Positions 1 to 64,000 of a stretch of 64,000 nucleotides of DNA are shown here, piece by piece (position 1 is the first letter of the stretch; every line of letters begins with the position of its first letter). Source of the DNA: Leucoraja ocellata (taxonomy: Eukaryota); NCBI GenBank assembly GCA_036785375.1, contig JAWMAR010000085.1, positions 1,426,001 to 1,490,000 of the forward strand, given 5' to 3'. A program made the position numbers and the translations under genes. The notes under the pieces were generated by a model. That model did not search any database. It worked only from the letters and a program-made list of their open reading frames with translations, and was not told the DNA's origin.

Positions 1-1232
1 CTATCTAAAAATCTCTTAAATGCCTGTTATTCTGCTTCCACCACCAACTCTGGCAGCACATTCCAGGCATTACCACTTGCTGTGGGCAGCACTGCATTCT
101 TGGCTCTGTTAATTTAATCTGCCTTTTCTCCACCCATGTCTGTAACTGATCTAGATTCAGTTGCATCCTTTGATGGCCTTCTTCACTGTCTATTTTTGAA
201 TCACCTGCAAATTTGCTAAACAGCCCATCTACATTTTTATCCAAGTCTCACACACACACGCACGCACTTAGACAGATAGACAGACAGATAGCACAAACAA
301 CAGAGGTCCCAGCACTGTTCCCTGCAGAACACACAGGTCACACAGTCAGAATAACACTCTTCCACTTCTAACCTCCGTCATTTTATATGAGTAAGCCAGT
401 TCTGAATACAAACTATCAAGTCATTGTGCACCATGCATCTTAATCATCTAGATCAACCTTCCAAGAGGGACCTTGTCAAACGTAGACAACATCCACAGCC
501 CTACCCTCAACAGTCACCTACTTCAATTCTACAAAAAACTCAATCAAGCATGCAAGACATGTCCTGTTTTACACACAGGCATGCTGACTGTCCCTAATTA
601 GCCCATTCTCTTCTAGATGCATGTTAATCCTATCCCTAAGAATCTTCTCCAATAACTTCCCTTCCATTGTTGTGAGACTCTCGTATAATTTTCTGGATTA
701 TCTCAATTTCCCTCTTAAACAAAATTACACTTTTTTTTTCTCCAGCCCTCCATAACCTTGCTTGGCTAGAGTAGATACAAAGACCTTCACCAAGGCCCTG
801 ACAATCTACACTCTTGCCATCATGCCAATAGACAATAGGTGCAGGAGTAGGCCATTCGGCCCTTCAAGCCAGCACCGCCATTCAATGTGATCGTGGTTGA
901 TCATCTATAATCAGTACCCCGTTCCTGCCTTCTCCCCATATCCCCTGACTATCTGCTATCTTTAAGAGCCCCATCTAGCTCTCTCTTGAAAGTATCCAGT
1001 GAACCGGCCTCCACCGCCCTCTGAGGCAGAGAATTCTCTGTGTGAAAAAGTGTTTCCTCATCTCCATTCTAAATGGCTTACCCCTTATTCTTAAACTATG
1101 GCCCCTGGTTCTGGACTCGCCCAACATCAGGAACATGTTTCCTGCCTTTAGCGTGTCCAAACCCTTCATAATCTTATGTGTTTCAATAAGATATCCTCTC
1201 ATCCTATATTCCAGAGTATACAAGCCCAGCTG
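1..1232 (-). mobile_element. CR1 fragments (older RT piece 1-820, 3' end 830-1232)
   Basis: FSKFAGDSKI RT remnant; standard CR1 C-terminus and 3'UTR. Confidence 0.85.
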
Positions 1233-1579
1233 CTGCCTTGGGGATTCATCCATCTTTTTGCTTTTTAAGAGACCTAACACCATCTACTTGATCTTCAAAT
1301 GTCCGAACATATTGGTATACCCCACACTGATCTCAGTATCCTCCATGTCCTTTTCCTTGAGGAAATGTAATTTTGTAATTTAAGGGGTAGAGAAAACCTA
1401 TGCAAGTTGGAATAATGCCGTGTGGCAATTTTCCTACATTTTAGGCCAGGGAAGCAAGTCTCCTTGTTTGTGACATGTTATTGGAGTTGTTTGCATTGTG
1501 AAATAATAATGTCTGTTTGGAAATTAAATTTAGAGGAAGTTAAGCAGAAAGGAAATGTTTGCAGTCACGTAGGACTCAC

Positions 1580-1675
1580 CTGAAGACTTTCTCTTCAACT
1601 TCCATGTAATCAACACAGCAACAATAATTGCTATGGCACCAATTGAAACTGTTGAAATAATAAGAACACCAATTG
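1580..1675 (-). CDS. TIGIT-like receptor, transmembrane exon (AIGVLIISTVSIGAIAIIVAVLITWKLKRKSS)
   Basis: 96-nt phase 1-1 exon, TTTTACAG acceptor, GTGAGT donor; hydrophobic helix followed by a basic stop-transfer segment. Confidence 0.88.
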
Positions 1676-2205
1676 CTGTAAAATGATGCTGCAGTTCCCT
1701 ATTTACACAGCCCTTGTGTACTATTATTTGCATTGTTGCAATGTGATGCATTTTGTTATTGACAATCCTTCCCCGAGTCCAATTGCTGTTGAGCTTCCCG
1801 TTTTATATGAAGATTAAGAGCATTAAAGACACCGCAAATTAGCTGCTCAAATTATTTGGGTTAAAAGCCACAGCCGCCCAAAAGTAGTTGATAATGCATT
1901 CATGATATTTCAAGTGAAATCAAATTGATTGTACATAAGTCATTGAAGCATAAAAGCTTAAAGGGCAAGATAAATTAATACTGTATAACCATTAGGATAA
2001 CATAATAAAAATAAATAACATAAGTTCAGTATAACTGGATTTGAAAAGCTATGTAGTAACTTCTATTTGCATAACTAGCATAACCTGTACATGTTTTACA
2101 GATTCTTTGTAATATTCTACCAACATTAAATTAATAGTAATTCAAGATTATAAACTAATACTGAAATTGTGAGGATAATGGACAGAGTTTTGTTTTAATT
2201 CTCAC

Positions 2206-2262
2206 CTGCAAGGTATATTAAGATATTTTTCTTAAGACGGTACTTTGCAGTTATGTCATACC
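2206..2262 (-). CDS. TIGIT-like receptor, short stalk exon (GYDITAKYRLKKNILIYLA)
   Basis: 57-nt open phase 1-1 exon with TTTTTTGTTATTAACAG acceptor and GTGAG donor, lying between the IgV and TM exons. Confidence 0.7.
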
Positions 2263-3096
2263 CTGTTAATAACAAAAAAGGTTTACAAATGCATGTTCAA
2301 ATTATTCACTGAATTATATTATTATTGATCAACTTCAAAGATCAGATTCAATGAATTAATCACCTCAAAAACGTTGTGGTACAAGAAATGGAATGGACCA
2401 TGGGGCTGCTGAGGCCTGTTCTTTCACCCATCAAGGACATGGCTGAAGATAGACTCAAAATGCTGGAGTAATTCAGCAGGTGAGGCAGCTTTTGTGGAGT
2501 AAGAAACAATTAACATTTCATCAGTTTTACCTAAGGGCCGTCAACGTGAAACATTAAGTCGGAAAGGTTTTCAATCTGAAACCTTAAGATTGTTTCTCCA
2601 TCCACAGATGCTGCTTATCTTGTTGAGAATTTCAAGCACTTTTTGTTTATGTTTCAGATTTCCAGCCAACACCTACCAATATGCTCCACCTACATTAGTC
2701 TCACCTGCCTGCATTTGGCCCAAATCCTTCTAAACCTCTCCTATCTATGTACCTGTCTGAATGTTTTTTAGATGTTGTGATAGTACACAACAACCTACTC
2801 AACTGCCCACTCTGGCAGCTAGTTCCATATAACTTCCACCTTTTGTATTAAAAAGTTGTGGTACTTTTATAAACACTATTAGCGTGATCCATAATTGGCA
2901 GATGAGAGTATTTAAGAAAAATCTTTCAGCAAATTGGGATTTCTAATCATTATAAAAATGTATCCATTTGAGATTTATCTGAGCTCTCTGGAATAAATGT
3001 ATCCATTCACCATTTTGAAAACCTCCATTTAAATATTGCTTAATTTTACATCATTCAAAGCAGTTCATAAATTTGACATATTTTGTAAAACATTAC

Positions 3097-3426
3097 CGTT
3101 TACATCCAAGTGTACTTTGCCCTGTATTTTGCCGTTTGGATAGGTATGAAATATGCAGGTGTACCATCCACTGTCTGCTGGCTGAACTCCTGTGATTGTG
3201 ATCGTGGATCGATGTCCATTAACTTCCAATTTTATTCGTTCACTGTGGGGAGTTGTTGCGTTTGTGGCCACGTGGAACACAACGAGTTTCGCTCTGTTTT
3301 CGGACTTCTCCCATTCAACTAATACCAGTTTGAGATCTTTGTTTGAAGAGGCACAATGTAATGCTGCAGAACTGCCTTTTACAGCAGTTACTGACCCACT
3401 ACTTTCAAGCTCTTTTGTTTGAATAC
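3097..3426 (-). CDS. TIGIT-like receptor, IgV exon
   Basis: 330-nt phase 1-1 exon, acceptor TTTACTCCCCCAG, donor GTAATG. Translates as GIQTKELESSGSVTAVKGSSAALHC...VEW...TITITGVQPADSGWYTCIFHTYPNGKIQGKVHLDVN. Has the V-set C, W and DxGxYxC residues plus the TYPxG motif of the PVR/nectin-binding family. Confidence 0.92.
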
Positions 3427-4285
3427 CTGGGGGAGTAAAGAAAAATGTGTCATTACACTTTTTAGTTTTGTTTCATTTCGAGATACAGCGTGGAAACAGG
3501 CCTTTCAGCTCACTCAACCATGTACAGTAGTTCTATCCTATGCACTAGGGATAATTAACCAAAGGCAATTAACCTACAAACCTGCATGCCTTTGGAATGT
3601 GGGAGGAAACCAGAACACCCGGAGAAAACACACGCAGTCACAGGGAGAATGTACAAACTCCGTACAGATAGCACCCATAATCAGGATTGAACCAGGTTCT
3701 CTGACATTGTAAGGCAGCAACTCTACTGCTGCACCACTATATCACCCCTTATTCTGTGGATAAAAGTCGGGTCCGGTTGAAAATCTACTCAACTAGGAAC
3801 CCAGCAATATTGGACTCATTTCAGAGCCAAGTACGTGTGAAGGAATTAATCTTTTTGTCGTTTTGGTATGGTTTTCAATTGGTCCAATCATTTTTTTAAT
3901 GGTATAACACTCCTCAAGATACCATCAACAGGTGTAATGCCTGCAATCCATTGCATGTTTTTCAGCCTCACTAGCCTGAAAGATAATAGTTCCTAATAGC
4001 TTTATTAATGCTAAAATGTGTTATTTGAGGGACTAACTCAAACTGCATGGTTTTCTGAAGGAGACTCTTCTGACATGCAGGTTTGTAGATTTATTGTCTT
4101 TGGTAAAAATATTGTAAATTGCCTCTAGTGTGTAGGATAGTGCTACTGTACGGGGTGATCACTGGTCGGCACGGACTCGGTAGGTAAAGAGCGCTGTGTT
4201 TCTAAAGTCTAAATCATGCAAAGGAACTTTTGAGTTTTTCTTTGTTCTTTCATTATTTAAAATACCTCAATCTTCCTTTTCTTAA

Positions 4286-5041
4286 TGGGCCTGTCCCACT
4301 ATGGCAACTTTTTAGGCGACTGCAGGAGACTATGCAGTCACCACATGGTCGCCACATGTGTGTGGGTAGTTGCCGGGGAGTCGCCTTCATGGTAGCGAGG
4401 AGTTCCGCATTCTGGGAACTAGTCACGGCCTGATTATGGTTGCTACGAATTTTTCAACATGTTGAAAAAGTAGCAGCGACTAAATTGAAGCCGCCATGGA
4501 GAGTAGCGAGAATTCTCGTGCCGTAGGTGGGTCACCCAGAGGTCCTAGTGGGTTGCTAGGAGGTCGAAGGTTCTCAGAGGTTCTCATAGGTTGGAGCCGG
4601 TGCTGACCGGTGAACTTCATTGGCTCATTGGGAAAAAAAAGTTAACAGTAGTTTTCAGAACCAAGGATAACAGACCAGTAATGTTAAATTGCCGCCGAGC
4701 TTCACAGCCGTGCATCTCTGGCTTATTAAAAGTTGTCTCTACTCCTTCTCTTCCATTCTCACCCATTTCTCCCCCCCCCCCTCTTTTAAAGGACTTACCG
4801 TACACTGTGCTAGCCATCTTAACTACAGCGCCAACCTTCTTGTTCATCGTGTGTGTGTCTGGATCACCTTGGCTTTGCACTGTGTGATTTTTTTTTTAGA
4901 CACTGCTTCCCCCGCTTGCCCTGTCCCCCGCCTGCATAACGGGCTGGTAAAGGAAACAGTGTGTGTGTGTGTGTGTGTGTGTTCCATTCTGACAGTCAGC
5001 ATTCCAGTTGGCGGTAAAATTGTCGAGGTGGGACAGGTCCA
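4286..5041. mobile_element. PIF/Harbinger-type MITE
   Basis: TAA-TGGGCCTGTCCCAC ... GTGGGACAGGTCCA-TGA; internal palindrome TTTTCAACATGTTGAAAA and a (GT)n tract. Confidence 0.7.
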
Positions 5042-5774
5042 TGAAGCTAGATTCCTGGCTGTTCCTTCTGTCTTGCTGGCTGTGCCTTCTAGTTCTAGAA
5101 TATGCCCTGTAAATATTTTTGGCACATTCTTCAGTGTCTCTTTATATAATATAATGAGCCGGACAGTGAATTGACAGTGAATACACATAATTATAACGTC
5201 TTCACTTCTTATGTCTGTTGCTGTAGAAATGATCCCCCGTGCTCTGTTCACAGGCTCATTGGCATATTAAGCTGCATTGCTAATTTTATTCATTTCTCAA
5301 TCTGTAATTCTAGATCTGTTTGTTTTTATTAATTAAAAAGTCAAGATTGAAGATTGATTTATTGCCATATGTCTTAAAACAGAACAATGAAATTCTTACT
5401 GGATAGATACAAAATGCTTGTGTAGCACTGTTGATCAGGCAGCATCTCTGGAGAAAAAGAATAGGTGATGTTTTGGGTCAGAAGCTTTTAAACTGAAACA
5501 TGGAGGTGGGGGAGGGGGAACCTGTGGCGAGAGGCTGGAACAAATGACGGCCTTTCCTCGTTGTCGTTGAGAGAGAGAGAGAAAGAGGTTGTAATAGACT
5601 TTAATTCCAGGACTCACTTGCTTTACTCAATCCATTATTCATGCTGTAATTAGCTGATGGTGGCAGTGGAATGTTGTGTGGTTTCCGAACTCTGTCATAA
5701 ACGATCAACCTCCTTCTCTGCTGCTTTAAATTTGTTGAAGGGATTTTCCCCTCCACGATACGTGAGATCAAAAG

Positions 5775-6612
5775 GTTCAAGTTCAAGTTCAAGTTCACAT
5801 TAATTGTCACATGCACCAATTAAGGTGCAGTGATATTTGACTTACCATACAGCCAAACAAATAAAAATAACACAATACAGGATAGAGATTAACGTAAACA
5901 TCCATCACAGTGGAATCAACATTCCTCACTGTGATGGAAGGCGATAAAGTTCAGTCAATCTTCCTCCTTTCATCACCTTTGGTCGGGGCCTTGAACCCTC
6001 CGCAGTCGCTGCCAGGGACAGCCCGATGTACAAGCCCTCTCGTCGGGATGATCGAAACTCCGACGTCGAGACAGAAATGAAGACACTGCGTGGTTTGGAG
6101 TTTCCGAATCGGACGCTTCTTACCGGATAACGCGGCTTCACAATGTTAAAGACCACGGGCCAGTGGTCGGAGCTTCTTCTGGTGATCCCCGGCAAGGGAT
6201 CCCAGGCTCCACGATGGTAAGCTGGTGCCCTCGGCTAGAATCTCCGAAGACCGCTGCAGTCAGCAGACCCCCGCGGTCGGAGCTCCAACACTAGCGACGC
6301 TTGGCAAAGGATCCCAGGCTCCGCGATGGTAATTCCACACCGAGCCTGACGCTGTAACTCTGGGCTGGTCTCCGGTCTGGAAAGGCCGCACCAAACTAGT
6401 TGTTAGGCCGCGAGGGGGACGAAGATACGACATGGAGAGAAGTCGCATCTCCGTCGAAGTAAGTGACTGTGAACGCTTTCCCCCTATTCTCCCCCCACCC
6501 CCCACATTAGAAATACAGAGAAACATTAAATCATACATTTAGACGCAGTAAAAATAACAAAAAAAGTTGAAGGCACAGACGGGCTGCTGGCGAGGCTGCC
6601 GCTCGCCGTGAC
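5775..6612 (-). mobile_element. Unclassified non-autonomous retroposon with GC-rich body and (TTGAAC)n tail
   Basis: CAAGTT tandem tail on the + strand at 5778-5797, CpG-rich body, internal direct repeat GGATCCCAGGCTCC at about 6197 and 6309. Confidence 0.5.
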
Positions 6613-7213
6613 GTTAAGGGAAGGTTTTCCACTCTTCCTCCCTTTTTCAACATTCCAGCATAGAATTATACAGCACAGAAACAGCTCTTTGGCCCAACTT
6701 GCCCATACCGACTAAACTACCCCATCCATACTAGTCCCACCTGCCCACATTTTGCCCATATCCCTCCAAACCTTTCCTGTCCATGTACATGTCCAAATGC
6801 CTTTTAAATGTTGTTGTACTACCTACCTCAACTATCTCCTATGGCAGCTCATTCTATACACCCACTTCCCTCTGTGTGAGCAGTTTACTATTTCTGGATA
6901 ATATTCTTTACTTTGTTGCTTAATTGCACATGGTGTGTAGAAAAACACCACACTGTGGTCAGGATCGAACCCGGGTCTCTGCTGCTGTAAGGCTACAACT
7001 CCACTACTGCACCAAGTGTTCCTCATTGTCCATTTTCTGCCTTCATACTGCTATTCATGACCAATCATTAAGCTTCTAAGTCTTCCCTTCACCTACTCTT
7101 CCAGTGCATATATTCAATTTTACTTCGGAGTCACGTGAGTGACTACGTGAAGAACCCGCTTCCAACGCATGCGTGACATATCGCTACACGCATTGCAACG
7201 AGTCACACGGGGA

Positions 7214-8150
7214 ACGGCGGGAGAATTTGAAAGTCGGGAACAGCAGGTAAGAGACTCTGCGTTCCTTCCACTTACCTTTTAGGTGGAGACATGGACCGGA
7301 TCCATGAAGGCTGCAGAAAGCTGGCGGGGGAGAACCGCGGAGTGCGGGCAGCCGGCAACAGCAGCAACGGCACCGATTTCCTGGAGAAGAAACACCTGTG
7401 CCGACTTCGCTCCCGCACCGGCAAAATTCACTTCTCGACCGGGCGGGAAGCGAAGCAAAGACGTCCCGTATGCCAGGCTCAAGCGAGTCTGGCTTGGAGC
7501 AGTCGCTAGCGGCCAGCGCCGAGGCTGCTGGACAGAGAGCAACGAGGGACCAGTGCTGTAAGTACCGGGGGTACACAGGAGAAGCTCAGCGGGTGCAGCG
7601 GCACCAATGGAGCAAAGGAAGTGGGGACGTTTCGGGCCGAAACCCTTCTTCAGACGGTAAGCACCGGGGTTGGTCCAAGGGGTCCCTACGAGCAGCCGGG
7701 AGCGGCCAGTACTGAGGGAACAGCCGGTTTTACCGACTGCGGAACTGCCGCGAGGGACCAGTCCCGTGAACACCGGGGTCGGTCCGAGCGGCTCGAATCT
7801 GACACGCAGGGAACGACGTTCACCAGCGGGAGAATTTGAAAGTCGGGAACAGCAGGTAAGAGACTCTGCGTTCCTTCCACTTACCTTTTAGGTGGAGACA
7901 TGGACCGGGTCCATGAAGGCTGCAGAAAGCTGGCGGGGGAGAACCGTGGAGTGCGGGCAGCCGGCAGGAGCAGCAACGGCACACCGATTTCCGAAGAGGA
8001 AAACACCTGTGCCCGACTTCGCTCCCGCACCGGGGAAAAATTCACTTCTCGGCCGGGTGGGCAGCAAAGCAAAGACGCAAGTACAAAGTATGCCAGTGTC
8101 GCTTTGGAAGCGAGTCTGGTTTGAAGCAGCGCTAGCGGCCAGCGCCGAGG
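7214..8150 (+). repeat. Direct duplication of the DIRS 5' segment (about 7214-7525 and 7826-8150)
   Basis: GCGGGAGAATTTGAAAGTCGGGAACAGCAGGTAAGAGACTCTGCG... occurs twice about 610 nt apart, giving paired ORFs METWTGS/MDRIHEG and METWTGS/MDRVHEG. Confidence 0.9.
7626..7653 (-). ncRNA. Minimal hammerhead motif inside the DIRS element
   Basis: CTGAAGAAGGGTTTCGGCCCGAAACGTC. Confidence 0.62.
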
Positions 8151-8679
8151 CTCACAGAAATGAGGACATTGGAGTGGGGTTGACCGGCTGCAAATGACCG
8201 CGAGGGACCAGTACCGTGAGTACCGGGGTCGGTCCCAGCGGTTTAAGTTACAGAGAGCGGGAGCGCCCAGAACTGAGGGCATTGGAGTGGGGTTGACCGG
8301 CTGCAACGACCGCGAGGGAACAGTACCGTGAGTACTGGGGTCGGTCCCAGCGGTCTGAGATAAACGAGCAGCCAGGAGCGCTGAGAGCGTTGGAGCCGGT
8401 TTTGACCGGCTACACAGCAAAATCCCGACGAATCAGGTACAACCCCACGGACCCCATTGAATTGAGTGGCGGTGCAGGCTCGAGGGGCTGAATGGCCTGC
8501 TCCTGCACCTAATTTCTATGTTTTTTCTATGTTACTATGACCCTTATTATAGGTATGTGGGAAAATGGTGTAGACCTAAAAATAGGGTTTTTTTCATAAA
8601 AATCTGTTTGTTCATCCTTTGGTTAAAGTATTAGATGGGTCCAGGGCGCTGGAAGTACGGAGACGCCGAAGGCGTGGAC

Positions 8680-9134
8680 CCGAGAAACTGGTGTTTGTCA
8701 TACAGGATTTAATAAAACAAAACAGACCAGGTTCATCGGGTCAAGTGTTTGAATTTATGGTATATCCATATGACGAACGACTGTGTATAGCAAGACACAT
8801 CCAACTATACATAGAATATACTAAGAGCATTCGAGGTCAGGAAATGGCGTTGTTAATCTCTTACAAGAAACCGCACAAAAGGGTCACGACCCAAACTATA
8901 TCAAGGTGGCTCAAATATGTCCCAAAGATGGCAGGAATAGACACTAATGTTTTTAACTCTCATTCCACCAGGGCTGCAGCAACATCCGCAGCAAAAATTC
9001 TAGAGGTACCCACAGACCAAATCCTCGGAATGGCAGGATGGTCATCCGAAAGGACTTTCCAAAGGTTTTTTATAATAAACCAGTTTTTGGAGCCATCATC
9101 GTGTTCGGAATTCATTTTACGTTCAACAATATAA
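8680..9134 (+). pseudogene. C-terminal part of DIRS tyrosine recombinase
   Basis: LIKQNRPG...LCIARHI..YI..T...LLISY.KPHK.VT..TISRW...HSTRAAATS...AGWSSERTFQRF. The expected catalytic Tyr (FYNKP) is shifted out of frame at the T run 9066-9071. Confidence 0.88.
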
Positions 9135-11079
9135 TTTGCCCGAAAGGTTACAGGGCTATGATTTTCAATTAAAAAATTTATATTTTTTCGTTATACCACA
9201 CAACTCTTTGTATAAGTGTGTTTTTAAAATTACTAATGATGCTCTCTCCCAATACCCAAGGCAGTTGCGAAGCATGGACTCGTTCCACAGCATGAGGTCA
9301 CAGAGCTTTGAAATCTTCACGTAGTCACTCACGTGACTCCGAAGTAAAATAGTAAGATTAAACGAGAACTTACCAGTTTGAAGTTTGATCTGTATTTTAT
9401 GAGGAGGAACGTTGAGGGAATACGTGCCCTCCGCTCCCACCCTCCTATGATCATATCAAAAACTGGTATCTCTTTGATAATCTTACTATGTTAGGTCATT
9501 ATAGGTTTCTGTGACCTCACACCGCTGCTTTGAAGAATGACACGCATGCGTTGGAAGCGGGTTCTTCACGTATTCCCTCAACGTTCCTCCTCATAAAATA
9601 CAGATCAAACCTCAAACTGGTAAGTTCTCGTTTAATCTTACTATTTTGTATCACTCTCTGCATGAAGTTTTGTTTCTTGCCATTTATTCTGCTGCACTTT
9701 TACTATTTTGACTGACTATTTGGTATTTTGCCTCTAAATATCACTTGAAGACATTGACATTTACATTGTTGCTCAGTCTACTAGGTTCCCACGGCTAATT
9801 TTGTTGCTCCAGGTTCTAGCTTCTGCAGTCTCTTGCGGTCTGCATATGCCTTGTTTATCTTTCAAATTCTTTGACATGTCTTTTTTAAGATCTCCATTTC
9901 TACATATTTAGTTTAAACTGAAAAACCCCAAACTATCTGGTTATTTTTTTTGTAGATTTGTGCTTATGACTTGTGGTCAGCAAGAATAGAACCATTTACA
10001 TGCAACAACTTAAATTGGACATTTATATGTAAAATATCACATTACATTTTGGCCGGCTCTTTCTTTACCCTTTTAGCTATTTAATTTATTATTAACTTAA
10101 TGTTTAATCTGAAATTAGTTCTGTCGTTTACCTCATTTCTTACCTCATTTAGACATTTTCTTTTTTTCCCCCTCTATCTCATCTATCGTTACATAGAACA
10201 GTACCAAAGATAGACGCAAAATACTGGAGTAACTCAGCGGGACAGGCAGCATCTCTGGAGAGAAGGAATGGGTGATGTTACTCATTCCTTCTCTCCAGAG
10301 ATGCTGCCTGGCCCGCTGAGTTACTCCGCCATTTTGTACCTGTCTGGTTTAAACTTCCTAAACATAGAACAACACCACACAGGAACAGCCTCCCCACAAT
10401 GTCCGTGCTGACTATGATGCCAAGATAAACTAACCCCCCCCCCCACCCCACCACCGAAATGTGACACATATCCCTCCATTCCCTGCATACACATGTGCCT
10501 ATCTAAACATCTCTTAAATGCCTTTACTTTGCATGCAGTTACGCTTTTGTTTTGTTCAAGGCCTGAGGACATTTGACTACATTAAAAGCTGAAGCTAAGC
10601 ATAGATTGTTATTGTAATCGGTCGCTGCTGACTGTGATTACTTGGGCATGTGTGTAAGATGTAAGATGTTGGTTGATGTCTAGTAAGATCTCGCTATAGA
10701 CACAAAGTGCTCCATGGACCCAACTCAGAGGGTCAGGCAACATCTCTGGAGAACATGGATATGTGACGTTTCAGATAAGGACCCATCGCCAGACTCTTGA
10801 GATCTCTTGACCTCTTATTTGCATTTGTTTGTCATTTATTGGTTTTGTTCTGTTCACACATACTTCATCCATCTTATTAATTAATTTCAAATTACTTACT
10901 CTGACTCCATTGTCCTGCCTAGTTATATGTTCATTTCAATTTTAATGTTTCCAATCACAAGATTATGGCCTTTTGACAAAGTACTCAGTCCTCCCTCAAT
11001 CTCAAATTAACTACTCTGAAAAGTATTTGTTACTTGGTCTCTAATTTCACTAAATCTTTGAGACGATAAGACCATAAGA

Positions 11080-11790
11080 CAATAAGGCATAGGAGCAGAA
11101 TTAGGCCATTCGGCCCATTGAGTCTGCTCTACCATTCAATCATGGCTGATCTATCTTTCCCTCTCAACCCCATTCGCCAACCTTCTCCCCATAATCTTTG
11201 ACACCCGTACTAATCAAGAACCTACAGGCGGCAAGGTGGTGCAATGGTAGGTTTTGTGCCTTACAGCGCCAGAGACCCGGGTTTGATCCTGACTGCGGGT
11301 GCTGTCTGTACGGAGTATAAATGGCTTCCTGTGACCGCCGGGGTTTTCTCCAGGTACTCTGGTTTCCTCCCACACTCCAAACACATACAGGTTTGTAGGT
11401 TAATTGGCTTCAGTAAGTTGTAAAATAAATTGTCCCTGGTGTGTGCAGGTTAGTGTCGGGGTGATCACTGGTCGGTGTGGACTCAGTGGGCCGAAGGGCC
11501 TGTTTCTGTACTGTATCTCTAAAGTCTAAAGTCTACCCTATCAATCTCCGTTTTAAATAAACCCAATAACTTGCTTTCCACAGCCGTCTGTGGCAATTAA
11601 TTCCACAGATTCACCACCCTCTGACTATAGAAATTCCTCCTCATCTCCATTCTAAATGTACATCCTTTTATTTTGAGGATGTGCCCTCTGGTTCTAGACT
11701 CTCCCACTACTGGAAACATCCTTTCCACACCCATTCTATCCAGGTTTTTCATTATCCAGTAGGTTTCAATAAGATCCCCTCTCACTCTTC
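11080..11790 (-). mobile_element. CR1 3' fragment interrupted by a + strand SINE (about 11227-11535)
   Basis: MRGDLIETY...RVVNLWN and 3'UTR flank a full SINE. Confidence 0.85.
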
Positions 11791-13239
11791 TATTCTCAAA
11801 ATAATCCTCACAACATTTCTTAGTTTAATCCTCCGGAGCTGCAGCGTTCATGGCAAACAGAACTCCCTCAGTAGCCGAGTATTGCCTCTGGTGCTCAACT
11901 TTATTTCCCCTCAACCATTGAGAGATATGAGGCCAAACTGGGTGGATAAGGTAGGCATAGACACATTACTGAATGGCAGAAAAAGCTTGAGATGCTGGTC
12001 TCAAATCTCTTCTTCACCAAGTATTTATTTCTTCTGAGTTGATCATAAAAGGACCACTATTAAATCATCAATTCTGATGGTGTTCTGTTGTAAAACAGCT
12101 AGATAAAAAGGGAAATGAAATAAAAGGGTAGTAAAAGAGGAGATCCTAACTATGGGTGCTGTCTGTATGGAGTTTATATGTTCTCCCCATGACCTGCGTG
12201 TTTTTTCTCCAGGTGCTCCGTTTTCCTCCAACGCTTCAAAGGCGCACATGTTTGTAGGCTAATTGGGTTGGTTAAATTGTCCCTAGTGTGTGTAGAATAG
12301 TGTTAGTGTGCAGGGATCATAGGTCATCGTGGACTCAGCGGGCCAAAGGTCCTGATTCCACTCATATCTCTAAACTAAACTAAACTAAAATAAAGATAAT
12401 AATGGGGTTATTACTATAGATGATGAACTAAAGGGAATGAAAGATATAAAAATCACCGATGAAAAGCATAACTGAATTTAATGCTGTTTGCCACAGAAAT
12501 GACCGGATATAAGTATTTATTCTTTGGACTTTACTTTAGACTTTAGAAATACAGCATGAAAACAGGCCCTTCAGCCCACCGGGTCCACACTGACCAGCGA
12601 TCACCTGCACACTAGAATCCTACACACTAAGGATCATTTACTGAAGCCGATTAGCTTTTAAACCTGCACGTCTTTGGAATATGGGAGGAAACCCGAGCAC
12701 ACGGAGAAAATCCACGCGGCCACTTGGAGAACGCTGTCAGGCAGCAACTCTACTGCTGCGCCGCCCTTGATGGGATGCAGGTGTCACTGGTGAAGTTGGT
12801 GTCTAATTTTCCATTGAACTCAATATCTTTCTAAACCATTTAGAAGTGCTGATCGTATTATGGGCCAAGAGTCACACATATTCCGGGCCAGTTAAATCTG
12901 GCAGATTATCATCCTTCAGAATATCAGTAGACAACTTATTTAAATAACATTTACATTTAAACTTTCCTGACAAGATTTTAATTCCCGAAATAGTAGTAAA
13001 TTCTGTAATCACATTTCCCAAATATGTGCATGACGACCTCAATCTTTGGCAACAATCTCGTATAAACGTGATTTTTTTTCTCCCTGCTGAACAATTAATA
13101 GTTAAATTGTTTAATCTACCATTACATTACCACATTATCTTTGCTCTAAATGAGGCCATAAAGTAAATGCCTTCGCATAAACTACTTACAGTTGTAAAAT
13201 AATTAAAAAGTTGCCAGTTAACTAATTTTGCACTGCATT

Positions 13240-13444
13240 CGTAGAGACAAAGAGCTGCAGATGTTGGTTAATACACAAAAGCCCACAAAGTGCTGGACTA
13301 ACTCAGCAGGTCAGGCAGCATCTGTGCAGAACATGAACAGGTGACGTTTCAGGTCTGAAGAAGGGTCCTGACCAGAAACATCACCTGCCAATATTTTCCA
13401 GCAATGCTGCCTAACCTGCTGAATTGCTCCAGTTCTTTGTGTAA
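13240..13444. mobile_element. Fold-back Penelope-terminus mini-element
   Basis: Inverted arms; TTTGYACTGCATT duplicated at 13227-13239 and 13445-13457. Confidence 0.78.
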
Positions 13445-13518
13445 TTTGTACTGCATTTGTTACATTCACAATATTGCCGTAATATTAATCATCTCTTTTA
13501 ATGTAGGATTGTACTTAC

Positions 13519-13582
13519 CAGGCACATATAGGATGCAAATGGCAGAAGCTTTCATTATCTTCATCAATGTCAACCAAAACAT
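13519..13582 (-). CDS. TIGIT-like receptor, signal-peptide exon (MFWLTLMKIMKASAICILYVP-G)
   Basis: ATG at 13582 in AAAATG context; 21 codons plus 1 nt; hydrophobic; donor GTAAGT at 13518; phase 1 matches the IgV exon. A strong acceptor (TTTTATTTTCTACAG) opens the exon at 13611. Confidence 0.75.
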
Positions 13583-14406
13583 TTTGTTCAAAATTAATTT
13601 TGTGTCTGCTTCTGTAGAAAATAAAACAAATGACCGATTGGTGAAACAGGAAATTCCTGCAAGTATACCTTGAGGTCAGACCAAATCATCTGCCCGGAAA
13701 CTATGTACAAAATGAAATATTGCGCAAAGGTTTATTACGGTAAAGTTGTAAATCTATAACCATCTTTGAGGGACAAGCATTTGAAGTTGTTCATTCAGGC
13801 ACAAAGTGACCAATGAAGACCATTTTCCAAAAGTTCACCCGATAGAAGGTGGATACTTATAGGTGACCAGCCTGTAAAGTTCCAAAAACACTCAAAAATT
13901 ATTTGTTTTAAATGCATATACTGGAAGTGTGAAATAAAAATAGAAAATGCTGGAAATACCCTAAGTCAGGCAGCAGCAATGGAACGAGAAATTGAGCTCA
14001 GAATAAAATTGTAAATTGTCCCTTGTGTGTGGAGAATAGTGTTAATGTGTGGGGATCACTGGTCAGCACAGACTTGGTGGGCTGAAGGGCCTGTTTCTGC
14101 GCTGTATCTCTAAACTAAACTAAACTAAACCTTCAAAAAGAAAATGAGGAGGAATTTCTTCAGTCAGAGAGTGGTGAATCTGTGGGATGGTGTCAAAGGT
14201 TATGGGGAGAAGGTAGGAAAAGGGGTTGAGAGGGAAAGATAGATCAGTCATGATTGAATGGCGGAGTAGACTTTATGGGCCAAATGGCCCAATTCTGCTC
14301 CTATGGCTTACGAACATAATAGTTCAGGACAATGGCTTTTCACCGGAATTAAGCTGTTGGGAAATGTATGTTTTAAGTTGGAGGAGGGAGAGGCGTCGAA
14401 GAGTAA

Positions 14407-14650
14407 ATGGGCTGTCCCACTTGGGTGACCTAATTGGCGAGTTTAGAAGAGTTGAGGAGAGTTCGAAAAAATGTCATGTTGAAGACCTCCTTCGACTATG
14501 CAGAAGACCTCCTTTGACCTCATTCGACTATGTTGAAGACCAGCTTCAACTAGCTACGACTCGCCACGACTAACTTCGGGAAAATTGGACAGCGAATAGT
14601 AGAGAGTGAAGCCGACCTCCTTTGATCCTCTTCGACCTCGTTTGTTGACC
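14407..14650. mobile_element. Truncated MITE of the same TIR family
   Basis: TGGGCTGTCCCACTTGGGTGACCTAATTGG end plus GACCTCCTT subrepeats; second TIR not seen. Confidence 0.5.
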
Positions 14651-15214
14651 ACATCAGATGGTGTTTCAACCTGTTCAGCAGAAATACCAAAGGAAGAACT
14701 CCTGCCCCGAAAAAATATTTAGAATGCGCCAGCACTTTGGTAAAATCCCAACATAATGCCATCCCTCTGCCATCTGTTGTGAGATCTCTGGTTTGGATGA
14801 ATTATGAAGATTGAGTATTTTGGAGCCAGATGTTCCATGATTGTATTCAGCTGCTAGAATGATGCAGTGTGATCTGCACAGCCGTACGTTTACACTTCCA
14901 TTCCCACAACAATATCCAAATTCTGATCCATATTTCATATCGAGGGTGCTCCTAATAGACAATTTGGGAGCTTGGTAAATCAGAATGTAATATGTAGACT
15001 CCAACCACCAATTTACATTGTTTTGGCATCGGGTTAAGGATATTTTACAGGCAAGCATTTTGGAGACCTAATCTTCAAGTTCCTCATGCTCATCATTAAG
15101 GTAAACAAGTCTTATTTCTTATCAGTTGCCATATCAAAGTGTGAAGTATCCGGATAGGATGCTTTCTATGGTCTATTGGTAGAAATTGGCAAGATCACTG
15201 CAATGTTCATAAGT

Positions 15215-18200
15215 TATAGAAACATAGAAAATAGGTGCAGGAGGAGGCCATTTGGCCCTTTGAGCAAGCACCGCCATTCATTGTGATCATGGCTGATACC
15301 ATTGAAGTCCCCAATCAATAACCCGTGCCTGCCTTCTCCCCATATTCCTTGATTCCACTAGCCCCTAGAGCTCTATCTAACTCTCTCTTAAATCCATCCA
15401 GTGATTTGGCCTCCACTGCTCTCTGTGGCAGGAAATTTCACAAATTCACAACTCTCTGGGTGAAAAAGTTTTTTCTCACCTCAGTCTTAAATAGCCTCCC
15501 CTTTATTCTAAGACTGTGGCCCCTGGTTCTGGACTCGCCCAACATTGGGAACATTTTTCCTGCATCTAGCTTGTCCAGTCCTTTTATAATTTTATATGTT
15601 TCTATAAGATATCCCCTCATCTTTATAAACTCCAGTGAATACAAGCCTAGTCTTTTCAATCTTTCCTCATATGACAGTCCCGCCATCCCAGGGATCAATC
15701 TTGTGAATCTACGTGGCACTGTTTCAATCACAAGGATGTCCTTCCGCAAATTAGGAGACAAAAACTGTACGCAATCCTCCAGATGTGGTCTTACCAGAGC
15801 CTTATACAACTGCAGAAGGACCTCTTTACTCGTTTACTGAAATCCTCTTGTTATGAAGGCCAACATTCCATTAGCTTTCTTCACTGCCTGCTGTACCTGC
15901 ACGCCAACTTTCAGTGACTGGTGTACAAAGACACCCAGGTCTCGTTGTACCTCCCCTTACCTAACCTAACCCCATTGAGATAATAATCTGCCCCCTTGTT
16001 TTTGCTGCCAAAGTGGATAACCTCACATTTATCTATATTATACTGCATCTGCCACGCATCTGCCCACTCACTGAACCTGTCCAGGTCACCCTGCAACCTC
16101 CTAACATCCTTTTCACAGTTCACACTGCCACCCAGCTTTGTGTCATCCGCAAACTTGCTAGTGTTGCTCCTAATTCCCTCTTCCAAATCATTAATATATG
16201 TGGTAAACAGTTGCGGCCCCAACACCGAGCCTTGCGGCACTCCACTCGCCACTGCCTGCCATTCTGAAAAGGACCCGTTCACTCCTACTCATTGCTTCCT
16301 GTCAGCCAACCAATTTTCTATCCATGCCAACACCCTACCCCCAATACCATGTGCTCTAATTTTAGTCACCAGTCTCCCGTGCGGGACCTTATCAAAGGCT
16401 TTCTGAAAGTCTAGATACACTACATCCACTGGCTCTCCTTCATCCATTTTATTTGTCAGATCCTCAAAATATTCCAGAAGATTAGTCTAGCATGATTTTC
16501 CTTTCATAAATCCATGCTGACTTGGACTAATCCTTTTACTGCTATCCAAATGCCCCATTATTATCTCTTTAATAATTGACTCCATCATCTTTCCCACCAC
16601 CGAAGTCAGGCTAACTGGTCTGTAATTCCCCGTTTTCTCTCTCGCTCCTTTCGTGAAAAGTGGGATAACATTAGCTATCCTCCAATCCACAGGAACTGAT
16701 CCTGAATCTATTGAACATTGGAAAATGATCACCAATGTGTCCACTATTTCTAGAGCCACCTCCCTGAGGACCCTGGGATGCAGACCATCAGGCTCAGGGG
16801 ATTTATCATCCTTCAGTCCCATTAGCCTACCCAATACTAATTTCTCGCCTAATGAAAATTTCTTTCAGTTCCTCTACACCCTTAGATACTCTGTCCTCCA
16901 GTACTTCTGGGAGATTGTTTGTGTCTTCCTTAGTGAAGACAGATCCGAAGTACCTGTTCAACTATTCTGCCATCTCCGTGTTCCCCATAATAATTTCACC
17001 CGCGTCTGCCTTCAAGGGACCCACATTTGACTTTGCTATTCTTTTTCCCTTAACATATCGAAAGAAGCTTTTACTGTCCTTCTTTATATACCTGGCCAGC
17101 TTCCCCTCATACTTCTGCTTTTCAGCCCGTATTGCCCGTTTTGTTTCCTTCTGTGGTCCAATGAAATTTTCCCACTCTGCTGGTTTCCGGCTACTCTTTG
17201 CTGTGTTATACATCTTTTATTTTAGTTTTATTCTATCCCTAACTTCTCTTGTCAGCCATGGTTGCCTCCTACTCCCCTTAGAATCTTTCTTCCTTTTTGG
17301 AATGAAATGATCCTGCATTTTCTGGATTATGCGCAGAAATTCCTGATACTGCTGTTCCACTGTCATTCCTGCTAGGATCCCATGCGCAGAAATTCCTGAT
17401 ACTGCTGTTCCACTGTCATTCCTGCTAGGATCCCTTTCCAGTTGACCTTGGCCAGCCCCTCTCTCATGCCTTCATAGTCCCCTTTGTTCAACTGCATCAC
17501 TGACACTTCCAATTTAACCTTCTCCTTCTCAAATTGCAGATTAAAACTAATCATATTATGATCACTACCTCCAAGTGGTTCCTTTACCTCTAGTTCTCTT
17601 ATTAACTCTAGTTCATTGGACAACACTAAATCCAGAATTGCCTTTTCTCTGGTCAGCTCCATTAGAAGCTTCTCTAAGAATCCATCTCGGAGGCACTCTA
17701 CAAACTCTCTTTCTTGTGGTCTTGAACCAACCTGATTTTACCAGTCTACCTGCATATTGAGATCCCCCATCACCACAGTGGCATTACCTTTGTTACATGC
17801 CAGTTTTAACTCCTTCTACAACTTACACCCTACATCCGGGCTACTATTTGGGGGTCTGTAGATAATACCAATTAGTGTCTTCTTGCCTTTGCAATTCCTT
17901 AACTCAATCCACAGTGACTCTACCTCGTCAGTCCCTATGTCTTCCCTCGCAAGGGACTGAATTCCATCCCTCACCAGCAGAGCTACCCCCCTCCTCTGCC
18001 CACCTGCCTGTCCTTTCAATAGAATGTATAGCCCTGAATATTAAGTTCCCAGGACCCATCCTCCTGCAGCCACGTCTCAGTAATTCCCACCGTCATATTT
18101 AGCAACCTCTAACTGAGCCTCAAGCTCATCTACTTTACTTCTTATACTTCGCGCATTCATATACAATACTTTAAATTCCTTATGCATCTCACCTTTCACA

Positions 18201-18235
18201 TCGATCCCTATTACACTTGGTCATACTCTCCTATC
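15215..18235 (-). mobile_element. CR1 LINE, about 3 kb with EN and RT remnants
   Basis: IGIIYRPPNS, LDLVLSN, SDHN, NYRPVSLTS, GVPQGSVLGP, KFADD; tail (TTTCTATG)n. Confidence 0.95.
17328..17433. repeat. Tandem duplication of about 53 nt inside the CR1
   Basis: ATGCGCAGAAATTCCTGATACTGCTGTTCCACTGTCATTCCTGCTAGGATCCC occurs twice. Confidence 0.9.
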
Positions 18236-18242
18236 CTAATGG

Positions 18243-18710
18243 AACAGAATTAGGCCATTCGGCCAATCAAGTCTACTACGTCAATCAATCATGGCTGATC
18301 TATCTTTCCATTTCAACCCCATTCTCCTGCTTTCACTCCATAACCCTGACACCCATACTAATCAATAATATGTCAAGTGCTGCTTTAAAAATATCCATTG
18401 ACAGCCTGCACAGTAGTCTGTAGCAATGAGTTCCACAGATTCACCACCCTCTGACTAAAGAAATTCTTTCTCATCTCCTTTCTACAGGTGTGCCCTTTTA
18501 TTCTGAGGCTATGGCCTCTGGTCCTAGGCTCTCCCACTAGAGGAAATATCCTCTTCACATCCACTCTATCGAGGCCTTTCACTATTCGGTAAGTTTCAAA
18601 GAGGACCCCCCCCCTTCCCCTCTTCCTTCTAAACTTCAGCGAGTACAGCTCCAGTTCCATTAAACACTCCTGATATGGTAACCCAATTATTCCTGGGATC
18701 ATTCTCATTG
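18243..18710 (-). mobile_element. CR1 3' fragment
   Basis: ETYRIVKGLDRVD...RVVNLWNSL and 3'UTR. Confidence 0.85.
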
Positions 18711-19453
18711 GTGTGCTTTCTTGTGTCAATGTGGTTAAACCAGGATAAATTGTTGGTGATATTTCGCTCTTCACCATCGCCACATTATACAGACCAATTG
18801 ATATAGACAGATATGGATGTTATAGTTGTTATAGTTGTTCTATTCTACATGCTAGGGATAATTTACAGAAGCCAATTAAACGACACACCTGCACATTTTT
18901 GGAGTGTGGGTAGAAACCGGAGAAAACCCATGTAGGTGTCAGGGAGAACGTGCAAACTCCATAGAGACAACACCCACAGGCAGGAACGAACATGGGTCTC
19001 TAGTGCTCTAATGGGCCTGTCCCACGTGGCGATTTTTAGGCAACTGCCGTCGACTATCATAGTCGTAGCAAGTTGCCAAAAAAATGATGACAACCTACAT
19101 CATCCTGGCGACAGTCTGCGACAACACGTACGTCATGAGAATTCAAGCTACGCTCATTGGCGTCAAACCCACTGTCGACAAAAAATGTTCTTTTTTTTAT
19201 TTTTATTTTTTTATTTTTTTTTTCTCTGAATTTATTTTAATTTCTTCATTTTTTTTTAAACTAGACAGAACTAAAGAGATAGATGAAATAGAGGAAGAAA
19301 AGAAAGGAAAGAAAAACAAAAACAAAAAAAAAAAGAAAAAAAAGGGGGAAAGAGATAGAAGAATGGAAAAATTTATTAAAAATAAAAAACATCGTTCGAG
19401 ATATGTTCGTACATTTCAGAGTGTAGCATTTCATCCAATCTTTAGCCCGAGTG

Positions 19454-22400
19454 CTAGTCAGGTTCCTGTGCTGAACTATTCTGACCCTTTAAGTAATCAA
19501 TAAAAGGAGACCATGTTCCAACGAATAATTCCTGTTTGTCCAACAGGGAAAATCTGATTCTTTCCACGTTTAAGGTCTCCGTCATTTCTATAATCCACAT
19601 TTTGATTGTGGGGGCCGTAGGGCCTTTCCAAAATTTTAGGATTAGTTTTTTTCCTGTTATTAAACTATAATCAATAAAGTTTCTTTGTGTTATTCTAAAT
19701 GTTTGATTTACTTCTAAAATTCCGAGTATTATTAATTTTGGATTTGGTTCCAATTGTGTGTTGGTTACTTTGGATATTATACTAAAAATATTTACCCAGA
19801 ATTTTTTAATTTTTGTACAGTTTGCAAACATATGCGACAATGTAGCTTCTAAATGTTGACATTTATCACATATAGGTGAGATATGTTGAAAAATTTTATG
19901 TAATTTTGTTTTTGAATAATATAACCTATGTATTACTTTAAATTGTATTAGAGAATGTCTGGCGTTTAGTGAACACTGATGTATGTGTTGTAAACTTTCT
20001 TCCCAAGTGTCTTTCGTTATTACTTGATTTAATTATTTTTCCCATGTTTGTCTGTGTAAGTCCGTCGAAGGAATGTCACTGTCTAATAAGATATTATATA
20101 TATAAGATATTAATTTTTCTGTATTAGGATGTTTGTTCCAACATTCATCAAGAATTTCTGAGTTTCTAATTCGAAAATTTTGAGAATTCGATTTTACATA
20201 ATCTCTAAGTTGAAGATATCTGAAATAATCATTTCCTCGAAGTCCATAAGTCTGTTGCAACTCCTGAAATGTCAGAAAGGTGCCTTCCTTGTAAAGTTGT
20301 CCCATATTTTTAATTCCATAATTCTTCCATTGTGCAAAACCCCCGTCTAACCATGAAGGCTTAAACAAAGGATTATTCACAATTGGAAGAAAAAGTGATA
20401 CGTTATCTAATTTTAATGTCTTTTTTAATTGCTTCCAAATTCTTATAGCACTAAATATTATAGGGTTTTCCCTATAAATTTTTTTGTTTAATTTAGACGT
20501 AGCAAATAATATCGAACCAATATCAAAAGGTAGACAATCTTCCTTTTCCATTTTTAACCAGTCTGGTTGCTGGTCTATTTCTTCCAACCAAAAGTTCATA
20601 TTTTTAATATTAACTGCCCAGAAATAAAACAAAAAGTTAGGTAAAACCAAGCCTCCATTACTTTTTGATTTACACAGGTGTCTTTTGTTTATCCTGTGAT
20701 TCTTATAATCCCAGATAAAATCATTAACAATAGAGTCCAATTTTTAAAAAATGTTTTTTGCCAGGTATATCGGAATCGTCTGAAAAAGGTATAATATTTG
20801 CGGTAAAAAAATCATTTTTATGGCATTAATTTTGCCAACCATTGAAATAGGTAGTGTTTTCCAATATTGGATATTCTTATGTAGTTTATTCAATAATGGG
20901 GGGAAATTTGCTTTAAATAATGATGTATATATCTTAGTTACATAGATACCTAGATATTTAAATTTTTCATTTACTACTTTAAATGGAAATTATTGTATTA
21001 TCTGTTTGTTATGTTCCCTTATTGGCATAATTTCACTTTTATTCCAATTTATTCTGTATCCTGAAAGTGCACCGAATTGGTTTATTAGCTTTAATAAGTT
21101 TGGGATACTAATTTCTGGTTTTGTAATGTAAATTAATACGTCATCTGCGTATAGAGAAATTTTATTCACTGTGTCCTTAGTGTTATACCCGTGTATTTCC
21201 GGATGCCCCCTAATTCTTTCTGCCAGTGGCTCAATAGCAAGTGCAAATAATAATGGAGATAACGGGCATCCTTGTCTACAACCTCTAGATAGACTAAATT
21301 TAGATGACAACCTTTGGTTAGTAAGTATTCTAGCCGTGGGATTTGTATATAACAGTTTTATCCATGTACAAAATTTCTCCCCTAGCTGCATCTTTTCCAT
21401 CACCGAAAATAAATAAGGCCATTCGACCTGATCAAATGCTTTTTCAGCGTCAAGTGAGATTATTGCTAGATCTTCATTAATAATTCTCTTGGAATATATA
21501 ATATTAAATAATCTTCTTAGATTATAATATGAATACCGTTTCTGAATAAAGCCTGTTTGGTCAGGGTGTATTAATTTATTCATCACTGTACTTAATCTAC
21601 GCGCTAGTATTTTAGTTAATATTTTCTGGTCTGTATTCAGAAGTGCAATTGCTCTGTATGATCCCGGGTCTTCCGGATCTTTATCAGCTTTAGGAATGTG
21701 TTATTATAGATTCATTTAAAGTGTCTGGAAGTTTCTGTTGAGTATAGATATACTCATACAGTCTTTGACAGCGTGGGCAAAGCAAATCATAAAATGTTTT
21801 GTAAAATTCGGAACCTAAACCATCTGGTCCTACTGCTTTACCATTTTTTAGAGAGCCAATAGACTCCTCAATATCCTTTATCGTAATTTCCCTTTCTAAT
21901 AGTTCTCTATCGTTTGAATCTAAACCTTTTAGATTACATTTTATTAAAAAATCTGCTATTCCTTCTGATTGTGCTACGGTTTTAGTTGAATAAAGGTTAT
22001 GATAGTATTGGAGAAATCTATCATTTATATCCTTGGGCATTTTTAGTAATTCTCCTGTCTCTGTTCTAATTTTATGAATTATTTTTTCCCCTTCCATTTT
22101 TCGTAACTGGCGTGCTAATAATTTTTGTGGTTTGTCTCCAAATTCAAAATGTAATTGTTTAGTTTTTTGATAAAGTTTTATTACTTGTTCTGAATACATT
22201 TTATTTAATTTATATTTCAATACAGCAATTTTATTATGTTTTAACGTAGATGGTATTCTCGCATTTTCTATATCTAGTTGCTTGATTTCACTTTCCAGTG
22301 CTTGTTGTTTAATCCTGTTTTCTTTATTATAAAATGCTTGGGCGGAAATTAATGTACCTCGAACATACGCTTTGAACGTTTCCCACATAAGAGAAATAGG

Positions 22401-23270
22401 TGTGTCAGGGTTGTCATTTACCTCAAAAAATATTTGAATCTGTTTAATAATATATTCCTGGCATGATCTTTCGTTCAAAATTTGTGGGTTAAATCTCCAA
22501 TATGCTTGTTTCTCGGACATTCCATTTAATTTAATCATGAATGTTACCGGTGCGTGATCTGAGATTATAATGTTATGGTATTTTGAATTATAAGTAAATG
22601 GGATAAACGTAGAGTCAACTAAAAAATAATCTATTCTTGAGTATGTTTTGTGTACTGGTGAGTAAAATGAATATTCCCGTCCGGTTGGGTTTTCTATTCT
22701 CCAGATATCCTTAATATTAGTGGTATTAATAAATGAATTTAAAAATACACTTGATTGAGATGTTGCTTTTTTTTGCCTTGATGATCTATCTAAGTATGAG
22801 TCTAATGTACAATTGAAGTCTCCTCCAATTATTAATTTATATTGTGTAAATTCAGGAATTTTATTAAATGTTTTGTTAAAAAAAGTGGGGTTATCGAAAT
22901 TAGGCCCGTAAACATTAAGAAGGATCACTTTTTCTCCATTTAACTCTCCAACTAATATAATATATCTACCATCAATATCCACTATTGTTGAAGAGATCGT
23001 AAAAGGTATTCCTTTACGAATTACTATTGCAACTCCTCTGGACTTGTGGGAAAAAGAGGAATGATATGATTCAGCGATCCACTTAGCTTTAAGTCTATGT
23101 TGAGATTCCTTTTTAAGGTGTGTTTCTTGAAGAAATATTATATCTGTTTTGATTAAATTTAGGTGTGCCAAAACTTTACTTCTCTTAATTGGTTCATTGA
23201 GTCCCTTGACATTCCAACTACAAAATGTTATTCCCTGACCCCTTCTTGTCATGTTAGCATCTTGCATATT
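19454..23270 (-). pseudogene. L1 ORF2 (APE endonuclease, reverse transcriptase, Cys-rich C-terminus)
   Basis: SWNVKGL, LQETH, GGDFN, SRIDY, SDH; GCRQGCPLSP, LYADD; CDKC..HMFANC. Frameshift near 21700 and in-frame stops at about 20990, 20745 and 20033. Confidence 0.95.
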
Positions 23271-23665
23271 GCTTCTAAGGTGGTCTATAACCGAGCAGAA
23301 GGTACAACACATAGAACCTGACCCTGCTCCCGAACCTCAAATAGATGAATTTAAAATCAATTACATCGTTCTTCCGATCACATCTCCTTGTATTAGTCTT
23401 ATTTTTCCATTCAAACATTAAGTTATAAAAATATTTAAAGTGAGAAAAGTGATAGAGTTGGTTAGTGTAGGGTGAAGGAAAAAGAACTACATCTACAATT
23501 AGTGTAGTTAGTGATAGCCACACTAACGTGGCTAGAATTCTAAAGACTTCCGTAGCCTTTGTAAAAAGAAAAAATTCCCAGCTCCGTGCCCGAAGAAGAG
23601 AAAAAAAAAGATTATTTCTAACATTCAATCAACTTCTTTGGGAGTAACAAATTTATTTACCTAGC

Positions 23666-23695
23666 CATACATACACACACACAATATATATACAC

Positions 23696-23734
<39 letters not shown>

Positions 23735-23765
23735 GATATATATACCCATATGCATACATATATTA
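23666..23765. repeat. (CA)/(TA) microsatellite in the L1 inter-ORF spacer
   Basis: Direct inspection of the sequence. Confidence 0.9.
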
Positions 23766-24272
23766 ACACGTAACCCTGCAGAAAGGTTCAAGAACAGCAA
23801 AACAATTTTAAATTGAAAAATAAAGCAAAAAAAAAAAAAAAAAAAGTCAAACTTTATTATGATATAGGTTAATTTACCACTTACATATCTTCCTATATAA
23901 TATAAGTATGTAATTCATTTCTACGTTAATCGAAGACTATTGATTATTGATCATTGTTATCAATCATATACAATATTAACTTTTTATAAGAAATGTTAAT
24001 GTTAATAATTTTAGTGGAAATATGGATATTTAATAAGTATTAGTTGTTACCTATATAGTTAGATATGAATATATATATATGATACTAATGATTAGTAAAC
24101 AAAAAAGCCAAAACAAAAAGAGAAAAAACGCCCAGAAGATCACAGTTTTATCCAATGTCTTCCATCGATTTCGGTTTCCAAGTGTCTTTAAAGCTCTTGA
24201 GAGAATTTTAAAGGTCCTTTTAGATCTGGCGGTCATGTTAGTCCTTGACTCCTAAGGAGTAATGTAGATTCT

Positions 24273-25308
24273 TCAGTCTGTGGTCATGTTACCGACTTCT
24301 TTGGCATATTCCAGTGCTTTTTCGTGGTCTGTAAAAAAGAGCTCCTTGGACTTGTAGGTGACTCTTAGCCTTGCGGGGTAAAGCAAGCTGTATCTCAAAT
24401 CAGGTACATTCTTCAGTATTCTTTTTGTCTCAATGAACAGCCCTCTTTTCTTGAAGACCTCTGCCGGGTAATCTCGGTAAATGCTAAATCTCACACCTTC
24501 AAAGAGAAGTGGACCGCTCCGAACAATTTTCTTCATTATATCATCAAATTCATGATCCTGTTGGACTTTTGCGATAATTTGTCTTGGATGGGCATCATCT
24601 TGTGTACGACGTCGCTGCGCTCTGTGGGCTCAACCGAGTAAGGGTTTGTGATCCAATTTTAAGGCTTTTTGTAGTAGGTCTGCCACAAAATCCCGAGTGC
24701 CCATTTCCCTCTCACTTCCTTCTTTCACCCCTACAATTCTTAGATTCTTACGTCTTTGACGCCCCTCCAAATCAGTACATTTATCATTTAATTTGATCAC
24801 CATATTGGAGAGGCGTTGGTTTTCAGTAAGGAGCCGACTTACGGTTTCCGCACTTGTTGTCGCCCATTTCTCAAGTTCGGTTATCGCTATTCTGTGTTGA
24901 TCAAGTTCGTGACGAATGGGGTCCACCTCCGTTTTAACCTTTATTTCCACCGAAACGAGCCTGGCTTCCAGCACTTCCATCTGATCTTTGACCTCTTCCT
25001 CCCTCGTCCTCTTCCAGATTTCCAGCATTTGTTGAACTGTAGCATGCATTTCTGCTTTAAAATCTACCTTAAAGGTGTCAAGTACCTTTTTAAAATTCTC
25101 TCCAAAAGTCTTCATTTCGGCAGCAAGAAAGGTTTTAAGATCTTCCATTTCAGATTTTTTCCCTTTCGTTTTCCTTGGAGGATCTTCCTGGGCCATCGTT
25201 GTAACTGAGGCCGAGGCCTCTGTAGGGCCTTCCTCTTCCATCTGGGGTTTACCTTTAGCCGATTTTTTTTTGTGTTCCACGGGGGGGGGGGGTGTGTTGT
25301 AGCGACAT
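24273..25308 (-). pseudogene. L1 ORF1 (coiled coil + RRM + CTD)
   Basis: DLEGRQRRKNLRIVGVKEG, (R)AHRA, SIYRDYP and LLYPARLRV motifs. One in-frame TGA at 24632-24630. ATG at 25308 is offset by 1 nt at a 12-nt homopolymer. Confidence 0.9.
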
Positions 25309-28300
25309 ACCTTAAAGTCGCGCGCCTGATGACGTCACGCAGGCTGCCGTTTCAGATTTCGATCGCTGCAGGTAAGTCCCGATTTTCTCCCGTTTTTTGC
25401 TTCCTCGGTACGGAGCTGGTTGGCGCTGGACTCAAGTCTCCATAGCGCCACCGGAAGTGTTCAACAGCCCAGAAAGACGCTACGACTTTTTGCCCGACAG
25501 GAGACTACTCCCGGCGACCACCGGCAAACATATGGTGACAAACTAGTCGCCCTTAGTTGCCTAAAAAATCGCCTAAGTGGGACAGGCCATAAGGCAGCAA
25601 CTCTACCACTGTACCGTTCTGCACATTACACTCTCTCATGGATATTGAAGAAAGTTGTGATATTTCTTGGTGTGGCCAAGCATAAAAAAGATCTTGACAT
25701 TTTAGGATGGAGGGGAGAGGGTGGATTCCAAAACTTTGGGGCTTTGCGACTAAAGGCCTGGCTGCCAATGGAAAGGCAATAAGAATGAGGAAAAACATTG
25801 GTAACCAAATCCTGAGGGAAAAAAAAATGTGGGGATATTTGGGAATAGGGAATATTGTAGGATTGGATAAGGTTAAAGAAATATGAACCCATGATGGGAT
25901 TTAAACAAGATTAAAAATAATCAACTTGGAGTTCTTAGGTAACAGAGTAAGGGAAGAAACGTTATCAGATATTAATGTGAGTAAGTATTTCACAGAACTC
26001 CATTGCTTCATCTTGTAGAATTGGCAGATGCACAATGGTAACAAAATATAAATTGATGATTTTGATCACCTGGATATTAACAGGATTCTCATTTTCCAAT
26101 GGTTTACATTGTTACTTTTAGTCATGTTGACATTGGGTGGCTGCCTGGGAACAAATTTTCAGCCTGTCACAATTTTGAGCGAAGATAGACACAAAATGCT
26201 GGGGTAATTCAGCAGGACAGTCATCATCTCTGGAGAGAAGGAATGGGACATTGTCGAGGTGTGATACCTCTGAGACTGCAGTTTTAAAGGTGAAAGATGC
26301 AACACTAAGAGTGAACTGTATGTGTGCTAAAAGCAATATCTTTAATTATTAAGAATGTTGTAATGACATTTGACCCATGAGGATTGAGTTTCTATTTCTG
26401 GAGCTTGAAATTTTTAAGTATTTTCCCATGTATTCATCTGAAGAACTGTGCAGAATTCTTATCTTTTCAAGGCTACCATAAATTCACCTTTAACTTGTTG
26501 TCATGGATGTTGTGATCACTAATGAATAGCTTTTAATTATACATGCAGTCATAGGCAACTGGTGGACAGTTTGACAGATATCAGGTGTCTTAAGTTCCTT
26601 CCATGGGGGATCTATATGGACAGTTTAACCAGCAGGGTATTCATTTGTTCAATCAGATTGAAGGCTATTAGAGGGATAGAAAATGAATTAAAGATGGGAA
26701 AGTTAGAGATGCAGCATGGAAACAGACCCATCGAGTCCACACCGACATCAATCACCCATTCACATTAGCTCCATGTTATCCCACTTTCGCATCCACTCGC
26801 TCCATATGAGGGGCAATTTTCAGAGGCCAATTAATTCACAAACCTGCATGTCTTTGGCATGTGGCCAGAAACGGGAGCACCCGGGACAAAACCCAGGTAT
26901 TCACAGGAAGATCATGCAAACTCCACATAGACAGCCCCTGAAGTCTGGAGTGAAACCGGGTCTCTGGTGTTGCGAGTCAGCAGCTCCACCAGCTGCGCCA
27001 CTGTGCTGCAGTGAAATAAGATGGAAGATGGAATAAGAGTAGATTAAAATGGTCCAAGAGAATTTTTTTATTGTGTAAGTCTCCACCAATAATCAATTTG
27101 TACAAGACATACAGTAGCTGGCTGAGTTTATCCTCTTTCTCTGCATTTTGCAACTCGCATGGTCATGGGTCTGCTCCTGTGCTGGACTGTTCAGTATTCC
27201 CTATTTGCTAACTGCTCGCATTCATTCACTCACTGATCATAAGATAAAGGAGCAGAATTAGACCATTCAGCCGATTTTGTCTACTGCCATTCAATCATGG
27301 CTGATCCATTTTTCCCCCTCTGCCCTATTCTCCTACCTTCTCCCTATGACGCTCTTCCTATAAATCTCAATTTAAAAAACACCCAATGTATTGGCCTCCG
27401 CAGCCGTCTATGGCAATTAATTCCACAGATTCACCACCCTCCGGCTGAATAAATTCCTCCTCAACTCCATTCTGAAGGTACCGTTCTTCTAACCAGATAA
27501 ACGTGTCTACAACTCATTCCTATGGTCACCCAGTTTTACCCTATAAGAGATATTCCCCTCCATCACATCCTACCCTCCCCCCTCACTTCCTAACTCTCCC
27601 ACATCTTTAGAGACTTATTTTATTTTATTTTACGCTGGCAATTCTACAGTTGGCACATAAATCTTTTTCTCCAAATAGTTTTGTGATTTGGAAGCACATA
27701 AAGAGATTTGAAACTACAATGTTAGATATGTTATTATGCTATAACATACATCAATTAGGCATAACGTAATCTTTGAAATTTGACAAAAGGTTATCTTTGA
27801 AAATGCATAATATAATCTTTGAGGTTTGCCAGTAGATCTTTAAGCATATACAAAACACCTGTTAGATGTGCTTTGCAGTCACAGCTGTACAGGCAGAAAA
27901 CAAAGAGGTGGTACCAAGAAGATCATGGCAAGCTGCTCTTCTTTCTCGAAGCATCTTTTAATATATACATGCAATGACATTTTTAAGGTTCATGCACGCT
28001 TGGCTGCCCAATGATTGTATAGATAATTAGCAATCTGCCAACCAGCTACCATACGGACCCGGGGAGGAGGGAACTTAAATGGTAATTATAACTTATACAT
28101 GAAATGGTTGATCATGTAACGTTTATTATGTGCAAAACAGGAGTATAATTCTATGAGATACTTATGCATGAATACAATTTGTACACATTGTGTTTACAAT
28201 GATAGGTTGCTGAAGAAATGCCATCCCCACAAACCTTGTTTGTAAAGCCCTATTTATTGTTCATGAGGATGGAAACCAAAGAGAGCTGTGGTTTGTTGCT

Positions 28301-28380
28301 ATCATGATTTGTTGCAACAAAAGGTTTCAATATGAATTATGTCTTCACAACCTTTTAATTGTAGTCAAAATGTTATATGA

Positions 28381-28583
28381 TGAGGCTAGTTCATTGGCTA
28401 TATTTAAGAGGGAGTTAGATGTGGCCCTTGTGGCTAAAGGGATCAGGGGGTATGGAGAGAAGGCAGGTACAGGATACTGAGTTGGATGATCAGCCATGAT
28501 CATATTGAATGGCGGTGCAGGCTCGAAGGGCCGAATGGCCTACTCCTGCACCTATTTTCTATGTGTCTATGTCTATGTTTCTA
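28381..28583 (+). mobile_element. CR1 3' end
   Basis: Matches 50578-50770, including the tail repeats. Confidence 0.9.
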
Positions 28584-28915
28584 TCAGTGACAATCATGCC
28601 AGTAATGGTGCGAACATTGCATTAAGTAAATTATTTTAAAAAATTCCTCATATTTAAGATATCTGCTGTGGAGGTTACGAGTTACAAACACATTTCTTGT
28701 ACAGGTAATGAGCCGTATTATAGTGTAAGGTTGTTTTGGGCAAGAGGTGTTGCAGTGGTAGAGTTGTTACTTTACAGCGCTTGCAGCGCCAGAGACCCAG
28801 GTACGATCCCGACCATGGATGCAGTTTATACAGAGTTCTCCCCGTGACTGCGCGGGTTTTCTCAGAGACCTTCAGTTTCCTTCTACACTTTCAAGACATA
28901 CAGGTGTGTAGGTTA

Positions 28916-29475
28916 AGCCCCTATCCCACTTTCACGACCTAATTGGTGACCTCTGCCGAGTTTTCCCTTGACTCATACACGCAGCAGGGTCGCCACGAGG
29001 TCGTGGGAGGTCTTCGTAACTCTTCCTCATGCTCGTGAGTGGTCTCCGCGTACTCATGGCCTCAAGTGGGTCGCGGCGTTTTTTACAGCCTGATAAAAAA
29101 TGTCCACGAGTAAAAAAAAGGTCGGCATAGAAAAAATTGATACTTTTTACTCGTAGGTAGGTCGTAGTAGGTCGTGATAGTAGTCGTAGGTAGTCTTAGA
29201 TAGTCGTAGGTCGGTAACTGACCCGAGAAATAAATTGCGAACATGACATCATTTTTTCATGGGATCATTTTCCACTCGTAGCTAGTCATAGTCGGTCTTA
29301 GGTGTGGAAGAGTGAGGTTGAGGGGGGATTGTAGGAGGTCGTAGATATCATCGTAGAAGATCGTAGACATAGTCGTAGGACGTCATTTACTTTGGTGAGT
29401 CAACACGACCTTGACATCTTTTTCAACTTGTCTAGAATCTTCGTGGATTAGATCGTCCAAGTGGGACAGGCCCTT
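28916..29475. mobile_element. PIF/Harbinger-type MITE inserted in a SINE
   Basis: TTA-AGCCCCTATCCCACTT ... AAGTGGGACAGGCCCT-TTA; internal GTCGTAG subrepeats; the host SINE resumes on both sides. Confidence 0.7.
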
Positions 29476-30962
29476 TAATTGGTTTGGTTTAAGTATAAAT
29501 TGTTCTAAGTGTGTGTATGTGTGGGGATCGCTGGTCAGTGCAAACTCGGCAGCCTGAGGCGCCTGTTTCTGCACAGTATCTCAACACTAAACTAAAAGGT
29601 TATACAGAGGCTAGCTTTTAATATCGGATATTGTGAAGGGGGACAGTGTGGAAACTGAACATTTTCCTGAAGTCAGATGAGGAACAATTTGTAGAAAGGC
29701 ACAATGGTGGCTCGTATGCACATGCTGGGAACCAATTACATAATACGCTTCATTTCTGGCATAAATGAGGATGATTTTCTATACGGCAAATTCCTGTTAA
29801 ATCGCTGTAGTAGTGATGTAGGTAAGAAGAAGATATATAGTCATACAGCACAGAAACAGGCTCGCTGGCCCAACTCATCCATGCCGACCAAGATGCCCCA
29901 TCTAAGCTAGGCCTATTTGCCTGTGTTTGGCCCATATCCCTCCAAACTTTTCATATCCATGTACCTGTCCAAGTGCCTTCTAAATGCTGTTATACTTTCT
30001 GATTCAACCACCTCATTTGAAGAGTTTCGACCAAAAACATCACCCATCCATGTTCTCCAGAGATGCTGCCTGACCTGCTGAGCTACTCTGGTGCTTTGTG
30101 TCCATTTGCGTATTAACCGGCACCTGCTGATCCTTGTTTCTACCTCCTCTGGCAGCGTGTTCCATATATCCATCACCGTCTGAGTGAAAACATTGCCCCT
30201 TAGGTTTGTATTAAATCTTGCCCCTCTCAGCTTCAACATATGTCCTCTTATTTTCGACACCCCCTACCCGTGGTAAAAGACTTTGTGCATTCACCCTATC
30301 CAATCACCTTTTGATTTTATACCAGTTGGAGGTTAATCTTAACGTAGTGTTATATTACGGAGGGAAACATATGGAAAACCAGAATCCTAACATTAATAAT
30401 AAAAATGGAAAATGTTAGTGAAATATAACCAAATTAAAAAAAAAACACGTTAAATTGTTTATTCAAGGATTTAGATGTGCCAGACGCAGACACCTAGCTG
30501 TCTGATATTCATGTATTTGTCAAAGCAGATCGCAGTATGAGCTCATTCTAGCATGGGGTGAATGATTTGTTGCTTTGGCAACAGACTCTGCCAATTCCTC
30601 ATCAATCAACAGGAGGCAAATATCAATTGAGCTTACATGATATGGATGCCTGTGATCTCCTACACAGGGTGCTGTTGTCAGCCTAATCCCTGCCAAACAC
30701 AGTACGACTGTCATGGACAACAGCAGATTCTACCAGCGGCACACCGCCTCAATCTGTATCTATGCCTCATGGGAGGGGGGCAAGTTATCCTGATATTTAA
30801 TACAGATTAAATAATTACAGATTATTACAAATGAATGCAGATAAGAAATCCTGATATTTTACACAGATGAATGTATAAATTATTTACTTTTACTAAAGGT
30901 AGACACAAAATGCTGGAATAACTGAGCGGGTGAGGCAGCATCTCTGGAGAGAAGGAATGGGC

Positions 30963-30990
30963 GACGTTTCGGGTCGAGACCCTTCTTCAG
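30963..30990 (-). ncRNA. Minimal hammerhead ribozyme motif in fold-back element 30898-31075
   Basis: CTGAAGAAGGGTCTCGACCCGAAACGTC. Confidence 0.68.
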
Positions 30991-31129
30991 ACTCTTGAGT
31001 CTCGACCTGAAATGTCACCCATTCCTTCTCTCCGGAGATGCTGCCTGTCCCGCTCAGTTACTCCAGCATTTTGAGCCCCTCTTTGTTCTTGGTGGTGTGG
31101 CCTAACTCACTTTCCTCAGCCCTTCCTCG

Positions 31130-31770
31130 GCCTGACCTCTTCTCTTTAGTCTCATCTGCAAACTTACCGATCACGCGATCCACATTCTCATCCAAATCAT
31201 TGATATAAACCACAATCAGCAATGGGCCCATCACTAGTCACAGAGGCCCATCACTAGTCACAGACCTCCAGTCTGAAAAGCAACTTCCACCATCACCCTC
31301 TGCTTCCTTCCATGAAGTCAATTTTCAACCCAGTCGGATAACTCTCCCAGGATCCCATGCAACCTAACCTTCCAGTGCAGCCTACAATGTGGACCCTTAT
31401 CAAATGCCTTGCTGAAGTCCATATAAACAATGTCTGTGGCTTTGTTATGGTTATTTCTTCCAAAAACACAGATATGTAAGGTACAATTTCCCATGTATAA
31501 AACCATGCTGTTTATCCCTAATCATCCCCTGTCTATTCAAACTCTTATCCCTCAGAATCTTCTCCAGTAACTTGCCTAACACAGATGTTAGGCTCACTGG
31601 TGTATAGTTCCCAAGCTTTTCCTTACAGCCCTTCCTAAATAGTGGCACCACATTTGCCACCCTCAAAGTTTTCTGGCACCTCACCCATATTTATGACAAC
31701 TCGTAAATGTCAGCGAGGGCACCTGCAATTTCTTCTCTAGCTTTGCACAGTGTCCTTGGGTATATCTGAT
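31130..31770 (-). mobile_element. Older CR1 RT fragment
   Basis: ANVVPLFRKG..GNY.PVSLTS and DFSKAFDK remnants. Confidence 0.8.
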
Positions 31771-32425
31771 ATATTTGTCATATCGGATATATCAATTGCC
31801 AGGTCCTACCTCCACATCTCTTCCAGCTATTCCCCAAGCCCCCTCCCCCCCCCCCCCGCTGAATAATGGTCCTGACGCAAAACCACCTTTCCATTTTCTC
31901 CAGAGATGCTACTTGACCCACTGAGTTACTCCAGTGCTTTGTGTCTACATTAATTATTTACTGCTTTTAAAGGACGTTCACATTTCTCTCATTAATTAAT
32001 CTAGGCGAATATGAAGTAAAGAGCATCATACAAACGAGCCAAATTGTGACTTCAAATTAGCACAAAATTCCAGGAACTAGATTTAGATTTAGGTTTATTA
32101 TAATCACGTGAACCGAGGTGCAGTGAAAAGCTTTGTTTTGCAAGCTATCCAAATAGATCAGACATACCATACATAGGTATAAATCAGTTCAAACTCGTAC
32201 ACTAATTATTATTGTATTGTGGTTTTTCATTCAATATAAACTATTTCAATTTTAAAGCCATTTTGCATGCTTTATCTTTCCCTCTAAATAATGGAGCACT
32301 ACGAAGAGGTTTGCCAAATATAACTGTGTTGAAATTAAGCTTCATCCTGAAATTGAATAAAGCAGTGAAATTATCATGAATAGTTCATCTCAGTTCTGAC
32401 CCAAGGGACATATGATAACTGGAGC

Positions 32426-32435
32426 GGAAAGTCCC
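32426..32435 (-). promoter_or_regulatory. Canonical NF-kB site GGGACTTTCC
   Basis: Exact match in non-repeat intergenic DNA; function untested. Confidence 0.35.
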
Positions 32436-34636
32436 AGGAACATAGTGCAGGAGTGTGAGCACAAACTCTATCATATGCACATGTCACACACAACTTGTGA
32501 AGGCAAATAACTGCAGAGAGATTGTTGATGTGCACACAAATAATTTCCTATAAAATGGAAGTAATATGCCAGGATTTACTGGAAAAGCTAAAGAAAAAAA
32601 CACCAGCTATTCATGAGACAAGCCGTTGTCTGTATAAATTACATGAATGTTATGTTTATCAAGTTGCAGTACATGGTAGGTGAAGTGACACAATCGACAA
32701 TATTTATTTAGAGATACAGCGTGGCAACGGGCCCTTCGGCCCACCAGGTCCATGCCGACCAGCGATCACCCATACACTAGTTCTATCCTACAAACTAGAG
32801 ACATTTTACAGAAGCCAATTAACCTACAAATCTGCACATCTCTGGGATGTGGGAGGAAACAGGAGCACCGGGAGTAAACCCATGCGATCACAAGGAGAAC
32901 GTGTAAACTCCACACAGACAGCACCCATTGTCAGGATCGAACCCGGGTCGAACCCAGGCAGCTACCGCTGCGCCACTGTGCCGTCCCCAACAAAAATGAG
33001 TTCCTCATTTCCCTTTTATCCCCTCCCCCCATTGCCATCCACCTTTCCCCGGCTTTACATTCCAACTCCTCTTCTCTCCGCATCTGATAACCTTTTGTCT
33101 TGTTTTCCACTCTCGCTTTGTCTACCTATCTGTCAATGAAACCCACTCACCTGTATCCACCTATCACTTGCCACGATTTGTCCCACCCCACCTCTCTTTT
33201 ACAGCTTTTATCCCCTTATATAATCAGTCTGAAGAAGGGTCCCAATCCGAAACATTGCCTGCCCATTCCTTCCACAGATGCTGCCTCAGCATCTAAGTTC
33301 CTCGAGCACTATATGTTTTGCAGGAAATGCCAGCACCTGCAGATCCTTGTGCCTCCTTGTCAGGACTTCTTGGAGTCAGGTGAAAAAGGCAGAATATTAG
33401 CCGGAAAAGTGAATGAAATGTTGAACTGTTGATGGAAAACAAGATAAAATGAAGAGACGTAAGCAACTGCTGATGCTGATTTACAAAAGTGCTGAAGTCA
33501 CTCAGCAGGTCAGCCAGCATCTCTGGAGAACATGGATGGGCAACGTGCCGGGTTAGGATCCTTCTTCAAAATGAGTACAAGAAGATTAGATGAAAAAAAA
33601 AGAAAAGTAAAAGGAATTTTAGTGTATATTTTAAAATTTGTTACAATTAAAAATGGAAGGAATCCAATAGTTAAAAGTTATTTTTTAGTGTTGGAGTTGA
33701 TTGGTAATAAATTACTTTTGTCACATACTTAATTATAAATGTTACATTTAAATGGGTGAGTCCTAGTTTATGGGATTGTGGGCAGCGTATTTTACTGGAT
33801 TAATAATTCAGAAACTTGGCCTGATGATGAGTTCAAATAATTTACTTCAGTTTTAAGAGGTTTATAAATGACCCTCCATTTCAAAGAATTGCAAAAGCTG
33901 TGAAGATCCTCGACAACTATTTTTGGTTTCCAGTTTAATTCTTAGCGCTGATGAATTAATATTCTTCCAGTTGAGTGTCACTAAAAACATGGTTGTCCAC
34001 AATTGCACATATTGACCAGAAGGGTGAGGCCATTTATTTAATAACAATCATGGCTGCATCTGATTCCTGGTGTATAAAAAAAAGTCATTGCATTCACCTT
34101 GCATCATTGGTGAGTTGCATGGTGAAGTGCCACAATTGGGTAGTGTTAGAGTCATACGGCATGGAAGCAGACCCTTCGTACCAACTTGCCCACGCCAACA
34201 GACAAGCCCTATCTACACTAGTCCCACCTTCTGTGGCATGGAATTCCACAGATTTTCAACTTCCGGGTGAAAGAGTTTTTTCCTCATCTCAGTCCTAAAT
34301 GGCCTACCCCTTATTCTTAAACTGTGACCCCAGGTTCTGTACTCCCCCAACACCAGGAACATTTTTCCTACATCTACCCTGTCCAATCCTCTAAGAATTT
34401 TATATGTTTCTATAAGATTCCCTCTCATCCTTCTAAATGTTGACCTTGTTATTGGAAAGATGTTGTCAAGCTGGAAGGGGTGCAGAGAAAATTTACAAGG
34501 GTGTTACCAGGACTTGAGGCCTATAGGGAGAGGTTACCCAAAGGGTGGTGGGAGCTGCCAGAGGGGGTAGTTGAGGCAGGTACAATCGCAATGTTTAAGA
34601 AACATTTAGGCAGCTACATGGATATGATAGTGTGTA

Positions 34637-35950
34637 AGAGGGAACTGCAGATGCTGGTTTAAACCAAAGATAGACACAAAAAAACTCAGCAGGACAGGCA
34701 GCATCTCTGGTGAGAAGGAATGGGTGATGTTTTGGGCCAAGACCCTTCTTCAGACTGGTTGGGGGCAAGGGAAATGAGAATTAGGACGGTGATGTGGAGA
34801 GATAAAGACCAATGGATGAAAGATATATAAAAAAGTAATGATGATACAGGAAACAGGCCATTGTTAGCTGTTTGTTGGGTGAAAATAAGAAACCAGTGCG
34901 ACTTGGGTGGGGGAGAGATAGAGAGAGAGAGGGAATGCCGGGGCTACCTGAAGTCAGAGAAATCTAATTCATACCAATGGGCTGTAAGCTGCCCAAGCGA
35001 CATATGAAATGCTGTTCCTCCAATTTGCCTTTAGCCTCGCTCTGACAATGGAGGAGACCGAGGACAGAAGGGTCTGTGTAGGAATGGGCAGGAGAATGAA
35101 AGTGTCCAGCAACCGGGAGATTAAGTTGATTAACGTGGGCTGAGCGAAGGTGTTCCGTGAAACGATCGGCCAGTCTGCGTTTGGTCTTGTCCATGTATAA
35201 GAGTCCACATCTTGAACAATGAATACAGTAGATGAGGTTGGAGGAGGTGCAAGTGAACCTCTGCCTAACCTGAAAGAGGTTCAGGTTCAAGAACTCCACC
35301 ATGTTGTATGCAACGGCTGATGGGGTGAAAGGTAACAACTCATGGACTTCATCAACAGAGGCTCTGTCTCTGTGGCGACTAGGGAGAGGGGGAGCAAGGG
35401 CGGAGCTGCGGGGTATAGAGGAGACATGAGTGGGGACCTTATCTATGATGGGAGAGGGGATAGAGTCTTTGTAGGAAGCAGGGTGGGAAGAATTGTAATC
35501 AAGATAGTTGTCGGAGTCAGTGGGTTTGTAATGGACATCAGTCAATAGTCTATTTCTTGTAATGGAGACTGTGAGGTCAAGAAAGGGGAGGGAGGTGTCG
35601 GAGATTTGAATGCAGGATGAAAATTGGTGGAGAAGCTGATGAAGTCCCTGAGTTCTGCACTGGTGCAGGAGGTATCCCTCTCCCACCCAAGTCGCACTGG
35701 CTTCTCATTTTCACCCTACAATCAGCTTACAATGGCCTGTTTCCTTTATCATCATTACTATTTTTGCATACCTTTCATTCATTGTTCTTTATCTCTCCAC
35801 ATCTCTTGTTTCCCTTATCCTTAACCAGTCTGAGGAAGGGTCTCGACCCGAAATGTCACCCACCCCTTCTCTCTACAGATGCTACAGATCTTCTCTCCTT
35901 CTCTCTACAGATGCACCGTCCCGGTGATTTACTCCAGCTTTTTTTGTCTA
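34637..35950 (-). mobile_element. Penelope-like element with an inverted copy of its own 3' terminus (about 35680-35950)
   Basis: LPFLDLTV, YKPTDS, CTSSNLIYCIHCSRC..Y..KTKRRL..RF.EH; 35683-35945 is the reverse complement of about 34670-34911. Confidence 0.88.
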
Positions 35951-36175
35951 TATATATGGTCTAGGATAGGTTTGGAGGGATATGGGTCAAACGCAGGCAG
36001 ATGGGACAAGTGTAGATGGGGCATGTTGGTTGGCATGGGCAAGTTAGGCTGAAGGGGCTGTTTCATGCTGTGTGACTCTATCAAAGTCCAGTGTAGGCAT
36101 CCACCAGTTAAACAGATAATAAGACAAGGAAGACGAAAGGGCATTTCCATCCCCAACAATGCAGGAATTCACCTT

Positions 36176-36808
36176 ATAGACAATGGACAATAGGTGCAGG
36201 AGTAGGCCATTTGGCCCTTCGAGTCAGCACCGCCATTCAATGTGATCATGGCTGATCATACACAATCAGTACTCCGTTCCTGCCTTCTCCCCATATCCCC
36301 TGACTCCACTATCTTTAAGAACCCTATCAAGCTCTCTCTTGAAAGTGTCCAGAGAACTGGCCTCCACCGCCCTCTGAGGCAGAGAATTCCACAGTCATAG
36401 CTCTCTGCGTGAAAACGTGTTTCCTCATCTCCGTTCTAAATGCCTTACCCCTTATTCTTAAACTGTGGTCCCTGGTTCTGGACTCCCCCAACATCGGGAA
36501 CATGTTTCCTGCCTCTAGCGTGTCCAAACCCTTAATAACCTTATATGTTTCAATAGGATGCCCTCTCATCCTTCTAAACTCCAGAGTATACAAGTCCAGC
36601 CGCTCCATTCTCTCAGCATATGACAGTCCCGCCATCCCGGGAATTAACCTTGTGAACCTACGCTGCACTCCCTCAATAGCAAGAATGTCCTTCCTCAAAT
36701 TCGGGGACCAAAACTGCACACAATACTCCAGGTATGGTCTCACTAGGACGCTGTGCAACTGCAGAAGGACCTCTTTGCTTCTGTACCCAACACCTCTTGT
36801 TATGAAGA
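36176..36808 (-). mobile_element. CR1 3' fragment
   Basis: VRPYLEYCVQFWSP...TRDHSLRIRG and 3'UTR. Confidence 0.92.
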
Positions 36809-37092
36809 TATTATAGATGCAAAAGAAGAGGCTGAAGTAATTGTAACAAGCTCCAGGCAGAAATCCTGAAGGGATCCTGAAGGGATTATATGTCAAAGCT
36901 TACCCCTGAAGACCAAAGACCTTTGCTGAAGACTACAGGACGTATTCTGAGACCTCACGGTGCAGATATCTTGTTGAAGACCAGCATTTCTGACCAGTGT
37001 CCCTGGCTGAACTTGAGTTACAACAGTGACATCTGCAGGTATAAATTATAAGTGTAAAACAGGACAGTTCCAAGCCAACTAATTACCCAAAG

Positions 37093-37189
37093 GTTACACA
37101 AAAAAGCTGGAGAAACTCAGCGGGTGCAGCAGCATCTATGGAGCGAAGGAAATAGGCAACGTTTCGGGCCGAAACCCTTCTTCAGACTC
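37093..37189 (-). mobile_element. Solo Penelope terminus with hammerhead core (37158-37185)
   Basis: AATTACCCAAAG duplicated at 37081-37092 and 37190-37201. Confidence 0.85.
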
Positions 37190-39456
37190 AATTACCCAAA
37201 GTGCTTGATGGAGCCTGAACCAGCATCTCTGCTCTCTCCCATAATTCTGCTCCCACCTTCTCCACTGCCCAGAGGGACCAGGGATGGTGTTCTCTTCATC
37301 CTTTCCTTTTACCTTAATAGTTAAGTGAATCGGCATTGACTGGAAAACGCTTTCATAGTTATAGACCTACGTTGCACGAAGAAAAATGGTGGTTGGTGAC
37401 GGAGATCAATAATTTTACTCAATTAGTTCAGGACTGTTAGTTCTAAAATACTGTAAATGAATTCCAGACCATGGGGGCTGATACCAAGGCTGTCGGTGGT
37501 GAGATGGTCGGTGGTTTGTGTGTACAGACCAGGCTGGAGGTGCTATAAAGTTGGGTAGTGCAAGGCCAAATGGGAATCTAAACATGCAGTTGAGAATGCG
37601 GTGGCACGGTGGTGCAGCGGTGCAGTTGCTGCTTTACAGCGCCAGAGACCCGGAATTGATCCTGACTACGGGTTCTGTCTGTATGGAGTTTGTACATTCA
37701 CCCGTGACCTGCATGGGGTTTTTCAGGGTTCTCCTCCCGCAATCTAAAGACATGCAGATTTGTAGGGTAATTGGCTTGGTAAAATTGTAAATTGTCCCTA
37801 GTGTGCTTAGGGTAGTGTCAGTGTGCGTGGATCGCTGGTCGGCATGGACCCGGCGGGCCGAAGGGCCTGCATCTGTGCTGTATCTCTAAACTAAACTAAA
37901 CTAAACTAACTGAACTGTAGGGTAGTGCTAGTGGACAGCTGGTCTGCATGGACTCAGTGGGCACGATGGACTGCTTCCACGCTGTATCTCTAAAGTTTTA
38001 AAGTCTAAAGAAAAATGTCATTGTTCCGTATCGATAATAAAACAGTCTTGGCCTGACTATTGACTCTTGAGTTTAGCTGTTAAATCAGGAAGTGATGATG
38101 GAATGATATCACACATCACAATGCACTTCATAGGAGACAGCAGGTCCTCAGCAAGGCCATATTGATTTCTGTTTGCAAAGTAATAAGGATCATAGTTTAT
38201 TATTCTTTCCCTTCATCCTGCTGTAATATTTATTACAGCACAGCAGCCGCTATAATACATTTATAGCGTTGATTTAAGTTAAAGTCAACCCATTTTCCTT
38301 ATCCACCCACTGCATCCCAACCTAACGTGTACACGCTCGCATTGCATGAAACCTGAGTGATACTGAGGTTGAAGCCCGAGAGGATTAAAAGCAAAGCAAA
38401 ATTGGTTGTCTGTCAGAAGAGAAGCAGGTTTGTCAAGGACAGCTTCTCCTGAAGATCATCAATCAGTTTGTGAGGCGCTCCGTAAACTTTTCATCAATCC
38501 TCTGTATCAAGAAAGGCTCCAATTAATCTTTGTCATTGTCACCTCATAGTAACATACTGTCACAGCCATTCTGTTCTCTGACTCTATTGGAAATGTGCTT
38601 GTGGTCAGGTTTTCAAGATAGGTATCAGCAAGTAAAGGTGGTAGTGTGACTATCAGGAGCAGGGTAGGATATAAAGCAAACATTGTATCTTGAAGCAAGG
38701 ATCTGCCAAGGATCTCTGTGCAGCCAATATGATGTGCTTCACAGCAAATATGGTAAGATGTGAATGTAATGGATAACATGGTATCAGAGTCTTATGGAAA
38801 GATTTGGGTGAGTTCTCATACCCAACTTTACCTAAGCCACTGTATGTTATCCTATACTCAACTCTAATATGTAAGATGTTTAGTTTAGTTTATCATTGTC
38901 ACGGGTACTGAGGTACAGCTTGTTTGCGTGCTATCCAGTCGAAGAAAAGACATGAATACAATCATGCCGTCCACAGTAGACAGATAAAGGATAATGGGTA
39001 CAGCATTTAGTGCAAAGATGTAGCATTGAAGTCCGATAAAGTCTGATTAAAGATAGGCCAAAGGTCTCCAATGAGATAGATGGGAAGTCAGGACCGACTC
39101 TTCTCTTGGGTTGATATCCTTCTTTGAGTCTGAAAATGGCTTTTGACCTGTAACGTCAGCTACCCGTGTTCCCCAGAGATGCCGCCATACCGGCCGAGTT
39201 ACTCCGGCACTTGGTGATAGCTAAGAATGCAACAAACCCGCTTTTCACTGTACCTGTGACAATAAACTAAACTGAACTAAACTAAACACTTTATGTTCTG
39301 TGCAAGCTTCCACCATCTGCACTTCCTTGTGTCTCCACCTTGCGATCAGTGTTTACTGGTGGACCAAAAAGCTCCCTCTCTTGTCATCACGAGTGTGCAA
39401 TTTTATAGTTCACTTGAGAAATGTGTTCTTCCTCTCTGAAGCATTATGCTAACATT

Positions 39457-39600
39457 CAGTAGCGGACTGGGTCTAAAAATATTGGTTGCCAGGAGACAAA
39501 GGGGGCCCACTCATCAGGGGCCCACTTGATATAAGGGCCCCACTTGATTAGGGGCCCACTTGCCATCGGGCAACATTCTAGTTTTAATCAGTCCTGTCTG
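39457..39600. repeat. Small element with four GGGCCCACT-like motifs and imperfect inverted ends (possible hAT-type MITE)
   Basis: CAG..GGACTG / CAGTCC..CTG ends, GTTGCC/GGCAAC, four copies of GGGCCC(C)ACT. Confidence 0.4.
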
Positions 39601-42139
39601 TTTAAGTTACCGCAAAAGTTAAAATCCTGTAGCATAGTGGTACTTCCTTCTCTGCTTACAGAAAAGAGCATTAAGACGGCTGACGTCTGCCGTGACATAT
39701 TTCAATGTACTGATGAAATTCTGTATTTCAATTCTGAGAAATACTGAGAATAGAAATTGGTTAACAGTTTTTTTACTCCAAGCTCTGATCCAGGAAAGTG
39801 GGACCAAATCTAATTTCATGAAATTCGCTGCTCTTCTATTTAGTGAAAGCATTAACCTATTTAATTTGAACCAGTTAATGCCTTCATTAAAGAGTAGCTG
39901 TGGTTTTTCCAACATTAATACTAATGGATTGTGTGACTTTGGCACCTCATTTCACATTTACTAACGTTTACTTCATAAAGTGAGTAAAACAATCCAAACC
40001 ATTCAACTGATTATGTACTTTGTTTTATTTTATTGTTTTGACATTAATAATGGGGCTGGTCGGTGTGAGCAAGTTGGGCTGAAGTACCATGCTGTAGGAC
40101 TCTATGACTTCTGTCAGTGTGATATGTAAACCTTGACCGAAAGATTATTCCCTTATCATGTATATATACACTGTGAATGGCTCAATTGTAATCATGTATT
40201 GTCTTTCCGTGGCTGGTTGGCACGCAACAAAATATTTTCACTGTACCTTGATATATGTGACAATAAACTAATCTGAAACTAAAAAAAAACAACAAATTGC
40301 TGGAGTAACTCAGTAGGTCAGACAGCATCTCTGGAGAACACGGATAGGAGACCCTTCTTCCGAATAACCTTCAGTCAATTGCTTGTGGACAAATCCCTTG
40401 TCCTCCATTTACTTATCTGCCTGCTGCTGATCAATCTGAAGAAGGGTCATCACCGCAGAGCTACTCCAGCAATGAGTGTCTCTTTTTGTAAATTGGCATC
40501 AGCAGTTCCTTGTTTCTACTCTGATGTGTGAAGAACTTTAACAATCATTGTTTCTCAACTCAAAACCTCGGTAAAGAAATAATGGGGCATTTCCTTTCAA
40601 TTGTTCTACAGCTTTGAGCGTTTGGCAATGTTTATATCGCAAATGATGAGGACGTTTTAACAGGATGGTGTAATAATTCCATGTAAACTGGTGCTCGTTT
40701 GAGTTTTCATACAACATTAGCTCTTTAGTGAGATGATAAACACGCCTTTTACCTGACCAAAGAAAATGTTTCAGAACAACATATTGATTATGTTCAATGG
40801 TTCTTCATTGTCAAGTTTGCACAGCACAGTGACATTCTTTTTCACAACCCAAAAATGCACAGTTGCCATATTTTGGCACCATTTACAAAAAAAAGAAAAA
40901 GAAAACAAGTCCAAAGTCCGGTCCACATGTTGGAAGTGTAGGAGCGCTACCAATCCAGGTAAGCCCAGGTAAGCTCCGGGCTGCTGCACGCCCACATTCC
41001 AACGTCCCTCTCCTCGCCAGACAGCCTCGGAGAGCGCCTCCTGCAGCCGATCTTGAAGACGCTGGAGGCAATCCCTGGTCCCTCTTCTAGCGGCCCACTC
41101 CTCATGTGAGTATTCAATACATGCGGTGCTCAGAATGAACACGGAGAAAGATTAAAGCTATAAATGATATTGCTCTAACCCCATGTATAAAAACAATTCA
41201 GCGACAAAACTGAAATATATCATTGATAATAAATGCACCTTGCAGATGTGTTGCATGTACACCACAAGATTTGTATGAAGTTCAGTATGAATTATTCCTT
41301 GTTGAGAAGTGGGTGGCCCAGTGAAGCATTTGTTAGAACTGCTGCCTCACAGTACAAGAGACCTGGATTCAATCCTGACCTTGGATGCTGTCTGTGGAGT
41401 GCTAGTGTACAGTGATTGTTCGTCGGTGTAGACTCAGTGGACCTAAGGGCCCGTTTCCACGCTGTATCTCTAAACTAAACTAAACTAAACTGTTTGTTCT
41501 ACAATTTTACAGCAGTGATTTTGAAAAATTAGCGACACATATCAGAGTGAAGTGATGTAAAACCCAAGTGAATTAGAAAGGTTGTTTCAATATACGTGGG
41601 GAGGGAAATGGTGTTATGGTTTTGCTTTGTTTACAGGTTTACTGGTTGTAGCTTTTTACACACTGTTCATACTTGGAAATACAACGCTGCTCCTTCATTA
41701 TCACTGCAACAAGATCCTGGAACTCTCTCCCCAGCAATTCTGGATGCACCTTCAAACAAATTGGTTTCAGAAGACCCTTTACCACACCTTCTCAAGGGCA
41801 GTAAGGGACAGCCAGTATTAATACACTACACACTACCCTTCCTTCACATCTAAGGCTTTGTGAAAAAGTGGTAGAACAACCGTAAGAAGTGGAAAGAGTA
41901 ATCTTAGTTAACTTGTGGGTGGCCTTAAGAGAACTGATCCATGCTACATTCACGGACTGTGTGAAAAAAAGTGGTGGTACTTCTGTCAATGCAATCCCAT
42001 TAAAAACATAGACAAGTTCTGGCCTTCAAATACCCCTTGAGTATGAAGGGATTGATTTTTCCTCAATGTTTTTTCTCAATATTCACATGACATTCATGCC
42101 ACGCTGTCACAATGTCTTTGTCTCTACCATGTGGGAGGA

Positions 42140-43250
42140 AACATAGAAAATAGGTGCAGGAGTAGGCCATTCAAACCTTCGAGCCAGCACCACCATTCAA
42201 TATGATCAAGGCTGATCATCCAAAATCAGTACCCCGATCCTGATTTCTCCCCATAGCTATTGACTCCGTTAGCCCTAAGAGCTATATCTAACTCTCTTGA
42301 AAACATCCAGTGAATTGGCAGAGAATTCCACAGAGTCACAACTCTCTGGGTGAAAAGGATTTTCCTCATCTCAGTTCTAAGTGGCCTACCCCTTATTCTT
42401 AAACTGTGATCCCTGGTTTTAGACTCCCCCAACATCGGGAACATTATTCCTGTCCAATCCCTTAAGAATTTTGTATGTTCCTATAAGATCCCATCTCATC
42501 CTTCTAGGTTCCAGTGAATACAAGCTCAGTCGACCCATTCTGTGGAATTTGCCTCAGAAGGCAGTGGAGGCCGATTCTCTGGATGCTTTCAAGACAGAGT
42601 TAGATGGATCTCTTAAAGAGAGCAGAGTCAAGGGATATGGGGAGAAGGCAGGGACGGGGTACTGATTGTGGATGATCAGCCATGATCATGGTGAATGGCG
42701 GTGTTGGCTCGAAGGGCCGAATGGCCTACTCCTGTACCAATCGTCGTTTGTCTATTGTCTATTCTTTCGTCATATGGCATTCCCGCCATCCTGGGACTTA
42801 ACCTGGTGAACGTACGCTGCACTCCCTCAATAGCAAGAATGTCCTTCCTCAGATTAGGAGACCAAAACTGCACACACATTATTCCAGGTGTGGTTTCACC
42901 AGGGCCCCGTACAACTGCAGTAGGACCTCCTTACTCCCATACTCACATCATCACGCTATGAAGGCCAACATGATATTTGGTTTCTTCACCGTATGCTGTA
43001 CCTGCATGCTTACTTCAGTGACTGATGTACAAGCACACCCAGGGCTCATTGTACCTCCACTTTTCCTAATCTGAAACCATTCAGATAATAATCTGCCTTC
43101 TTGTTCTTGCCATCAAAGTGGATAACTTCACATTTATCCACATTAAACTTCATCTGTCATGCATCTGTCCAGCCACCCAACCTGTCCAAGTCACCCTTCA
43201 GCCTAATAACATCTTCCTCACAGGTCACACTGCCACCCAGCTTTGTGTCA
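42140..43250 (-). mobile_element. CR1 fragment containing an oppositely oriented CR1 3' end (about 42535-42750)
   Basis: CVQFWSPNLRKD remnants on the - strand flank a + strand 3'UTR. Confidence 0.85.
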
Positions 43251-43673
43251 TTCGAAAGATAGAACCACTACAGCAGTTATGTGGGAGGAAGGATAGAACC
43301 ACTGTGGTAGTTCTCTCCTACACACTGAATGTAAAATAGAACTAGTGTACGGGTGATTGTTGCTTGGTATGGACTTGATGTTTTAAACTAAGCTAAAATG
43401 GTTCAAAAACACCATTCGCTCCAGCCACCTAATGGTCATTCGTAAAACAGCAAACCCGTCCACAACAGATTAGGTATGCTATAACCAAAATCTGTGATGA
43501 AGAGGTCAGTTAAAACAAGGATTTACTTTACTGATGGTCCATAAATGTGGTCCCTGATCTTCTTCCTCTGAGTAGGAGAACTGTTCTTTTTAAGTATGGA
43601 AAATCCTAGGGTTATGTATAGTTTCAGAGAAATGCCTGTAATCCACAAATTGGAAACACGGTCATCTGATGTT

Positions 43674-43906
43674 ATTCAAGAAGGAACTGCAGATGCTGGA
43701 AAATCGAAGGTAGACAAAATTGCTGGAGAAACTCAGCGGGTACAGCAGCATCTATGGCGTGAAGGAAATAGGCAACGTTTCGCGCTGAAACCCTTCTTCA
43801 GACTGATGGAATGGTTGTCTGAATACAGTCTAAAGAAGGGTTTCGGCCCAAAACATTGCCTATTTCCTTCGCTCCATAGATGCTGCCGTACTCCAGCAAT
43901 TTTGTT
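43674..43906. mobile_element. Fold-back Penelope-terminus mini-element
   Basis: Inverted arms; ATCTGATGTT duplicated at 43664-43673 and 43907-43916. Confidence 0.8.
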
Positions 43907-45432
43907 ATCTGATGTTGCAAAGGTGCACTAGTAGTTTAGTTTCGATGGTTTAGAGATACAGCATGGAAACAGGCCCTTCGACACACCATATCCACACCGA
44001 CCTTCTATGCCTGTGTTGTCCCACTTTCCCACCCACCAGGGACAATTTGCAGAAGGACAATTAACCGACAAACCCTCATGTCTTTGAGATCTGGGAGGAC
44101 ACGGAACACCCGGAGAAAACCAACGCAGTCAGAGGGGGAATGTGCATACTCCATGCAGACAGTACCCGTAATCAGGATCGAACCCGGGTCCCTTGTGCTA
44201 TGAGGAGGCAGCTCTACCAGCTGCGCCCAGATTAGTTGGCTACAGATTAACACAGATCTTAGTTGATTTTAGATCTTCGTTCGAATTTGATATTTTGTGT
44301 AAAACTGCACCACGCATTCAAATCATGCTAAATCCATGGGTTACCAGACCAAACAAGGCCAGACCAGAGATTGTCAATATGTTCTAATTTGAGATAACTT
44401 GGGGATAATTTTAGAGATAAAGCGTGGAAACAGGCCCCTTCGACCCACCGAGTCTGCGCCGACCAGCGATCACCCATACACTAGTTCTATTTTACACACC
44501 AGGGGAAATTTACAGAAGCCTCTTAACCTACAAACCTGCATGTCTTTGGGATGCGGGAGGAAACCAGAGCACCCAGAGAAAACCCAGGCGGTGACAAGGA
44601 GAAGATGCAAATTCCACACACAGGCAGCACCCGTAGGCAGGATCGAACCCGGGCCTCTGGAACTTTAAGACAGCAACTCTACCACTGCGCCACCGTGCCA
44701 CCCTTGTGGAGAAATGAGAGTTTGGGGAATAACTCCCACCATCATGACTCTTCTTGTTTGTGGTAGAGTACACATTCCTGACAAATCCTAATACAGCGTG
44801 AGGATTTTGATCTCACAGTATTTCCTGTAGCTTTCAAGCGAGAGGGGCCAAGTTTTAAAGGAGAAGGCGGGGCAAGTTATTTACAGAGAGAGGTCAGTGC
44901 CTGTGTTGCTCTGCTAGGGATGGTGGTGGAGGCAGATATATTAGTGGTGTCTAAGAAGTTTTTAGATAGGCACATGGATATGCATGGACTGGAGGGGTAT
45001 CGATCGAATTCAGGCAGATGGGATTAATTTATCTTGTTATCATGTTTGGCACAAACATTGTGACCCACCTAAGCTGTACCATGTTCTATATTATGTCCTG
45101 ATATTGGGCAGTGTTAATGGCGATGCTCTATACAAAGCCATTCTACTTAATTCATCTCCTCGGGTAGAACAGAATTTAAAATGATTTCATGCTCCTGTGT
45201 AATAAGATTACATCTAAGTACTACTGAATAATACAAATGTAAATGTACTACAGATACTATAGAAATCTGAAATAGACAAATATTCTTCACATGTTTAGCA
45301 AGTAGGCAACGTTGGTAGAGAGATCAATAATCTTTCATCAGAAGAGATAAAAGGTTTGACAGAAGGTCAGTTCTGAAATGTGCTTTCCCCTTATTTTCCC
45401 ATTTTTATCAAATCTTACATAACTGATCCACA

Positions 45433-45438
45433 TTTATT
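45433..45438 (-). promoter_or_regulatory. Polyadenylation signal AATAAA of the CD200R-like gene
   Basis: TTTATT on the + strand just past the predicted stop codon. Confidence 0.5.
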
Positions 45439-45466
45439 AACTTTACACCCCATTCAGTTCTTAGAT

Positions 45467-45549
45467 TTAATCAGAATGTTGGGATCTCTTCATGCAGTAC
45501 GTATTCTGATAAATTGGATCTTTCATTCCTCGAGGCTGTTGTCTTCTCC
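45467..45549 (-). CDS. CD200R-like receptor, terminal exon (GRRQQPRGMKDPIYQNTYCMKRSQHSD*)
   Basis: TTTGTTTTAGCAG tandem (NAGNAG) acceptor, phase 1 in frame, tyrosine motif DPIYQN, TAA at 45469-45467, AATAAA about 30 nt downstream. Confidence 0.72.
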
Positions 45550-46889
45550 CTGCTAAAACAAAGCAGGCATTTATTGATGCAACCCTAAATGCTAACTAAC
45601 TATTCAATGTAATGCACACAATCATAAATTAGGTCTACAATAGGAAAGGTTATGCAACATGGTGATAGGACTTTACTGCTGGAGATGCTATCAGAAAAGG
45701 AGCGGTACGGTGGTGCAGCTGTAGACTTGTTGCCTTACAGTGCCACAGACCCGGATGCAAACCTGACTATGGATGCTGTCTGTATGGAGTTTGTACATTC
45801 TCCCTGTGACTGGGTGCGGTTTTTCTGGGTGCTCCAGTTTCCTCCCACATTCCAAAGTCGCACAGGTTTGTAGGTTAATTGGTCTCAGTAAATTGTCCAT
45901 AGTATGTAGGATAGAACTAGTGTTCGGGTGATCATTGGTCGGCGTGGACTGAGTTTGCCACAGTGTCAGTTTCCACACTGGATCTCTAAATCAAACTAAG
46001 CTAAAAAGTGTGCTGGATAACGCTACCAGTGACAAATGAGTAGTTGTCTCTGTACCACAGAGTGAGTTGTTTAATCATGCCAGCCAACCGAGAACTTGAT
46101 TGTTGTCACACTCCACTGAACAAGACTAAAACAGAAGTCAGCATTCAAGTTGCCATGCAGACATTTTACATTGAAATTCCTGTGCCTGTCATATTACTAA
46201 GATCCAAAAAAGAGTAATCGAGAACCATGCATAAAGCAGCAGTTAGGCCTGCATTGTTAAATATATTAGTTTTGTTTAGTTTAGAGATACAACGCGGAAG
46301 CAGGCCCTTCGGCCCACCGAGTCTGCGCAGGCCAGCAATCCGCACACACTATCCTACACACCAGCGACAATTTACAATTATACCAAGACGATTAGCCTAC
46401 AAACCTGTACATCCTGGAGAAAACCCACGCAGGTAACGAGGAGAACGTACAAACTCCGTACAGACAAGCACCGCAGTCAGGATGAAACCCGGGGTCTCTG
46501 ACCCTGTAAGGCAGCAACTATATCACTGTGCCACTGTGCTGCCCCTACTTAACATCCCATTACTTGATATCCATTAGAGACTGCATCACAAGATTGTGCA
46601 TAGCCAGCTATTGGGCTAGCCACATTGGTTCAATGGTTGAATGGATCTTTATTGTCACGTATACACAGCACAGTGAAATTCTTTTGTGCAGCCCACAAAT
46701 GAACAGTCGCCATATTTTGGTGCTGCTTACAAACAAAAAGAAAAGTCCAAAGACCAAAGTCTAGTCCACATGCCGGAATTACGTGAATGCTCCTAATTCC
46801 TTCATGTTCACTGTCCCCATGAAGACTTGTCCTTAAATGGACCATTGGAAGACACATCCAAGACATTAAATCAGTTGAAAGGTATTTAC

Positions 46890-46940
46890 CTGAACGCGGA
46901 ACAGGAAGGTTGATCACCTGGGTGTTATCAATAATCCTAG
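46890..46940 (-). CDS. CD200R-like receptor, cytoplasmic exon 1 (ARIIDNTQVINLPVPRS)
   Basis: 51-nt open phase 1-1 exon, TTTTAATTTTCCAG acceptor, CAG/GTAAAT donor. Confidence 0.62.
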
Positions 46941-47071
46941 CTGGAAAATTAAAATCTAGGTATCAGTCATAGACAAGATAAACTAGGCCACAGTGCCTAA
47001 TCTAATTGGAATAACTTAACAACACGCTTTCATTAGGTTCGTGCGAGTAGATGCAGATTAATTTCTAGACT

Positions 47072-47355
47072 GGGGCGGCACGGTGGCACAGCGGTAGAGT
47101 TGCTGTCTTACAGCACCAGAGACGCGGGTTGGTCCTGACCACGGATGCTATATGTACGGAGTTTGTACATTCTCCCCTTGACCTTTCCAGGAGCTCCGGT
47201 TTCCTCCTGCACTCCAAAGACAGGTAGGTTGGCTAATTATCCCTAATGTGTGTAGCATAATTTTTAGTGTGTGGGATCATTGGTCAGCGCGGACTCGGTG
47301 GGCCAAAGGGCCTGTTTCCGTGTTATATCTCTAAACTAAACTAAACTAAACTAAA
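47072..47355 (+). mobile_element. tRNA-derived SINE (HE1/V-SINE-like), representative copy of more than 20 in the window
   Basis: GGGGCGGCACGGTGGCACAGCGG A-box head, B-box-like segment, central domain, CR1-like 3' end and (CTAAA)n tail. Other copies at about 3470-3750, 12140-12390, 12530-12765, 26703-27010, 32708-32985, 37598-37915, 41310-41490, 43950-44230, 44410-44703, 45700-46005, 46270-46545, 52855-53135, 54605-54912, 55238-55547, 56945-57250, 62290-62500, 62510-62780. Confidence 0.88.
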
Positions 47356-47834
47356 CTTCTACTTATTGCTTTATTATAATACAGTGAACCATACATAAGG
47401 TGGGAGCTTGGGGGAACTATTGCTACAGTGTTAGGCTCAGAGAGGTTACCGCTGAATATTCTATAGCTTCTTGGGTCACTGGTCCTGTTCTGCAGCTGAA
47501 AGGCACTAACTCAAGCTTTGTATTTTGTGACCTTTGCTATTATGTTAGAGTAAGTTACATAAGCGCAGCTTTACAAAGTGTTATTGTTCGCAACAGTGGG
47601 TGAAATATCTCATTACTTTATTCACACATGGTTATGACCTTAAAGCAAAAATGACAATAGATGTATCTAAAAAGATGCTGCATCTATCTTTCCGATTCTG
47701 CCCCTAAATATCTTAGCTTTGGACATTGCCACTAGCAGATCCCAAGAAAGTTGTATTTATATATTAAAAGGCACACTTTTATTTTACAATCTTTCCAGCT
47801 GGCTTACATCTAACAGATTTCAAAGGAGGCCAAT

Positions 47835-48215
47835 AAGTTCTCGGAGCAGAAATAGGCCATTCGACCCATCGTCAACTCCGCCATTCAATCATGGCTGATC
47901 TATCTTTCTCTCTCAACCCCATTATCCTGCCTTCTCCCCATAACCACAACACCCTTGCTAATCAAGAATCTGTTCATCTCTCCCTTAAAATTACTCAATC
48001 ACCACTTTAAAAATATCAATTGACGGCCTCCAGAGCCATCTGTGAAAATGAATTCCACAGATTCACTACCCTAGACTCTCCCACAAGTGGAAACATCTTC
48101 TCCACATCCACTCTATTCAAGCCTTTCACTATTCAGTAAGTTTCATTGAGGTGCCCCTTCATCCTTCTACACACCAGTGAGTACAGGCTCAGTGCCGTCA
48201 AACACTCATCATACG
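47835..48215 (-). mobile_element. CR1 3' fragment
   Basis: Similar to 11080-11790 and 18243-18710. Confidence 0.8.
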
Positions 48216-49046
48216 TTTGTTCTGCTGTGTTTACATGATGACATTTAAGGATTCACTCTTTGAATAAATGACAAATGCATTAATTGATCCTTGCTGAGCT
48301 TATTTAGTGCTGGGCTATTATTCCAGAGTTCAGTAGTCATGGGTTATGAAAATGGAAAACAAGGTCTGTGATTGACAGCGGCCCCTGCTTGAAAATTACA
48401 ATCCAGGTATCAGCCGGAGACAAGATCAGTTTGGTTACGGTGCCAAGTATAACTTGTCAACACTTTCTCATCTGGATTTATTCATGAGGGGTTGAGGAAA
48501 AAAGTAGCAGAGGACTATGGAATGTGACTGATGCAGAGAAATATGTTCATCTACATGTACTTCTATGAACCTTATGTACTACAAACTGCACATTACACAA
48601 TGTATATTCAACACATGCCAGGCATCTCACACGCTACACACTGAACATACCATTATCCACCTATTCAGTGCATATGCTATGCAGCACATTATTATAATCC
48701 ATAAACACTGCACATATTTATATATGCCAACAAATTGTCATGCCATATACAGAAATCTAAACGCTGCACTGACCTCACAATTCACATGATATTTAATGTG
48801 CTGCTAATTGCACATTGGTCGTGCTATATGGTGTGCAATGCAGAATGCACATTATATGTTCAATGCATTATATAGGACACACCTTGCATCTGCTACACAT
48901 GTCATATGCCATACATGCTACTCAATACATTTTCTATACACAACGCACAGGCACACTGACATGTGGCACACATGCGCACACACAGGGAAAAACGTCACAG
49001 ATAAACAGAAATACAGATACAGAACTAGCACACTGGCATTAACACA

Positions 49047-49396
49047 NNNNNNNNNNNNNNNNNNNNNNNNNNNNNNNNNNNNNNNNNNNNNNNNNNNNNN
49101 NNNNNNNNNNNNNNNNNNNNNNNNNNNNNNNNNNNNNNNNNNNNNNNNNNNNNNNNNNNNNNNNNNNNNNNNNNNNNNNNNNNNNNNNNNNNNNNNNNNN
49201 NATACACACATATGATACACACACATCACACACACATGNNNNNNNNNNNNNNNNNNNNNNNNNNNNNNNNNNNNNNNNNNNNNNNNNNNNNNNNNNNNNN
49301 NNNNNNNNNNNNNNNNNNNNNNNNNNNNNNNNNNNNNNNNNNNNNNNNNNNNNNNNNNNNNNNNNNNNNNNNNNNNNNNNNNNNNNNNNNNNNNNN
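49047..49396. other. Two N-runs within CA-rich low-complexity sequence
   Basis: N tracts at about 49047-49201 and 49239-49396, flanked by (CA)-rich sequence. Confidence 0.95.
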
Positions 49397-49694
49397 AACT
49401 CACAGTTCAATTCTAGTCTACATCTCAATTCAACTATTCTTACTCAGGAGGAAAACAGATTTTCAGCAGTGTTGTATGCTTGTCAAGATATCTGAGGAGG
49501 TTGAGTTTCTTCTCAACATATTATTGGACAGAATACAATGATTTTTCACTCAATACTGTACCTCAACTAATTTTCCTCAGTTGGGTAAATACAATGTGTT
49601 TAAGACTATTAGTTAGAATACCAAATCCCTCATGGGCTATTTAATTTAATTAATGATCAAAATTTATGATTGTATCCACATAATCTTTACTGTA

Positions 49695-50785
49695 AGCAAA
49701 GAGTAGGAGTAAACGGGTCCTTTTCACAATGGCAGGCAGTGACTAGTGGGGTACCCCAAGGCTCAGTACTGGGACCCCAGCTATTTACAATATATATTAA
49801 TGATCTGGATGAGGGAATTGAAGGCAATATCTCCAAGTTTGCGGATGACACTAAGCTGGGGGGCAGTGTTAGCTATGTGGAGGATGCTAGGAGGCTGCAA
49901 GGTGACTTGGCTAGGCTGGGTGAGTGGGCAAATGCATGGCAGATGCAGTATAATGTGGATAAATGTGAGGTTATCCACTTTGGTGGCAAAAACAGGAAAG
50001 TAGACTATTATCTGAATGGTGGCCGATTAGGAAAGGGGGAGTTGCAACGAGACTTGGGTGTCATTGTACACCAGTCATTAAAAGTAGGCATGCAGGTGCA
50101 GCAGGCAGTGAAGAAGGCGAATGGTATGTTAGCATTCATTGCAAAAGGATTTGAGTATAGGAGCAGGGAGGTTCTACTGCAGTTGTACAGGGTCTTGGTG
50201 AGACCACACTTGGAGTATTGCGTACAGTTTTGGTCTCCTAATCTGAGGAAGGACATTCTTGCCATAGAGGGAGTACAGATAAGGTTCACCAGACTGATTC
50301 CTGGGATGTCAGGACTTTCATATGAAGAAAGACTGGAAAGACTCGGTTTGTACTCGCTAGAATTTAGCAGATTGAGGGGGGTCTTATAGAAACTTACAAA
50401 ATTCTTAAGGGGTTGGACAGGCTAGATGCAGGAAGATTGGTCCAGATGTTGGGGAAGTCCAGAACAAGGGGTCACAGTTTAAGGATAAAGGGGAAATCTT
50501 TTTGGACCGAGATGAGGAAAACATTTTTCACACAAAGAGTGGTGAATCTCTGGAATTCTCTGCCACAGAAGGTAGTTGAGGCCAGTTCATTGGCTATATT
50601 TAAGAGGGAGTTAGATGTGGCCCTTGTGGCTAAAGGGATCAGGGGGTATGGAGAGAAGGCAGGTACAGGATACTGAGTTGGATGATCAGCCATGATCATA
50701 TTGAATGGCGGTGCAGGCTCGAAGGGCCGAATGGCCTACTGCTGCACCTATTTTCTATGTCTCTATGTTTCTATGTTTCTATGTA
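49695..50785 (+). mobile_element. Young 5'-truncated CR1 LINE
   Basis: GVPQGSVLGP/KFADD RT C-terminus, 3'UTR and (TTTCTATG)n tail; 3' end near-identical to 28381-28583. Confidence 0.95.
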
Positions 50786-50848
50786 CAATGGGATCTGAGA
50801 TGAGTTAAGGAGTATCATGAAAGAAGTTTATTTTTGGTTATTGAAAAT

Positions 50849-52750
50849 GGTAGTGTAGTCTGGCGCGTTGATCTCTACAAAGCTGAGGCCATGCGCCAAT
50901 TCTCAGACACCTCCTCCTACTTATCCCTGGACCATGACCCCACTGACGAGCATCCGGCCACTATCTCTAGCACCATCACGGACTTCATCAAATCCTGCTC
51001 CCTGCCCCCCCAAGCCTCCAACCTCCTTGTTCCCGAGCCCCGCACGGCCAGATTATTCCTACTCCCCAAACACCTGACTGTCCTGGTAGACCTATTGTCT
51101 CTGCCTGTTCATGCCCTACCGAACATACTTCCACATACCTCGACTCCATCCTATTCCCCCTGGTTAAATCCCTCCCTACCTATGTTCAAGACACCTCAGA
51201 CACTCTCCGTCGTCTCCGGGCATTCCATTCTCTAGGTCCCTCACCCCCTCATCTTCACCATGGACGTCCATCTACACCTACACCTCCATCCCCCACCAGG
51301 ATGGTCTCAAAGCCCTCCGGTTCTTCCTCGACTGGAGAACCAACCAACACCCATCCACTGATACTCTCCTCCGCCTAGCAGAGTTGGTCCTTACCCTTAA
51401 TAACTTTTCGTTTGACTACGCCCATTTCCTCCAAACACAAGGCGTAGCTCTGGGAACGCGCATGGGTCCCAGCTATGCCTGCCTCTTTGTAGGGTACGTC
51501 GAACAATCTTTGTTCGAGACGTATCAGGACCCCATCCCCGAACTCTACCTCCGCTACATCGATTGCATTGGTGCTACCTCCTGCACCCACACACAACTCA
51601 CTAACTTCATCAACTTTGCACTAACTTCCATCCGGCACTCAAATACACTTGGACCATTTCCGCCAGTTCACTACCATTTCTTGAGCTCACTATCTCCATC
51701 GCAGGTGACCGACATCCACTATAAACCCACTGACTCCCATGGCTATCTAGACTACACTTCTTCCCAACCTGCTTCCTGTAAGGACTCCATCCCCTACTCC
51801 AAACTACTCCGTCCACAGCAGGGCATCGGAAATGTCCTCATTCTTCAGGGAACGGGGGTTCCCCTCCCCTACCATAGATGAGGCTCTCACCAAGGTCTAT
51901 TCAATACCCTGCAACACTGTTCTCTCTCCCCATCCCCCCACTCGGAACAAGGGCAGAGTCCTCCTCGTCCTCACCTTCCACCCCACCAGCCGTCACATAC
52001 AACAAATAGTTCTCTGTCATTTTTGCCACCTCCAACGTGACCCCACCACTCGCCACATCTTCCCATCTGCCTCCCAGTCTGCTTCCCGCAAAGACCGCTC
52101 CCTCCATAACTCAAATTCTTCCCTTCCCACCCGCACCACCCCCTCCCCGGGCACTTTCCCTTGCAACTGCAAGAGATGCTACACATTTTACATCCCCCCT
52201 CGACTCCATTCAAGGACCTAAGCAGTCGTTCTCCAACCTCATCTTTTGCATTTGCTGCTCTAGATGTCAGCTGATCTACATCGGTGAGACCAACCGTAGG
52301 CTTGGCGATCGTTTCGCCGAACACCTCCGCTCGGTCCGCATTAACCAACCTGATCTCCCGGTGGCTCAGCACTTCAACTCCTCCTCCCATTCCGAATCTG
52401 ACCTTTCCGTCCTGGGCCTCCTCCATTGCCAGAGTGAGCACCACCGGAAATTGGAGGCGCAGCACCTCATATTCTGCTTGGGCAGTCTGCACCCCAGCGG
52501 CCTGAACATTGACTTCTCCAATTTCCGGTTGCCCTTGCTGTCTCCTCCCCTTCTCAGCTCTCCCTCAGCCCTCTGGCTCCTCCTCTTCCTTTCTTCTTCC
52601 CGGCCCCCCACCCTGCATCAGTCTGAAGAAGGGTTTCGGCATGAAACGTTGCCTATTTCCTTCGCTCCATAGATGCTGCCGCACCCGCTGAGTTTCTCCA
52701 GCATTTTTGTCTACCTTCGATTTTCCAGCATCTGCAGTTCCTTCTTCAAC
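50849..52750 (+). mobile_element. Penelope-like element (RT + GIY-YIG), 5'-truncated and degenerate
   Basis: GVALGTRMGPSYACLFVG, LRYID, YKPTDSH.YL (PLE RT); NLIFCICCSRCQLIYIGETNRRLGDRFAEHLRS (GIY-YIG with CCHH residues); terminal repeat carrying a hammerhead-like core at 52623-52650. Confidence 0.9.
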
Positions 52751-53620
52751 ATTTCTTCAACATTTTATCTCTATTTTATCCAGCAGTTTTACTTTAAAAA
52801 CAGTCCAGAACGGCTAATCTGTTCATTTTTGCCAGATTCAGTTCCAAGTATCTTTTTAGTTTAGTTTAGACATACAGCGAGGAAACAGGCTCTTCAGCAC
52901 ACCGGGTCTGCGCCAACCAGCGATCTCCGCATATTAACACTATCCTAACACACTAAGGACAATTTTTTGTTTACAATTACCAAGCCACTTTTACCTACAT
53001 ACTTGTACGTCTTTGGAGTGTGGGACGAAAACAAAAATCCCAGTCATGGGGAGAACGTACAGACAGCACCCGTAGTCGGGATTGAATCCGGGTCTCCAGC
53101 CCTGCAAGCGCTGTTAGGCAGCAACTCTACCGCTGCAATAATTGTCAAGTTATAAGTATTCATCAATTAAATGCAATTCGTGAATGCTGCCATTTTTGGT
53201 TGCATTTAACAGCTGTTTGTTTGTTGTCCCCACTATTTACTGAGGAACACACGTTGTTTTAAGTGGTTACTTAACTATGCACCTGAAAATGACTGCATGA
53301 AGGCAGGAGGCCCCTGAACCTGCAAAATTGGTTCATTTTGATTGCACTTGGTAATTGTGATGTTGTTAAAAATATCACAGCTTGATTCCATTTAACAACA
53401 TGATGAATGTGTTCATCGCTATGTTTGAAAACTCAAGGGGTAAAAATTCTCGTTTGGCTGCTCACACCAAATGGCATTATATCCTGCTTTGCTCCCCTCC
53501 TGAATTTTTGCCTCATTGATGTCAATGTTGGGCAGTTGGTCAATATTGATCGCAGCTAATGCCCCAGAAGAAATTAAAATCTTTTATATTTTAATAATTG
53601 CAGAGTTTATTTTAGCACTT

Positions 53621-53806
53621 GTAGAATCAAAGATGCAGGTTAATACACGAGAGAACACAAAGTGATGGAGTAACGCAGCAGGTCAGGCAGCATCACTGAA
53701 GAACATGGATGGGTGACGTTTCAGGTCGAGCTGACACATCACCCATCCATATTCTCCAACGGTGCTGCCTGACCTGCTGAGTTACTCCAGCACGTGGTGT
53801 CCTATC
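53621..53806. mobile_element. Fold-back Penelope-terminus mini-element adjacent to the TM exon donor
   Basis: Inverted arms; ATTTTAGCACTT duplicated at 53609-53620 and 53807-53818. Confidence 0.82.
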
Positions 53807-53820
53807 ATTTTAGCACTTAC

Positions 53821-53904
53821 CTAGTGTCCTTCTTTTTCTCTTGATGGCCCATATCATCAGGATCACCATCCCAAGAGCTGTGGCTGATGCACATATTATT
53901 AAAA
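53821..53904 (-). CDS. CD200R-like receptor, transmembrane exon (ILIICASATALGMVILMIWAIKRKRRTL)
   Basis: 84-nt phase 1-1 exon, polypyrimidine-CAG acceptor, GTAAGT donor; uncharged TM followed by KRKRR. Confidence 0.88.
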
Positions 53905-55620
53905 CTGATATAAAAAAAAGAAAATTATAGATAAAATGTTTGCACGCTAGTTCTGGTCTTAATTGACTGATATCCATTTACACGATGCATAATGTTTATT
54001 ATCACGCCTTGATGAGCAAGCAGCATATTTTTTAAGGGTGTAATTTTTCAATATATATTTATGCTCGTTCCAATTATTCGTGTGAAGAAATGATCTACAA
54101 GAGTCGCTGCCTCACAAAGGCAGCCTTGATCATCAGACCCACACCACTCTGGCCACTCTCTCATTTCACTCCTGCCGTACAGGAGTCTGAAAACTGTCAA
54201 TGTTGGACAGGTTCATGAGCAGCTTCTTCCCGACAACCCTCAGGCCATTAAACAATACAACCTCCAAATAAGCTCCGAACTACATAGACTTGGGGGCAAT
54301 ATTTTGTGTCTTTGCACTATTATTGCCCTTATTTTATATATATGAATATGAACATAAGCTAGCCAAGAATATGAAAGAGGATACCAAAAGTGTTTTCAGA
54401 TATATAAAGAGTGAAAAAGAAGTCAGTGGGCAGTAGACTGCTGAAAAAAGACTGGAGAAGTTCTAATCGGGAAAAAGGAAATGGCAGACAAACTGAATAT
54501 ATTTTTTTGTGTCAATTTTCACAGTGGAGGCACCAGCAACATGCCTGAAATTCAAGACATTCAGGGCAGAAGTGAGTACAGTCGTTATTACGAAGGAGAA
54601 GGTGCTTGGGCAACTGGTAGAGCTGCTGTCATACAGTGCCAGAGGCCCAGGTTCGATCCTTACTTCGGGTGCTGTCTGTGTAGAATTTACACGTTCTCCC
54701 TGTGAATGGGTGGGTTTCCCCTGGGTGATCCAGTTTCCTCCCACAAGTATGGGTTTGTAGGTTAATTGGCCTTTGTAAATTGCCCCTTCTTTGTTAAAAG
54801 TGAATATAATATGAGATACATAGAACTGATGTGAACAGGTGATCAATAGTTGGCATGGACTTGGTGGGCCGAAGGGCCTGTTTCAATGCTGTAGCTTTCA
54901 ATCAATCAATCAAAATTTTATTAGAGCACAGCTAGTTCTGGAGAGCAGGTCTTCAATTCTATTTTTGGGATATTATCTTTTCCCATAGCTTTTGCTGTAC
55001 CTAGTTCACCCAGTCATTACTTGTTATCATGTGGAGTGAATGGTGATTCCTACCTGATTCTGTTTTATTGATAATGCTCTCCAAAAAAATTATCAATAAG
55101 ACCAAAATGAGGGGCTGCAAACCTATCCTTTCGTTAACATATTTGTTTTTCCTGTGCTTCAGATTTAGTCCTTTAATATTTATTGCTGAAATTATCCTGA
55201 CAGGCGACATATTTTGGAATTCAACAGTTAGGACAAATTTAGACTTTAGAGATTCAGTGCAGAAACAGGCCCTTTGGGCCACCAAATCCGTGACAACCAA
55301 TGATCATCCCATACACTAGCTCTATCCTACACACTAAGGCCTATTTTACAATTTTTACTGAAGCCAATTAACCTACACATCTGCAGGTCTTTGGAGTGTG
55401 GGAGGAAACCATAACACCCTGAGAGAACCCATGTGGTCACAGGGATAACATATAAACTCCATACAGCCACCACCTGTAGTCAGGATCGAAGCTGAGCCTC
55501 TGGCGCTGTGCGGCAGCAACTCTACCGCTGCACCACTCTGTCGCCCGAATTAGAACATACATTTCAGAAATGGTTGTGCTTAAACTAATATAAAGACACA
55601 TTCCTGTGAATCTGACTTAC

Positions 55621-55671
55621 TGTACAATAATTGCACCGACATCAATCCAGTCTTGTCCTCAATATCTAAAC
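55621..55671 (-). CDS. CD200R-like receptor, stalk exon (GLDIEDKTGLMSVQLLY)
   Basis: 51-nt open phase 1-1 exon, TGTTCAACAG acceptor, GTAAGT donor. Confidence 0.78.
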
Positions 55672-56262
55672 CTGTTGAACAGATATAAAACATAAGACTA
55701 AAATAATGCTTATAGTTATTCAAAAATCATTTTTTTTAAAACATACTTCATGATGTGCTAAAAATGATGGTAAAAAAACCTGAAAATATGGAAAAGAGAA
55801 GTATGTTAAAAAATACTAATAGGTTTATGAGATTTCAAATGTAAAACTAGTATTTTGGGAAAAGTCTTGCATCACATAGCATAAAATATCAAAACAGAGC
55901 TTCACATAACCTGTTGCAGATGTGCCTTGTGAGTTTAATTGGTTAAATAAATTAAGTAGCATTGCAGCAAAGTTAAAATGAAATAGAAAATCACTAGAAA
56001 TCCACTGTCGATACGTGTACACAATAAATACTTTACTGTTATTTATCTCATAAAACATTTACATTAGTAAGACGCTAAAGAAGACGATAGTTTCTTCCAA
56101 ATGGCTGCAGACGGCTATATTGCCTCTTAAATTTATATCTTATTCATTATATCATTTGTAGAAAATCTGTTATCTGTGTCATAAAAATGCATAACGCAGA
56201 GCAAACCATTACAATTTTCACAAGCACGAAGCTTAAATTGTGAGGTTAAATTACAAACATAC

Positions 56263-56532
56263 CAAGGTAAATGGTGTGGTTTTGCACTTCGTTAAATGCT
56301 GGGTGGTTTATGATACAGATTTGCTCTTCCTCGATGAAGTTGTTAGCGGTGATGAGCTGGCTCTCCACGGACACTGTGCCATCATCATTATTAGTCAACG
56401 TGTATGTGCAATTCCCAACAATATTTTCTTTCCAGGCAATAGTTGCTGCTGGTTTACCCTTCAAAGCAATGCATCGAATCTTCTTCTTGCCATTTGGTAA
56501 GAAACTGATATTCAGAGCGATGACTGGTGGGG
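56263..56532 (-). CDS. CD200R-like (CD200R/nectin family) receptor, membrane-proximal IgC exon
   Basis: 270-nt phase 1-1 exon (TTACAG / GTATGT). PPVIALN...IRCIALKGKPAATIAW..IVGNC...DDGTVSVES...ICIINHP resembles the CxAxxGKPAAxIxW / GxC / NGTVTVxS pattern recalled for CD200R domain 2. Confidence 0.88.
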
Positions 56533-57640
56533 CTGTAACGATACAGTTCTTTTTTAGAATGATGAGCTTGGTCCAGCAAATGTACATTTATGGAGGTTCT
56601 GATATTCAACACAGTAACTGGTGGGACTATTTTTATTGTTTATTTTTTATTAGCAGTAAGTACAATATAAGTACCTGATGCATAATAAGATATTACAGTT
56701 CATGTACAACTTCTTATTTCAAATTTAACAGAATAGAACAGAAAGTGGGACCATAATGATAATATTTTTTAGAATATTGAGCTATGTCTGGCAAATGAAA
56801 AGACTCAAAATGCTGGAGTAACTTCAGACAAGAAGGTGCTGACCTGAAATGTCACCTGTCCATGTTCTCCAGAGTTGCTACCTGACCTACTGAGTTACTC
56901 CAACACTTTGTGTCTTTCCTTGGTAAACCAGCATCTGCAGTCTTTAGTCTTTAGACATTAAACTTTAAAGATGGAGCGTGCAAACAGACCCTTCAGCCTA
57001 CCTAGCCTGACTAGCAATCACCCCGTACACTAACACTATCCTACACACTAAGGACAATTTACAATTTTACCAAAGCCATTTAACCTACACACATGTACGT
57101 CTTTAGAATGTGGGAGGAAACCAGAGGACTCAGAGAAAAAGTCCACATGGTCACAGGGAGAATGTACAAACTCTGTACGGACAGCATAGGCAGGATCAAA
57201 CCCGGGTCTCTACCACTGTAAAGCAGCAACTCTACCACTGTGTCACCCCAGTCAGTACCCTTCTTCAGACTTCTTCAAATGGAAAGACACAAAATGCTGG
57301 GAGTAACTTCAGACAAGAAGGGTTCCGACCCGAAACGTCACCTGTCCACTTTCTCCAGAGATACTGCCTGACTCGTTGAGTTACTCCTGCACATTGTGTC
57401 TATCTTTGGTATAAACCAGTATCTGCAGGCCCTTCTTATTACAGCATCTGCAGTTTCATGTTTCTACACCAGGTCTGGGCAAATGTACGTGGAGCTTCAG
57501 TTTGTTTTCTTAATTTGGATTGTAGGAAAGCCTGTAATTTCACGGTAAAGTCCAGATTATCGCAGACTTCAACCATGTAGAAGCATCTGAAATGGAGTAA
57601 GGATTTGAATTGAAACCTGGAAAGTGATGTTAATTAGAAA

Positions 57641-57860
57641 CATTTAGAAAGAACTGCACATGCTAGAAAAATTGAAGGTAGACAAAAATGCTGGAGAAAC
57701 TCAGCGGGTGAGGCAGCATCTATGAAGCGAAGGAATAGGTGACGTTTCGGGTCGAGACCCTTCTTCAGACTAAAGAAGGGTCTCGACCCAAAACGTCACC
57801 TATTCCTCTCTATAGATGCTGCCTCACCCGCTGAGTTTTCCCAGCATTTTTGTCTACCTC
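57641..57860. mobile_element. Fold-back mini-element made of two inverted Penelope termini
   Basis: Arms are reverse complements centred near 57770; TAATTAGAAA duplicated at 57631-57640 and 57861-57870. Confidence 0.85.
57738..57771 (-). ncRNA. Minimal hammerhead ribozyme motif
   Basis: AGT-CTGAAGA-A-GGGTCTCGACCC-GAAAC-GTC-ACC: CUGANGA and GAAA boxes, helix II, palindromic ACGU helix III, GUC cleavage triplet. Confidence 0.7.
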
Positions 57861-58199
57861 TAATTAGAAATATGATATTTCATAAAAGTTATAAGAAAAT
57901 GCAGGCCAATGCAGATAAACATCTATTAATTCCAAATGTTATAACAGCATTTGGAAGGCACTAGAAAATATGAAACTGAACCATCCCCTCACCAATTAGA
58001 GAACAATTCTGACCTTGTACTAAACATTATACTCTTTATCGTGTATCTCACACTGTGAACAGCCTGATTATAATCATGTAGTCTTTTCGCTGACTGGATA
58101 TTACGCAACAAAACGCTTTTTACTGTACTTTGGTACAGGTGACAATAATACACTAAACTAAACCAAGAAAATGTCTTAATTATACTATTGTTCATTGTT

Positions 58200-58634
58200 T
58201 AAGAAGGAACTGCAGATGCTGGAAAATCGAAGGTACACAAAAATGCTGGAGAAACTCAGCGGGTGCAGCAGCATCTATGGAGCGAAGGAATTAGGCAACG
58301 TTTCGGGCCGAAACCCTTCTTCAGACTGATGGGGGGGGGGGGGGTGCGGGAGAAGAAAGGAAAAAGGAGGAGGAGCCCGAGGCCTGGGGGATGGGAGGAG
58401 ACAGCCCGAGGGCTGAGGAAGGGGAGGAGACAGCAAGGGCTAACAAAATTGGGAGAATTCAATGTTCATGCCTGCAGGATGCAGACTCCCCAAGTGGAAT
58501 ATGAGGTGCTGTTCCTCCAATTTCCGGTGTTGCTCGCTCTGGCCATGGAGGAGACCCAGGACAGAGAGGTTGGATACGGAATGGGAGGGGGAGTTGAAGT
58601 GCTGAGCCACCGGGAGGTAAGGTTGGTTATTGTG
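58200..58634 (-). mobile_element. Penelope-like 3' fragment
   Basis: LPVAQHFNSPSH...KLEEQHLIFHLGSLHPAGMN plus terminal repeat. Confidence 0.88.
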
Positions 58635-58821
58635 GACAATAACAATGTCTTCATTTGTCCTATTTAGAACTCCCATTATCTTAATTACTGAAAAAAATTG
58701 GAATCGGGGAAACAGACCCAATGTTACTATGGTGTTCTTGTTTCAAATTCTAGATCATTAACTGAATTTAAATTTCAGAAACCATATGCACTTCTAAGTA
58801 GAGAAGAGCAGTATGCTGTGT

Positions 58822-59310
58822 TGGAAGGAACTGCAGATGCTGGTTTAAACTGAAGACAGACACAAAATGCTGGAATAACTCAGCGGGACAGGCAGCATCT
58901 CTGAAGAGATGGAATGGGTGATGTTTTGGGTTGAGACACTTCTTCGGACTGATATCAGGGGAGAGTGAGATACATAGATAAGCAAGTGTAAGGTAAGAAA
59001 ACTGGACAAAGTGAATGAAGATCAATTAGATCATTGTTAGCTGGGAGAAGGTAACAACTCGAGATCAAATGTAGTCGGAGACAGTAAGACTGGTCAGAGA
59101 ACTGGAAAGGGGGAGGGATGGAGCGAGAGGGAAAGCAAGTGTTATTTGAAGTTAGAGAAGTCAATGTTCATACTGCTGGGGTATAAGCTACCGAAGCAAA
59201 ATATGAAGTGCTGTTCCTCCAATTTGCGCTGGGCCTCACTCTGATAATGGAGGAGGCTCAGGACAGAAAGGTCAGTGTGGGGATGGGAGTGGGAGTATTT
59301 AGCAACCGGC
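58822..59310 (-). mobile_element. Penelope-like 3' fragment, second subfamily
   Basis: Same GIY-YIG C-terminus and terminal repeat type as 34637-35100. Confidence 0.8.
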
Positions 59311-62300
59311 AGTATGTTGATTGCATTGTATACAGCCTATCTCCCACAGATCATCCTTTGTGTGAAGCCTACACTAACGTTATGTGACCACGTGGTTCAC
59401 AGTCTCCCTGAGGCTTTACTGCCATGACTATTCCACAAGTTGGAACAGACCTCAGCCAGTAGATATTGAGGCCCAGTCACTGGATTGTTCCAATGGCCTA
59501 CTGACGGCTTGAGCTATCAAAGGACAATCAATAGTGAGCTATCAATATTACTATTTCTAAATGTCTCTCAATATAAGGATAGTTCTAAACATAGAAACAA
59601 AAATTAAAATAAGTGTATCTCTAAAGTCTAAAATAGTTTAAAACATGCATATTCACTTGAAAATGATTACTTGGTATACATTAAATAGCCTTGATATTGA
59701 TCAAACGAAAACACTTAGCTTCATCAACATTTGTATTGAAGGTTAGCAGTCACATTGGTACATGCACAAGCTATGGCAGCTGTAAATCTTAATCATATAT
59801 GAAGTGTGTCTGATGCCTCTACTCGGGTATTATCTTTCCAGCTGTTATCAGGCAACTGAACCATCCAACCAACAACTAGTCCAGAGCTACTATCTACCTC
59901 ATTGGACCCTTGGACTATCTTTGATCGGAATTTACTGGGCTTCATCTTGCACTAAATGTTATTCATGTTATTATCTTTACCATGTATCTATACACTGTGG
60001 ATGAATTAGTTTAGTTTACAGTCACCTGTACTGAGATACAGTGAAAAGCATTTTATTCTGTGCTAACCAGTCAGCAAAAAGACATTACATGATTACAATC
60101 GAGCCATCCACAGTGCACAAATACATGATAAAGGGAATAACGTTAAGTGCATGATAAAGTCTAGTAAAGTCCGATCAAAGATAGTCCGAGGGTCTCCAAT
60201 GAGGATGATTGTAATCGTGGATTGTCTTTCCGTTGACTTGTTAGCACGCAACAAAGCTTTTCTTTGTATCTCGGTACATGTGACAATAAACTAAACTAAA
60301 CTATTGAAATACCTTTGGACTGTATGGACCATCCAGTTGGATATCAGTGCAATCTTTGCCTCGACCCCCATTGTCATGGAAATAAGGGAACCTTCTGTCA
60401 TGTATCACCCAGATTGAATAGGAAGTGCATTCCATATGTGTGAGGCATGTGATGGGAACTTGGCAGACCTCTGTGAAGTTTATCTTAATATTTCCATCAA
60501 TGCACTACAGGGTCAATGTTTTTTTTAAATTATCACATAGAGTCATAGAATCATACAACATGGAAACAGACCCTTCGGCCTAACTTGCCCATGCCAACCA
60601 GCATGCCCCATCTAGACTAGTCCCACCTGCCGGCATTTGGCAAGTATCCCTCTAAACCTATCTGCAGTTCTTTCTAAAGCATCTGTAGTTCTTTCTTAAA
60701 CTCTAAACCTATCTTATCTATGAACATCTAGTCACAGGTACTGAGGTACAGTGACATTATTTTTTTGTCTACAGTTCAGTAAATTATTACTGGGGTCTCT
60801 CTTTTGCTGGCTAAATGCTATTATGTTTTCTCTGGTATAATCTGGAAATAATATTTATCTAGGCCTTTCCAAGTACAAGTTGTATTCTGGACAGAAAGTA
60901 GGACAATATAGAATTAACATTGAGCATGCTAATCTCATGCAAGCAGAGGTATGCATATCATTTAGCTGTGTAAGTTACTGTGATAAAGGGAAGTGTGCTG
61001 ACAAGGCAAAATATTGTCACCATGCAAAGGTGAGCCTTATAGGAAAAGATGATGAAGGCACAAGGGCTTCAACCCCATTACTAAGAAATCCCGTGTGATT
61101 TAATAAAACCTAATTTTCAATTTAAAATGCTGATCCAGTTTCAGCGTTATGAGCTTAATGCCTTGTGCTTTTTTTTGGCATGAGAAAATATAAATCATCA
61201 TTATATTATTCAAGCAATGTTTAGATTGTTGATTTTTCAAAGTAAAACTTGCTATGTAGTTTACACTATCAAAATAATCCAAGTCAAATAAAAACAGAAA
61301 AATTCTTTAAATATTTCAGAAGGACCTTATTTCTTACTTATTCATTTTTCAGAACCTGAGCATTACTATCAAAATCAACATTTATTGTTCGTCCTTAATT
61401 GGCCTTCAATTGAGCAGCTTGTGGATTCATTTCACATGACATTTAAGAGTTAATCACATTATTGAGTATGGATACACAGACAGGCCAAACTGTGGAAGGA
61501 GCAGATCTCTTCCTGAAGAACAATAGAGAACCTGATGAGTTATTGTAATAATCCAGTCCTTTTGTGATAATCATCACCAGTGACTACCGGTAGTTTTTGT
61601 TTTAAATTCCAGATCATTAAAGTTAATTTAAATTCCACTGTTGCTACGGTGGGATTGAACAGGGATTCTAGTTTGTTAGTTCAGGCCTCTGAGATAGTTG
61701 TTAATGTTATTAATGTTGCAATGTTATTAATGTTATTAATGTTAATGTTATTAATGTTAGACATACTGTGCACTGTTCCCTTATGGACAGCTATTGTTAC
61801 AGAGATAGGAAAGCTTAACAAGATGTACATTTTGTGTAATATTGTTTCTGGAAAGGTTATGTGGCATTTATGGGAATTAGACTGAAGCTTGTGCTGAAAT
61901 GTAAACCAGCCTTGTGACACTGAGGCCCGGGAGCCTGAATGTAATTAAAGATACTGACAGCTGAACTAGAAATCAATAGCAAGAGAAATCTGACAGCCCA
62001 ATTCATCAGATCCATTAGCTAAGGTTGTGATAATTCCCTCTGCATTTAAATTCATGCAAACTGCTACTCAGAGGTCCATGTTGTGACACTGCCTAGACAG
62101 GAATGCAGGTGGTAAGGATTCAACCTGGCTTTAGATGTGGAGTTTTTGATTGATTGGGAAGAGTACATTTCAAGACCTTTGCTTATAGATAAACAGACTG
62201 CTGCAATACAGTCTGGCATTTGCAATGTGCCTTAACTGTGTGCAGAACACACTCAGCCTCACAATTAATTAAATACGATAGGTTCACCAGCTTGATTGAT

Positions 62301-63733
62301 TGATTTATTGATAGAAAGATACAGCATGGAAACAGGCCCTTTGGCCCACCGAGTCCACGCCGACCATCGATCACCTATTGGCACCAGTTCTATTGTATTC
62401 CACTTTCGCATCCAATCCCTACAGACAAAGAGCAATATTACAGAAACCAATTAACCTACAAACCTGCATGTCTTTGGAATGTGGGAGGAAACCAGGGGAC
62501 CCAGAGTTATTGCTGATTTATATCACCAGAGAATCTGGTTTGATCCTGACTACGAGTGCTGCCTGTACGGAGTTTGTACGTTCTCCCCGTGACCACATGG
62601 GTTTTCACCGAGTGTTTTGTCTTCCTCCCACACTCCAAGACATACAAGTTTGTAGACTAATTGGGTTTGGTAAAAATTAGAAATTGTCCCTCGTGTGTAG
62701 GATAGTGCTAGTGTACTGGTTGATCGCTGGTCCAGAGGGCCGAAGGGCTTGTTTCCAAGTTGTGTCTCTAAAACTAAAAGATCCAGGCCAGATTCCTGAA
62801 GAGTAAAATTTTGATCAAATATTGGGTGGAAGAAAGGGGAATGTATGGGGAGAGGTGCAGTACAACCTGGTTGAATCACAGAACTGTTCTGAAGAGCCAC
62901 GTGTCCATTCTCCCACATCAATGACTTTCATCAGTTACAACACGTGACCTATCTGATGTTTTGGTGACCGCCCTCTAGATTTCTGATCCATAGCACAATT
63001 GCCAGGAAAGTTACAGATATGTTTGTTAAAGTAAAAGAAATATCAGTCCGTACAGACAGCATAGAAACAGGTCCTTCAGCCCAACTTGCCCACGCTGAAC
63101 AACATGTCTCACTGTACTCGTTTGATTTCTCTGCATTTGGCCCATATCCCTCTAAAGCAATCCTACCCTTGAACCTGTCCAAATGTGTTTTTTGAATGCT
63201 GTGATGGTACCTGCCTCAACTATCTCCCCTAACACCTGATTCCAGATACCTACAAACTTTGTGTAAAAAAGTTGCTCCTCAAATTCCTATTAAATATTTC
63301 CTCCCTCAATTATTGCTCTTTGTCAGTAGGGATTGGATGCGAAAGTGGAATAAAATCGAACTGGTGCGAATAGGTGATCGATGGTCAGCATGGATTCAGT
63401 GGACCAAAGGGCCTGTTTCCATGTTGTATCTTTCTATCAATAAATCAATCAATCAAGCTGGTGAAACTATCATATTTAATTAATCCTCCCTCAATTTAAA
63501 CCTACTGTATGTCCTCTAGTTCTTGATTCCTCTATCCCGGGCAGAAGACTCTGTGCATTTACGCAATCTATTCCTCTCATGATCTTGTGCAGACTATATG
63601 ATCATCCCTCATCTCCCACCACTCCCAGTTGTGCTTGATTAAGGAGACATTTCTTAAAATATAATTACTTACTAAATGTTCACACCCTTTGATGTATGCA
63701 ATATTCCACCGTTTTGATGAAAAGGTTACATAC

Positions 63734-63787
63734 CCTTGGTTTCCAAGTAATCAACATGTGTTATCAGTAAAATTGAGTCATTCTTAT
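63734..63787 (-). CDS. Possible 54-nt mini-exon upstream of the IgC exon (xKNDSILLITHVDYLETK)
   Basis: TAATTTGCAG acceptor, G/GTATGT donor, open in phase 1-1; no homology support. Confidence 0.3.
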
Positions 63788-64000
63788 CTGCAAATTACAC
63801 AGCTGTTAAATTAAGAGACAAAATGATGTTTATTTTCCCCTGACAATTCTGACAAATGCAGAAAGCTGCAGTCCATTTTAGGTGTTAATTTGGATTTTAA
63901 TGAAGCAACATGGAAGGTGATAGGATAGTTGCTCTAGATATTACATCTGGAGAATTAGTCTCTGCAAAATAGTTGGTGCATTTTTTCAAGTGGTTGGGAG

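Follow-up and report, generated by a model that had tools for sequence, protein, structure and literature searches.

A Probable Conversion-Matched Twin of TIGIT With a YENV Tail in Cartilaginous Fishes

Introduction

TIGIT (VSTM3 or VSIG9) is a major immunotherapy target. To our knowledge, mammalian TIGIT has no near-identical twin, and none was found among the proteins of fewer than 420 residues compared here. In paired receptors, activating partners are usually marked by a charged transmembrane (TM) residue and an ITAM, and pairs held together by gene conversion are usually taken to reflect selective pressure from pathogens on the inhibitory member. Such pairs are described for Siglec-11/16, Siglec-5/14 and CEACAM1/3, which are neighbouring genes that have opposite signs, undergo conversion centred on the ligand-binding exon and yield species-grouped trees (PMC5701461; PMC2832619). 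These cases come from within primates or mammals, and they rely on either a charged TM residue together with DAP12 or a motif resembling an ITAM.

The tail of TIGIT combines a YFNV motif with an ITIM. According to one study, the YxN at Y225 of human TIGIT binds Grb2 and inhibits, whereas the cytoplasmic YxN of CD226 (DNAM-1), a nectin-family receptor, binds Grb2 and activates (PMC9263721). A 2026 survey treats TIGIT, CD96 and CD226 as an amniote-specific group (PMC13262535), and human TIGIT and ZBTB20 are placed on one 580-kb segment (PMC3261728).

Here, we analyzed a stretch of 64,000 nt from the skate Leucoraja ocellata (hereafter the window), whose minus strand encodes most of a TIGIT-like receptor, gene A. 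A second gene, B, lies 72 kb beyond gene A, and on both haplotypes the two genes point the same way. The reading that we consider probable is that gene A is an ancient neighbor of TIGIT, which is gene B, that the two IgV exons have stayed near-identical likely through repeated conversion, and that gene A is likely a paired counter-receptor for a nectin-type ligand with a predicted Grb2-recruiting YENV tail.

Structure and Family of Gene A

Four exons of gene A are located in the window: the leader exon (13519..13582; 64 nt from ATG to donor), which is identical between both haplotypes and of the same type as shark A-type leaders; the IgV exon (3097..3426; 330 nt); the stalk exon (2206..2262; 57 nt, phase 1-1), whose product aligns with the stalk segment of A-type proteins from sharks; and the TM exon (1580..1675; 96 nt), whose hydrophobic span, by direct reading of the sequences, contains no charged residue. 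The original prediction of four phase-compatible exons holds, as these show AG/GT ends, phase 1 joins and no stop, and all four are present with the same donors on both haplotypes. The C-terminal end of the IgV domain also reads as first given. A single Ig domain before the TM segment had been proposed, and neither a pattern search nor an Ig profile from 400 segments revealed extra Ig exons between leader and TM. In this profile scan, gene A thus lacks the two or three Ig domains of the CD226 or CD96 type; the A-type shark models have one IgV each.

In Pfam, the IgV domain of gene A belongs to the V-set family (E 5e-13). A PDB sequence search ranked TIGIT first (E 1e-9), followed by nectin-1 (8e-8), and TIGIT was also the best match in a fold comparison, with nectin-1 almost equal. 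Profile ranking gave TIGIT (4e-14), nectin-1 (8e-11), CD226 (2e-10) and CD96 (5e-8). In an IgV tree without CD96 and PVRIG sequences, the domain falls tentatively with bony-vertebrate TIGIT and apart from nectins, CD200 and CD226, the branch in question having a support of 79/75 (not starred). The assignment of a TIGIT-type single IgV to the skate was right as to family, and the locus lies between a CD200R1-like gene, of which one exon is found within the window (E 2e-8), and ZBTB20.

Gene A shares with TIGIT the single IgV, the fold and the T(F/Y)P key motif, which is retained as HTYP in line with the original prediction. Two pocket motifs of TIGIT, (V/I)(S/T)Q and AX6G, had been reported as missing, and in the alignment gene A indeed has LVLVEW and VVFHVATN where human TIGIT has VTQVNW and AICNADLG. 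This loss is, however, no peculiarity of gene A, as both motifs are missing from gene B as well and from almost every A or B row of the chondrichthyans; four of the five bony rows keep (V/I)(S/T)Q. PDB comparison fixes a name for neither of two further IgV domains of the skate: one on another contig of the genome (L072) is CD226-like, in a near tie with nectin-1, and for the other (L076) nectin-1 ranks over CD200.

Gene B and the TIGIT Locus

Gene B lies outside the window, with its IgV exon at C85:1357041-1357370 (G000), its leader at about C85:1381661-1381700 and, on the second haplotype, its TM and tail exons at C535:396229-396330 and about 399650-399823. It is arranged tail-to-tail with ZBTB20, a zinc finger of which was found on the opposite strand of C535 approximately 47 kb past the gene B tail. 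While gene A shares with TIGIT a location near ZBTB20, the direct neighbor of ZBTB20 is gene B, and gene A stands one gene further off. The tail of gene B is of the DYFSV type, with a tyrosine aligned with that of TIGIT and without the second ITIM tyrosine, and groups with bony-vertebrate TIGIT in a tree of C-terminal sequences.

The search beyond the window for tail exons of gene A, as originally suggested, did yield tyrosine exons, but these encode a YENV tail and not the DYFNV type of TIGIT. The first (C85:1421558-1421614) lies approximately 4.4 kb before window base 1, and the second, an in-frame exon with PPIYENVDN (C85:1420939-1420992), approximately 5.0 kb before it. Searching with the tail ends of shark proteins gave no last exon beyond the latter. 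In the C-terminal tree, the YENV tail falls on the opposite side from bony TIGIT. Gene A is consequently not the TIGIT orthologue; the orthologue is the neighboring gene B, and synteny places TIGIT in cartilaginous fishes. Of the two options first offered for gene A, an early-branching TIGIT orthologue or a sister lineage, the former belongs to gene B by tail and ZBTB20. The latter comes closer, since the TIGIT-like IgV of gene A results from sharing with gene B and its leader, TM and YENV tail differ; the pairing itself is not visible from the window alone.

Identity Limited to the IgV Exon

The IgV exons of genes A and B are 97.3-97.6% identical over 330 nt, compared to 97.9% between alleles, and the match stops 5-6 nt into the introns, with only 21/60 and 19/60 identical positions in the flanks. 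Leader, TM and tail exons of the two genes are unrelated. Both IgV copies are present on both haplotypes with different introns, and one amino-acid variant is common crosswise to paralogues and haplotypes. At four-fold sites, 46 of 48 positions are identical. Silent sites are thus as alike as replacement sites, and selection at the protein level cannot explain the likeness of A and B.

A similar picture was obtained for another species (organism C, run X6), where a contig over 3099-3337 with a depth of 53.8 overlaps two contigs with differing flanks. One of these carries the intron of gene A (depth 25.6), and the match of the other ends at 3431, like that of gene B. As heterozygous flanks can also halve depth, the depth values are not decisive alone and weight is placed on the contig overlaps. 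The shared contig shows 12 differences, and three of the four listed are absent from all four skate copies. In practical terms, short reads, primers or antibodies directed at the IgV are unable to separate genes A and B.

The Pair Across Cartilaginous Fishes

The pair is annotated in eight of the 18 other cartilaginous fishes retrieved, a chimaera included, and an A-type protein was not retrieved in the remaining ten, among them all six rays and skates. The shark sequences come from automatic gene prediction; several A-type proteins carry the RefSeq label "TIGIT-like," and in one species the annotation merges genes A and B (P0167). In the nine species with both genes, A and B are 79-97% identical in the IgV and 12-21% in the C-terminus. 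Between lineages, IgV identity is 49-55% (skate-shark) and 35% (skate-chimaera). In six of the nine species, the paralogue is nearer than the gene A of any other species. The three Hemiscyllium/Chiloscyllium species have orthologues nearer than paralogues, which indicates that conversion is episodic.

The IgV tree groups sequences by lineage and a clade of A sequences is rejected (p-AU 0.0004), whereas the C-terminal tree groups them by paralogue, with gene A on one side at 100/99 and gene B with bony TIGIT on the other. Taken together, the exon-limited identity and the conflicting trees argue strongly for gene conversion that is restricted to the exon for ligand binding as the mechanism behind the likeness of the two IgV domains. 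The comparison points to conversion since before the split of chimaeras and sharks approximately 420 My ago.

Among the proteins of fewer than 420 residues compared, a single YEN tail occurred outside the chondrichthyan A set, in the unnamed P0156, which was rejected as a bony-vertebrate A orthologue since its IgV fell outside the TIGIT group. Atlas searches returned generic single-IgV clusters and, for the C-terminus, no entry that reached 0.9. In the literature on TIGIT and evolution or fish, outside subscription journals and bioRxiv supplements, no description of such a pair in chondrichthyans was found, and the pair is apparently undescribed so far.

Ligand and Signaling

Altered nectin binding had been considered for gene A. 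The modeled complex of its IgV with a skate nectin-like domain does not support this so far, as it shows the usual double lock-and-key known from TIGIT. The complex scored 0.77 against 0.01 for the best control (the score mark is reached by 51/78 solved and 2/108 mismatched microbial pairs, and by 71/105 and 2/126 for eukaryotes), runs agreed in at least 95% of contacts and the partner pLDDT was at least 87. Since TIGIT-nectin complexes are already solved, the prediction speaks for likeness and not for binding by gene A. Given the near-identical domains and this predicted complex with one nectin-like partner, A and B may share a nectin-type ligand.

In the proposed mechanism, ancient neighbors would have diverged in leader, TM and tail, repeated conversion would keep the IgV exons matched within each lineage, and the matched domains would bind the same nectin-type ligand. 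Phosphorylated YENV of gene A would then recruit Grb2, like the YxN of CD226, and co-stimulate, while gene B would inhibit. By analogy with CD226, we place moderate confidence in these opposite roles. A strict YxN is present in nine of nine A tails and doubled in six; it occurs at the terminal tyrosine of five of 17 B tails, the other 12 lacking N+2.

Alternative Explanations

The skate copy of gene A could be a decaying pseudogene whose IgV is refreshed by conversion from TIGIT, with a working pair in sharks and chimaeras. This is compatible with the paired counter-receptor reading, and we hold it to be possible but doubtful. In its favor, the first YEN exon is broken on both haplotypes, A proteins are missing from the six batoid species, and four of five differences from organism C in the stalk and TM exons change a residue, although these numbers are small. 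These two exons also had zero depth in three of three RNA runs (tissues unknown; approximately 5%, 6% and 25% of the respective runs used). However, the shared IgV exon was itself barely covered, with only about three reads in one run that are not assignable to A or B, so that these runs say little on gene A. A search for RNA data sets containing window positions 1500-3500 listed none. The suggested check of splicing found the exons in phase but no exon-to-exon joint listed in the three runs, the leader-IgV junction lying outside the coverage of the reads compared. Against decay, both haplotypes show open frames and intact donors for the leader, IgV, stalk and TM exons as well as the second YEN exon, annotated shark isoforms (P0192, P0194) also skip one YEN exon, and the C-terminal end branch of skate A (0.84) is about equal to the summed path to skate B. 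Minus one of its two YEN exons, skate gene A may be weakened.

Alternatively, the same pair history might have made gene A not an activating receptor but another inhibitory one, a tuning receptor or a competitor that does not signal. We regard this as unlikely. Gene A carries neither a charged TM residue nor an ITAM, and the CD226-like domain elsewhere in the genome suggests that an activating nectin receptor may already exist in the skate. Polarity is not fixed by sequence, as the YxN of human TIGIT binds Grb2 yet inhibits and the second YENV of gene A loosely matches the ITIM consensus in four of nine species. The consistent difference between A and B tails and the opposite signs of the conversion-held pairs described in the Introduction nevertheless speak for an activating gene A.

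Finally, it is very improbable that gene A is a plain TIGIT orthologue, as its best PDB match and RefSeq labels might suggest, or that the second IgV reflects an assembly duplicate or strong purifying selection, since gene B has the bony-TIGIT-type tail and borders ZBTB20, two copies with different introns exist per haplotype, and silent sites are as conserved as replacement sites.

Discussion

Gene A and gene B resemble the Siglec and CEACAM pairs in being neighbors with conversion at the ligand-binding exon and species-grouped trees, but the pair extends from chimaera to skate and has YxN tails in place of a charged TM residue. If it has persisted since chimaeras and sharks parted, such a pair would by far predate the mammalian cases covered in PMC5701461 and PMC2832619. 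Gene A is also distinct from TIGIT in its leader, TM segment, stalk exon and YENV tail. CD226, with its activating YxN (PMC9263721), is its likely working analogue, even though CD226 carries two IgV domains and is a distant relative of TIGIT, whereas gene A has one that is near-identical to that of TIGIT.

Tentatively, TIGIT may have begun in a true pair, with a Grb2-coupled activating twin that exon-limited conversion kept matched for more than 400 My in cartilaginous fishes; bony vertebrates would have lost this twin, leaving CD226 alone on the activating side. The A/B pair represents a natural tail swap, in which one ectodomain is joined to two tyrosine motifs, and thereby bears on how a YxN/Grb2 motif can be inhibitory in TIGIT yet activating in CD226.

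Gene A and the Neighboring TIGIT Orthologue

The predicted single-IgV receptor, termed gene A here, stands as a gene model: its four exons (13582-13519; IgV, 3426-3097; stalk, 2262-2206; transmembrane, TM, 1675-1580; all on the reverse strand) have AG/GT ends and join in phase 1 into an open reading frame without a stop, and a profile of 400 Ig segments revealed no other Ig exon within the gene. The IgV is a V-set domain whose top match in a PDB sequence search was TIGIT (E 1e-9; nectin-1, E 8e-8), and its predicted model (pLDDT 93) is closest in fold to TIGIT, with nectin-1 nearly equal.

The nearest database protein, P0001 (“TIGIT-like,” L. erinacea), has the IgV in common with gene A but differs in leader, TM and tail. 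These three parts match those of a neighboring gene outside the window, gene B, which suggests that the source organism is a skate near L. erinacea. Based on P0001, the gene B leader lies at C85:1381700 on the contig carrying the window and its IgV at C85:1357041-1357370, 72 kb downstream of the gene A IgV. A gap (G000:C85:1348169-1348368) truncates gene B ahead of the TM exon, and beyond it the match to a second contig, C535, is lost; TM and tail are found on C535. Searching the genome for the IgV identified four near-identical copies, two on each contig. As both contigs are collinear at about 98% identity, C535 is read as the second haplotype. Because its tail clusters with bony-vertebrate TIGIT in a C-terminal tree, gene B is, as judged from sequence, the TIGIT orthologue, a status that the original prediction had considered for gene A. 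A ZBTB20 exon lies on the opposite strand, facing gene B, about 47 kb beyond the gene B tail; the human TIGIT and ZBTB20 genes are arranged tail-to-tail. Both human genes are contained in one 580-kb segment (PMC3261728).

Upstream of gene A on the reverse strand is a CD200R1-like gene (IgV, C2-type Ig and TM), with exons inside the window at 56533-56261 and near 53903-53820 and its IgV at G000:C85:1502985. The C2 exon has CD200R1 as top PDB match, and tail exons were not found. Further Ig receptor genes are located at G000:C85:1570275 and 1548680 (reverse strand), and at 1610283-1610591 and 1617387 as well as 1736772 and 1738650 (forward strand). One IgV frame among them lacks the second cysteine, and two tandem IgV exons appear CD200-like by their motifs, a likeness for which PDB matches gave no confirmation. 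With a profile of the shark A-type C-terminus, the TM exons at window about 53900 and C85:1548680 score as well as or close to that of gene A (1580-1675). The membrane part of gene A may have descended from these CD200R-like neighbors, although TM composition by itself could yield the same scores. Another contig (G000:C89) bears, 3 Mb apart, two copies (L072 and L073) of a CD226-like or nectin-like IgV, with equal scores.

Identity Limited to the IgV Exon

The IgV exons of genes A and B differ at 8-9 of 330 bases, compared to seven between alleles, and identity stops 5-6 bases into either intron. Only 21 and 19 of the 60 flanking bases match, and local alignment of the 1-kb flanks yielded a single short match per side, out of register. 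A recent gene duplication is disfavored, since it would have kept the introns alike. Selection at the protein level leaves silent sites unprotected and fails to account for identity at 46 of 48 four-fold sites. One IgV variant is common crosswise to paralogues and haplotypes.

In run X6 from a second organism (organism C, about 3% diverged), a contig covering 3099-3337 at a depth of 53.8, which by itself might also be due to heterozygous flanks, overlaps both a contig of the gene A intron and a contig whose match ends at 3431, as that of gene B does. It breaks at 3338, a site also distinguishing A from B in the skate genome. Three of the four differences listed (of 12) are missing from all four skate copies, and the simplest reading of these sequences is that both genes would have gained the variants together.

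The A/B Pair in Cartilaginous Fishes

Profile and word searches and name look-ups retrieved proteins of this group from 18 other chondrichthyan species. An A-type protein was identified in eight of them (Heterodontus, Carcharodon, Cetorhinus, Hemiscyllium, two Chiloscyllium, Stegostoma and the chimaera Callorhinchus). The 417-residue Stegostoma model P0167 combines both genes and is probably an annotation fusion. In species with two models, A and B are found on contigs of equal size, which fits adjacency.

Within species (nine including the skate), A and B are 79-97% identical in the IgV and 12-21% in the C-terminus, while IgV identity between lineages is 49-55% (skate-shark) and 35% (skate-chimaera). 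In six of the nine species the own paralogue is nearer than the A of any other species. For the three species of Hemiscyllium and Chiloscyllium, it is the orthologue that is nearer, indicating that the probable gene conversion between A and B is episodic. In the IgV tree, built from 32 rows, sequences cluster by lineage and a clade of A genes is rejected (p-AU 0.0004). In the unrooted tree of C-termini, built from 31 rows after doubtful ends had been cut from two A tails, every A falls on one side (100/99, with long-branch warnings), and the A C-terminus may be non-homologous to that of B.

Predicted Ligand Binding and Signaling

Given their near-identical IgV domains, A and B would bind a common ligand. 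When the gene A IgV was modeled in complex with L069, a nectin-like domain of the skate, the prediction scored 0.77 (best control, 0.01). Among microbial pairs, 51 of 78 solved and 2 of 108 mismatched ones attain the score mark; among eukaryotic pairs, 71 of 105 and 2 of 126 do. Runs share at least 95% of contacts, with partner pLDDT of at least 87. As TIGIT-nectin complexes are already solved, this prediction expresses likeness only and is silent on which nectin binds. In the model, receptor Y95 lies inside the nectin AX6G stretch and nectin F102 packs against L35, V49 and H51, so that the lock, for which altered nectin binding had been proposed, looks reshaped rather than lost. Across the four IgV copies (3097-3426), 10 of 15 variable sites alter a residue; four map next to the predicted lock, within residues 45-52.

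Shark A tails mostly carry two YENV repeats, one being skipped in annotated isoforms. In the skate, a tail exon beyond the window (C85:1420992-1420939) encodes PPIYENVDN in frame, while the homologue of the first repeat (C85:1421614) is broken, being out of frame with a stop on both haplotypes. A YxN motif is present in all nine A tails and in all five bony TIGIT tails; of the 17 B tails, five have it at their terminal tyrosine. CD226 activates via a Grb2-binding YxN, and human TIGIT Y225 likewise binds Grb2, yet inhibits (PMC9263721). Because YxN is kept and usually doubled in A, with N+2 gone from the majority of B tails, gene A is with moderate confidence the putative co-stimulatory member of the pair; against this sign, it has neither an ITAM nor any charged residue in the TM.

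Status of the Skate Copy

Apart from the first YENV repeat, the exons and donors of gene A are intact on both haplotypes. Depth was zero over both the stalk and the TM exon in each of three RNA runs from organism D, of which about 5, 6, and 25% were read (tissues unknown); about three IgV reads occurred in one run, and no exon-to-exon joints were among those listed. No A protein was retrieved among six batoid species, and four of five stalk and TM differences from organism C alter a residue. The RNA result, the missing batoid protein and these differences are counted against a live skate gene A.

Discussion

RefSeq automatic labels name many of this group “TIGIT-like” or “CD226-like,” with A and B unseparated. 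No description of the pair was found in the TIGIT literature searched. TIGIT is assigned to Amniota (PMC13262535); nectin-1 and -3 are reported for sharks, and PVR is assigned to placental mammals (PMC7286890); PMC12151841 names TIGIT solely in its references. Siglec-11/16 (PMC5701461) and CEACAMs (PMC2832619) are described as paired receptors held alike by conversion, as is likely for the A/B pair. Conversion-kept paired receptors are already known, and a TIGIT-type pair is apparently undescribed. The chimaera-elasmobranch split is dated to about 420 My (PMC6238376), and the A/B pair is, on comparison of its sequences, old.
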